NCBI GenBank assembly: GCA_964199315.1
Contig: OZ116711.1
Span: 4,464,001 to 4,528,000, forward strand
Direction: 5' to 3'
Source of the DNA: Orbicella franksi
Taxonomy: Eukaryota
Length of the DNA stretch: 64,000 nucleotides
The position numbers were made by a program, and so were the translations under genes. Below, in pieces: positions 1 to 64,000 of this stretch (the stretch's first letter is position 1; each line of letters starts with the position of its first letter). The notes under the pieces are model-generated. The model worked only from the letters and a program-made list of their open reading frames with translations, was not told the origin of the DNA and did not search any database.

Positions 1-526
1 TATGCCATAAATTTCAACGTAAAATGATGCCTTTTGAAGCCCAACTAAACACAATTTCCTAATCACTCAGATGCATACAAAAATTAACAAATATGCAGTT
101 TATGAGTTCTGCCCAAGGGACCCAGTAGCCAGCTTATGGGTTTATATACAGGATTACATGTTGACACTTATGGCCAACATTTTTGGCCAACACGGAACCT
201 TACTTTGAGGCTGGATCAAATGTCAAACATTGGCTGTTTCAACATAACTTTGCTTATGCATGAGACAGAGTGTAATTTGCTACTTGGCCTACCACTAACA
301 AAGGCAACGTTACCACTTAACAATAACATAATGAAATCTGCTGAAAGACACAGGTTTATATGGTCCACATTTGTACAGCAAGTTGCCAAGCTTGCAAAAA
401 GACAACCATATATCTAATGTCAGCAACTCTCAGATGAACACTAGTGCAACCAATTACTACTACTGACATCAATATCAAGATTACATAATCATGAAAAAAT
501 CCCACTAAGTATTCAACGACACTTAC

Positions 527-3500
527 TCAGGCTCCTGGCTTTTTCCTTTTAAGTCTTTGTTTCTTTCTGCTTCCCACATTTGTCGCTCAAGTTGCAGCAG
601 GGCTAATGTTGACGCTTTCTCCTGTTCAATCTGTTCTAAATACTCTGCTTCTTTGTTTTGCATCAGAATTTCAGCTTCTAGAATTTTGGATTCTTTGTCT
701 TGTAAAGCTGACAATAAAAAGAATGAGAGCATATTATTTGAGTAAATACTGAACAGTCTCATACTTCCTTGACTGAAATATCGTTACTCGGTTGTACAGC
801 TTGACAGAGTGAAGTGCTGTTGGAGTACAGTATCTTGCCCTTCAAAATACAAGTAACAATCGAGGGTCCAGATAGCAGGGCTGCCATTGAGGGCCATAAC
901 CTGTAACACCTGTTATGGCTGAGTATGCTTGATTTTCCCTTGATGCTACAGGTGAAATTGCCTGTTTTTGATAGAATTCAACAACAAAGTAACAGGATTG
1001 CTATGGGTGTGGAGATCAAGGCTACAGGTGACTCAAAACTTAATGACAGACCTGGATAGTAATAATTTTTACCTTTATACTAACTGCCATAAATTTTCCA
1101 ATCACAAGAGTCTAATGGCACATACATAATCTTACAAATTCTACTACACATGCATGTACACAACCAAGGCATCCCAAGCTGATGACTCTTTGGTTTTTTT
1201 CTACTATTAGTTTGCTTACCAGCCAGTAGCTCCTGTTCTCGTCCACAGAAGACCTCACGTGCCTGTTCATAATCTACTGTGACTCTCTCTTTCTCCATCA
1301 CTAAGGATTTTATATTGTTCTCTTGTTGTTCTACCAGTTGCTTTAGCTCTTTGATTTTTTCTTGTGCTTGTAGGACTGCCTGTTCTTTCTCTCTCTTCAG
1401 CTTCATCATTATTGCATTGAATCGTATTTGCTGATCTTCTTCATAGCGTGATTTACTCTCTTGAACTTTCTGTGCTGCACCTTCATGTTCTTCCAGTTTA
1501 GTTTTGTACTCATTGACAATCATAACCAACTTTTCATTTTCTTGTCTTTGTCGAAGTTCGCTTCTTTCTTTATCAGTTTGTAATTGTCCAAGTTTATTTA
1601 GAATTTCAACCTTCTCAAGCTCAAGTTTAGATTTTATTGCAAGAAATGTGCTTTTTTCTTGCTCAAACTGTGAGTTTATTTGTACCAGCTCTCTTTCATA
1701 CTCTTTTCTAGTTCTTTTAGTTGTGTTTTGGATTGCTTGTTCCCTAAACAAATCTGCTTTTTGGTGTAAATTACCAACAGTGACTAGAACATCTTCCTTC
1801 ACCTTCGAGTCCCATTCCAAAATCAGCTGTCTACTGTCATTAAGACACTGACGAATGACCTGAAACTCACCCTTAACACAATCTCTGACCTTTGAATTCA
1901 CTTGTTGAAGTGTTTCATTTTTGGAATTAGCCTTCTCTAAACACACTTCACTAGTTCTTAATTGTTCCTCCAGCTGTTCTAGTCTGTCAAACATTTCATT
2001 TGCCATGGACTGACTTGTTCTCTCAAAGCTTTGATGATCTGAAACAAGTGTCACTTCCTTACCAAACTCTTCTAAGCCGCTCCCTTGAACTGGCAGATTA
2101 CTGTCAGAGCTACTCTCTGTTTGAGTGCTGTGATCCGTGCTCTGAGTTCCAGAACTACCGAGAGTCGGTGTTTGACTTGTATCGTCAAGAAGAGCAGTAC
2201 AATCGTCTTGAAGCTCACCTACTGGTTGGATATCAGAAGGGGATTCTTTCTCTTCAACATTTCCAGCCAAATCAGCGTCAAAAACTGTCACATAATCCTC
2301 ATGTGCTGATCGAAAAACTAAGTCACTATCATCAAGCGCTGAGCTTTTCTCAGAACCAGTGTCACTGTTACTTTTTTTCCTTTCGTTAGACTCACTGTTG
2401 TCAGAAGCCTCTGTAGTCAAGTTAGTTTGTTCACTGATGTCTGGAACATCCTTAGCACAGTATAATTCAGTTGGACCTTGCTCATCTTGTACAGGAGAGC
2501 TCTCACTTTCATTGCAAGTCCATTCAACTTGTGTTGAAGCATCCATGCTCATTTGTGTTGCTTTGTTTTCAGAAGACGACATTTCAGCAAGTAATGATGC
2601 TTCCTTCTTGTCGGTTATACTTTCACTAGTTCTACCTCCAAAAATCACAGGAAACTGGGCAACACTACTAAGATTTTCAAGTTCTTCTAATTGTAGGAAA
2701 CTACTTTTTCCGCTTTCATCTCTCATGCTGATGTTGATGGAGCAAGACTCGAGATATGAAGCTAATTCTGGAATCTGATCATTCAGTTCTTGAAGGTCTC
2801 TTTCTGTTATTATGGGAAGCTGTTCATCAAAAGGTTTGGGCGGCTTTTCCTGCAACAAGAACATCACTGAGTTTGCCTAACTACTTTGTGTTACAATTCA
2901 AATTTATTACTGGTTGTCAAGTACACAATTTTACTATAAAAAGAACCTTTTGTGAAAACAAGAACTGGGTGCTTAACGAAGAAATTGAACTGGGAAGGCT
3001 CAACTTTTCTGAATGGCCTGCAAAGAGACTAGCAATATCTACTTGCTGCTTAAAGATGAAAGACATACCCCAAATCTTGATGGTCTGTCAGACATACCAC
3101 TGAACAAACTTTGCAAAAAATGCTGGCCTGGAAAGAGAGAAAGAGGTAGAGATAGCAAAGAGAATAGACAAAAGTATTGTTACATATTATTATTATGTAT
3201 TATTGATTATTAATCCATAATTGAATCTGACATTAGAAATGAGCTCTCTCTACCCCAGGGGGGGGGGGTACTCCGTTATGTGGGTTATATAGGTATGTGC
3301 AGCAACAAAGGGTAGGGTTTTTCAGCCGTTTTGGTCATAAATAAGGTATGGCCTTTGCACTCCAGTCTTGAACTGGGTATGTTTCTTAGAAGAAGCTACT
3401 TTTTCATCATTATCAATAAGACGGTCAACAGAAGCCCTTGATAACTTATATTTTAGGCAACTGTGCCAGCTACAACAGTCATAAATAGGGCAGCAAAAAT

Positions 3501-6500
3501 CGCAGGTTTTGGTCATAAATAGGGTAAGGGTTTTGGGAAGTGGGCTGCTTATCCCCACCCAACTTTCCTGGGAGTAGCCCCCCCCCCCCCCCCCCCAGGT
3601 CCCTCCACAAGGATATTGGCAAACCTCTAACATTCCTAGAAGTATTTTATTTACTGACAGAAGTATTGTAAAAAAATGTCTCTACCTTAAAGGCACTAAT
3701 AAGTTTTCATGCTTACAAAAAAACGGAAATTCAAAGCTTGATTCGGTTTTAAACTTGTGTTCAACTTTTTTTCACAAGTGCTTGCACAGTATATATTAAG
3801 TATGACACTATGTAGATTGCTAACCAAAATGCAACTCAAATTCTTCTCTCTTTGCAGTTTCTTCTGTTCTTGCCTGTGTTGAGCCCTCACATAACTTGCT
3901 AGCCCACTAGAGAGGAAAAAATATTAAAACAAAGATGTTGGTACACTTCTAATTAAATAATGTTCATAATGTTAAAAGCGAAAACTGCTTGCAAAGTCAA
4001 CTGGTTTAGTTATAGTGGTTTCACGAATAATTGATAGACACAGCAAGCTGTAATGAGGTTTAACTTATGTGAAGGACCAACCTATGAGACAAGGCCAGAC
4101 CACAACACCAGGAACTCTGTGCCCTACTCTTTGTGATAAGTGTGTGGGTTCTTTAACAGCCCCTGTTAACCATGAAACACTGAAGATGCAGGAGATGGGG
4201 CCTACTGTTTACAGTCTTTATCCAAGAAGACTTGAACATCCAACTGTTAGCAAATGTAAAATTTTACAAAGGTAGCACATTCTCCTCAATTATTTTGGGA
4301 ACTTGAGTGTTGGTCCAGTCTGGGGCTTGAACCTGCAACCAGCCAGTCGATAACTTACCTTATGAAACTGTGAAGAAAATGATCTCCTCCTTACAACTTC
4401 TGCCACAGCTAAGATGTACACACGTGGTGCCTCATTTACTTGTTCAATGATTTCCAATCTAAAACAAATCAACAAGTATCTCTACCCAGTTAACAGAGAA
4501 AATTAGCACCAATAACTTTAGCCTCAGCTAGCAGAGACTTCTTTCAAAAAACACACTCAGTTCTTCACATTTTAGAGGGATATCTGGGCTTCAACCTAGT
4601 TCAGCTAACATTGATAGCATTAGCTCAACAGAGATCCATGACAGAGGTGCTAATAATATTCTTGTTAGTCTTTTGTACATGAGTAACAGTCAATTGGATA
4701 CACTAGGGCTATTTCATCAACATGCAATTTTGGGGGTTGAATCTCCCATGTTGTTTGAGTAATGAAAAAATAAGCATGCAACCAAAGAAATCTGTTCAAT
4801 GAGACACAACACATTTTTATTGTAATGGGAGGGAATGGAAAGTCTCTCTGGATGTGCAGCCATCTAAAGCCATGCTCTACAAATCAGTAGGGGTTTAACG
4901 ATTCATATTCCTTGCGATTCAATTCAATTTCGATCATTGCCTTTCGATTTCGATTATTTCGATGCGATTATCCAAAATATTAATGTCTTTTAATTCTTAC
5001 AACGTGATACACAATGTAACCAACATACAACCCTAAACCCTCAATTTGTTGATACAATGAGCGTGTCGCACATGGCTTGCCTTATTTGGAAATTCTCAAG
5101 GAGAGGTAGAAAGGCAACATTTTTAACAAGCAACACAAAATGGCACAAAAACTGCAAATGTCTTTACTCGTCAATCAAAAACGCACATTTGAAATAGTTC
5201 TGGATTGTGATTTCACAATATTAATAACAACTCACTGAGGGCACCTTGGGAATGGTATGCAAAAAATCGAACCAAAATTGAAATGTGGAATCAAAGAATC
5301 GTGAATTGAACCGAACGGTCATAATGCGATTAATCGAAAATTTGATTAATTGTTCCACCACTACAAATCAGGAAGTATCACAGCATTGCACTCTAACCGC
5401 ATGACCTTTAAAACCAAGTGCTTTTCTGAGCATGCTTGTGATGCTTCAAAAACTATGTTTGACCACTGTGCTAAAAGCTTTCTTCAACACCAGAAATGGT
5501 TATTGAATTGAGAACTTTCTTGTTTCTCATTAATTCCCTTACCTTCGTTTGATTCGTCTGATATTTTCATGATACATAATAATGGTTCCATCACATTCAC
5601 ATATTTTCTTCTCAATGTACATGATCCACCTGTTAAAATAAAAGATTTGGAAACTGAAGTAAAGACTGTCAAGAGCAAGTTGACTCTTGATATAACTACA
5701 GAGTGCTCATAACCAGTAGCATGTACAGTTAAACCTCTCCTTATCAACATCTCAACAATACAGACACCACTATAGAACAGACACCTCAACAAAATGGACA
5801 CTCAGTTCTGGCCCTTTGGCATCTATATAAAGAGATTTAACAAATAGCAGGGGTTTCATACGTTTTCAGCAGGAGGACGACTGGTTTTCACAGCCAGGCA
5901 AAACGTTTTGAACTGAACTTCTTTATAAGAAAAACTTTCTTTGAGATGGTCAAGTCAGGCAGGCAAAATCGTCCTCACAGTTGGTCAATTTGCCCAGTGC
6001 CCAGCCCTTTACAAAACCCCTGTAAGAGTAACCTAAGCATACATTATTTTTTATCAGACTGGGGAATTGTTTTCAACAGAAACATGTTATAATACATTGG
6101 TAACAAAAGGAAACAAGTACTGAAAACATTTTATTTTTTGCAGTTTGATATAAAGGTTACTTTTAAATGAGGTACCTTTTTGAGAATAAGCCCACATTGA
6201 AAGACAATCCTTGAGTTGCATTAAATTAACCTTTAAAATGGTTTAGGCTTTATTTTTGTCTGATACAAACAATTGAATGAGTTTAGAAGAATTCAAATGT
6301 CACTGTTGGAAACATTTGAAACCACAATGGAAAGCAACAAGTTGTTATAATGCATACTAAGTTTTGTTTGTTTGTTTTTTGTTTACCTTAATCTGGTGTG
6401 GAGGTTAGCAGACAGCTCATCTTTGGCTCTTGCACATTTTTTTCTTATATCCCTAAAAAAGTAAATATAATAATATCAGTTCTGGCCAGTTCTCTAACTT

Positions 6501-9500
6501 ACTAACTTACTCTGCTTGGTATTACTAAATTAAATTTTGACCTCACTTGAAGATAAATGTCTTTCAAGTAAAAAAGTCATTAATAAATTAAAGCTTTTTG
6601 AGCCTAGAGGCTAAACACGTAAAGGGAAACTTGGCAAATGGGTAACTTTCTGGGAAACCAATTCACTATAAAATTTGGAGAAATTCTGTATTGAAATAAA
6701 ATTTCTGTCTGCAGCTGTAAGGTGTCCTACCTGAGCTTATACAGGTTTCTTATAATTTTTTTTAGGGGGAGTAGCTATTAAGTGACTGTGAGTATTCCAA
6801 GGCACTCCCCACTGGATGGAATGCTATTCCATTGCAGGTTATGCCAGCATTAAATGCAGATCTAGACCTGGGTGTGGATGTAAACAAGCAATATGATAGT
6901 AAATGAGAGTCGCCCAGTAACGTTTTGCGATGACCCCAGCTAGGGCTTGAAATGGAACCATTTGATCTTAGAGTTTGAGGATCTCCCATTACTGAAGGCT
7001 CTAATTTTAAATGGCAACCTAATAAATGACTGAACTAACCTTAAATGTGAGTGATTCTTTGTCAACATCATGAGCTGCTTTTGATGACTAGCACACAGAT
7101 CAGGAAGTACTGAAGTGTCACCCACATTTTTAGCTCGAGTTTGGTTGTACTGAAAGCCTTGTGACATGTCAGCTTGAGACTGTGTCAAGGTTTTTACATT
7201 CTGGAGAATCTGTTGCAGTCCTGCTAGTCTTTCATCCAGTCCTTTGATTTCTTTCATGTTTGTCTTATCGAGAGATTCTGTTGCAAAGAGAAGAGAACAA
7301 TGCCAATGACACATAATTGCCCACCACCACAATATACGTTACTGTCATCTCTCTCCAAAACAGACACATTTGGGACCAGCCCTAAGTTGCACCCTACAGA
7401 AACTGTTAGTTACAGAGGAACAAGTGAAATTCAGTTGGAACCAGTGAAACAGCCATCTCCGCCTTTGGGGGTGTCCACCTTGTCTATACAATGGAACCCT
7501 GTTAACGCAGTTACCAACGAGCCACGGAAATCTGGCCATATTAACAGGGTGGCCATATTAAATGTATTAAACATGGTTCACTGAAGAAAATGACTGACTG
7601 ATCTTTTGTTTAGGCCAGAATAAAGTGTCTGTAATAACAAGGTGGCCATGAGGCTGGGTTCCACTGTATTAAGAGATTTGACCATAGAACCCTGTCACAT
7701 GGCCTCTTCCTTAACACAACCACCTTGTTCCAGTCACTTTCTTTGGCCTCCAAAAAAGCTCTCATGAACCCCTTTGATATGCAGAGCATTCAAATTGATG
7801 CATTCCCAAAGAGTGAGAAATTAAAAGCTGTGCGGTTTTCTTCCTAGCAGGGTAAAGGAGCACACCCCTGTATAAAATTCTGAAAAATGCAAGTGTCTTA
7901 AAAATGGTTTCCTTGATTCTGAGCAACAATATGATTCTGTCTATGTTGTTTAAAGTGGAAATTGGTAACACAAAATGAACTGATGTGCACTTTGGTGGCA
8001 ATCTGTTGCTGTTTACCTCCAATATATAACTCAGATGTTTAAGAGACCAAGTCAGTATGGGAGCATGACACTGCATAAGAGTCTAAGTTGCACTCAACCT
8101 GAATACATGATGCTTGAATGACCTAATTAATACAACAAGCTTTATTTAGATCCGTATACTTGGCAATCACCAAGACAGTGCTATTAAGTTGGCAAAATAT
8201 TTAAATGGTACATAGGGAAGAGCCAGTTTTTGCTTACCTAAAACCTCATTAACTTCTTTTGTTATCTCAGTCAGATGTGTTTCATCAAACTGAAAATTAA
8301 TAACAGGGAGGTTCATAACTGCAGTTTTAAAAAAGATTACCTTGCGTAATGTCGAATATTAAAATAAATAAATCAAAATAAACTACAATATTTAGAGAGG
8401 AAACCACATCAGCCTTAGGTGATTTGACATTTGGAGATGATGGTTTTCATGGAGGAAGGAGAACCAGAGAACCACAAGAAAAAACCCTTGGAGCAAGGAA
8501 AGAACCAATGACAAACTCAACCCATATATGGCACTGGGACAGAATTGAATCCCGTTCACATTCTGATTGGTGGGAGGCAAGCACTGCGCCATCACTGCTA
8601 TCCAAAAATCAGGCAACAACTGTAATCAATGCCACTTGAAAAAAGAAAGCCAATAGTTTGCATGAAACCAGATAATATTGCCAACCTCACAACTGCGGAC
8701 ACCAGATTTAATAGATGGGAGCATTTTGCACTTTCCAGAATTATTCTTGGCATACAGGCTTGATTCAATAATATTTATGTACCTGCTCAACTGCCTCAAT
8801 GCACTGTTTTACCATATCTTGAAGGCTGTTCTTGTTATCCTGCGGAAAAACAACAACAACAACATCACGCTTTAACTATACTCAAACAAGCAGACTACCA
8901 CTTAGAGCAAATGGTTTGAGTAATTGTTTTAGTGGACATTATATACTAGGCCTTTCAGTGACATGCAATTTAACCCCTAAAAGAGACCAATCTGGGCATC
9001 GCTGGAACTTTATTTGATCCCTAAAAAAAGCTTTGAAACAGACAGCATTCTTCCAGTGCAACCTTAAAAGTACCTTGAAGGCAAAAAGTAGTGGCATTTT
9101 GTCATGAACACCCAAAGAGACCAAGACCAAAATTCATAATTTACAACCCTACACAAGATGGCAAGCATGCCTGACCTTTTCAAATGGGAATCCCCCCTTC
9201 CCTGGGAATGCTTTAAATCAATAGTCAAAGTCAGTGAGTTGTGATAAAATGATTGACTTACCTGTGCACTTATCCAATCCAGGAGACTAAACATGCCCTG
9301 TTGTCTGTCTTGGAACAGTTGTCTTGTTAAAAGACATGGAAGGACAGGTACCTTGGCTAACAGTGGTAACATCTGTTTGAACCTAGTAGAATGAACACAA
9401 TCTGAATCTTCAGCTTTGCCAGGGCAAGGGGATAGATTAAAAACATAATTTTCCATTAAAATTTAAAAGAACTGGGAAACAATAGAAAATGGTATTTACA

Positions 9501-12500
9501 TGTATACCTGTCAAGTAGCTCTATGTATCTTGTCCTGGAATCCAGAAACTCAGAATAAACTTGATGAACACTACTTGATCGTGCTTTAAACTCACTGTAA
9601 ACAAGTATTATTGAGCTGTCAGTCAGCAATAATCAAATAGCATGTGAAATAATCACACCATAGATTTTTAATAAGAAATTCTATCCCATCATCAGTCTCA
9701 CAAGAAAAAGAGCCAGCCTCCCCATCCAATCATTGTGAGAACTTTATCGTCAATCACAAATAAATTGTTGTCACTATGTTATAATTTTATAATAAAAGAA
9801 TTGGTTCATGCCTCTAGCTGTGCATATGGATCTATGGATCAAGTTATGGATCTACTTACTAGGAAGTTTGAAGAGCACTCAAGAAGCTAGAGTTGTTCTT
9901 AGCTACATGTCAAGCAACTCTTACACTTCTCTTGTGCTATACAAACTTCCCACATGCATCCATAACTTGATATACATGTGCTAAGCATGAACAAATTCTT
10001 TTTCTCACAATTACAACACAATACATTTATTATCTCATTCAAGGAGCAATTGGAAGTCACAAGAGAAAAAGGTCTAATTTTTCAAGCATCACTTTTCATT
10101 TTCTCATACAAATGAGAAATTTCCCTTTAAATTCATTTTCCTAAAAAAAAAAAAAAAAAAATAGATTACATATTTTAGTTTTTCAAACATACGAAAGTGA
10201 AAGTTTGCACCTCCATCAATCTTTGGCATACTTTTTTCCACAACTATTGATGTTTTTTTGTGGTTGTTGAAAATGGAAAAGGAAATCATACCAGAACTTC
10301 CCTTTTTCATTTTCAAGTCTGCCCAGGTATGTAGTGGTTGCGTATGACCAAGAGTGTCCAGAAATACAAGCTAAAACAGTAGAATACAGTTTCTTTTCTA
10401 ATACCTTGCAGTACTTTCCAAGTTGGCCACAACTGCTGCCCAACCCTTCTGTTGCAGTTTTTGCTCGAAAACTAGATTTTCACAGTTTTCTGCAATTTCC
10501 ACTGCTAGTGAATGGAAGTCCTAAAAATTGGACAAAAAATTGTATACTAATTTTCCACAGAATCTTAAGTGAACAATATCAAGATAAGCGTCTTCACAGT
10601 GCTCAGTTGTATCAGAGAACAAACATGTTTCTTCAAGAAAACAATAAAACCTATCACTCACTGAGCTCACTAACGCATTGTTTCACGTAAAGAATTCAAG
10701 TCCTGAAAAAACCACCATAAATAAGTTCTGATTCCTCTCATTCAGTAGCAAAAGAATGCCTTCCATGCTATTGTGTAATTTCTACGAGTCAGAAAAACTT
10801 ACCGCGGCTAGCTGAGCTCTGGATACAAGAGTTTCATATGTAGGCGGTAAATTGAAAGATTTGTCAACTTGCTCCTTTAAATTTTCTTCTGCAAGGAAAA
10901 GAAACAAAATTGTAGGGGTGCCTAGAATAAGAAAAAAAGTCCTAAATGACTTCTTGTAAATTGCAATATTCTCCTTCCGAATTGCCTTGTATTCTCTAAA
11001 AAAAGACAAACTAAGAGAGTTTGATGTTACATCATCTGTCAGTAAGGACCTTATTTGGTGCACCCATTCAAATATTTTTCTATCATTCTAAGCATCAATG
11101 TGTATATGGCCCAAGTAATTTCATTGGACCTCATGTACTAAAACATCTTTTATCAATCTACAAGCATTGGATACCCAACACAAGTCTGTACACAACTTCA
11201 AATTGTACCACAACTGAGTTAGGGCTTAACGGAGGAAGAGAAGAAAATTAACAGCAGAGTAATTTAAAATATTTTTAAAACAAAATTTTAACACAAAATT
11301 GAAATACAAACAAAACTGTAGCTTGAGGCGAATTTTCAACTACCCACTTAATCGTACTAAAAAAATAAAACTTACACTGGTGCACTGCACTTACCTGATC
11401 CTAAGTTGAGGCTGGGTGATGGAGGAATGGATGATTCAATGGTAGATTTACTGAACAGAAAGATCGGATTTGTATCCTAACAAGGCAACATAACATTAGA
11501 ATTTTACAAAATAAAAAAAATGCAAGAAAACCAGCAAGGTGGTACTAAAGGCCTGTAAGACAATTTTAGCAAATCATAGCCAATATACAACTGACGGCAA
11601 AAAGGTTGTACATCATTTAGGTCGCAATAACTTTTAGGAACTGTGGAAGACTACAGAGCATAATATAATAAATTTATTTGAGAATGACCATACTGGCATT
11701 TCCATACAAAATTTCTTGTTTTGAAAACAGAAAATCAATTAGCAAATTGAGATAGCTATAGTAGCAAAAATTAAAATGAATACAATAATATTTGCAAATA
11801 AAAAACATGGTTGTTTGCTTGTTTGACCCGATGAGAACTTTTTATTTTAGTACCAATAGTACTGTTTATTCACATGCTACTCACAGTTCCAGCACTACTA
11901 TAACTGCATACTCTCTCTGTCGGATCCAGCGCTTCACCATTAGATATCAAAAGAACTTGCTTGTCCTCAGGAATCCCCGTCACAGAAGCTACTGTACTCA
12001 TAAGCACCTGGACACTGTTAAACAGTTCACATTGATCATGTCAGATACACAGCCTGCCTGCACTCAATCTACTCTTATTTACCCTGATAGAAGATGAACA
12101 GCACAATGCACCAAGTTCTTATTTGTCATCATACTTAATACTTTTGATGACTAATCCTGGAAGTATGCCAGACATATAACTAAATAAATACTAGGTGACT
12201 TACAATTTGTGTACGAGTACAAGATCGAGTATAAGTATGACTTCTCAATTCTAGTTTGCATGATTCACATTATCATGTCACAAAACCATCTCATTCTACG
12301 AGCTACCCTCTCAACCTCAAACCATCAAGGGCAAGGGCTCTGGAATCACCACTGGTTCAAAATTTGAAAATCACATTAATATTACTCAATCTGGTAATTG
12401 TAATCCAATCTAAAGGTCTCTCTTGATCTTGTAAAGGCTGGTTTTCACTAGCGATGAAGTCGTAGTCGGAGTTGTAATCAGAAGCATAGAGCATTATGAC

Positions 12501-13912
12501 CTAGTGAAAATAAAACTGATGGAGTTGGAAGCTGAACACCCATTCTGCTTAAGACTGCGTTGCTTATAGTGAAAACTAGATTGTCGGAGTTGGAAGCAGA
12601 CGCAGGAGAATAAACCAATCACAGCGTTCAATTCCAGGCCTTGTGATTGGTTGGTTTTTCCGCTTCTGCTTTCAATTCCGACAATCTACTTTTCATTTGA
12701 TCATAAGTGACAGAGTCATAAAAGGAATTGGAAGAAATGGAAATGTCCTGATTCTTCCAACTCCGATTCCATCAAGCTTATGACTCCACTTACAACTCTG
12801 ATTTTCGATTTACACTAGGTCGTAAGCTCTCTTGACTCTGTCTATGACTCCAGCTCTGACTCTGACTCTGTCACTATTGCAAAACCAGCCTTAAATGACC
12901 CAGGGAACCACAAACCTCCTGAAACTCTGTTTTCAGAATGTCTGACAAGCATGCAGAAGATCACGGGATCAACTTGGGTTGAGGACTCACAATTTTTTAA
13001 CTGTCTCATGCTCGCAACAAACTGCATACATTTCCTTGTTACTATAGATCAAAGGAAGTTTGCTGTTTGAATGGCTAACTCTCGTTGGTTGAGCATGGGC
13101 CTGGAGTATTGGAAAGTCACAGGCTTAACACCTACTACAAGAACTCAGAATAAAATACAATTTCTGAGAATGCTATTATATTTCAAAGCAACGAAGTGTA
13201 TTTTAACATGCAGCACATTATTCTGTTTATGAAGTGATAAAAACACTCCATGTGTTTCAGAGCAAAAGGAAGTCTGCTTTTAAAATGTTCTCAAATGCTC
13301 ATTGAGTTTAACAACAGTATAACAAATGCTTTGGGCTTGTCTGTTTGGGCACCAATTCTGTAGGTGAAACCCTATCATATCACCATTGCTTGGCATTCCT
13401 TTTGTATGGCACTGTTTGGCTTACAGTATTTTTTAAAATGAAATTTGAATTTTTTTTCTAGCTTTGAACTTGGCTGCCTTACAGCTCCCCCATAATTATT
13501 CTTTCTTACTGTACAGTCTCGACATTTCACTTCATAATAGCCGCTGCATATCCTCTTTATTCCTTGTGTATTCATAAATTAAAACAAACACTTATTAAGC
13601 ATCCAAATTACTTATTCACGCATGTCGTACTTAGTGTCATATATGCCATATTGCAATATTGTTCAATTGATCGTTTGGGACAAATCGAGCCCATTCTGTC
13701 AGTAGAGCAAGCAAACAACAAGGAATAACAAGGAGCAGATATCATTTCGTAATACAATCAAATTGTCAAGTCACGTTACGTTATGGTGAGCACGTAATGC
13801 AAATGTCACTGTACCTGATGTACAACATTATGTTTTTTTCTCACCTTTCCATTGCCAGTTCCATTTCGAAGGTATATATCGTCCCCAGGTCGACATGAAA
13901 CACGTGCAACAT
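527..13912 (-). CDS. RB1CC1: RB1-inducible coiled-coil protein 1 (FIP200/Atg11-Atg17 autophagy scaffold), 3'-partial. Exons: 13845-13912, 11885-12014, 11395-11476, 10803-10888, 10405-10520, 9508-9594, 9262-9382, 8783-8839, 8238-8289, 7040-7277, 6387-6452, 5543-5629, 4359-4458, 3825-3906, 3069-3127, 1220-2849, 527-707
   Basis: Spliced peptides match recalled FIP200 motifs: MLHVFHVDLG N-terminus, DTNPIFLFSK, EQKLQQKGWAAVVANLE, SLLDWISAQ, MKEIKGLDERL, SVLPDLCASHQKQL, AVAEVVRRR, KPFDEQLP, then an acidic region and coiled coil in a 1630-bp exon. All introns are GT-AG and phases are continuous (about 1080 aa in window). Confidence 0.93.
4050..4345 (-). mobile_element. tRNA-derived SINE, decayed (Nin-domain-like family)
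   Basis: Reverse B-box-like GGGGCTTGAACCTGCAACC near 4322-4340. Body (CACAACACCAGGAACTCTGTGCCCTACTCTTT...) resembles a recalled cnidarian SINE core. Its head abuts the RB1CC1 exon donor at 4358. Confidence 0.55.
4888..5363. mobile_element. Non-autonomous hAT-like DNA transposon
   Basis: Perfect 8-bp TSD CAAATCAG (4880-4887 and 5364-5371), imperfect TIRs (TAGGGGT...ACCACTA), subterminal CGAT/ATCG repeats. Confidence 0.8.
5848..6022. mobile_element. MITE CAGGGGTTT...AAACCCCTG, copy 1 (copy 2 at 54193-54370)
   Basis: TIRs plus a body shared with 54193-54370, e.g. TTTTGAACTGAACTTCTTTA and TTGCCCAGTGCCCAGCCCTT. Confidence 0.75.
6785..6990 (-). mobile_element. Old copy of the SINE family at 46952-47247
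   Basis: Reverse complement aligns degenerately to the 46952 copy (CTGGATGG.ATGCTA.TCCA..GCAGG segment, ACCTGGGT segment, GGGCTTGAA B-box remnant). Confidence 0.5.
7489..7666. mobile_element. Tc1/mariner(pogo)-type MITE (related copy 36515-36701)
   Basis: TA-flanked CA(A/G)TGGAACC...GGTTCCACTG ends. AAATCTGGCCATATTAACAGGGTGGCC is shared with the 36515 copy. Confidence 0.75.
8418..8599 (-). mobile_element. tRNA-derived SINE, second family (related copy about 51520-51720)
   Basis: Reverse A-box (CACTGCGCCA, 8582-8591) and reverse B-box remnant (AATTGAATCC). AAAAACCCTTG.AGCAAGG..AGAACCAA...AAACTCAACCCA is shared with the 51660-51710 region. Confidence 0.65.
12435..12891. mobile_element. PIF/Harbinger-type MITE in RB1CC1 intron 1
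   Basis: TIR AGGCTGGTTTT...AAAACCAGCCT, TAA TSD both sides (12432-12434, 12892-12894), subterminal GTCGGA/ACTCTG-type repeats. Confidence 0.8.
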
Positions 13913-15968
13913 TTTGACGACGTTTCTGCCTTCTTGGTGCTTTTCACTGTCGTTAAAATGAGCAAATGCCAAGCAGTTCAAAGGATATTCTGCAAAAATG
14001 TAGTTGGATATGTCTTCGGCAGGAATGCCCAAGAAAACAACGACAAAACAGCCAAGTTTTCATCATTTTCCCTTTGAATGGTAGCGTTCTTTTCCTGAGG
14101 GATTCTCTTCCTTCATTTCAAATGATTGTTTCTACGAAAACAGGAAACCATTGTGTCATTTTCGTCGACTCTCCACAGAAATGTCGATGACTTCACTGTC
14201 TCTCTCTCTCTTGCAAAGCCATAACATCACACATATGAGCATGCGTGACAGTTTTGTCTGCTGGCCAGTAAAAAGCGGGGGGCTGGGGTAGGGGGTGGAA
14301 ACAAAACCACGTTACAACAACGTTTTTTCCCCCTATTTATTTCATCATCTTTTATCATACATTTATTTACAAAAAAAATTGCGAATTATCTAGGCAAACA
14401 CTCCTAACCCTCCTACAAAAATTTAAATTAATTTGAATTTAATCAATTGCTGAATTAATTTATTTGAGTTTACAAAAAAAAAAAAATACAAAGGAATATT
14501 TAGATGTGTACCTTGACCCTCTATCTCTCAATACAGTGGTATTTAAATTTCTCAAACCTCCAAGGGAAACAAAAAAATATCATTTTTGAGAAAAAAGAAT
14601 GCAGAAGATATCGCTGGTAAAATTACAGGGAAGCAAATCGAAGGTAAACAACTTTAGAAGTTGCGAGAAATCAAGGGTTTGAGAATTAAAAGGCAGGGCT
14701 AATACGTGGACCAGATCAATGCAGATCACTGATCTTATGTAAAATCATCAATTTAAATGAGAATGAAAACCATTCAGGATACATTATGCATAATTTGTCA
14801 AGTTGTGAATCCTGCTGATGTCCCGCCAAATTCTCAGCGCTAACAATTGAATTTATATTTTATATTTATTTCAAGAAAAATCTCAGATGAAAAATGTTTG
14901 CTTAAAAATGTAAAAAATATCTTATATCCTAGCTATATAATTTGCACAACAACAACAAGTAATATCCTTACACTGTGAAAATATGTTGTTTCAAGGTTGC
15001 TGAATGAGATTTGAGAGAAAACAAGAATATACTTTGTACTAATTAACATAGTTTATGTAATGTATCATGACAATTATGTGGATATGTAAATTAAATTATG
15101 GATTACTGTTAATGTGTACATTATGATTACTGCCAAAGCTCTATTGATCCCGTGGCAGGTGGAAAGGGTGGGGTACAGAGGTGCCTTATTTCCTGTCCAA
15201 ATCTTTTGGAAGCAACAAAAGCCTTCAGTTTCAACCCATAAAATTAAGACATACTTTTTCAAAGTTTCCCAATAGAAATTTAATCTTGTTGATGAATAAC
15301 TTTAAAAACACTAATTTACAACACCGAGTGCAAAATTATAGTTTTCTAAAAATTGTCACGGCGTATCTTTTAGAGAAAGGAGTGATAATAGAGCTTTCTT
15401 CTGTTGAAATATTCTAAGTAAAACTTTGATTAAGTATTACAAAAACTATGAGCTTATATTTCTGACTGGTAGTGCTCTATATTCTAGTTTCATGTGATGA
15501 AAGGGGTCAGACCATTTCTCTTGTGTTGCCACATATTGATGCTACCTTCCCAATGCTTGTCTACTGTTGATGAGCTCAACCACTAAAAGTGATACATTTT
15601 CTCTGGTATTTATAGAGGAGTTGAGTTTAAAGAAGAACATGTTTTATATACTATTTTCAGTTTGCCCTGGGCTAAAGAAATAAAACTATTGGGAAATCAG
15701 AGAGACATGATGACCCACCTACTTCAATTTTTTTGCATAAAGAATACTCAGCCATTGGGTAAATGGCCTAGTGAAATAGTAACAACAAAATGCACACTCT
15801 GCTTGGCTTATTTGTGACTATGACAAAATGTTGAATACTGTAACATTGGTAACATTACTGTCTCACTTTGTGTTCTTTTAAAATTAACTATGGGCAAAAT
15901 TTTATTTTGACCTATCGGTATTTTCTATTGTTTCTTCTTTAAATATTTTCCTTAGCTTTGTGTAAGAA

Positions 15969-17219
15969 TCAAATCTCCAGTGTCTTTGGCACTTCCCATG
16001 AGAAGCCAGGCTTGAAATGGCCAAAGACACTAGTTTCTTTGAAAATGGGTTTACGCAAATCTAGATCCCTGATGATTGCTCCAGGTCTGAGATCAAAGTT
16101 ATTCAGGATAACCTTTAAAAGTTCATTATCAGGAATTTCGCCACTGCCATAGCTGAAAACGGACACAGACAAAGGCTCAGCAATACCAATTGCATAGGCT
16201 ACTTGCACTAAAACACGCTTGCAAAGCTTTGCTGCAACCAATGACTTTGCAATCCACCTGCAGGCATAACTTGCTGACCTATCCACTTTTGTGGCATCTT
16301 TGCCTGAGAATGCACCGCCCCCGTGTGCACCCCACCCACCATAGGTGTCTACGATAATTTTGCGGCCTGTGAGACCAGCGTCTCCCATGGGACCCCCATA
16401 GAGAAAGATCCCTGAAGGTAGCAGATGGAAAATGGTGTTCTCATCAAGGTATTGTTCAGGAATGACACCTTTTATGATAGTCTCCTTTAAATGGTGTCGA
16501 ATTTCTTCCACAGGTACACCCTCTGCATGTTGGCTGGAGATCAATACAGTGTGAACTCGCTGTGGTATGCAGGCTCCACCTTGCAAACTGTATTCCACAG
16601 TCACTTGTGTCTTGCCATCGGGTCTAAGCCAAGGCAAAGTTCCATCCACCCTGCAATCTGTTAGTTGTTTCGTCAGTTTGTGGGAGAGTACCGTTGTTAA
16701 GGGCATTAATTCTTCAGTTTCATCTGTTGCATATCCAAACATCAAGCCCTGGTCACCTGCCCCAATCTCTAATTCTTTCTTGTCCAAGTACACGCTCCGA
16801 GCTATCTCGCCAACTTGCTCTTCAATCGAAAGCAAGACACTGCATGTTTTGTAATCAAAACCTTTGGAAGAATCATCGTATCCGATTTCTTTAACAGTGT
16901 TCCGTATAACGCTTTGATAGTCGACTCTCGCTCCAGAAGTAATCTCGCCAAAAGCCATAATCATTCCAGTTTTGGTTGCAGTCTCGCAGGCGACTTTGGC
17001 ATACGGGTCTTGTTCCAAGTGCGCGTCTAAAATCGCATCAGATATTTGATCGCACATTTTATCAGAATGCCCACGGCAAACGGACTCAGACGTGAAAAGA
17101 AATTCGCTCCGATCGCTTGTGCTGTACGCACCGCTAACATACGACCGTGAGCAGCTTGCAGCAGGAGCAAACTTGGATGCTATCAGGCGAGCCAGCATCT
17201 TTGCCCTTGAACTCAACAT
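15969..17219 (-). CDS. MAT: S-adenosylmethionine synthetase (MAT), intronless divergent paralog, 416 aa, with putative mitochondrial presequence
   Basis: Single ORF. Signature motifs [11 protein letters not shown] and GGGAFSGKD, plus [38 protein letters not shown] (animal-type). First ATG is at 17219; the ORF-track start at 17264 is a GTG. Confidence 0.95.
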
Positions 17220-17649
17220 GATTGTAGCGTAAAAAATAGTATTAGTAAAGGTGTTTGTCTTCACGTGACTAAAGTGCTATAAACTCTTCAGCCAGCAGAT
17301 CTTTTCGTACCTTGCAGAGCCTTGCGTAAATAATGGCATGGTGGTGCAATCGGGCGATTATCACAGGGAATCGATACCAGATCGCGATCAACAGTTTATT
17401 CAATTCCACGCGCAATATTTCGAGAACAACACGAAATCAGCTTTTAAATAATGAGTCGATAATTATTTTAATTCATAATGATCTTAATCGGTAATCAATA
17501 TTAATTATTCAAACATTTATGAGATCCAATATAGGATCGTTGATTAGTCGGATAACTCCGTAGCCCTTTGGAAATCCGATCTTGGGTGTCGGAAATTCTC
17601 GTAAAACTCCAGCACTTATCAACAAACCGAATTTCATTTCCGCTGCAAA
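17220..17649. promoter_or_regulatory. Putative bidirectional promoter/5'UTRs shared by MAT and NALCN
   Basis: 430 bp between divergent ATGs, CpG-containing, with palindromic E-box TCACGTGA (17261-17268), TTGCGTAA (17322-17329) and a CCAAT near 17526. Confidence 0.6.
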
Positions 17650-20600
17650 ATGGAAGCAAGAGGACAGTCCTTAGTTATTGAGTCTGACCATCATTCTTCA
17701 TCGCAAACCTTATGGCCCCTTCGGCAAGCGCTCTACGCCGAATCTGAGGACGACGATGAAGAGAACGAAGACGAATTATCGCGAACTTGGTGGGTAAAAA
17801 CTCGTTGGTTTCAGCGTCTAGTACAAGTATGTGCGCTTGTCAGTTTGACTTCTACAGCCATGAATTCGCCAGAAACATTTAAACATAACAATTCGCTGAG
17901 ATACATAACTCTTGCCCTAGACATTGTGGTCGCTGTTGTTTTTACCACTGAAATGATCGCGCAGATAAACATGTGGGGTCTATGGCGAAAACAGAAGGCT
18001 TACTTCAAGAAACCACAGTCTATTTTTAATGCAAGCATGGTTTTCCTTATAATGCTATCGATCTTGCTACAAATTATTGAAATTTCTGGCTATATCCCTG
18101 ATAATTACGTAGCATTTTCGGTTCCAAGAGCCCCAAGAGCGTTAATAATAGTTCGATTCTTCAATGTGCTTATTACAATCAGCTTGCCGAAGTCGGTGGC
18201 TCGACGCTGTAAACGGCAAATCTGGGCCGTCACTTTGTTCTTGTTGTATTTTATGGCGTTCGGTTCGATTATTGGAGTTCAATTATTCGGACGCAAAAAC
18301 TATTACTGTGTCAAGAATGGAGCTGATTTGAATAATCTGACATACAACGATCTGTTATTGACTGACCATCGCTGCAACAATGTTACCGGCGAAACAGGAT
18401 ATTTCTGTCCACAAGGGTTTAACTGTGTTTTTGTGGATTTTGAGGAGAAGGATAAAGATTATTTCGGGGACTTCCTGCTAAGTATTTTAACAGTCTATGA
18501 AAGTTCTACACAAGAAGGTTGGGTTCTCGTCATGTACCGAATGATGGACTTTCGATCGCATCCCCTAGTAATCGTTTATTTTGTGTTGCTCATTTTTTTC
18601 GTCGCGTGGCTTGTAAAGAACGTCTTCATCGCCGTGGTGTCGGAAACCTTCGCCGATATTCGGAGCCTGTATATGTACAGTCGGAAATCTTCGAAGCGTA
18701 CTTCGGCTCGGCTGGCCTCTCAAGTTATCAAGGACGCAGGAACCGGTTGGCATTTAGTCTCGGTGGATCACGAAGCGGCTAAAGGTCATGCACCATTGCG
18801 TGTTCGACAGATTGTTAACTCTATTTACTTTAAATACACAATGATCTTATTTGTTGTGGTTGACGCTTTTGTTCAAGCTACTGTCCATTACGAATCAAGG
18901 AGATACGCGCAATTTGGGTTCACCATAGTTTTCGACCTTGAAGTTTTCCTGAAGATCTCATGTATAGGCTTTCGACCCTACCTTCTCCGTAGAATGCAGC
19001 TAACAGAGTTTATTTTAGCTGTTGGCAGCACTGTTTTCGCTCTACCAATTCTGATCTCGGAGAAAGCGTCTTTTCTGGCTGTCTTTAACGTGATGCGAAT
19101 AATCCGACTTATTGGAGCGATTCCCAAGCTTCAAGAGTTTTGCGAGAAAATCTTCGGAACTGGAAAGAAACTTGGAAGTGCTATCGTGTTTACGTTGATT
19201 TTTGTGATGGTCTCCTCCGTGATAAGCATGCAGTTCTTTCTGACTTTAGATGTGAAGAGGTTTGGTACCTTCACTAGCTCCATACAGTCCATGTTTCAAA
19301 TCATTACCCAGGAAGGGTGGGTGGAAGTTCTGGATGACTTAATCAACGCAACTACGAACTCAGCTGCAAAGGCTTTTGTTGCCATCATAATCTTGGCAAA
19401 TCATCTTTTCTCCTCGCTGATTATCATGAGCGTTTTTGTTGCAGTTATCCTAGACAACTTGGAACTTGACGAAGAGGTGAAGATTATGAAACAGAAAAAA
19501 ATGGGCGGTGAAAGCCGAGAATCCACCGAGGAACTTCCGTTGCGTCTTCGGGTCTTCGAGCGTTTTCGGGATGACCCTCGGCTTGTGAAGTTGAGTAGGA
19601 TAAAGACAACAGCTGATTTTTCCACTCCCAAGATTCGTGACAGTTTTATGAAGAAGTACATAGACAGTTCGGGCTTGGAAACTCACATTGGTGTGGACGT
19701 GGGGGAGAAAATCGGTGAAACTTCGCAGTTGAGAAGACGCCGCACAGCAATTCCGATAAAGCTGTTAAATTCGACGATATCCGAAGTGGATAAACTTTCA
19801 AAGTTCGTGAGAAAACAATCGAGTATCACTGCGCTTATTAATGACAGCAATCGCCGAAGGACCTACGCGCTTCTTTCGCCCACCGAAATCTCCCCGAGAA
19901 ATCAGGCCACCGTCGGCAGTAAGCAGCAGCCCGCTTCGGTTTTCCGATCTGCTTCGAGGCGTTTTCGAAGTCGCCCTCCACCGTCACCGAAGCAAGCTCA
20001 AGGTGATGTCAAACAAGTGATGCGGATTGCCAGTCAAGCGACGGGTCTTCACTCGCAGTTAAGCCAAGATGAAAATAACACGGGCCGAGACTTTGACATC
20101 CAGTGGGTGCGAATAAAACGCGAAGAGGCTCAGAGGAAAAAGAGAGCTCAAGTCGAGAAGCTTCGTGAGAATCACCCCTACTTTGACCAGCCCCTCTTCT
20201 CACTACAGCGTGACTCGTGGCTCCGAAGGTTTCTACAGAGCATGGTAAACGCGCGTTACATCATTCCACCCGGGTACACAGAGCGAGCGTCACGCAATCA
20301 TATTGTCACGATGGCACGGCTTCACAAGGTTCTCGCGTCACAGACGTACCTGGAGTGGATTATGATCGTTGTCACGCTAGTGTCATCCATATCTATGATG
20401 CTAGAGACTCCTACAGAGCGCACGTTTGTCAGGCCTGCAACAGAAGTCATTGAGTACATCTTTGTTGTTGCCATGAGTTTGGAGCTTGGCGTAAAAATTC
20501 TTGCAAACGGTTTGATTTTCACACCTCATGCCGTTATACAGAACTTTGGAGGTGTTCTGGACGTGACCATATACCTCGTGGCACTTGCCTATGTTGCCTG

Positions 20601-22902
20601 GCAACCACATCCGATACCCGCCCGCTCGGGGGCTCAGGTGTTGATGGTATTAAGGTGCCTTCGTCCCTTACGTATCGTCACATTGGTCCCGAAAATGCAG
20701 AAGGTGATCCTTGAACTGGTTGGTGGCTATAAAGAAATTCTCAAAGTAACTGCCGTGCAGTCTATTCTTATGTTCATTTTCGCCAGTTACGGTGTCCAGG
20801 TTTTCTCTGGCAAGTTCAGAAGCTGCAACGATCGAAGTATTAAGACCGAAGAGGAGTGTACAGGAATATTTGAAATAGAAATTGCCACGCCTCGCGAATT
20901 ACGCGTCGTCGCGGAATCTTCAAAAATGATGGTCCCACGCGTGTGGAAAAATCCCAGGAACTTCGACTTCGATAATGTTATCAACGCATTTCTAGCCCTG
21001 TTCGAAGTTCTTTCCTTGGAAGGCTGGTTGGAAGTGCGAGATGTGATCCAGGCAGTCGTAGCTCCGGAATACAGTATCTATGTCCATATTTACGTGCTTC
21101 TTGGAAGCATGGTCGGGCTGACCTTGTTCGTCGGGGTGATTGTCATGAATTTCAATGAGAACAAAGGCATTGCTTTACTCACTGTTGATCAGAGACGATG
21201 GCAGGATCTGAAGAAGCGCCTCCGACTGGCGCAACCTCTCCATCTTGCCCCTAGACCAAGGAAAGAAGGTTTTCGAGCCGTTTTGTTCGACGCCACGCAG
21301 TCAAGGATCTACAAAGTTATCGACATCTGTTTGGTGGTAATTACTTGCTTGACAGTCACGATCGCTCAGTGGACTACAGAGGACAATCTGAGAATGCGTG
21401 ACGCGCTGACCAGTACTGCAGCTGTGTGCTCGCTGTTGTTCGTTGTGGACATGTTGCTGAAAATTATCGCTTTCACCTTCCGAGGATACTGGCAAAGCCG
21501 GAGAAACCGGTTTGACCTGTTCTTGACCAGTCTCGGGGTACTGTGGGTGACGCTGAATTTTTCCTTAAAAGGGAGTGGTACGCCATATACAGTGACTACT
21601 TTTTTCGGGATGGTGATCATATTGTTCCGCTTCTTGACGCTCTCAGGTAAACACGACACGCTCAAGATGCTGATGTTGACTGTGGTCATGTCGCTGATAA
21701 AGAGCTTCTTCATCATCGCTGTTTTGATCGTTCTAATGCTCAGCTACTCTTTGGCCGGGGTGATCTTGTTCGGAACAGTGAAGTATGGAGAAGCGTTGAA
21801 CCGTCACGCCAACTTCAAGACTAGCTTTAACGCCATGATCCTTCTGTTCCGCATCACAACTGGAGAGGACTGGAACAAGATAATGCACGACTGTATGCTT
21901 TCTAAGCCTTACTGCACGGAAAATGCGGACACACCCAACTTCTGGCAAACTGATTGTGGCAACATCGCCGCGGCGCTGATTTATTTCATCTCGTTTTACG
22001 TCATCGTGACTTTTGTATTCTTGAACCTTTTCATCGCTGTCATCATTGAGAATTTTTCGTTGTTCTACTCGAGCGATGAAGACTCGCTCATCAGCAACAC
22101 AGACCTAAGAGACTTTCAGCTGACTTGGAACTTAGTGGATAAATACCGTAAAGGGGTGTTATCAGTTAGGCAAGCTAAGCTTGTGCTTCGCTTGCTGAAA
22201 GGCCGCTTAGAAGTTGACAGTGGGTCGCTGTTGTTCAAACACATGTGCTGCGAGATTGAAAAGCTTCGGAACGGCTGTGATGTTTCTTTTCACGATGTTC
22301 TAGGCGTGCTAGCTTACCGTTCGGTAGACATCAGTCGAAGTTTGCAACTAGAAGAGCTTCTCGAGCGAGAAGAACTGGAATATCAGATCGAGGAGGAAGT
22401 GGCCATACAGACCATCCGTGATTGGTTCACCAACCTGCGCAAGAAGCGGGCCGAGCGGGAATGGATCCGACATTTAGAGCAAGGTGGCATTCCATTGGCT
22501 GGAGGTATCCAACTGTCTGATAAAAGTCCTGGGGCCTCAAGCGCGGAGAGCTTAGAACACTCAGCTAATGAAGACCCTGAGCGTGAGGAGCGTGATACCG
22601 AACGCGAGGCTCGAGAACACGACAGTAGCGAAGATGATGATTTTCCAGTGTCGCCTTCTTCCAAAGGACCAGCAATTCTCCTTTCTGCTCCGCCGCCAGC
22701 CAAGAAAACGGAACGAAGTAATTCTGCACCTCGTAAGAGTTCTGTTACATTTCCCGATGAATTGTCGATGTCAGCGAAACGACGAAGTCTACCGGAAGCC
22801 CTGACTAATCTGAAGACACGAAAGAAAAGTATTCCCGAGATAAAGGAGTTCGCCGGAGAGGTTCGTGATTGGTGGACGACTCAGATGAATGACGGGCCCT
22901 GA
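17650..22902 (+). CDS. NALCN: Sodium leak channel NALCN-family four-domain channel, single exon, 1750 aa, EEEE filter
   Basis: P-loops TQEGW, TQEGW, SLEGW, TGEDWNKIMHDC. LRENHPYFDQPLF in the II-III linker, LMVLRCLRPLR S4, VDQRRWQDLKKRL, IEEEVAIQTIRDW. Confidence 0.96.
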   Translation: MEARGQSLVIESDHHSSSQTLWPLRQALYAESEDDDEENEDELSRTWWVKTRWFQRLVQVCALVSLTSTAMNSPETFKHNNSLRYITLALDIVVAVVFTTEMIAQINMWGLWRKQKAYFKKPQSIFNASMVFLIMLSILLQIIEISGYIPDNYVAFSVPRAPRALIIVRFFNVLITISLPKSVARRCKRQIWAVTLFLLYFMAFGSIIGVQLFGRKNYYCVKNGADLNNLTYNDLLLTDHRCNNVTGETGYFCPQGFNCVFVDFEEKDKDYFGDFLLSILTVYESSTQEGWVLVMYRMMDFRSHPLVIVYFVLLIFFVAWLVKNVFIAVVSETFADIRSLYMYSRKSSKRTSARLASQVIKDAGTGWHLVSVDHEAAKGHAPLRVRQIVNSIYFKYTMILFVVVDAFVQATVHYESRRYAQFGFTIVFDLEVFLKISCIGFRPYLLRRMQLTEFILAVGSTVFALPILISEKASFLAVFNVMRIIRLIGAIPKLQEFCEKIFGTGKKLGSAIVFTLIFVMVSSVISMQFFLTLDVKRFGTFTSSIQSMFQIITQEGWVEVLDDLINATTNSAAKAFVAIIILANHLFSSLIIMSVFVAVILDNLELDEEVKIMKQKKMGGESRESTEELPLRLRVFERFRDDPRLVKLSRIKTTADFSTPKIRDSFMKKYIDSSGLETHIGVDVGEKIGETSQLRRRRTAIPIKLLNSTISEVDKLSKFVRKQSSITALINDSNRRRTYALLSPTEISPRNQATVGSKQQPASVFRSASRRFRSRPPPSPKQAQGDVKQVMRIASQATGLHSQLSQDENNTGRDFDIQWVRIKREEAQRKKRAQVEKLRENHPYFDQPLFSLQRDSWLRRFLQSMVNARYIIPPGYTERASRNHIVTMARLHKVLASQTYLEWIMIVVTLVSSISMMLETPTERTFVRPATEVIEYIFVVAMSLELGVKILANGLIFTPHAVIQNFGGVLDVTIYLVALAYVAWQPHPIPARSGAQVLMVLRCLRPLRIVTLVPKMQKVILELVGGYKEILKVTAVQSILMFIFASYGVQVFSGKFRSCNDRSIKTEEECTGIFEIEIATPRELRVVAESSKMMVPRVWKNPRNFDFDNVINAFLALFEVLSLEGWLEVRDVIQAVVAPEYSIYVHIYVLLGSMVGLTLFVGVIVMNFNENKGIALLTVDQRRWQDLKKRLRLAQPLHLAPRPRKEGFRAVLFDATQSRIYKVIDICLVVITCLTVTIAQWTTEDNLRMRDALTSTAAVCSLLFVVDMLLKIIAFTFRGYWQSRRNRFDLFLTSLGVLWVTLNFSLKGSGTPYTVTTFFGMVIILFRFLTLSGKHDTLKMLMLTVVMSLIKSFFIIAVLIVLMLSYSLAGVILFGTVKYGEALNRHANFKTSFNAMILLFRITTGEDWNKIMHDCMLSKPYCTENADTPNFWQTDCGNIAAALIYFISFYVIVTFVFLNLFIAVIIENFSLFYSSDEDSLISNTDLRDFQLTWNLVDKYRKGVLSVRQAKLVLRLLKGRLEVDSGSLLFKHMCCEIEKLRNGCDVSFHDVLGVLAYRSVDISRSLQLEELLEREELEYQIEEEVAIQTIRDWFTNLRKKRAEREWIRHLEQGGIPLAGGIQLSDKSPGASSAESLEHSANEDPEREERDTEREAREHDSSEDDDFPVSPSSKGPAILLSAPPPAKKTERSNSAPRKSSVTFPDELSMSAKRRSLPEALTNLKTRKKSIPEIKEFAGEVRDWWTTQMNDGP

Positions 22903-22978
22903 AAGTTCCAGATTGGTGGACTGATCAGGTGAATGACGTGATACACCTGTTAGGTCTGTGACTGGTAAATGATTTAAT

Positions 22979-23252
22979 TAGAGCGGTTTACAATTGAGTG
23001 TCACAAAACCAAAACCAAAGTAATCACTCTAGCCAATCACAAAGAACACGGACAATACAGTGAACCAATCAAAACTCCAAGTAATTACATGTAGCTGACG
23101 CGAAACGACGGAAGACGAGTGCGAACGAGTCATGATTGGTTTTAGTTTTACTTCTGATTGGATGAAAAAGTGGCGCGAGTATTTTTAAGCCAATCGTGTA
23201 GCGTAGGAGATGCAAAACCAATTACTTTTCGACACTCAAATGAAAACAGCTA
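22979..23252. mobile_element. MITE in the NALCN 3' flank
   Basis: TIRs TAGAGCGGTTTACAATTGAGTGTC / GACACTCAAATGAAAACAGCTA with internal CCAATC/GATTGG repeats. Confidence 0.7.
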
Positions 23253-23486
23253 CATGTTGGGCTCTAGAATCAATAATTTGGCTAAACGTTTACACAATAG
23301 AGCAATAGGCGTTATTGCAGTTATCAGAGGTTTGACATACAAACGAGGCAAAAGGGTCCATTCTGCTCTGTGTTGATCCTCATCGCCTCGTTTGTATGGC
23401 TTTTTAAACAGTGGGATATTTGACCGCAGACTCAACTGTAATAACAGCTATTTCTCATGCCTATCCATAAACTCAATCAAATTTAA

Positions 23487-23730
23487 CACGGACACCACTG
23501 ATATGGATTGTGGACAGTTTCGGTATCAAAAACAAATGGCAAATAATGGTAAATAATGGCAGCTTGTAATATCCGCACCCCCTCCCCCTTTTCCGGTTGA
23601 GGACTATCGGCTCCAGGTAGGATAATTTTATTGCTCCCTGCCGGGATTTCAGAAGAATTTTTTAAATTTCCACCTCGGTTCTTTAACGGTGTTTTAACGC
23701 AATGGCTCAATATCGAATGTGGTGTCCGTG
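23487..23730. mobile_element. TTAA-flanked MITE (piggyBac-like)
   Basis: TTAA|CACGGACACCA ... TGGTGTCCGTG|TTAA. Confidence 0.7.
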
Positions 23731-25088
23731 TTAAATCTGATATCGTAAAGCTCGTAAATTCAAACCGAAGCAAATACACGACTGTTCACGACAGTTTTTG
23801 AGGGAAAAATGCTATGATACTGATAGAAACCGGGTTAAGCGGGATGTTTTCATCTTGTAAATATGTAGACAGGAAATAAGCGATAAGAAAACTTGTATAA
23901 TTAGCCTTGCGTTTAAAAATTAAAAAAGTGAAAACGTGCTTTGCAGATACATACCAACATAGAGTTCGTTCGTCGTTCAACAATATTTGTATTTCTAGCC
24001 GCGTCACTTGCTGCTTCCTCCTCTTTTAAAACATGGCACGGCTTTAAATTTTTCAGTTCAAGTTTTAAATGTAGCTAAATCCACCTTCAAAGTGTTCGTT
24101 ATAGATTAGTTTTTTGGCAACTTTGTTGTGCAGCCCAATTTAGAGCAAATCGTTCAGCTGTCGCTAAGCGCGGGAAAACTTCCATGCAACCGGCGCAAAG
24201 CACGGGAAAATGCCTGTAAGTCAAGTAAGACAGGTTTTGGTTTTGCTCCTAATTGGTTAAAAGATTGGCAAGAGCTCTATTGTGATTGGTTAGATTATGT
24301 TCTTCTAGAGCGCACTGAGTAAACGCGTAATACCAATTGATTGGTTGCGGAAATTTTGATTTTATACGAATATATATAATAAGTGTTCTATAATATATAT
24401 AATAAGTATTAATAGCCGTCAGTGGTTTAAAACTGCTGGTTCCAAAAAGGTTCTTTCACATTAAATCTACTGTACATATTCACGTTGTTTACGTTATAGT
24501 CTCACTTTATATTAATTTATATCAACTACTCCACTTACGATAGCAAAAAAAGATGCCAGTGTAATATGTGTAAAATAACCCTGTACATAGCAGGAAAAAC
24601 AAATGTACTTTACGAAGTAGCCTATATAAGAAGTCTGTTACACGATTATAACTGTATCATAGACTTTGCTTCTATCCAGTATTTTAGCTTCTGAAGAAAA
24701 AAAAACCATTGTATTGGCTATAACTACGGGTTCGATGTGATAGTTGGAAAGGTGCACACATTGCGCGAAAGTTTTTAATACGAGTACATCGATCCCGTTT
24801 AGAATTTTTCTTTTAAAACTGACTACGACAACTCTTGTAAGCTCAAGATGTATCGATAAAGATTTAGTGATCATAATTTAGACGACTAGATGTTCTTAGA
24901 AGCTTTCCAGCTTGTAGATGTGTTTTAGTTTTGCTTTGTGTTTGTAGCACACGGGACCCAGGGGTGTAGTCCAGGGGCAAAGTTCCTCCCCCACCCTAGT
25001 CTGTCAAAGGGGTTTTCTTCACCCTAGAAAAATCCCCGGGAATCAATATATCAACTCTGATATGTGCATTACAGTCGGAATATTTTCG

Positions 25089-25255
25089 AATAGCACTTTT
25101 CACGGTTACCTTTGCTCATTTGCATTACAATAAAATCTAGCGTGTATGTGAGGCAATTTCGGGCCATTTTGTAGTTTTAGCCCGAAATTGCCTCGCATCA
25201 AGGTTGGATTACGTTGTAATGCAAATGAAAAAAATTAACCGTGAAAAGGGCTATT
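25089..25255. repeat. Palindromic (foldback) MITE
   Basis: Nested inverted arms TTTTCACGGTTA/TAACCGTGAAAA, CATTTGCATTACAA/TTGTAATGCAAATG, GAGGCAATTTCGGGC/GCCCGAAATTGCCTC. Confidence 0.75.
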
Positions 25256-25484
25256 AAAAGGAAATCGGACATTATTTGACATCGGATCCCGTATTTCGCG
25301 CCTTTTTTGCACCACTTTCAAGTCATTGTATAAACTACAGAGTAACACCATCGCCGTCAGTGTAGAATTAAAGACATACTGTATAAAAATATAGTTATAG
25401 TCACCTATTTTTTGTGTGTACACTGTACTTTCTTGTTTTGGTTACAATTGATAGAAACAGACAACAATACGCACCAGAAAAAAC

Positions 25485-25650
25485 GAGAAGGGGAGTATAG
25501 GTGGATTACATTCATAGAGGAACAAACGGCTCCTTTAGGATCCACCGAGTCGATAAAAGAAATGATGACCGCAAATCATGCATGAAAGACCACATCCGTT
25601 GAAGAACAATGAAAGCTAAATCTTTCTATGGTCGCAGGTATAAACGGATG
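25485..25650 (+). pseudogene. Relic of a histone H3 3' end with broken stem-loop (GGCTCCTTTAGGATCC, 25528-25543)
   Basis: Collinear similarity to the H3 3' flank at about 30590-30775 (17/20 and 21/26 blocks). No histone ORF upstream. Confidence 0.8.
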
Positions 25651-26852
25651 TTAAGGCAGCTCAGTCACGGCAGGTTGAGTTATTTTGGCCACACAGAAAA
25701 TTAGGTTAAAAATTGATGGAATCCTGAAAATAGTAGTTTACTAAGATGGAAAAACACCAGAGAGACAATAATAAGCCATAAAGAAAGAAGTATGCTTGAG
25801 GATGGAGAAGATTAACACGGATTACAATCGACGAACTTGAAAAATTTAGGCTAAACTTTTCAAGATGTGCAAACCGTGATGTAGCTACTTTAAACAGCTT
25901 TCGTTTTTGCAGCCAGCGTAGCAAACATAAAACGGGGGCAGGTGCAGGATAAAAGTTGGGGGTTGGTTTTCGCCTCCCCTAATTCTTCCCCGTTTACGCG
26001 TGCAACGCAGGTTATTCTTTTTGTATGATTGCTTTTGCTACATCACTTTTTCATGACTAGATCTCCGTTAAATTTTACTGAGTCTAAGGGGGACTCTGTA
26101 GAGGTTGGAGTAATCGAGCTGTCAAATTAGGCTTAAGTGCGGAATGCGGATGGTAGGGTGGAGTAAGGGGTACGGTAAGGTAAGAACTGATAGGGAGGGG
26201 ATGGTTAGCTAAAGAAAGGAACAGGCTGGCGGGAATTACAGGAAGCCAAAGAGGAAGTTAGGAGGGGAACTAGAGGAGAGTGAAGATGTCAGAGGTGGAA
26301 TTGAGCCGAAAGTGTAAGAGAGCACAGTTGGAGATGGGGGATATAACAATAAATCGAAGCGCTGGTGAGAGTGTTTGTAAGGGGAGAGAATGCAAAGGAA
26401 TCAAAAGGTGAATGTTGAAATAGAAGTTAAGTCGAAAAACGAAATATATGATGGTTTGTATTTAAAAAGAGAAATTTTAAAACTCTTGCATCATCGAACA
26501 ATCAAATGACTGTATCATTAAAGTTTCTCGAGCCACTGACTTCCCTTTTTATTAGAAAAAGATCTTCCGGCAAGTGAATTTAGACTGTAGCAGAAGATTT
26601 GTTTGAGCGACGCATTGGTGACGGTTGACTCTGACAAAATTATCGACACTTAGGAATGATACAAGTTCGTTCCGAGCAGCGCGGATTTCTCAGAGCTACA
26701 CTAACAGATCGTATCAGAAATAGTGGAGAGAAGAAAACCCACCGAAATAAGCGATAAGAGAACTATAAATAATACTGAAAATTATAAAAGTAATAACTTG
26801 GGTTTGTTAGAAATAAAACTGTATTTGATCATTGACTTTTGTATCATTTGGT

Positions 26853-26868
26853 GGCTCCTAAAGGAGCC
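26853..26868 (-). terminator. Histone 3' stem-loop of H2B, followed by HDE AAAAGTCAATGATC
   Basis: Reverse complement GGCTCCTTTAGGAGCC plus ACCA, downstream of the stop codon. Confidence 0.93.
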
Positions 26869-26900
26869 GTTGGTTTTGGCGGGAAACCCACAAAGTGAGT

Positions 26901-27272
26901 TTACTTGCTGCTGGTGTACTTGGTCACAGCCTTCGTTCCTTCACTCACGGCGTGTTTGGCCAGTTCACCAGGCAGAAGCAGCCTGATGGCGGTCTGGATC
27001 TCGCGGGAGCTGATGGTTGATTTCTTGTTGTAGTGGGCAAGGCGGGAAGCTTCGGTGGCGATGCGTTCGAAGATGTCGTTGACGAACGAGTTCATGATGC
27101 CCATGGCTTTGCTGGAGATACCAGTGTCAGGGTGAACTTGCTTCAACACCTTGTAGATGTAGATAGCATAGCTTTCCTTTCTCTTTCCCCTTCTCTTCTT
27201 CTTTCCATCAGCGGTGGCCTTTGCCTTACCAGCTTTCTTCTCGCCTTTCTTTCCTGCAACTTTGGGTGCCAT
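26901..27272 (-). CDS. H2B: Histone H2B, replication-dependent
   Basis: [26 protein letters not shown]...[12 protein letters not shown], intronless, 3' stem-loop. Confidence 0.99.
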
Positions 27273-27608
27273 GTCTGTAGATCAGAATGGATTTGAAATA
27301 ACTGAAAACTCGATCGATCTTGTATTTATACTAGAATGACTAACAGATCGATTAACATACGGATCGAAATTTGCGATCACTGATTGGTCAGACTTATCGC
27401 GTATTTACAATACTTTGACAAACCTCGAGGTTAATACTCTTTTGAATGCATGCAAATACAAAGGTTCTTTGAAATGCTACATCGACCAACAAAGATCTGA
27501 TTGGTGCTTTTCGATCCTTCTTGCATAAAGATAAGCTATAAATATCACGATCTAAAACTATTTTTGCTAATCTTCCACAACTTTCGTGAAGGCAAATTCA
27601 AACCAAAC
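27273..27608. promoter_or_regulatory. Divergent H2B/H2A promoter
   Basis: TATAAATA on both strands (27323-27330 minus, 27537-27544 plus), symmetric TTTCGATCC upstream of each TATA (27361-27369 minus, 27509-27517 plus), two GATTGG (CCAAT) boxes. Confidence 0.8.
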
Positions 27609-27989
27609 ATGTCTGGTCGCGGTAAAGGAAAGGCAAAGGGCACCAAGTCCAAGAGCCGCTCATCCCGAGCAGGGCTTCAGTTCCCAGTTGGTCGTATCCA
27701 TCGTCTTCTTCGCAAAGGCAACTATGCTGAGCGTGTTGGCGCCGGTGCTCCAGTGTACTTGGCTGCCGTTCTCGAGTATTTGAGCGCCGAGATCCTCGAG
27801 TTGGCGGGTAACGCTGCTCGTGACAACAAGAAGACAAGAATCATCCCCCGTCACCTTCAGCTGGCTGTCCGTAATGACGAGGAGTTGAACAAACTGCTCG
27901 CCGGTGTCACCATCGCACAGGGAGGTGTTCTTCCCAACATCCAGGCTGTACTTCTGCCCAAGAAGACCGAGAAGAAAGCCAAAGCTTAA
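27609..27989 (+). CDS. H2A: Histone H2A, canonical, 126 aa
   Basis: MSGRGKG...[14 protein letters not shown]...[12 protein letters not shown]. True ATG at 27609; no SQ motif, so not H2A.X. Confidence 0.99.
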
Positions 27990-28013
27990 ATAAGTTTTGA
28001 CTCACAAAAAAAC

Positions 28014-28029
28014 GGCTCCTTTAGGAGCC
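28014..28029 (+). terminator. Histone 3' stem-loop of H2A, followed by HDE AAAAGTCACGATC
   Basis: GGCTCCTTTAGGAGCC plus ACCA. Confidence 0.93.
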
Positions 28030-29318
28030 ACCAAATATTACAAAAGTCACGATCAACAAACCTCTCTGTTCCATTTCAGTTAAGTTTATTACCCTTTTTT
28101 CCCTTGCTCAATTTTTTTCAGTCAGAATTGTTTCTGTTTTGCGACCAATATAGCAGTGCTGCGATGAATCAAATTATAAGAGCAAACGTTTCTCTTTATG
28201 TGAGAGTGAAAACTGAAAATAACCCACCTCACCTAAGTTACTGCCTTTTTTCTCTTAGTTTTACTGCTTGCAAGACTGGACCTTTATTATGCTCTTTCCC
28301 GCCTCTGTAGCTTGCATACCTTATTACCTCTTCAGTCCTTGTGTCAACACATTCTCAACAAATGCAAATAGAAATTCAATTAGCTTGCCGTTTTATTCTT
28401 TATCATGTTAATGTAGTTCAAGCGACTGTGCGCGCGTGTTCACGCTTGAATAAAAAGCGCGCCTAAATGAAACTTTGTTGTCAGTTAACGAACTTACTTG
28501 GCGCAAATTTTCTAAGGTAGCTTGAACTTTACAAATTTTGTTATACCCTTTAGGCCTAAACATGTATTTATGCCTTTTTCAGTCGTAATTAACTAAACGA
28601 TATTACGGCTTGCATTACCGAAAAATTCGTCCACTAAAATCATTTATAAAGGTAAATAATAAAACTGTAATGTTTGAACTGACACTACAACAAAACTGAG
28701 ATAAGCTTGTATCGTTTGTGCGTTAGTGGAATTTATCCGGAATATGTCTGAAGTAAGAAAGAAAGAATTATATGTATTCTACCTGGTTGAGTTCTCTACT
28801 TTTAAAATAAACCTAAGGCCAAATGACTAACGAAGTTGTAAAGTTTATAATTGACCTCTTTTGAAAAGCGCGTCGAAGGTATGTCGAGATTCGTTTTAAT
28901 TTGACGGAAAAACTGAAATTTAGAGTCGATAAATGTTTCAACCTATTTCATATCCCTTGACAGGCCATTATGGCCGCGTTCGGATTTTTAACTCAGATAT
29001 TCATAAACACTCAAAGTACCTTAGGACGAGTACAGTGAGGGAGTTTCTCTAGAAGATCTAAAATATTGTTGAAATTTCTAACAACTATGAAGCAGAAGCA
29101 AGGAAACTAGTTAGAATAGAGCGTATTAAACCTACGGAGTTGATTTCTCTGTTTGGTTTTATCCACTTGAAGTTACAAACAAAAGTCCAACCTTTACGGT
29201 CTGTTCACCAAGTGTGCTCATTAACCCCGAGTTTTAGAAATCATGTATCAGATATACATAAAAGAAATCTTTACGAAAAATAATGATTCTATTGGTCATG
29301 ACTTTTGAGAGATTTGGT

Positions 29319-29334
29319 GGCTCCTAAAGGAGCC
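29319..29334 (-). terminator. Histone 3' stem-loop of H4, followed by HDE AAAAGTCATGACC
   Basis: Reverse complement GGCTCCTTTAGGAGCC plus ACCA. Confidence 0.93.
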
Positions 29335-29362
29335 GTTTGTTTGTGTTGGCAGACTGTGTAGT

Positions 29363-30599
<1,237 letters not shown>

Positions 30600-30629
30600 G
30601 TGGATAACACAGTCCTTCACAAAACAAAC

Positions 30630-30645
30630 GGCTCCTTTAGGAGCC
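30630..30645 (+). terminator. Histone 3' stem-loop of H3, followed by HDE AAAAGCAATGACC
   Basis: GGCTCCTTTAGGAGCC plus ACCA. Confidence 0.93.
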
Positions 30646-32282
30646 ACCACATGAATAAAAGCAATGACCAACATGAACCTGACATAAATCATGAAAATTT
30701 TCACATGCATTATTCCCTTTCGTCGAAGAACGATAAAAGCGCAATTATCTTTCTATGATTGCAAGTACAAGCGCATTATAAAACCCTTTCGTTTTAATAC
30801 TTTTGCCATTAAGTCTTTCATGCTCAGATTCTATGGGAAGATTCAGTTTAGTTCAAAAAATGAACAGGGTTTCTAGAAATCTTTTTATTAAAAGAAACTT
30901 TCTAGTCAACGTACGCTGTGGTTATGAGCACCAAGTCAACTCGGCGCGCGTCCCTTAAACTATACTTTCTTTCTGCAACACTACATGAATATCTGTAAAA
31001 CCCTTTCATTGAACATACCCTTTCCTTTCAGTTGTAAAAAATTAAGAAGTTTTACCATTGATTCATTCTGTGCATGAGTTTCTGTCCTTTTTTATTCTCT
31101 CACCCGACTAGATCTGAAAATCGTTTCCTTACGAATCTTGGCGCCATGTTTAGCGATGAATATCAAGTTTAAGTAGATGACGTTGTTATTACCTCCCAAC
31201 TGCAGTCTACAGAACTCAGGCGAAGTTGAATAAAGGAACAAAAAATACTGTATGCCGTTCCGCCTTTCGTTCTATCTGAGGCATTTTTAAGCTTAAATCA
31301 TAGTACACAACTCTTTTAACATTCTTTTCTTGGTGATCAGAAGCGTAACGAAATTTGGCGCTTGATATATGCAAATACAGGTTGCAACTTACCGACACGA
31401 AATCTCACATCATACCAGTATTATTTACTCATTGAAGTCGACGGTTCGAAAGTCCTTCTACATTATTGTTGTTTAGACTTTAGGAAACAATCGGGATTTA
31501 TTATTGAGGAAATGTTTGTTTGATAAATCTGCGCGAGTCAGTATTGATACGTTACGAAACAAATGCGTGAAGATTTTACTATCCATTCAGTGTTTGAGGA
31601 GTGTTTCGTTCTCTTTACTAAAATCGAAGCATTGCAAATCTCAGTATAAAACAGTTATTCAAAAATTACCACTCATGTCTGTGAAATGTTTGATTGATAA
31701 TCACCCAAAGAACTCAGAATTCAGACGTGATGTCCTGTTTTGTATACGTTTGCTCAAGTCACACTGAGTGATTTGGAAATGGCGGCCTCAGGAGATTGTC
31801 CTTGTTATTCAAATAAACGCAAGGATAAGCAATTGAAAATCAGCGATAAGGCCAAATTTTTTACGCAAATCTTAAGCAGTAGGAGTTCTTCTTCCTTAAA
31901 ATCTTACAAAATCTGATGAATAGCGAACTTAAGAAGAATTAATTTGCTATAAAGACAAGACGTTCATTTGAATCTTACTGTTTTATAAACTTTCAGGCTT
32001 TCGAATTGTATCTTTGGCTCCCTTTGACCAAATTTGTTTTGGATCTACAACTGAGGAAATACCACAGCAACCAATTTTAAGGCTCACATTGGAAAGGTAT
32101 CAATATCATACCGTTTTATTGAAGAAAACGATTGAGAAACTAGCACAGAATTGGACGACGCCATGTTCTGCGCTCTTGTTTCCTCGGTGGTCCGCATTCG
32201 ACGAATATACTTTAGCCGCACCGTCGATTGAGTATTTTGAGTCTTCAGTTCCGAAGTGACAACCAGGTTCTAGAACTGCAAC

Positions 32283-32843
32283 ATGTCCGAAGCAGCAAAG
32301 TCCCCCGCTAAAAAGAAGCCAGCAGCGCCTAAAAAGCCGGCTGATCATCCACCTTATTTGGATATGATCAAGGCTGCCATTGTAGCACTGAAGGAGCGAA
32401 GCGGTTCTTCCCGCCAAGCCATCGAGAAATACATCAAAGCCAACTACAAGGTTGGTGAGGTTGGCTCGCACTTGAAGATGGCTTTGAAGAGAGGCGCCGC
32501 CAGCGGAAAGCTTCTACACACCAAGGGAGTTGGTGCTTCAGGCTCCTTCAAGTTGCCTAAGGAGGAAAAGAAGGAGAAGAAACCAAAGAAGAAGCCCGCT
32601 GCAAAGAAGAAGCCCGCCGCCAAACCGAAGAAGCCCGCCGCCAAGAAGGCAGCAAAGAAACCCGCGGCAAAGAAGGCTGCGAAGAAACCAGCAGCGAAAA
32701 AGCCAGCGGCAAAGAAACCCGCAGCCAAGAAACCAGCAGCAAAGAAACCCGCAGCTAAAAAACCCTCCAAGAAAGCGGCCAAGAAACCCGCGGCAAAGAA
32801 GCCTGCCAAGAAGCCTGCCGCCAAGAAAACAGCTAAGAAGTGA
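32283..32843 (+). CDS. H1: Linker histone H1, 186 aa
   Basis: Globular domain [30 protein letters not shown]...[10 protein letters not shown] and KKPAA-repeat tail. Confidence 0.98.
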
Positions 32844-32871
32844 AGTGCGACGATTCTTCAATAAACAAAAC

Positions 32872-32887
32872 GGCTCCTTTAGGAGCC
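32872..32887 (+). terminator. Histone 3' stem-loop of H1, followed by HDE AAAAGCAATGACC
   Basis: GGCTCCTTTAGGAGCC plus ACCA. An AATAAA lies just upstream of the stem. Confidence 0.93.
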
Positions 32888-33597
32888 ACCACACACAAAA
32901 AAGCAATGACCAACAGAGCAAACAGAATATATACTCTCGCCATATACATTTTTCGATTTCATCTTCATTTTTGAATAAATCTTTACAGGCCAGGGACCCG
33001 TTTCTCAAAGGTTCCGAAAAGTTTTTGCACCCAGAAAGCCAGAGCAAAATCTCAAACCCTTATGATTACAGAGCTGTTTTATGTTCTACAGTTTCATGTT
33101 TTCCCCTTCCCAGGTAAACAGTGGCCCATTTATGCGGCAAATCATAATTATTTCCGATCAATAGAAAGATCTCGCCTCCTCTTGTTACGCTCGTTCCCAT
33201 TGTTTCGCCCAATTTTCGTTCTCGAGAGGTAGGCTCTTGAAAGCCTCGGACCAGGGGCATATCTAGGCAGATCAGCAATTTGCGTTTTGTCGACGAGCAA
33301 GCCGAAGTTTCGAGAGTTAATCAAAGACTTTAGCAAGCTAAACGTCACAGAAAGGTAATTAAGAATGGAGAAAACAAATCTGGATGGCCTTGATTTGCCA
33401 CAGGAGCCCGGGGCTTGGGGTATTCTGTAAAACTTTGGGCTATGCCCCTGGAACACTGAAACCATTACCCTATACTAGACTATAATCATCTTGATTTTGC
33501 AACCCTATTCTAGACGAGACACCATAAACCCCTGCCCTATCCCAGACTGGCTATTTTCCATGCAGAAACTATATCACTATCTTAGTCGAAAACACGC

Positions 33598-33720
33598 TAG
33601 CTTGCGAGCAGGCTCACTTTCTTGACACCTCTTCACCAGACTCCACCCCACCGCATCGCTTTGCTCTTCGCCGCTCGCGCGTGTGACTCAAAGCTAAAGA
33701 GTGAGCTTGCTCGCAGGCTA
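33598..33720. mobile_element. Short MITE
   Basis: TIRs TAGCTTGCGAGCAGGCTCACT / AGTGAGCTTGCTCGCAGGCTA. Confidence 0.7.
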
Positions 33721-34888
33721 AACATACGCTAACTAAATCAATATCTTGCAAAGTCACTTTCGAGTTTCAATTTCTATTATAGAACCCCGGGTTAAGAGCC
33801 CTGTTCTAAATAATTAAATATATTGGCCACTTTTCTGGTGAATTACAAAACTCTCTGATTTCTATAGCCTATCCCAAACTAAACTGCCTGAAAACAAACC
33901 ATACCCTTCACAGCAGCGTATATCCATATAGCTCATTTATGAAAGTACCCCCCTCCCCAGAGGCGGGGAGGGGGTGAAGATTTCTACAGTCCAACTCTTG
34001 AAGGACGCGTAAGCAGGACCCTTTCAGCTCGCCCCATAGAGTCCCAGGAAATAGCGTTTATTTAGTTTCAGGCGGCGACTTACCATAATTGCGACAAACA
34101 GTCCCCTCAAGAGGAGTCCCGATCCCGACTAAGCTCCATACATGACGTACTTACCGCGTCGGACGTACCTACCTCGCGTCGAGCCCCTATTCAACGTCCC
34201 AGTCACGCAAAAGTGATTGAGGTAGCCTGGGAACAAGTCTGCTTGGATTTACACGCATTGCCAGTTCACAATATTCCAAGTTACTTTGTTGGAGTTTTCA
34301 TCACAGGATAAAGGTGATCATCTGTTTTAAAACAGGTCAGAAGTTATAATCTCTCTAGTAACTTATTTAAGAAATTATTTTGACAAATATAAGGCACATT
34401 CTGGTGAAGAAACTCAAGGAACAGAATGTGACATAACTTCTATGTTGCACGTTGCACGTTGTCGTCGTGATCTCAGAATTTTTTCTGTTTTGATTTTTAT
34501 AGCGTATGTCTATTTATCTTTTCGATTTTAATGGGCTAGACGGGAAAATTCAGCCTATAACATAAGCTTAATGGCTGTATTACAGTACAGTACTGTGGTG
34601 AAATCGTGTGGGGTACGACAAAACTATGCCCAGCAACTCAAATGCATCGAAAACGAAGTGTTGTGTTTTGCTCAGCTGTATGGGAAGATGTAGCTTGATA
34701 TACAAGTGAATTTGTGGTGAGAAATTTTCTTATCTTCACCATATCAGTTTTCTGGGAGACTGTTCTGGGAAAAAGATAGCGTGCAGATTGGTTATGGACT
34801 GCATGCTCTCAAGTGACTGCAAAAACATTTGGGGTCACCAAATTTATTTAGTTCAATGATTAAGTGTGTAAAACATAACTTGATTTAT

Positions 34889-35031
34889 GGCCTGGGACAT
34901 TGTGTTGTGTTCTTGGGCAAGGCACTTTACTCTCACAGTGCCTCTGTCTCCCTCCTAGTTGCTTCATGTTTCTGAAACCAGGATAAAACCCACCTGGTGG
35001 GCCACTTGGCTCATATACAGACTTCTTTACC
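34889..35031 (+). mobile_element. 5'-truncated, internally deleted copy of the 46952 SINE family, about 70 bp upstream of HCCS coding exon 1
   Basis: GGGACATTGTGTTGTGTTCTTGGGCAAG.CACTTTACTCTCACAGTGCCTCT joined directly to CTCCTAGTTGCTTCATG...GGGCCACTTGGCTC. Confidence 0.8.
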
Positions 35032-35100
35032 GAGAAAATGTTTTCATCTTCCATAATAGTCCCAGATAAATTTGACCTAATAATTCTTTTACTTCCAGAA

Positions 35101-37994
35101 ATGGGTGGGAGCTCATCAACTCCAGTTCCATCAGATGCTGGTGGTAGTGCCGCTATTGTCACTCAAGCACCTACCGGTGGATGTCCAGTTCAACACAGTT
35201 CTCCAGCACCTGACAGAACATCAAAGCCGTCAATCAGTGAATGCCCAGTCCATCAAGATAGCATGGTGAAACTTCAAGCCAGTCAGTGTCCCATTAGTGC
35301 TGGAACAGGTTGTGACAGTGCTGCTATTGATAAGGGTGCAGATGCCTTGGACCCAGCTAATATGGTAAAAGTCATAATCTTACTTTTAGTCCTACCCTTG
35401 AAAGAGTTTTTCTCCTTCTTTTCCACATTACATTTTATTATTTTAATGTCAGTGTTTAGAATTTGGTGTGATATGTATGTGAAGATAATTTCCCAAATCC
35501 AGTATTTTTTTCTAAATTCTCTACAACTGTCTACTTCACAGTTTATTAAATATTGTAAAGGAGAAACTGGTTGGTTGGATAACTGAAAGCATTGGTCATT
35601 ATTTAGGCAAAATGTGTTGGAAGTTTTGACTGTAATACAGTGGAAACCCAACAGGCCATGAAAATTTGGCCATATTAACTGGGTAACTGTATTAACGAGG
35701 TAGGGTCAAATTTCATGACTAGTTTAAATTGATTGACATCTTAACAGATGTATCACAATTGCACTTCTAAAAAACTGTTATTTAATAAGCATTCTACATG
35801 CAGATATAATTAAACAAAAATGGAAACCTCTGATCAGTACGTACAATATTAAAACATGAGCCTAACTGGCCCGAGTGGTGGTATAAACAAATTACAAAAG
35901 AGTATACAGGTTGGGATTTTACAATGTGGCCATTGGTCGTATTAATGACTGGCCATTTTAATGGGGTTTTCTTATAAGGAAATGTATCCGTGGATGTTTC
36001 ACCAGGACAAAAAAAGTGACCATAATAATGAGGTGACTGTATTAATGAGGCGAGCTAAGGCAGGTTCCACTCGTAGTAGGTGTTTGTATTTCTTAGTAAG
36101 GCTAGAGGAGTATTGATGTAATTGTAAGGAGAAATTCACAGTCCTTCATTCTTTCTTTACAGATGCCTCCACCAAACCAACAACCATCTCCAGGCCAGCC
36201 ATTCCCTCTGCCAATCAATCGTCAGGTGTCATCCATCCCTAGAGGGGGTACTGGCAAGGAAGAGAACTGGGTGTATCCCTCGCAGCAGATGTTTTGGAAT
36301 GCAATGCTACGTAAGGGCTGGAAATGGCAGGACGATGAAGTACAGTCTAGCGATATGGACAATATCATCCGCATTCATAATGCCAACAATGAGGCTGCTT
36401 GGCAGGAGATTCTGAAATGGGAAGCGCTTCATTACAAGTAAGATTAAAATAATTGTGTTTAAGTAGAAAACGTGCTCACCTGTTTATATAGATTTGTGCG
36501 TGTTTGTTGTAATATAGTGGAACCCCGTTAATCTTGTCACCAAATGGGCCACAAAAATCTGGCCATATTAACAGGGTGGCCGTATTAAAGGGGTTCTTTA
36601 AATAAGAAAATGACTGACTGAGCTTTTGTTCAGACCAAAAAAGTGGGTGTAATAGAGAGGTGGTCGTATTAACAGGGTGACCATAAGGCAGGGTTCCACT
36701 GTATCTTCGAACTGGGTTTGTGAAAGTACGGATGACCCCTGGAAATTTTATTATATGGGTATAAACAGGTGAAAAGGAGCCCAAGTGATGTTTTAGCCTA
36801 ATAAACTTAATTTATATCTACAGGGAATGTGGAACACCCAAATTGCTAAGTTTTAAAGGAAAAGCAAAAGAGTTTTCACCAAGAGCAAGAATACGAAGCT
36901 GGATGGGGTAAGATGGATACGTTCATTCTCATCAGTAGGGGAAATTTGCTGGGGTGCTGGCTGGAGGTTTTGCACCTGAGTGAGTTCAAACCCACATCAA
37001 CTTGATTGAGTTCGCTCCCACATACAGTATGTAACTTCTGTATCTTGAATCATTCTATATCATGTTTTTTTTAATAATTAAAGAATACCAAACTATCTGT
37101 GTGAATGGATGGGGTCATTAGGATTTTCAAGTCAAGTATGTGATGTAACCGGTCAACCGCTGATTCGCTTTGACTCACTCAGACGCCAACTTACACTTTG
37201 AACAGGAAACCTTGATCTTACTTTTTACTCATACTTGCTATGGAAAAAGTTTTCAAGGCATTTAATACTTTCAAGCATAAAAGCAGCAGTCTAAGACAAA
37301 ATTTGAGGACAGAATCCAATTGTTGGGGGAACTCGAAATTGAAAGTTTACCATGAGTTTAGATGGGTGCAAAGCAGATAGCATTCGCTGTGGTTTATCCC
37401 TGCACCTTTTAGCTCATGATTTTCAAAAAGCTGGAAAGATACTCAAAGCAATAATAATTACTGTCTTTATTGCCAGGATAAGTTATTTAATTGTTGGCTA
37501 ATTTTTTGTTTAGATTATCTGGTTGCAAGAATTCGAGCCACGTCCTCAGAACCTTTAGGGCTGACCTATGAAATTACTGATGATCACTGCTGTCACTATC
37601 TCATAGGAGTTACCCTCCCTGCCTCCTCTCCGCTGGGGATATGAAGCACCCTAAGATGGTCTCATACCAAGCGCCCCAGAATATTTTGATTGATAGTTTA
37701 AAAACTAAGTTTAACTTTCCCGTTTTGCTTTTCTTCTAATACATTATATTTGCTCATTTTCCCAGTTACGAGCTTCCATTTGATCGTCACGACTGGGTCG
37801 TCGATCGCTGCGGTCGGGAAGTCCGATACATTATCGATTACTACGACATCGGTGACGAAGAAGCTTACAAGAGAGGAGAATTCGTGGCACTTGACGTCCG
37901 ACCAGCTATGGATTCGTTTCAAGCAGTGTTAGACCGAGCGAGAATTGCTGTTCTTCGGTGGACGCTTTCTTTCAGCAGTCCAAAAGACGAATAA
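35101..37994 (+). CDS. HCCS: Holocytochrome c synthase, 283 aa. Exons 35101-35364, 36163-36437, 36824-36907, 37766-37994
   Basis: CP heme-regulatory motifs (GCPVQH, ECPVHQ, QCPI), [72 protein letters not shown] introns in phase. Confidence 0.96.
36515..36701. mobile_element. Tc1/mariner(pogo)-type MITE in HCCS intron
   Basis: TA-flanked (T/C)AGTGGAACC...GGTTCCACTG, same family as 7489-7666. Confidence 0.75.
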
Positions 37995-38442
37995 GTGGAA
38001 AATTTGGACAGTTTGCGCAAAAAGAGCCCGAAAGCTTGGTTCTTCAACATGGACAGCAATTCCGGGAAGAAATACCAGTTTCAGATTTGATTTTCGGCGA
38101 GAGATTCATTGACATGACAACAAGTTGTTTATCTGACTTCAAGCATATTAGGAATTTCTGCACTGTAACTAAACGTGTGAATCTGAATATCTAACATCTC
38201 GGCCAGAGTCGTCTTTTGAAATTCAGGAACAAAATCCTTCTTTAAAACATTCATGTTAACCGTCTCGGTGAAATTTGTCTAGCTTTCTCTGTTCTGGATA
38301 TTGTGTACTCTTGTGTGACAAGGTTTCTATTTAAATTTGAATCGTAGAACTAGCGTACTTAATAGTTGTATTATATAATATATTGTGAGGCGGAGTGAGG
38401 AAAAATTACTTGTTATATCAGAAACTGTTGAAATGTCTTTTA

Positions 38443-38755
38443 GGGCCGGCACTCACGAGGGGACTAGTCATTGCGGCTAGTCCCTGCAACTAGTCCCCTG
38501 AAGAGTTTACACGAAGGGACTGGTCGCAGGGACTTGTCCCACGAACAGTTCACACGAAGCGTTTTGAAGAACAAGTCGCAGTGACTTGTCCCAAAAATTC
38601 AAACCAGTTTGAATTCGTGTGACTAGTGGCAGGACCAAATTTTTTAGTCCTTGCGACTAGATTTGTGGCAAAAATGGTTAGTTCACACGATGGGACTTGT
38701 GCCCCGCGACTTGTTGCAAGAACTAGTCGACTAGTCCCCTCGTGTATGCCGACCT
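38443..38755. mobile_element. PIF/Harbinger-type MITE between the HCCS and PDI-like 3' ends
   Basis: About 27-bp TIRs (GGGCCGGCACTCACGAGGGGACTAGTC / GACTAGTCCCCTCGTGTATGCCGACCT), TTA TSD both sides, internal GACTAG/GACTTG repeats. Confidence 0.85.
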
Positions 38756-39280
38756 TTATCTTTGCTAAATCATATCAAAACTTATTGTACATACAGATAT
38801 GCGCATGAATGAACATTTGAATAAAGTTTATCAAGATTCACGTTTTCAAGACGCTCTTGTAATTTTCTTTTTTGACTTCATGTGCGCGTTAAATCCACAG
38901 TCTTCCCAAAATGAACACTACAAGTATTGTACAACTTTACTCTCAGAAGAAAATTATTTGGCCTTTCAAAGTTGATGCAAACAGCCCTCTAATGTAAAGC
39001 TTTTGTCTTTGATTTTCTGGTGTTGGTCAATTAATCTGATAGGCCGAGGGAAAAATAGACCGAGAAGAGGCTGGGGAGAGCTGCAAGTAGGCGCGCAGGC
39101 GCCCAGGGGAGGTAAAAGCAATCGTAACAACAGAAAGGTGAACCGAAGTTCCAGGCGCTCATCATTGCCATGCGTTGGGGAGGACCAACCTTTAGGGATT
39201 GTGTTCTACATATGCATACATCACAAAATTAAACAGTCAAATTTCCATGTGGGAAACGCTAAAACTAATGTCGCGAGTCC

Positions 39281-42200
39281 CTAGAGTTCGTCTCCGTTTC
39301 GAGTTTTCTTTTGTCGTTTATCCTTCTGCATTTGCGGGGTTTTCCTGAAAGAATAAAATAAGATGTTGTTTACTATAAAAGCTGCGTCAAGTCACACCAT
39401 TGACACACTCCTAGTGCACGTGGTCCTCCTCACTTTTAATCTTTCTATGAGGAAGATGGCGTTCATCAAAAAACATTTTAATTGAATACTCAGTAGACCA
39501 CGATTAGTCCCTCTTTCGCTTTGCTATGGGAAAGACTATGACCCGTGCCCCATGATGACTGGGTGTTCCATTAGAGGACCTGTTCCATTACTGCTGTTTT
39601 CAGTTGTTTGACTTGTGTGTTGCTGAGACCACACTCTTACTCTCAGTGGTAACCGTCCTACTCATGCCAGGGGATGTGCTAGGGCAATCTCGTTCCCAGA
39701 GACCGCCATCCTTTTGGTCAGCAGCTGACCGAAATCGCGCACGCTCTGGGGACGAGATTGTATTCAAGGTCGATATAAAAAAATGGTGTTAACTTTTCAC
39801 AGGCTTTTTGTCAAATATATAGTATTCACACATTGAAATAATTGCGCACAATTTTGTAGAAGAAGAACATGATTCTCCCTCCACACTCATTTCTTCACAG
39901 GGAAACAACAAGAAGACAGAGAATTGTTTGCATAGCAAAGGTCAAAAAACATCTTTATATCCATACTTACTTTGTCTTTTTGCTCTTCTCCCTTGTTTTA
40001 CTATTTTCATTCTGAATTTCTTTTTCACTGGTTTCACTCGTAGACTTCACCTTCTGACAGTCCACGGCCAACATTTCATTAAAACGCGAAAACGGCGCCA
40101 AATTTTCGCGATCGAGAAATATATCCGAGATGACTTCACCGACTCTTTCCTTCGTCAAACTTCCATCCAATGTTTTAAACAGACGCTTTTTCGGCTTCGC
40201 GAACAGCAACACCGGAAGGTTGTCGGGAAAGATGCCGAAAACTTCGCCATATTCTGGATGGCAGGACGCGTTAACCCAAAGATAGTGTAAAGGTTTATCT
40301 GCAAAATGTTAAAAAGATCATGAAGTTAATGCTAGTATTTATAATGCAAAACTAACCTACACATTTACTTGACAATAACATCCTGAAGATGTCGAAACGT
40401 CGTTTATTATTACTTTCGCTAATTTTTGTCAACTGACCGACTATAGCAGGTTGTTCGAAAGCCGGTTAACGCTACCCCGGATTAATGAACGAAGTATTAA
40501 TTTTCTGGTATTAAAATGTTTTCCACTGCTTAAAATTCTCCGGTGCTAATCCTCGGTTAGCTTAATCGGGCTTTGAAAAACCCGGCCCAGACCTATCGCA
40601 AATTATCTCCAGCATTTTTGTCAGATCCTGGCGCTAACAACATACTACGGCTCAAAAAGACTTGACCCATTCTCAGGACCCAATGGAGCCTGGAAATATG
40701 GAGTTCAGATATCCCTGGGGTACGTAAACTAAGTACTCCCTTTAACCTTTAGGCTTCATGTCATTTTAGTAGAATGCGCTTACAGTACTTTGGCCAGTGT
40801 CTCCACCACACTCGGTAACTCACATTTAAAAATCAAATAATAGAATTGAAATGTTTTCGTAATAGCGTTACCTTTCATATCTGGCATTTTCTGTAGATCT
40901 TTAAACAATTTTAAAGCTTTCTTAACTGATGTCTTTTCCTTGCCATCCACGAAGTAGATCAAACACAAACCAAGGGAGGTATCTGCACACATTCTCTTAT
41001 GATTCTCAAATGTAATTTCTTTCTCTAGAGTACTCTCTCCATCCTCGTGATAAGTATTCTCAGGCTCCCTCGCCAGAATCTCTTTAACGTCTTCAACGAA
41101 AAATTCCCTCAAGCCAACTTTACCCTTGAATTTTCTGGCGGTTGGGTGATCCAGGTAATGTTTTTCGTGGACAGAGAAGAAAAATCTCGTCAAGTTCAGG
41201 TACGAGATTTCGCCATACTCGTTCGTGTCATAAAATACTGAGCTAAATCTGATGAGTTCTTTGTCAGCACTCTCTGTAGCAACCATGACCAAGATGGCTG
41301 GTATTTTTCTGATTTGGAAATTCTGCCTTATCTCTTGATTCGGCTTTTGCAGAACAGCAAAGTTGAAATATTTGGAGTATTTCAGAGCAATGCCACGGAA
41401 AAGAGGTGATGTAGTGGTTTTTTCTGTAAGAGGGAATCAAAGAAAATAATTAATCGAACTACTTAGAAATGAAAATCCATTCATTAAATGAATCTTTCCA
41501 TGTTTCGGGCGATGTTTTCTTTAAGTTCGTGTTCAGTGAGTTCTGATTGGTGCAGAAAACTCGTGCGACACTTAACCAATCGGAGGCAAACATGCCGTTA
41601 TTTTCTATCAATCAGAAGCAAAATAAAATCTAGTGGAGATTCGGATGACGCACGTTTTCCCGCGCTTGACGCCGGTAGCGAATTTATGTGACATCTGATT
41701 GGTTCATTGTGTTTTCCTACATTTCACCTGATTGGACAGGTGTGATTACCTTATTTAGCTGGCTTGGGTTTCACGCGATCACTAGACATTCTATTTCCGG
41801 TTCAGGTTCATTTGACTCCTCACCAAGAATTTTTCGGCTCTTATTTTTCGAATATATATAACTCTCAAACTGAAATTGAAATTACCTGTTAGTAGCACGA
41901 CAGGCATTTGTAAAGGTTGAGCTTCGTATCCTCGCCTTACACACTGCTGTAACTCCTCCATTGTTTTAACCCTGGTTGTTTCATCAGGCAGACTTTCGAG
42001 TGCGATATTTTCAGCCTCCAATCGAGAATCAACATCCTTCTTGCCCGCTGATTTTATTTTGTAACCACCATAAGGAAAAACGCGGGCGACTGGGTACTTT
42101 TTATCCTTCTGAAGGAAGCCCTTGAATTTTCAAAATATGGCATTATATTTAAGCTATAGAAGACTTATTGCCTGTTTGCATAGCCTCATCTTAACGCGAG

Positions 42201-43316
42201 GGGGTTGGAGAGTTCGAGACAGTTGTACAAACCTGAGACGCGTAGTCGAGGGTTTGCATAACTTTCGAGAATTCTCCCAGCCCCCAAGTGTTTAGATGAG
42301 GCTATCTAAACACGGAGAAAGTTCTTTATTGCTTTTATAAAATATTTCTAGAAAATACGCACGAATCTCAAACGACACAACCGTGAATACATACTTTCAT
42401 CCAAACACACCTATCGACCAATGAGAGCGCACGTGGTATCTTACGTATTTTACAAAGTAAGCTTCAAAGTGAACAACATGCAGTGCAATAAAGATTAATT
42501 TGACTGTGTATCAGTCCTAAAAAAGTTGTCGTTCATCAATCAGATTCAAGTATTACGGTGCTCATAATAAAACGAAACTGAGTTTTCTACATCTACTATA
42601 CATCTTCCTTTTACATTCGTAGTTTATTGCTAAATAGCTCAACCGTTTATTATGCCTTTCAATAACAACAGAGCGTGAAACAGGCCGATGAAAAGAAAAG
42701 CAAAAAAAATTATCAGCCTAAGAGATACTGTCTTGATCTAACTCCAAATTCTCAGAACTGAAATTAAATGAAATATATGGGAAACGGTTAGAAGAATTTA
42801 TACTAATTTTTAGGGGTCAAAGTTAAGTCGAGAATTTCATTTGAAAAAGATATCCATAATTTTAGTCTCCCGTACCATCAATCGACATAAAATATCTATA
42901 AGACACCACATTACTAAAGCCTCTATCAAAATGGATCTTACTCTCGAAAGATCTTAAATATTGTTAAGCGAGTAACGGTTGTGCTATCTCAGAACGTTTT
43001 TTGAATTGAATTCTGAATTTTGAATTTTGAACTATCATACCTTTCTCTTCAAGAACGCTCCATCTTTTTCGGGATCAATTATTCCCACTCGTACAAATAA
43101 TCCTCGCAGACTAAACTCAGTTTCTTTCCACTCGTCCAGATACACTTTCCCGGCGCCTTTGACGGCTACAATCCATGCGTCTTTCTCTCCGTCTATTACC
43201 AGGGTTTCATAATTACTAGATGTTATTTCCACTAGACCATATTTCTTGGACAAGGCGAATTTAACGAGGAAAAACATACCGAGGAAGATCGCTTGAAAAC
43301 TCGATAAAAACTTCAT
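39281..43316 (-). CDS. ER-luminal thioredoxin-fold (PDI/P5-like) protein without CxxC, about 480 aa, C-terminal GDEL. Exons 43041-43316, 41886-42108 (or 42120), 40872-41423, 39971-40298, 39281-39344
   Basis: Signal peptide MKFLSSFQAIFLGMFFLVKFALS, PDI-like segments (VEITSSNYETLVIDGEKDAWIVAV; VLLTEKTTTSPLFRGIALKY; LHYLWVNASCHPEYGEVFG), last exon ends RNGDEL*. Exon phases are consistent. Confidence 0.75.
39685..39760. mobile_element. Short MITE in the last intron of the PDI-like gene
   Basis: TIRs CAATCTCGTTCCCAGAG / CTCTGGGGACGAGATTG. Confidence 0.7.
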
Positions 43317-44551
43317 TCTTTTGTAAAAATCCAGTGATAACAGGTGTACTAAATGTAACGTCTTAGATATACTTGTTCGGATTAAAATTACGACACTGTT
43401 AAATAAGTCTGTTAACGATTTTTCTCGACTGAAATTGCTGGTGTTCTGCTGAAAGTTTAGATTGATAAACGTTCCCGAAAGGAGATCTTTGCCTTTCTAT
43501 GCTTTACGATAAAAGACTTTTGAAAGAGACACATTTAATAGAAATCTCATTACGTGGCATTAGTTAAGGTTTACAGCAGTTCATCAGCTGATTAAATAGT
43601 TCATGAATTAATTGATGAGGATTGTTCGTTGTTTAATACTGAAACACGTCACAGTAAATTACAAACTGATCTAATGTTACAAAGAAAAGAAATGCTTCAA
43701 AACATCCCTCAGTTCTCAGCTCACAAAGCAAAACAGTGATGTATTTGTAGCTGTAACGAAGATGGAGAAGCTAGTCAGTGAGTCAATATCTTGGTTACTT
43801 TCATTCATTTTCTCTTGGTTCATTTTAGCTTTGGACGGTTCAGTGCATGATTGAATAAAGGATACGAGAATATTGATTACACTGTTATTTTTTGTCTTTA
43901 ATATTGAAATGTAGTCGCTAACCATAGATCGTTTTGTTTGCACTTTTTCGGTCATATTCTTTTATATCTTTTCTTTTAGTTATTTTATTTTTTGTTTTAC
44001 ATAAAACGAAAAACACAGAGTGGGAAGCATACGAGATTAGTTGATAATTTTCGACGCTGTAGTTTTGATTATTCCAAGAAACAGCGGTAAGGTTAAACTT
44101 TACTAATGAAAATTTTACCGACTTCTGAGCTTCAGGGAACATTTATAGAATCCAGGCTCCTCTTTTTCCATTCATAAGTGGAAAAGGAGGCACTGTCAGA
44201 GAACATGCGATAAAGCTCGCACTGATATTAGATCTGTGTAGTATGCTCATTACGATTAGTCAATGTTCGACCGTGAGCGAGAGAACATCTCAGTTCGGAC
44301 TGTAAAGATATGGATCAACGGTTGCGCCGTCTGGGACCGCATTTTCAAAGAGCTCTATGAGGTGCCTTGTATCCAGCCTCTACGCTTACGTAACAAGGTT
44401 ACCAGTTCCCAGTCCCTGCCGAGTGCAAGCTTTGATCACCGGTCAGTTGAGGATCTTCCGTAATGTAATCAAACATTTTTGGCTCGTTTCTTGGCCTTTT
44501 TGGGACTACAGGCTCGAAACTCTGTTGCTTTGTAACCCAAGGTGTTCCAAG

Positions 44552-47500
44552 ATGAGTGCTGCACCGTTTACAGTGGAGATGATCTTTGTGTTTCTTCTGA
44601 CATTGTGTCTTCTTCATCAGTATGGAAATTGGCGAAAGCAACATTGGCTGGTGACCATAGCAGTCTTCATTGCTTGGTATTTCTCATTCCTAATTGTTTT
44701 CATCCTTCCTTTAGATGTTTCAGCGGTAAGTTGAAATCATTTTCAATGTTAAAATGCCGGAAATTATTGTAATCACACCCGATTTAAGGAAAATGTAGCC
44801 TTAATTTTGTACACCAGTTGTCACTTGGTTTTGTCACTTTTATGTAGATTTTATTATGCGTCAGTTTTAAGAAGCTGAATTAAATTTGTGTCAAGCTAGT
44901 ATTACTGAAAAAACAAGTGCCTTTTCTATATTTTCTACTCAAACAGGCAGATTTTATCTAGACAAAAACATATTTTCTCTACCATTTAGACGTTCTACAG
45001 AAAATGTTTGAAAGATGCTCAAGTGAACTCACGACATAAGAGAGAGATTTTGTCGAACACTTCTTCAAATTTCTCGGAGAGTAACTCAAGCCAGACTACT
45101 TCGTCAAACTGCGAGAAACCCTGGAGTTATTTACGGGAACATGTTCTTCCAGATCTTTGGCGGGTAGTTTACTGGTCTTCTCAGATACTTTCTTGGTAAG
45201 TAGTTGAAAATATACCTTCGGCAATGATGAAATTTGTAGCTGAGTTATTCGTCTGTGAGGCGAAAATCGTCTTAAAAATGTAGATGTTTTCAGTCGCTTC
45301 TAAGGTTCCTATGACCTAGTTTTGCACCTGTATGGTATGCCGACAGAAAAAATTACAATATTAAACAAAAACGTATTGTCTACTTGCTTTGACGAATTTT
45401 TTTGCATGGATTTACAAGCAGTATTTTGTATAGTCCTAAAAGATTGCAAATTTTTGCTTACCCAAATACAAATTTCTGAATTAATCAACGAAAATCAAAG
45501 AAATTGATTATGTACCAATTCAAAATGCATACACACCAGTATGATCCAGTATATTGCATGAAACCTCAAGTGTAATTTAAAGATTGGCAAGATTCCAAAT
45601 TTGCCACTGTTGTTCTGCTCATGGCTGCTGCACTGTTGTTGAAAATACAATATAAAATAAACACAAATGCATAAAGTGTGAGGCAATTTTGATTTTATTC
45701 CTAAGATATGTATCTTAGGATGCTGGCAATCACCCAAAGTCAAAATGCTAATTCTCCATACAGACTGCCTTCATTTCTTTCTAAGCTGGGTGTGAGAATT
45801 TGTTTGCTAATCAGTATTAATGGTATCCTGTATTTGATAATGTTTTTTATTCACATTACCAACTCACTTGACAATGGGTTAATATTGTAAAGAGAAATTA
45901 GATGTTGGTCACAGGTTTGAAAGTTCTTTTTGTTTTCAAGGTTTATCCTTCCTATTATGCAGTCCTACTCATATGCAGGTGACTTTACTGTGCGGGGTAA
46001 AATCAAAACAGCACTGTATGAGAATGCACTATGGTATGGCAGCTATCTCATCATCTTTGGTATCCTTCTGATCTACGTTATTGTGAAGCCTGAACTACAT
46101 TTAGATGGGTGAGTATTATTATATCAGTACCATATTGATGGCAACAAGTCTCTCTTTATGTTGCTACATCTGTCTGCTAAACAATGTGATTGATATTGTG
46201 AGGTGAAATGAAGAGAATGGTACGGAAGACGTGCACGAGTGTACATGTTGTCTTTTTATATTAATTTGTTTCCAACTTGGGTGAATCTGTTTCAATCTTA
46301 CGGTAACATTCTGGTAATTAATTTAATTTATATATATATTTATTGCTGAGAAGCATCTTTAATATTTAGATTGGCTTGTTTGACAGTCTCTAGTCTCTCC
46401 TATTAAACCTGCTATCAAGTATCCCAAAGGTTGTTGTATAAACATAAGTCTGTTACTAAGTGCTCAATGCTTTTCCAAGTTTTGATTTATGAAACTGTTC
46501 ACTGAAAGACGTGGTAAATGGCATTTTCTAACCACTAAAAATAGAAATCGTTCTGGAGGGACATGCCCTCTAACCTATGGGCTGTAGCCAGAAAAAATTA
46601 TGACTGAGGCAGGGTGTTTATGATGAGTATAAACAACAAAAATGAAACAAAATGGCCAAGGCAAGTGCTTCAATTTGTAGGTTTCTAGCTACCGCCTTTT
46701 TACCCCACTAGTAGCTCAGGTACCTTGGGTGCTCAATTAATTTTCTATTCCTTGCATGCTCTAAGGAAATCCATACCAAGCCCCTGATTAACTTGATTAA
46801 TTTCAAATAACCTTAAAATGATCTTTATTAACTTGTTACAACATTGGAAATTATATGGAAGTTACTGAGGCTGGTGTCTATTTAATACAGGGTCTGCTTA
46901 ATACACAGTCCATGTTATAATAAAAAAGTGGGTGTTTCTTTTGATTATTCTGTGGGAGGCGCAGTGGCCTCATGGTTAGTGCGCTCGTCTCCGGATCGAG
47001 CGGTCCGGGTTCGAGCCCTAGCCGGGGACATTGTGTTGTGTTCTTGGGCAAGACACTTTACTCTCACAGTGCCTCTCTCTTCCCAGGTGTATAAATGGGT
47101 ACCGGCGAACTTAATGCTGGGGGTAACCCTGCAATGGACTAGCATCCCATCCAGGGGGGAGTAGAAATACTCCTAGTTGCTTCATGCTACAGAAACCGGG
47201 ATAAGCTCTGGCCTGATGGGCCACTTGGCTCGCATGCAGACTTTACCTCTTTTGATTATTCTAGAACATATTTGAAAATCATTGGAATCACCGCATCTAA
47301 CACTTGGGGATTGTTGCTTCTGGTGTTCCTTATGGGGTATGGTTTGGTAGAAGTGCCACGCACTACATGGAACACTGCTCGGCTGGAGTTCCAGATGGCT
47401 CATGCTTACTTCAAAATATCAAAACTTAGTGTCGAAAGGGAAGAGGCGGAGGAACAATTGTCAGAAGTATTGGAGGTAATAAATCATTAATTTCAAGGTG

Positions 47501-50500
47501 GACTTTTTGGTATAAAGCAACTGATACCAAACATGCCACTTACTTGTTGAATAAGTTTTTTTAATACTTCTTTTTATAGGAAGTAAGTCGGGCATCAGAA
47601 GTTTTACGTTACAGACATCCCCTTAGAAAGCACCTTGAAGTTATCATTAAGAAGGTATGTTGGAATAATCTGTACTTTGCTTATTGGGTCTTTACAGTCA
47701 AACCTGAATTATCTTGTCTTCATTATGAAGACTTTTTTCATCACCATTCCCAATTTTGAATAAATATCAATATAATCATAGGTTTTAATTTACCATTTTG
47801 ACATTGTATCAGCAAGAAGCAAATCTCTGACATTCTTTCTGTTGCACCCTAAAACAAGCCATTTTGCTGTCCGATCTGTAGGATTTGTGTGGATGAACTT
47901 TAGCCTTTGCTAGCCAAGTGGGAAATGTGTATCTATGATGCTAAAGCCCCTGAATTCATAAGTGTTTCTATGATAAAGTGACATGAGACACCTCTAAAAC
48001 CTTCTAGGAGATAATATATACACACACACCTTGAAGAAGGTCACTGCAAATTAAGAGAGGGCAGGTGCTTTCAAAAGCCAAAATTTTAAAAGAACAGTCA
48101 AGTCTGAAGCTATTCAGGAATATCAAGTTGGGTGAGGAGGAAGTGAGAGGGGAATGGGACCAAGTTCCCCTGCTCCCCCAAATGAAAAAATAAACAACTC
48201 TAGGGTGCCAAGGTGTGAACATTTTCAAGAGAAATACAATTATTACTAATTATTTTTTCTTGTTTTAGTTCCCAGAATCTTCGCAGTCCAATTTTAACAG
48301 AGGAACTGATGACTATGTTGATTACGAGGATTACTTGAAGGAGACTGGGAGTAGAATCACTGAGACCTACACAGAGAAAAGCTTAGCAAAACTTCACAAG
48401 AGGGTGATTACCATCACTCACACATGGAAACGCACACAATGGTGAACAGATAGATAATTTAATTAACAATATTATTTAGGAAGTAAAAAACATGTACCAT
48501 GTTTCTTTGAAGTTATAGAAACACGAGTGGAAGTCTGGGAGAACTAGAAATACTGTGGGAACACAAGCTGACCCACAGCTTTTTTGAGTTCTCTCAAACT
48601 TCCACTCGTGTTTCTATAACTTGATAGAAATACAGAGAACATGTTTTCTATTTCTCTTAGAACATGCCGTTTGTTCGTGCCATCATGACAACAACTTCTG
48701 GTGCTAGTTCTGGGTTTCTGTCGAGTTATAGAAACACAATTTTGAACCAGTCAGTGTGCTTATTTTCTTTGGGCTATTTCTAATACAATGTGATCTTGCA
48801 AAATTGCATGGAATTCTACCTGAAACTTAGTCTATATATGAAGCTGTAGGATGAGTGAGACTAAACATGTTGCTTAACTTCAAATCTTGCTGTCCTTCGA
48901 ACTCTTAAGTTTGTGTCTAGAATTTGGTTTCTATTTTTAGCCAGTGGAACATACAGCTTGAAAAAGTGTTTGACTTAGAAGATCTGTCACGAAACACAGG
49001 GAGCAGTGACAGGTGTGTAAAGCATCCTATAGTTTCATTAGCTATAGTTTAATTAGGATTTATATTTTGTTGCTGCATGGTTGGTTACTTACAGTAGTAT
49101 TCAGCATGCAATTTGTACTCCATAAACATTTGCAACTGAAGTTGGCTTTTTACTTGGTAAAGATAGTAAAGTTTTCACTCATGGGCAAGAGTGTCTGATG
49201 CCACTGGAGCTTATCCCAGAAGCTACCCCCCCCCCCTTCCGGATAGTATTGTGCACTGTCAGGTTGTCCTGATATTAGCTGGAACTGAACTGTTAGCCAG
49301 GTTACAATGACCCTAGCCAGCAGTCGAACATAGACTGCTCTTTCTGAAGTGCAATACACTAGCTATTAAAACACCATTTTGTGGCCTCTATCCAGTATTA
49401 AACATTCTTCTCTTCTTCACAGACACTACAAATCTTCACTGAGAGCACCATCTAGTGGAACTAAACCCGTTTTGGGTATGTTATCAGTGTGTGAAACCAT
49501 TAGTGCAAACCATTTTTCTGAAAAAGAGAGATTAAGGGTGCATTCCTTTGGGGTGATGTGGATCAGGATCAGTGATCCACAATGACTCAGATCATGGTAC
49601 ATCAAAGGAACCGTTGAATCCACTCTGGTCATGGATTCATTGGTTACTTTGGTGTACCATGATCCAGAGTGATCTTGGATCACTGATCCTGATCCAGATC
49701 ACCCAAAAGGAACACGCCCTTACTTTCAATCTTTAGATCTAATTATTTTGTCTTTTGTTCATTATTTTTAGAGTGGTACTGGCGTGTCTGGATGTTGCCA
49801 TCACTGCTGCGTGTAACTGCAGTTCTTCTGTTTCTGCTGTCGGTGACCCTTGTCTGGTCAGAGGTGACCTTCTTCAATGTCAAGCCTGTGTTGTCGATAT
49901 TTGCACAGATGATCCACAGTGCTAGTGAAGGATATTATTATTTCTATGTAGAGGTTTGTGCAGAAAAATGACACGTTGTAGCTTGAAGATTCTAAACAGA
50001 TGTTACAACATGCGCTCAATTCCCTCCCTGTTCAAAAGATATCTGAAGTTTGACCTGAAAAATTCCATAATTACTGATGATCAATTTCTTAGCCTTGCAA
50101 AATATCAAGACTCTGAGACAGCTTTGTGGAAAGATCTAGACTCTATTGTGCACAATTATTAGTATTAAGCACTAAAATATGACTCTGCAAGACCTGTGAC
50201 CCATTATTCTGACGATGTTCCGACGATCCTCAAAATTTCCCATAGCAAAACCCTTTACATGTTTAAAACAACATAGATCCATGTAGCCTCTGATTAGTTG
50301 TTACTTGGTTTAGAATTTCTGCATTCAAGTAATTTATAACAAATCTCAGACAAAATTGTTCATGAAAAGTGGGTGTCCATAAAGCAGGTTCCTCTAATAT
50401 AAACTACACTTTGCACTGTGTTTTTGTGTGTTGTGGTCTTCACCTCAAAAATTCTGGATCTGTTCTTGCCTTGGTCTCTCTCTACAGCCACTTCATCTGA

Positions 50501-53500
50501 CATGGAATTTCTCAGGTCAGATATTCCTGAGATGTTTCTTGAGTGGGTTTAAAAGGATAGGTGTACTTACACATAGGCTTTTTCAGCAGATGAATGTATA
50601 AATAAATTTATCTTAAACCATCTCATTGTTTGCTACCCAGATCGTCACAGAGGCTAAGGTGACTTGTTCTCAAACTGTTTGAGAATCAAGTTTTTTGCCA
50701 CAAAAAGAAAACTCTGGATTGTTTTTGATTGCAGGTGATATCATGTGTAACCATTTCATACATGTGTGTCTGTGTTTACTACACTGTCTTCAAAATGAGG
50801 TTCTTCAATTATTACTACTTTGCTCCAAAGCATCAGACAGATCCAAACAGCTTGCTCTTCAGTGGATTGTAAGTTAATAAAAGTAGTTGTTACTCTGTAC
50901 AAGTATCTTACACTCTCATCTCAATTCTTCCCTGGATTTATGTTTTAGAATTATTGTTTCTAAAACATACCTAAATCATAGCTAATTAAGAAATGAGGAC
51001 AACTAAATGAAAAATGCCAAAGGTGGAAATTAAATATGGATTAAAAATTATATCACACAGCTCTCTTTTTACTTTTAATAATTTGAAACAAGAACTTCTG
51101 GTATAAAAGAATTGTTGATATTTTCTAAAAAGTGTTGACACTAGCTACAGTGGAATTTGGATTTTTCAGACTTCAAACTTCCTGATTTTTTAACCAGTTA
51201 TCATTCCCCTAGGTGGTTCAAACATTTCAGATTCCACTGTACTCAATGCCGTATTTTCTTCCTCTTTTCAGGCTTCTTTGTCGCCTGACATATGCTTTGT
51301 GTCTTAACTTCCTTGCTGTCATTCATCTTGATGGACATGTTACTGGAGCAGTTGAAAAAGTTGAAACTTCCTTCACTAAGGTAAGCATTTTCATTGAGCA
51401 TTGAGACCTTGAGATGATGATAATGCATTTTCAAGAACCTGTTTATTATTTGTTTTTACTAGTTCAGTAGTGCTCTATCTAGGCATTTGCACTCTGACTA
51501 GTAAATAAAAAAATATTATTTAATAAATAAATAAATAAATAAAATTTAATGAATAGGAATTTGCAGTGGCACATCCCATGGAGAGGCTGTTCATCAACTG
51601 TTTCCAGATTGAATTGGAATTTAGTAGTGGTTTTTGTGAAGGGATGAAAACCCAAGAACCTGCAGAAAAACCCTTGAAGCAAGGCGAGAACCAACAGTAA
51701 ACTCAACCCACTCATGATAAGCACTGGTTTGGGTTGTCAAAAGTAGCCAACTGTTAGTGAAAATTCCCAACACTTCATGATTTCAGTCAGCCATTCTTCA
51801 GGGCCACTTTTGATTCTTGAGAACAAGATGGCATTGTTAACCACCTACTCTGACAGTAAAGTTTCATACTTCAAAACGTTATGACAACCCAATTGTTTGT
51901 TTTCTTCACAGTTTATGGGCCACATGGATGTGTTGTCTTTCATTTCCAAAGGAGTCAATGTGTACTATCCCATGTGTGTTGTGTTGGTGTGCTTGGCAAC
52001 GTACTTCAGTCTGGGTACCAGGTGTCTCAACTGTCTTGGTTTCCAAACTTTTATTATTGAAGATGATTTGTCAGCAGAGTATGTCAGTGAGGGAAAAGAT
52101 ATTGCTCGAAGAGGTAAGCTGCAGTCTATCTTAACTCCAGTAAGCAGTTTCCAGTTTATTAGTCTCCACTAATTAATAAACAACTTCTTGCCATGAGCAC
52201 AACTTTGTGTTTGCTATTGCTGATTAACAATTCGTATTCATTTACTGTAAAATTCCAAGTTGGTGCAACTTAGCTCTATTTTGCACAATGGGCTCTGTAC
52301 TTTTGTTCACTACTTTAGGGATTTAGCGGTCTTAATTTTTTGACATTACTAATTTGGAGAGTTGTTAATTTCAGATTTTTTTTCAGTAGTAAAATGTGAG
52401 AAGTTAGGACAAAATTCTCAAAGAAAATGTTTCATGCATAAAAGGCTTCCACATCACTGCCATCAAGTTAGTTTAAGGTTCCAACAAAGCTAGATTCTCA
52501 AATCTAAGTGCTGCACCCAAATTGTTTTACATACTTTTCTGGTAAAACTGATACAAAAAGCTTTTAAGTTTGTCTCCAGTTCTACACCTACTGGTAATAC
52601 AATAATTATTGTCTTCTGTTTGTCACCTTTATAGAGAGAAGGAAAAGGGAGATGCTGACTGAAGATGGAAGTCGCAAGGTTAGTGCATGTAGATATTTCC
52701 TAGTAGAGAAATAATTTTATGGAGATTTGGGAGTAAGAAATGTATTTAGCATGTGGATTTTATCAAGGAATGACAGGAATAGAGCCCTTAGTGATTAGTC
52801 TCAAATTTCCCTTTGTGGTGAGTAGTTGAAGATCAGATTACACAAATCTGAACAGGGGTTCTGACATAATTATTCCCAGGTGTATCTCTTGGCCTGGGAG
52901 GTGCAGTGGCCTCATAGTTAGTGCACTTGTCTCTGGATCAAGCCCTGGCCAGGGACATTGTGTTGTGTTCTTGCCTCTCTCCACCCAGGTGTATAAATGG
53001 GTACCAGCAAATTCACTGCCTGGGGTAACCCTGAAATGGACCAGTATCCCATCCAGGGGGAAGTAGAAATACATCAATTCTAATTCCCAGACTGGGAGAT
53101 AGAGCTTAAATCATCATCACTGGCCACCATGTTGTTATGGCCACTAATTTGAGCCCAAAGAAAATGCTCCATACGACCACAATTTTGACGGCCCATACAC
53201 ACACCTGGAGGTAGAAGCTTTTACAGTGTTTCACTTCACTTGTTTCTCATTTATGATTTTTTATGATCCTAGGAATCTTGGTCAGAAAGGGCCGAGTCAG
53301 CAAAAAGAAAGCTTTCAGCTCGCAAGGCTGAGCGTGAAGGACGCGGACTCTCAATCAATGACAATGCAACATCTTTGACAAACCTTACAGGGTCTGATGG
53401 GAAGTATGCAAAGTATTCTAGGTTCGACACTGAAAGTGATCGTGTTGAGTTGTTGTCCGCTGCTGACTATGATGCCAATAGTTTATCGTCAAGTTATAAT

Positions 53501-53569
53501 GCAACTTCTGGGTATGGAATATCATCACCCTCTAGTCGAGCACCAAAGAACATTTTTGATGACTTATAA
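44552..53569 (+). CDS. LMBRD2: LMBR1 domain-containing protein 2, 699 aa. Exons 44552-44725, 44990-45195, 45941-46108, 47265-47475, 47580-47654, 48269-48441, 48941-49012, 49423-49475, 49772-49953, 50735-50868, 51272-51380, 51912-52113, 52635-52678, 53273-53569
   Basis: [105 protein letters not shown]. 2100-bp CDS with all phases consistent. Confidence 0.95.
46952..47247 (+). mobile_element. Full-length young tRNA-derived SINE inserted in the 3' splice site of LMBRD2 intron 3
   Basis: A-box TGGCCTCATGG, B-box GGTTCGAGCCC, intact CpGs, perfect 15-bp TSD TCTTTTGATTATTCT (46937-46951 and 47248-47262). Confidence 0.92.
49536..49719. mobile_element. Palindromic Harbinger-type MITE in LMBRD2 intron
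   Basis: GGGTGCATTCCTTTGGGGTGAT...ATCACCCAAAAGGAACACGCCC with long internal inverted arms (GGATCAGTGATCCA/TGGATCACTGATCC), flanked by TAA/TTA. Confidence 0.75.
52896..53072 (+). mobile_element. Older, internally deleted copy of the 46952 SINE
   Basis: Aligns to the 46952 copy with CpG sites converted to TG/CA (GGAGGCGCAG>GGAGGTGCAG; GCGCTCGTCTCCGGATCG>GCACTTGTCTCTGGATCA). Confidence 0.85.
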
Positions 53570-54192
53570 CACAAGGAATTTGACATGAACATGTAATTCC
53601 TGAGAGTTATTTAGATCTAATTTCTCTTTGCAACATAAACAAATTGCCAAGCAAAAAGGTAATTACAATGAAGATAACCATTGAATTATCAGGATATAAA
53701 TACAGCAAATTCTATGATTTTGATGCAGCAACAAATTCTCATAAGTAGTGTGACAAGAAGTGTTATAGTATTCAGTAAGGAGCATTGATATTCTAATGAG
53801 CTTGGTTACAAAAGGGCAAAACTTTAATTAATATGTAGAGAGGGTTGGTAATTCTTACTGGTAATAACATTTTTAAATGTAACTTCACTTGGCTAATTAA
53901 ACATTTGATAACTATTTATGAAATAACATCTGTTACCTAAGGTTTAGTGAACTTTTGCTGTATGGACAACAAAGAAATAACTGAAAATGTATATAAGCGC
54001 TACTGTCAATTTTTTTTCAATTTAGGTGAACCTGATTAACATGACTAAAGTGAATTGTTGTTTTGGAATTTATTTGTCCCCCTGTAAGGTTTTTCCTGTT
54101 CCTTTGCATCCCTTCTGATACATAAAAGTGGTTAAAAATGTCGTTGTATACTGGACAAATAGGTAGTTATTGTCAAAGCACATGTAGACATG

Positions 54193-54370
54193 CAGGGGTT
54201 TCATTAACATTTTTACCACAAGGGTAAACTGGTTTTCACTGATGGGCAAAACATTTTGAACTGAACTTCTTTAAAAGAAGAACTTTCCTCCAGATGGTCA
54301 AACCAGGTGGGCAAAATCGGCTGCACAGTGGATCAAGTTGCCCAGTGCCCAGCCCTTAATTAAACCCCTG
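54193..54370. mobile_element. MITE CAGGGGTTT...AAACCCCTG, copy 2, in the LMBRD2 3' flank
   Basis: TIRs plus flanking direct repeat GACATG (54187-54192, 54371-54376). Homologous to 5848-6022. Confidence 0.75.
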
Positions 54371-55538
54371 GACATGAGTTGTAAATTTTGCATTAGTCTA
54401 ATCTATGATTTGTTTAGCGGCATTTGTAGCAGTAAGCAGGAACGACAATGCATTGTTAAATTTGAGATGTAACACTTGACTGTTTTAATGGGTTTTTATT
54501 AATTCAACTTCTTTTGACAAGGTTAGAAATGAACGTCATCTTGATAACTTTTTACCACTAACAGTAACATGATCACTTGTAGTTAATAGTTAAACTGTAA
54601 GTAACTTTGTTTTAAGTGGATTAAAAACCTTACAGAACACCAAGTGATATAATTGTAAAATGTTTGTGATTGTATTTATTTATAACTTAGCAAGCATGGA
54701 ACATTTTGCTGTTCAATAAAGATATTTGAAATGCATATTTTTGACACCTTCCTGTGATGACTTGTTTGTTTGGACAGTACATGCACACCAAAATGGGACT
54801 TTCAGATGTCTCTTTGTTACATGTAGGAGCTGTTTGTGATGAAACAATAAATTGCTAGAGGTTTTTTTTCTTATTATTTCAGTATGAAATTTTCAGTATG
54901 AGGCCCTTTGGCCTCATTATGCAATCTTTCAGGAAGATTGCATGATGAGCCCAAAGAGCATCTGCATTGAAGCTTATGTGAATGATAGGCAAACAAAATT
55001 ATATTAAATAAGTATGGGATTCCAAAACTAACCTGCAATGAAGTTTTTTCGAATGGCCATAGTGGGAAATTTAAAGGAATGATGTAAAAAATTAATTGTT
55101 TTAAAAAATAATCTTCCAAGCTTCATCACTGACTATAAAAAATGTGGAAAAATTTTCATTTCAAAAAAATAACCATTTCTCTTGTAATATCCATTGCATG
55201 TAATATTTTTACAAATTTCTAAAATGTTTGTTCTTACAATATAATGATGTACACAAATCCTTTTATATTAAATTGCAAATAACTACGTTCAATAAAAATT
55301 GTGAGGTCTGTTTTCTTTAAATACCTCAAATTAAAACCTGATTGCTTTAATTTTTTTTTTAATTGAGAGGCAAAGCCCAAAACATTTTCCTAAAACTGTA
55401 CATTAAAACAGGGATTAATTTTTTGCCTCTCTAACTTTTGTTTTGAACAAAACCAAAACACTTTGAAGTAGAGGTAAATTCTTCTAATTCTTCTAACTAT
55501 TAAGAAAACCAGAACATTAGTAAGGAGATTTTGAAGAT

Positions 55539-58500
55539 CTATCCTTTGCATTGCACACCCCAGATTGTCCCATAGTACACAGATCCAACTGGCCTGGCAA
55601 TCATTGAGAAAAATGACTTGTTCACAGTGATGTTTGGAATTTCTGCCCTTAAGACCTCAATTCCTTCTGTGTTAAGAAGACCAAAGATCTGTAGTGTTTT
55701 GAGAGATTTCATCTGTGAGAAGGAACTAAACAGAAAATATGCAGTCAGTATAGAGTATTGAATGGTTGAAGCAAGGAAGCATTGACTCATTTGTCAAGTT
55801 ATCCTGCGGGTAGGTTCATGTTTAGGGAGCTCACATGTCAGTGGCGAAGTGCTTCCTCTTTGTTCTTGCGTGACTAAAAGGTGAGCCTGTTCACAGGCAA
55901 CTGTAGGGTATACCTGTTGCACTTCGCCTCCCCTTCTATGTTCAATGTTGAGCTTTTACCAGTCTCAATCTAACAAGATTGTACTTGGTTTTGTTTTCAA
56001 TTTTCAGTGTTCGACCACGTTTCAAACACCTTAAGTTCTCCAAAACTACTCCAATGCTCTTTGTATTTTCATCTCTCTTCTCAGTGTTTGGAATTGTTTA
56101 CTACATCCTTTTAATTCTGTGGATATCCAAGCCACATACTCAAGTACCATACCTGGTCAAACACTGGTGAAATGATTGTTGATTATATTTCCAGGAAAGG
56201 AACTGAGTTTTACCTGAAAGCCATTGGCGGGATGTTGTAACATCGGCTAAGGCCTAGATGAACCAAGTGCTTTAGTTTGATAATTTCATCTAAAGACCTT
56301 GCAGTCAACAAAACTCCATCACTGAAAGATTGAAGAATTAATAATTAATATGAAATTTGCTGTCAATGGCTCAGTTATAGGTGTCCTGTGTCCATATTCT
56401 ACAGACAAGGATGTAGCTAAGAAAACACTGAGATGGCTTGTTAACCATCCCAGACAGCTTTCTAGAATTTGCACCATCAAAGTTTACGCCTGGCCCAGTT
56501 TTGAGCTGGTTATAAGCTTGCTTTCACAGGGTTGGCCACCCAACATAAAATGAAAAAAATTCCCTGACTTCCCTGACTGTAATGTGATTTTTACTGACCA
56601 TGCAGGAAGATTATTCTGCCTATGAATCAACAAAATTCAAGATGGTTTATTTCCCTGGTAACCTGAAAGTAAAATTCCCTGACTTTAATGATTTTGAACA
56701 GGAATTTGGAAAATCCCAGACTTGGTACCTTGAAAAAATTTGATTTTCTCTGACAGTGGCATCCTTGTACAGGTGTCCACAGAGAAAGGCTTGAATGTAG
56801 AGAACACCAATAAACAAAAATAAAATAGTAAACAGTTTTCAAAATGTGATAGTAAAATTCTTACCTGATGTCTAAATGTGTCAAATGAGGACATGATTTG
56901 ACAAGCTGTTTGATACCTGGTGATTAACGAAAAATGGATTCATTCTAAACTGTAGTAATCATAGCAGGTAATACATCGTCATACACACAGTGGTCAAGAT
57001 TTATATTCCAAGGTAACTTCCTTTCTTTGGCAGTAAAGAAATTCCACTGCCCAGGGAAGAGGATCGAAGGGTAAAGAGGAGGCAGGTAACAAGGCCCTGC
57101 TATTACTCCAGACTTCTCTCTTACCTGTGCACATTCTTGATTTGCTCCTTTGCTAAAATCAAAAGGAGTTTCATGGTGCAAAGAAAAATGGACTTTGTAG
57201 CTCAGCCTTACTGGATGGTCACCCTAACACATTCACTCACATAACGTACCTTTAACTAGCGTAAAACATGTAAGACTATAATTGTTACTACCTAATGGGC
57301 TAATGAGAAAAGTAAAGTTTGGAATGTCTTTGCCCAGGAACAAAACCATTTGACCTTCATAGGATTTACCAAACCAGAGTTCATTCAAGCCTGGTTCACA
57401 CTTGTGAGATAAGCACAATCTTAAACACAAGCACAAGCATGTTCACACTAGCAACATATGCATGCACAGCATGAATCACATTGCAATTAGTTGAATTCTT
57501 GTGCTTATGCTTGTGCTTACAGGTACATTTGCACTTACGCCTCTGCTTATCTCACAAGCTAAGTGTGAATCAGGCTTCAATGAAATGCCCCCTTTATACC
57601 TCTGACCGACAATACAGAAAATCTTGATCAACTTACAGTCATCTGTGAGAGTTTCTCTACATCCACTGAGGTTAAGTTGTTGAAGCTTTGGTAAATTTTT
57701 TATAATCTGCAAAAACAAATAACCATCAAATTTTGTCTACAGCAAACTATTATTGACTTTAAAACGTTTTTAGCCTGGCATTTGTATCAAAAAACTCTTC
57801 CTTTTGCAAGTGTTTGATCTCTATTTATTTCTGATGATAATTAATTGCAGGATGTCTGTGATTATTTAGTAGTAGCCACTCAGCTGTATTCTATTGGAAA
57901 CCTGTAAATCTGAGCGGTTCTCTTGAGCATCATTTTCTATTCACTGATAGATAGTGATTGCATTCATGATACACAAAATAATAGGTGTTGTACGGTAATC
58001 CTTTAGAGTGTGTACTAAAACTGTTACAATAGACTAATCACCCTCCTTTTCTGTGAGCGATATAGTCAGCTCGGCTACGCCATATTGACTATTTAAGCAA
58101 TAGAAAACTCAGGCTTGTAGTCTAATTATTAATTATAAATAGTTTGTAGTTCAGTATGGTTAGCATGTAATCTAACTTATTTATAAATTACAAAAAATAA
58201 CCTGTAAAATTGTTGCCTTAGTTAGGTTTGTCCATGATAAGTTCAACTGCTTGAGTCTGAAAGCAAATAAAAAAAAAAACAAACATCACTGCTAGCAAGT
58301 TCATCACAAGTCATTGTTTGTATCAGTTTTGCTTTATTTTCCTGTACCAGGCTTAATTCCAAGGACTTTATTCAAGTATTGTAAGCCAGAAAATGATATA
58401 AAAAGTAACTTTTCATTGATAATTGTTGCTTTACAAGAGATGTTGACATTATATTTTTATAATGAAATCACAATTGCAGCAAAACTTATTATTGAACAAA

Positions 58501-61500
58501 ACACATTTTTTATTATAATCTATAGTGACTGTCTTACCTGTGGTTTTTTCCACCTTTCACTAAGGAACTCATTCCAGTGATTGTGACACCAGTACACATG
58601 GCGAGATTTAGAACCTCAAGCTTGCGGAGTTCACTGATAGCTCTGAAAAGTTGTAACATTTTAATTTGTGATCGGAAGGGGGCTGAATTCTTGAGGTCTG
58701 AGGTGTACTGTATGCCAGTGTTCTCATTTGGTGCCATAAAATTGTGAAATCATCCCTAATAAAAAACTGTTTCTTTCTGAAGCAGGAGCAGGGCTGTCAA
58801 AAGGGCTGTATCCTGTGACACCTGTTACAGCTAAGTATGACTGACAGGCCCTTGATGTTGTGGGTGAAGTTGTCCATTGTAGATATAATTCACCCAAAAG
58901 CAATAAGCTTGTTACAGGTGTGAAGATCAAGGCAGCAGTTGACTCAAAACCTTATGACAGCACTGAGGAGTACATACTACCCTCCCTGGTTTAGATTTAC
59001 GAGATCCCCCATATTCACCCTACTAGATTGGATGTTAGTTTGTCCCCACCCTAGCAAGAATTTTATGAGATCTCCCTGTACTCTCTCACCTCCTGGGTTA
59101 GATGTTAGTTCACCCCCAACCCCATCAAGAATTTCATGCAATCTCCCCATACTCACCCCCCTGTATTAGATGTTAGCTTACCCCACCAAGTATTTTACGA
59201 GATTTCCCAATACTCACCCCCTTGGATTGGGTGTTAGTTTACCCCCCACCCCCACAAAGTATTTTATGAGATTTCCCTCAAGGCAGAGCTGATCTCAATA
59301 GGAGTTAGAAACTCACTTAAGTACACTTGTAGAGACATTGCAGGACTCCAAACTGATGTGGGTAAGCTGTTTTGAGTGCTGAAAAAAAGATTTAAAAAAA
59401 GTGAGGAAAGACCTGTACATGTACTGAAAAACCTTTTATTTTTGGGAGGACTGGAAGAAAGGAAATTCAACTTAACTTAAATGTACTTACCAAGAGAAGG
59501 CACAAAAGCGTGTCATTTTGAAAACTGCAAGAAGTAGCATCTAGGTACCTCAGGCTGAACATTGATTCACTAAAATATGAAAAACACAACTTGTTAGTGA
59601 AACTCTTTATTCTCAAGTGTGATAACGGAGTAATTTCTCCTTAAAATGAAGCTAGGGTCCAAAAAAGGTTTACGATAGTTTTTGTATTCCCATGTTTGTT
59701 TTGTTATACTGACTAGGCCTATATTGTTCCCAAAAACATTCCCTATAAACATTACACCTGAATAACCAATTTCAGTATAAAATATGGCTTAACAATAATT
59801 ATTATAGAGATAAATATACACTGTATATGTGTACACCGCCCACAATGAATATGTTCAATTGGTGTTAATTCAGTTTTAGAATACATGAGTATTTGTCCAC
59901 TTGTAAAATTAAAATTTTGTGTCCCTTCTTTTCTAAATCTAACACTTTTTTATGTTGATTATAATAGTTTTCTACTTTTCCTATTTTACCTTGGTGACTT
60001 TGGTGAAAGAGGAACTACATCAGAGAAGAACAAAGCATTTTCATCACATATGGGTGAGGCAACCTGAAAAGAGGTGTATAAAACAAATTAACCAAGGCAT
60101 TAAATATTGTAGAAAGTGTATAACATTCCAGTCTGAAACAAACAAACAAACAAACAAATATTAGCTCATGCAAAGCTAACCTTTCATGGAAGGATTTGCT
60201 GGCAGGCAATGAAATTCAACCCAGTTTCTGAGCTCTCACATTTGACTAGAGACATTCAAAAACTGGTAACATTTTAAGTTGTCGTCCATCTCATTTAGAT
60301 GGTGTGACAAATAAAATAATCAGGACTATAATGATTTCTATATTCTCACCTTTGCCTGGGCTAAGCGCAAGACTCTAGTTCCTCTTTTTAGTACTTTTCC
60401 TAATAATCCTGGTAAAAGGTTCGCCTTTGACATGTCAACATGTCGCCAAAGGCTTTCATCATATCTGAAATTAATTTAAAACTATTTATTATGATTTACC
60501 ATTTTTTCTTGAAATTTCACTGCAACATAACAAATTTACATTATTTTACACTTAACCCTTCAGACTCAAATTGATGATGTGTTTTTCCAGAAAATACCAG
60601 TTACCAATGAGCCAAGGAGGGTTATTGGAAATTTCAGTGGGGAGGGGTGGTCTCAAGAGCTAAAATTTTTAAAGGAAAGTATGAACCAAAACTGGAATTT
60701 CCAGAGAGATTGGTAGAGAGGGGAGAGTTTCAAACCAAAAACCTCTCTATGGGAGGGGTATGGGTATTTTCTGGAACAGCTCAATCTGCCCTTCAAGACT
60801 GGGGAGAGACTAAGACTAAGACTGCTTGGAAGAGTTTTGAGATTGTAACAATCTCACTATTCTACTTACGCCAGGCGTTGCCAGTGTCTGCAGACTCGTG
60901 CACATTTGACCACTGTTTTCTTGTGCAAGAATTGGAAGATTGAGAGAATTATTTCATCTGATAATGACATCCAGTAATCTACAATGTAAAATATGAAAGA
61001 TTAAAATCTTATGATCAGTCAAAGGAAATTAAAGGTAGAGAGAAAAAACTTCAATTTAAGGATTGTAGCTGGTTATATGTGCATTTTGACTGTTGGATTT
61101 CTTTTAGCTTCATCAGTCAGATCATGTGTACCAAAGGCATCTGGGTTGAGTGTTGATCAATACCTTCAATCAATACCCTTAATTGACATCTCAATTGATA
61201 TTCGGTTGACATCATGATCAATACTTGGTCAACACTCGATTGACACTTTATCAACAGTCGGATGCCTTTACTACACAGGTCTTCCAAGAGACAAGCTATA
61301 GCTGAGAGATTTGGCTGAGAGATTTTCAGGAACAGGCCAAGTATGCATGCAAATGGCCTCATAAACAATAAAGGAGAAAAGTAGTTCCTCTTTAATTTTC
61401 TTTTTTCCTCTCATCGCTCTACATCTTCATTTCTTCACAAGCCTTCTAACCACTTCCTAGCTAGTTGGAAATAATTTCCTTAAAGAGAAAGATAATTGCT

Positions 61501-63789
61501 ACTTTATGCAAAACGTTCTTGCAAAAGTTCTTTTTACTGTAAACACCATGCCCCACAATCATGCAAATTATGACACACATTTGAATCACATGAAAAACCT
61601 GTCAGTTTTTCAAGTTTGTGGTTTATTATTATCCCTTTGGTGTTTTTCTATCTTAGTAGACTACTATTTGCAGGATTCCTTTAATTCAAAGGTTATTTTG
61701 TATGTGACCAAAATTAACTCAAAATACTGTGACTAAGCTCCTTTAAGCACTAGCTGAAACATCTTGAAGATAAACCATATTTTCAGTTATTTTATCAAAC
61801 CTTACTTGAAGTGGTTTGCTTAGCACTCTTGTTAGCCACAATATTTTCTTGTCTGTTATCTGTACAGTCTGCACACCCCTCCCCGCTCTGTCCATTTATC
61901 CAACTTCTGCTGTATGATGATGACAAACCACTTGCTACTAAAGACGATGTTTTACCCCAGTGACTTACAACAAACTTGTGACTGGGAGCCTGGCAACATG
62001 AAAAAAAATTATAATTACATAACAGTCAAACCACTGTATGATTTGTGTACCTTAATACTTACTTTGACATCACATGCTGATCATTGTGTTTTCATTAGGG
62101 ATGAACCATTATTTTTTTGAGGGGAGGGGGGAGGGTGGGCAATTTCCAAAGAAAAATTCCTTCACAGCAAAAACTACCGAAAAAAAATTGTTCAAAAGGA
62201 GCTAAATCAAGAAAAAAATCAAGCAAGTGATTTCTACTATCCAGGTCCTATTTTTGATGTTACATAAATTCTTTCACAAGCTACAAAAAAAAAAAAATCA
62301 TGCACAACCTTAAGGTGAGAAAATAAATTCACGCCCCAGAAAATTGCCCAATCACCTCCCTGCCCTGAAAAAAAATAGTGGTCTATCCCTCACTCAGTTA
62401 CCGGTAGTTTGAGGCGGTGAATTTCTTTTATTTGTTCCAATATATACAGTGCATGTGTTTTTAGTGAATCTCCTGGTTTCAATAGAGATCCTCCAGTCTG
62501 TTTGCAAGATCTCTGATTTGAAGTTTGCACGCAATGGCAGGTATCCAAATCCCATTCATAATATATTTAACAAATATATTCCATGTTGCCGTGCGTCTGT
62601 TCAGTAATAGATCACAGATGACGTAAAAATGTGGTAAGAACAAAAAAGTGTCACACGGGGCAATAGCCGAGTGTGTAACTGATGTTCTTACCACATTTTG
62701 ATGTCTTCTGTGATCAATTACTGAACAGACGCACTGCAAACAAAACAAAATAAAAGTGGCGTCATCTATGCATCTGTCATACAGTCTGTAGTTCAACTTA
62801 GCATATAAAAAACTATTTAGTTTTAAGCCATGTTAAAAAATTGAATGTATAAAATTACTCAAAACAAGCTTTGATAAGCTTGGATGTATGTTTCATGGGA
62901 TGTTCAAGTGGATTATGAGCAACTGTTTTTTTTTATAAGACAGTTTTAGCCATGTTTTATAACTTTTATAGTGTAAACATGTTCAGGTTTTGGTTTGAGA
63001 CCCTTAAAAGATAAGCTGGGCCTTTGTGTTTTGTTGAAGCAGCTGTTAAATTTAAATAAAACATTGTAATTTTTAATGTTGTCTTGTTTTCTTAGCTTTT
63101 ACGAGAAAACCAATCTGAGGTATCGATATTGTTTGTTTGCATTCTATAGTCACTTGTCTAGCTACATTCGTACACACATACTTTATATTGAATCGAGAGT
63201 GAAGGAATATATGGACAAACAACTGAAGTACGTTTTTAAAAACATCAGAAGCATTCGCTCAGCTTTTGACAAGAAATCCACAGATATCCCTTTATCCATA
63301 CAATACACTGTTATCACTAATCAATAGGCACTTTATACGTAAAGAAAACAACAAAGTGCACCATCATAATCTATATTGCACCAGGGAGCCAAATATAAAC
63401 TAAATTAAATGGCGGGAAAGTTTGCGAATACCTCCCTGCTAAAACCAAATGTTTTAATGGAACAGCGGTTTCTTATTTAAAGATAAATTTTCTCGCTCTG
63501 GGTATTCATTCATAAGATTCTTACTTACCAGAAGAATGGAGCGTCGACTGAGTGGATTTACTCTCACGATTTCTTGGCTAAGCTCTCGTTCATCTTCAGC
63601 AGGCCAGTGCAGTTCAGTGCAGCCGAGATCTTTGTATGAGGAATTGTCCTTCGAACTGCAAAAAGGCCAAGGTAGCATTGAACTTCTCGTCTCAACTGCA
63701 TCCTTATTTCGCTGTAATTCTGAATCTCACCTGGTTTTCGCGGAAGCTTTACGATTTTTCCTCCGATCTCTCGTTCGCACGGCTGCCAT
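55539..63789 (-). CDS. SKP2: S-phase kinase-associated protein 2 (F-box/LRR), 461 aa. Exons 63731-63789, 63529-63655, 61806-61989, 60870-60978, 60350-60464, 59990-60063, 59491-59569, 59317-59378, 58538-58642, 58202-58256, 57637-57706, 56865-56916, 56214-56321, 55539-55725
   Basis: F-box LSDEIILSIFQFL...ARVCRHWQRLAYDESLWRHVD, LRRs (LEVLNLAMC, LKQLNLSW, LQQLNLSGCRE, HLGLSRCY), SKP2-specific tail LKTLQIFG...FSMIARP...IWGVQC. Phases consistent; the N-terminal exons are less certain. Confidence 0.9.
57388..57576. mobile_element. PIF/Harbinger-type MITE in SKP2 intron
   Basis: TIRs AGCCTGGTTCACACTT / AAGTGTGAATCAGGCT, TCA direct repeat both sides, internal GCACAA/GCTTAT repeats. Confidence 0.75.
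58995..59278. repeat. Degenerate minisatellite, about 60-70-bp unit, about 4.5 copies
   Basis: G(A/G)TGTTAG(T/C)T at 59031, 59101, 59169, 59230, with recurring ACTCACCCC and AAG.ATTTTA.GAGAT.TCCC. Confidence 0.8.
62578..62740. repeat. Palindromic MITE in SKP2 intron
   Basis: Inverted arms GTGCGTCTGTTCAGTAAT / ATTACTGAACAGACGCAC and ATGTGGTAAGAAC / GTTCTTACCACAT. Confidence 0.75.
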
Positions 63790-64000
63790 CGCACACAATC
63801 GAAGACAAATTTCCCGCTCTGGAGCAAACAACGAATGAACAACAAACAGGTATTCACCGGAGCGAGGTAAGAGGAGTGGATGAGGAACTGGGTCGAAACA
63901 GAGTCGAGGCGGAAATATGGAACTGGAACGGACTAATAAAGACGGAATATTATCGTCTCTGAGTCATACTGTTGTTGATGGCAGGTCATGGAAACATCCT

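Follow-up and report, generated by a model that had tools for sequence, protein, structure and literature searches.

In the textbook view, methionine adenosyltransferase (MAT) makes S-adenosylmethionine (SAM) in the cytoplasm, from where SLC25A26 brings it into mitochondria (PMC4667130); this carrier, also called SAMC, supplies the matrix by exchanging cytosol-made SAM for SAH (PMC4667130, PMC9239748). The matrix pool of SAM in turn sets a limit on lipoylation, on the biogenesis of complex I and Fe-S clusters and on the assembly of mitoribosomes (PMC7895438, PMC12198368, PMC13510680). In mammals, a MAT catalytic subunit has itself been proposed to act within mitochondria: MATα1 was reported in hepatocyte mitochondria, where CK2 phosphorylation and PIN1 binding govern its level (Barbier-Torres et al. 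2022, PMC8799735). The terms 'presequence' and 'MTS' are absent from the main text of that report. Paralogues retained after gaining a mitochondrial presequence are known as neolocalised duplicates (PMC2790464). Our literature search, whose coverage was incomplete, found neither an animal MAT reported to carry a presequence of its own nor any account of the cnidarian paralogue presented here, and the papers on diatom SAMS and Caenorhabditis elegans sams-1 contain no mitochondrially targeted MAT.

Here we describe a MAT paralogue of the coral Orbicella franksi that is likely to be targeted to the mitochondrial matrix, with SAM synthesis inside the organelle. Unlike SAMC/SLC25A26, it would make SAM in situ, and it differs from mammalian MATα1, for which one gene product serves both cytosol and mitochondria, in being a separate paralogue with a classical-type predicted presequence; the history that we propose for it is that of a neolocalised duplicate. 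The protein would be a full member of the MAT family equipped with a localisation device that has not been described for MAT in animals.

The gene occupies the minus strand of a 64,000-nucleotide stretch of contig OZ116711.1 (assembly GCA_964199315.1, positions 4,464,001 to 4,528,000; hereafter the window), and the coordinates of its features, counted from the first letter of the window, are collected in Table 1. It opens with an ATG at 17219-17217, closes with a stop codon at 15971-15969 and encodes a product of 416 aa, in which Pfam places the domains S-AdoMet_synt_N (PF00438, residues 40-135), _M (PF02772, 151-272) and _C (PF02773, 275-409), all far over the gathering score and with E-values between 4e-41 and 3e-61. 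The HMMER alignment with the human MAT2A and rat MAT1A structures gives 68% identity over residues 36-415, has just one gap, one residue long, from end to end, and defines the residue numbering used below (window MAT = human number + 22). Because the identity to solved MAT structures is this high, a structure model was unnecessary; an AlphaFold2 model computed from the alignment of the 17-sequence clade described below was poor (mean pLDDT 48.9) and was set aside.

Table 1. Features of the MAT paralogue locus, in positions of the window.
Feature	Position	Strand	Basis
MAT paralogue CDS, single exon (416 codons and stop)	15969..17219	minus	ORF translation, Pfam, RNA
Predicted cleavable mitochondrial presequence, codons 1-27	17139..17219	minus	Composition, Arg site, dN/dS
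Conserved junction, codons 28-39, with predicted mature N-terminus, before catalytic core	17103..17138	minus	Clade alignment
5' UTR (far end approximate; main start maybe nearer, ~17263-17343)	17220..17447	minus	RNA contigs
uORF, 20 codons and TAG, in frame with main ORF	17277..17339	minus	Script scan of 5' UTR
3' UTR, observed part, long	15400..15968	minus	Reads and contigs continuous from stop codon
Palindromic ATCGAT (GTATCGATTC) in the shared spacer, ~150 nt 5' of MAT start codon	17370..17375	.	
Channel gene, intronless, 1750 aa, four Ion_trans repeats	17650..22902	plus	ORF; Pfam Ion_trans x4, E=1e-132

A database search identified 16 orthologue clusters with 72-93% identity to the window protein, all ranking above every canonical MAT (≤70%). 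Together with the window protein these make up a clade of 17 members, for which Nematostella vectensis (P0012) is the sole taxonomic anchor. Canonical animal MATs, including human MAT2A and MAT1A and the Nematostella proteins P0034 and P0057, belong to the same three-domain family, are 66-70% identical and share all 12 catalytic residues. The 12 catalytic residues of human MAT are H29, D31, E57, E70, Q113, K181, D258, R264, K265, K285, K289 and D291 (PMC7271947). Their window equivalents (H51, D53, E79, E92, Q135, K203, D280, R286, K287, K307, K311 and D313) are all present and are invariant in all 17 clade members. Comparison with the orthologues further shows that the MAT core is under strong purifying selection, its dN/dS being 0.04-0.09 wherever dS is unsaturated.

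An extension of 39 aa stands ahead of this core, whose FLFTSES begins at F40 of the translated ORF. The initial annotation, made from the letters of the window, had read this extension as a mitochondrial-type presequence, and the particulars that it listed were all recovered: five basic residues fall within the first 27 (R5, K7, R11, K16 and R25), no acidic residue precedes D36, and the R-S-Y motif is found as R25-S26-Y27, followed by V28. Mitochondrial presequences are recognised by a net positive charge, by freedom from acidic residues, by R-2 or R-3 sites and by Icp55-type trimming of Y, F or L; in an MPP-type site the Arg occupies either -2 or -3, the latter in combination with an aromatic or bulky residue at -1. 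Residues 9-13 of the predicted presequence, LARLI, form a φ-x-x-φ-φ motif, and the hydrophobic moment of the N-terminus is moderate at 0.49. A signal-peptide h-region, an unbroken hydrophobic stretch of about 7-15 residues, was sought in the window MAT and is absent, the best 12-residue Kyte-Doolittle mean being 1.14 with charges breaking every stretch. An ESM Atlas feature search with residues 1-40 was uninformative, all scores being ≤0.54 and mainly from small fragments.

To examine the transcript, we used polyA RNA-seq over 15400-17800, comprising two runs as raw reads and two RNA assemblies. Coverage is unbroken from 15400 through the ORF to 17369 in the X2 contig and to ~17447 in the X1 contig, and since no splice joints were found in the reads or contigs across the gene, the MAT gene is intronless. 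The bin that holds the ATG (17182-17262) is read at gene-body depth by the polyA reads, and every pair of the stranded run X21 is oriented as expected for minus-strand RNA. On the 3' side, the X1 contig runs for ~565 more letters past 15400. On the 5' side, the contigs stop at ~17445-17447 (X1) and 17369 (X2), the X23 raw reads are thin over 17263-17424, and no run gives any RNA coverage at 17446-17623, a gap that parts the MAT transcript from that of its neighbour. The transcription start of the paralogue is 50-230 nt 5' of the ATG; a start downstream of 17219, which the initial annotation had named as incompatible with its reading, is at odds with RNA that extends beyond the ATG to 17369-~17447. 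Past 17369, the X2 contig carries 48 purine-rich letters (transcript strand) that are absent from the window. We considered them as a spliced leader or upstream exon and rejected this, as there is no AG acceptor and the letters occur in a single contig; this contig end is probably an assembly chimera or artefact.

The MAT ATG has an A at -3. The single upstream ATG in the 5' UTR, at 17339, is limited to transcripts that start upstream of that position and opens the uORF of Table 1, whose terminal TAG (17279-17277) lies in frame 19 codons before the MAT ATG; a longer N-terminus is ruled out by this stop codon. The uORF ATG is shared with the closest relative, L005. Translation from a later Met, which had also been raised against the presequence reading, is not viable: ahead of the core there is just one further Met, M8, within the predicted presequence, and M55, which follows it, comes after the essential segment with FLFTSES, H51 and D53. 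Because there is no usable later Met and an in-frame stop stands upstream, any active product must include the extension, which, as judged from the reading frame, is necessarily translated.

The orthologues keep the extension in kind in 16 of 16 clusters, Nematostella included, at a length of 22-45 aa to the junction. Across the 17 members, the extensions hold 4-9 Lys or Arg, are rich in Ser, Ala and Leu and have a net charge of +4 to +10; 14 of them contain no acidic residue and the other three contain 1-2 Glu. In contrast, the N-termini of canonical MATs (n=13, from cnidarians and other animals) are short, acidic or neutral, with net charges of -5 to +1, so that the clade pattern exceeds what chance would give. 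An Arg at -2 or -3 precedes the conserved V-[ST]-G(-P-Y-S) in all 17 members. Arg-3 occurs as R-x-Y/F/C and Arg-2 as R-N, R-G or R-Y, and both forms predict one and the same mature N-terminus; at the junction, V28 and G30 reach 90% conservation or more over the whole clade, and the consensus reads V-x-G-P-Y-S-T-S-D-R-S. The presequence itself drops to 27-50% identity to that of the window protein in distant orthologues, in which the core retains 76-84%. For closely related species pairs, the presequence gives a dN/dS of 0.57-0.65 and the core one of 0.08-0.09. By these comparisons the predicted presequence is fast-evolving while its composition is kept.

We read the extension as a cleavable matrix presequence because it is obligately translated, because its sequence is free to vary while its composition stays basic and acid-free, because the Arg at -2/-3 is conserved, and because the paralogue is old. 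Composition, Arg site, transcript and conservation all point to a mitochondrial-type presequence and, through predicted import, to a probable site of SAM synthesis in the matrix. Should the protein instead remain a cytosolic or nuclear enzyme, the basic extension would be a disordered regulatory or interaction tail. Two observations would suit such a tail. The TOM20-type φ-x-x-φ-φ motif occurs in nine members and is lacking in eight of the 17, and the hydrophobic moments of the clade (0.45-0.92) overlap those of canonical N-termini and fail to separate the two; of the expectation that orthologues would share an amphipathic, basic extension, the basic extension is borne out, and the measures of amphipathicity are only moderate. 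A regulatory tail, however, would be expected to keep its sequence, whereas conservation in this clade is confined to composition, length class and the Arg at -2/-3, at the low identities given above. This pattern, together with the avoidance of acidic residues in most members, matches that of cleavable targeting peptides, and we regard a cytosolic tail as unlikely.

With the cleavable presequence as the preferred reading, the following route can be proposed. The ~27-residue presequence would direct the nuclear-encoded MAT through TOM and TIM23 into the matrix, where MPP would remove it, possibly followed by Icp55-type trimming of Y27, to leave a mature start near V28. The mature enzyme would then make SAM from matrix methionine and ATP, and its clients may include lipoate synthesis, ubiquinone methylation and the methylation of mitochondrial rRNA, tRNA and protein. 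Import may be inefficient, so that part of the protein is imported and part stays cytosolic. The moderate strength of the presequence would allow this, and the presequence-less mammalian MATα1 is reported in cytosol, nucleus and mitochondria (PMC8799735). Such dual localisation nevertheless seems improbable to us, since the transcript offers no alternative start codon that would give a presequence-free active enzyme, and since these animals already hold one or two canonical cytosolic-type MAT genes.

That the extension might target a different compartment, whether the secretory pathway, the nucleus or nucleolus, or peroxisomes, is suggested by its N-terminal position and basic charge, as such N-termini are sometimes nuclear or nucleolar signals. 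The peroxisomal PTS1 consensus is of the SKL type, and the C-termini of the clade (-LEI, -LEF, -LKL and similar) do not fit it. For the nuclear option, the basic residues occur one at a time, scattered between Ser, Ala and Leu, unlike the clustered residues of a classical NLS. For the secretory option, no hydrophobic core was found in any of the clade extensions, as no uncharged run exceeds 11 residues and no Kyte-Doolittle mean over 12 residues exceeds 1.6. Targeting of this kind is accordingly a very improbable account of the extension. We give almost no credence to the speculative client named in the initial annotation, by which the paralogue would exist specifically to feed a mitochondrial DSYB-type methyltransferase in DMSP synthesis: the general SAM dependence of DSYB is all that speaks for it, the clade extends to a sea anemone, Nematostella, and to two or more lineages that branch more deeply, and the conserved neighbours at the locus are channel and ATG11-like genes, with no sulfur metabolism genes and no link to DMSP synthesis.

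The age and origin of the paralogue were approached through a maximum-likelihood tree of the core only, with the extension excluded. The extension-bearing proteins are monophyletic in this tree (support 100/98) and belong to neither the canonical hexacoral MAT clade nor that of octocorals; the deeper placement of the clade lacks resolution. A second whole-database search, with the deepest member (P0016) as query, found no more extension-bearing members, and none in octocorals, medusozoans or other phyla. Six further sequences (P0028, P0044, P0065, P0113, P0115 and P0118) were considered as extended forms and rejected, being gene models in which internal segments are duplicated and the N-terminus is acidic. 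Judging from the sequences, the paralogue and the canonical cytosolic-type MATs have existed side by side from a time that precedes the split of sea anemones and stony corals.

Gene structure also sets the clade, which is intronless and bears the basic 22-45-aa extension, apart from canonical MATs, which have short acidic or neutral N-termini and, in the one gene examined, introns. In Nematostella, the locus of the extended paralogue has a length of exactly 428 codons and a stop, leaving no room for introns, and the canonical P0057 spreads 417 aa over 3231 bp. Because the extended copy is intronless and the canonical P0057 is intron-bearing, we propose that the extended copy probably arose by retroposition. 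With a duplication that predates the Actiniaria-Scleractinia split, any polyA remnant or target-site duplications would by now be expected to have been lost. The two canonical Nematostella MAT genes, encoding 412 and 417 aa, form a head-to-head pair on a different chromosome (L009).

The neighbourhood of the paralogue is itself conserved. The channel gene is transcribed divergently, its coding sequence beginning 430 bp from the MAT start codon (spacer 17220-17649) and its transcript at ~17624-17638. MAT and channel are arranged head-to-head in nine of ten loci (the window, L001, L002, L003, L004 from Nematostella, L005, L007, L008 and the P0015 contig), with spacers of 240-450 bp where the spacer DNA was read; in the tenth, L006, the channel gene is ~3 kb from the MAT paralogue. 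The neighbour in these loci is an intronless gene of ~1750 aa with four Ion_trans repeats. As stony corals and Nematostella alike keep the pairing, a shared promoter conserved over a long time is indicated. The ATCGAT palindrome is similarly placed in five of seven orthologous spacers, compared with a background of ~0.1 per kb in most of the sources (up to 0.5 in two short contigs), and resembles a DRE-type core promoter element. In Nematostella, a second channel copy of ~1759 aa is located just past the one beside the MAT paralogue (L004:1-9547).

On the other side of the gene, six or so short conserved coding blocks at ~9500-13960 (minus strand) show collinearity with a gene, annotated with ATG17_like/ATG11 domains, that lies downstream of the orthologue in Nematostella. 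A three-gene microsynteny of channel, MAT and ATG11-like gene is retained in this way, and because the multi-exon ATG11-like neighbour has introns, the region is not intron-free as a whole. Farther off, an ORF of 595 aa at 1080-2867 (minus strand) has no Pfam match at E≤0.01.

The core of the window protein carries a number of changes at otherwise constant positions: among 98 canonical MATs, 199 columns show conservation of ≥97%, and the window protein deviates at 12 of these columns. Three of the deviations, G26C, E27R and P30S (human numbering), flank the catalytic H29 and D31 and convert GEGHPDK to CRGHSDK. The altered motif spans residues 47-53 (window 17062-17082, minus strand), and GEGHPDK is invariant in 97-98 of the 98 canonical sequences. 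Within the clade the site varies (C/N/S/G, E/R/P/V and S/T/A/P at the three positions) around a fixed H, D and K, with G26 and P30 altered in 15 of 17 members. N105S, V204L and V361I are substituted clade-wide (17/17), and the near-invariant A298 is Cys in 13 of the 17. As judged from its residues, the window protein would be a working MAT, possibly with altered kinetics or function tied to G26C, E27R and P30S; the changes in the signature motif and the Cys at A298 may also mean altered regulation or redox sensitivity.

We lean, with less assurance than for the targeting of this one protein, towards the wider proposition that hexacorallian cnidarians make SAM in the matrix by means of a dedicated, presequence-bearing and probably retroposed MAT, which would be the first such MAT in an animal. 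Nematostella is genetically tractable and carries the orthologue P0012, which makes the idea directly testable there. If true, the paralogue would break the general rule by which SAM in the matrix comes from the cytosol through SLC25A26, and a MAT gene would have been retained for hundreds of millions of years beside an intronless channel gene. It would likewise provide a clean case of a duplicate kept through relocalisation and, for these animals, a natural experiment on the uncoupling of mitochondrial from cytosolic methylation potential.
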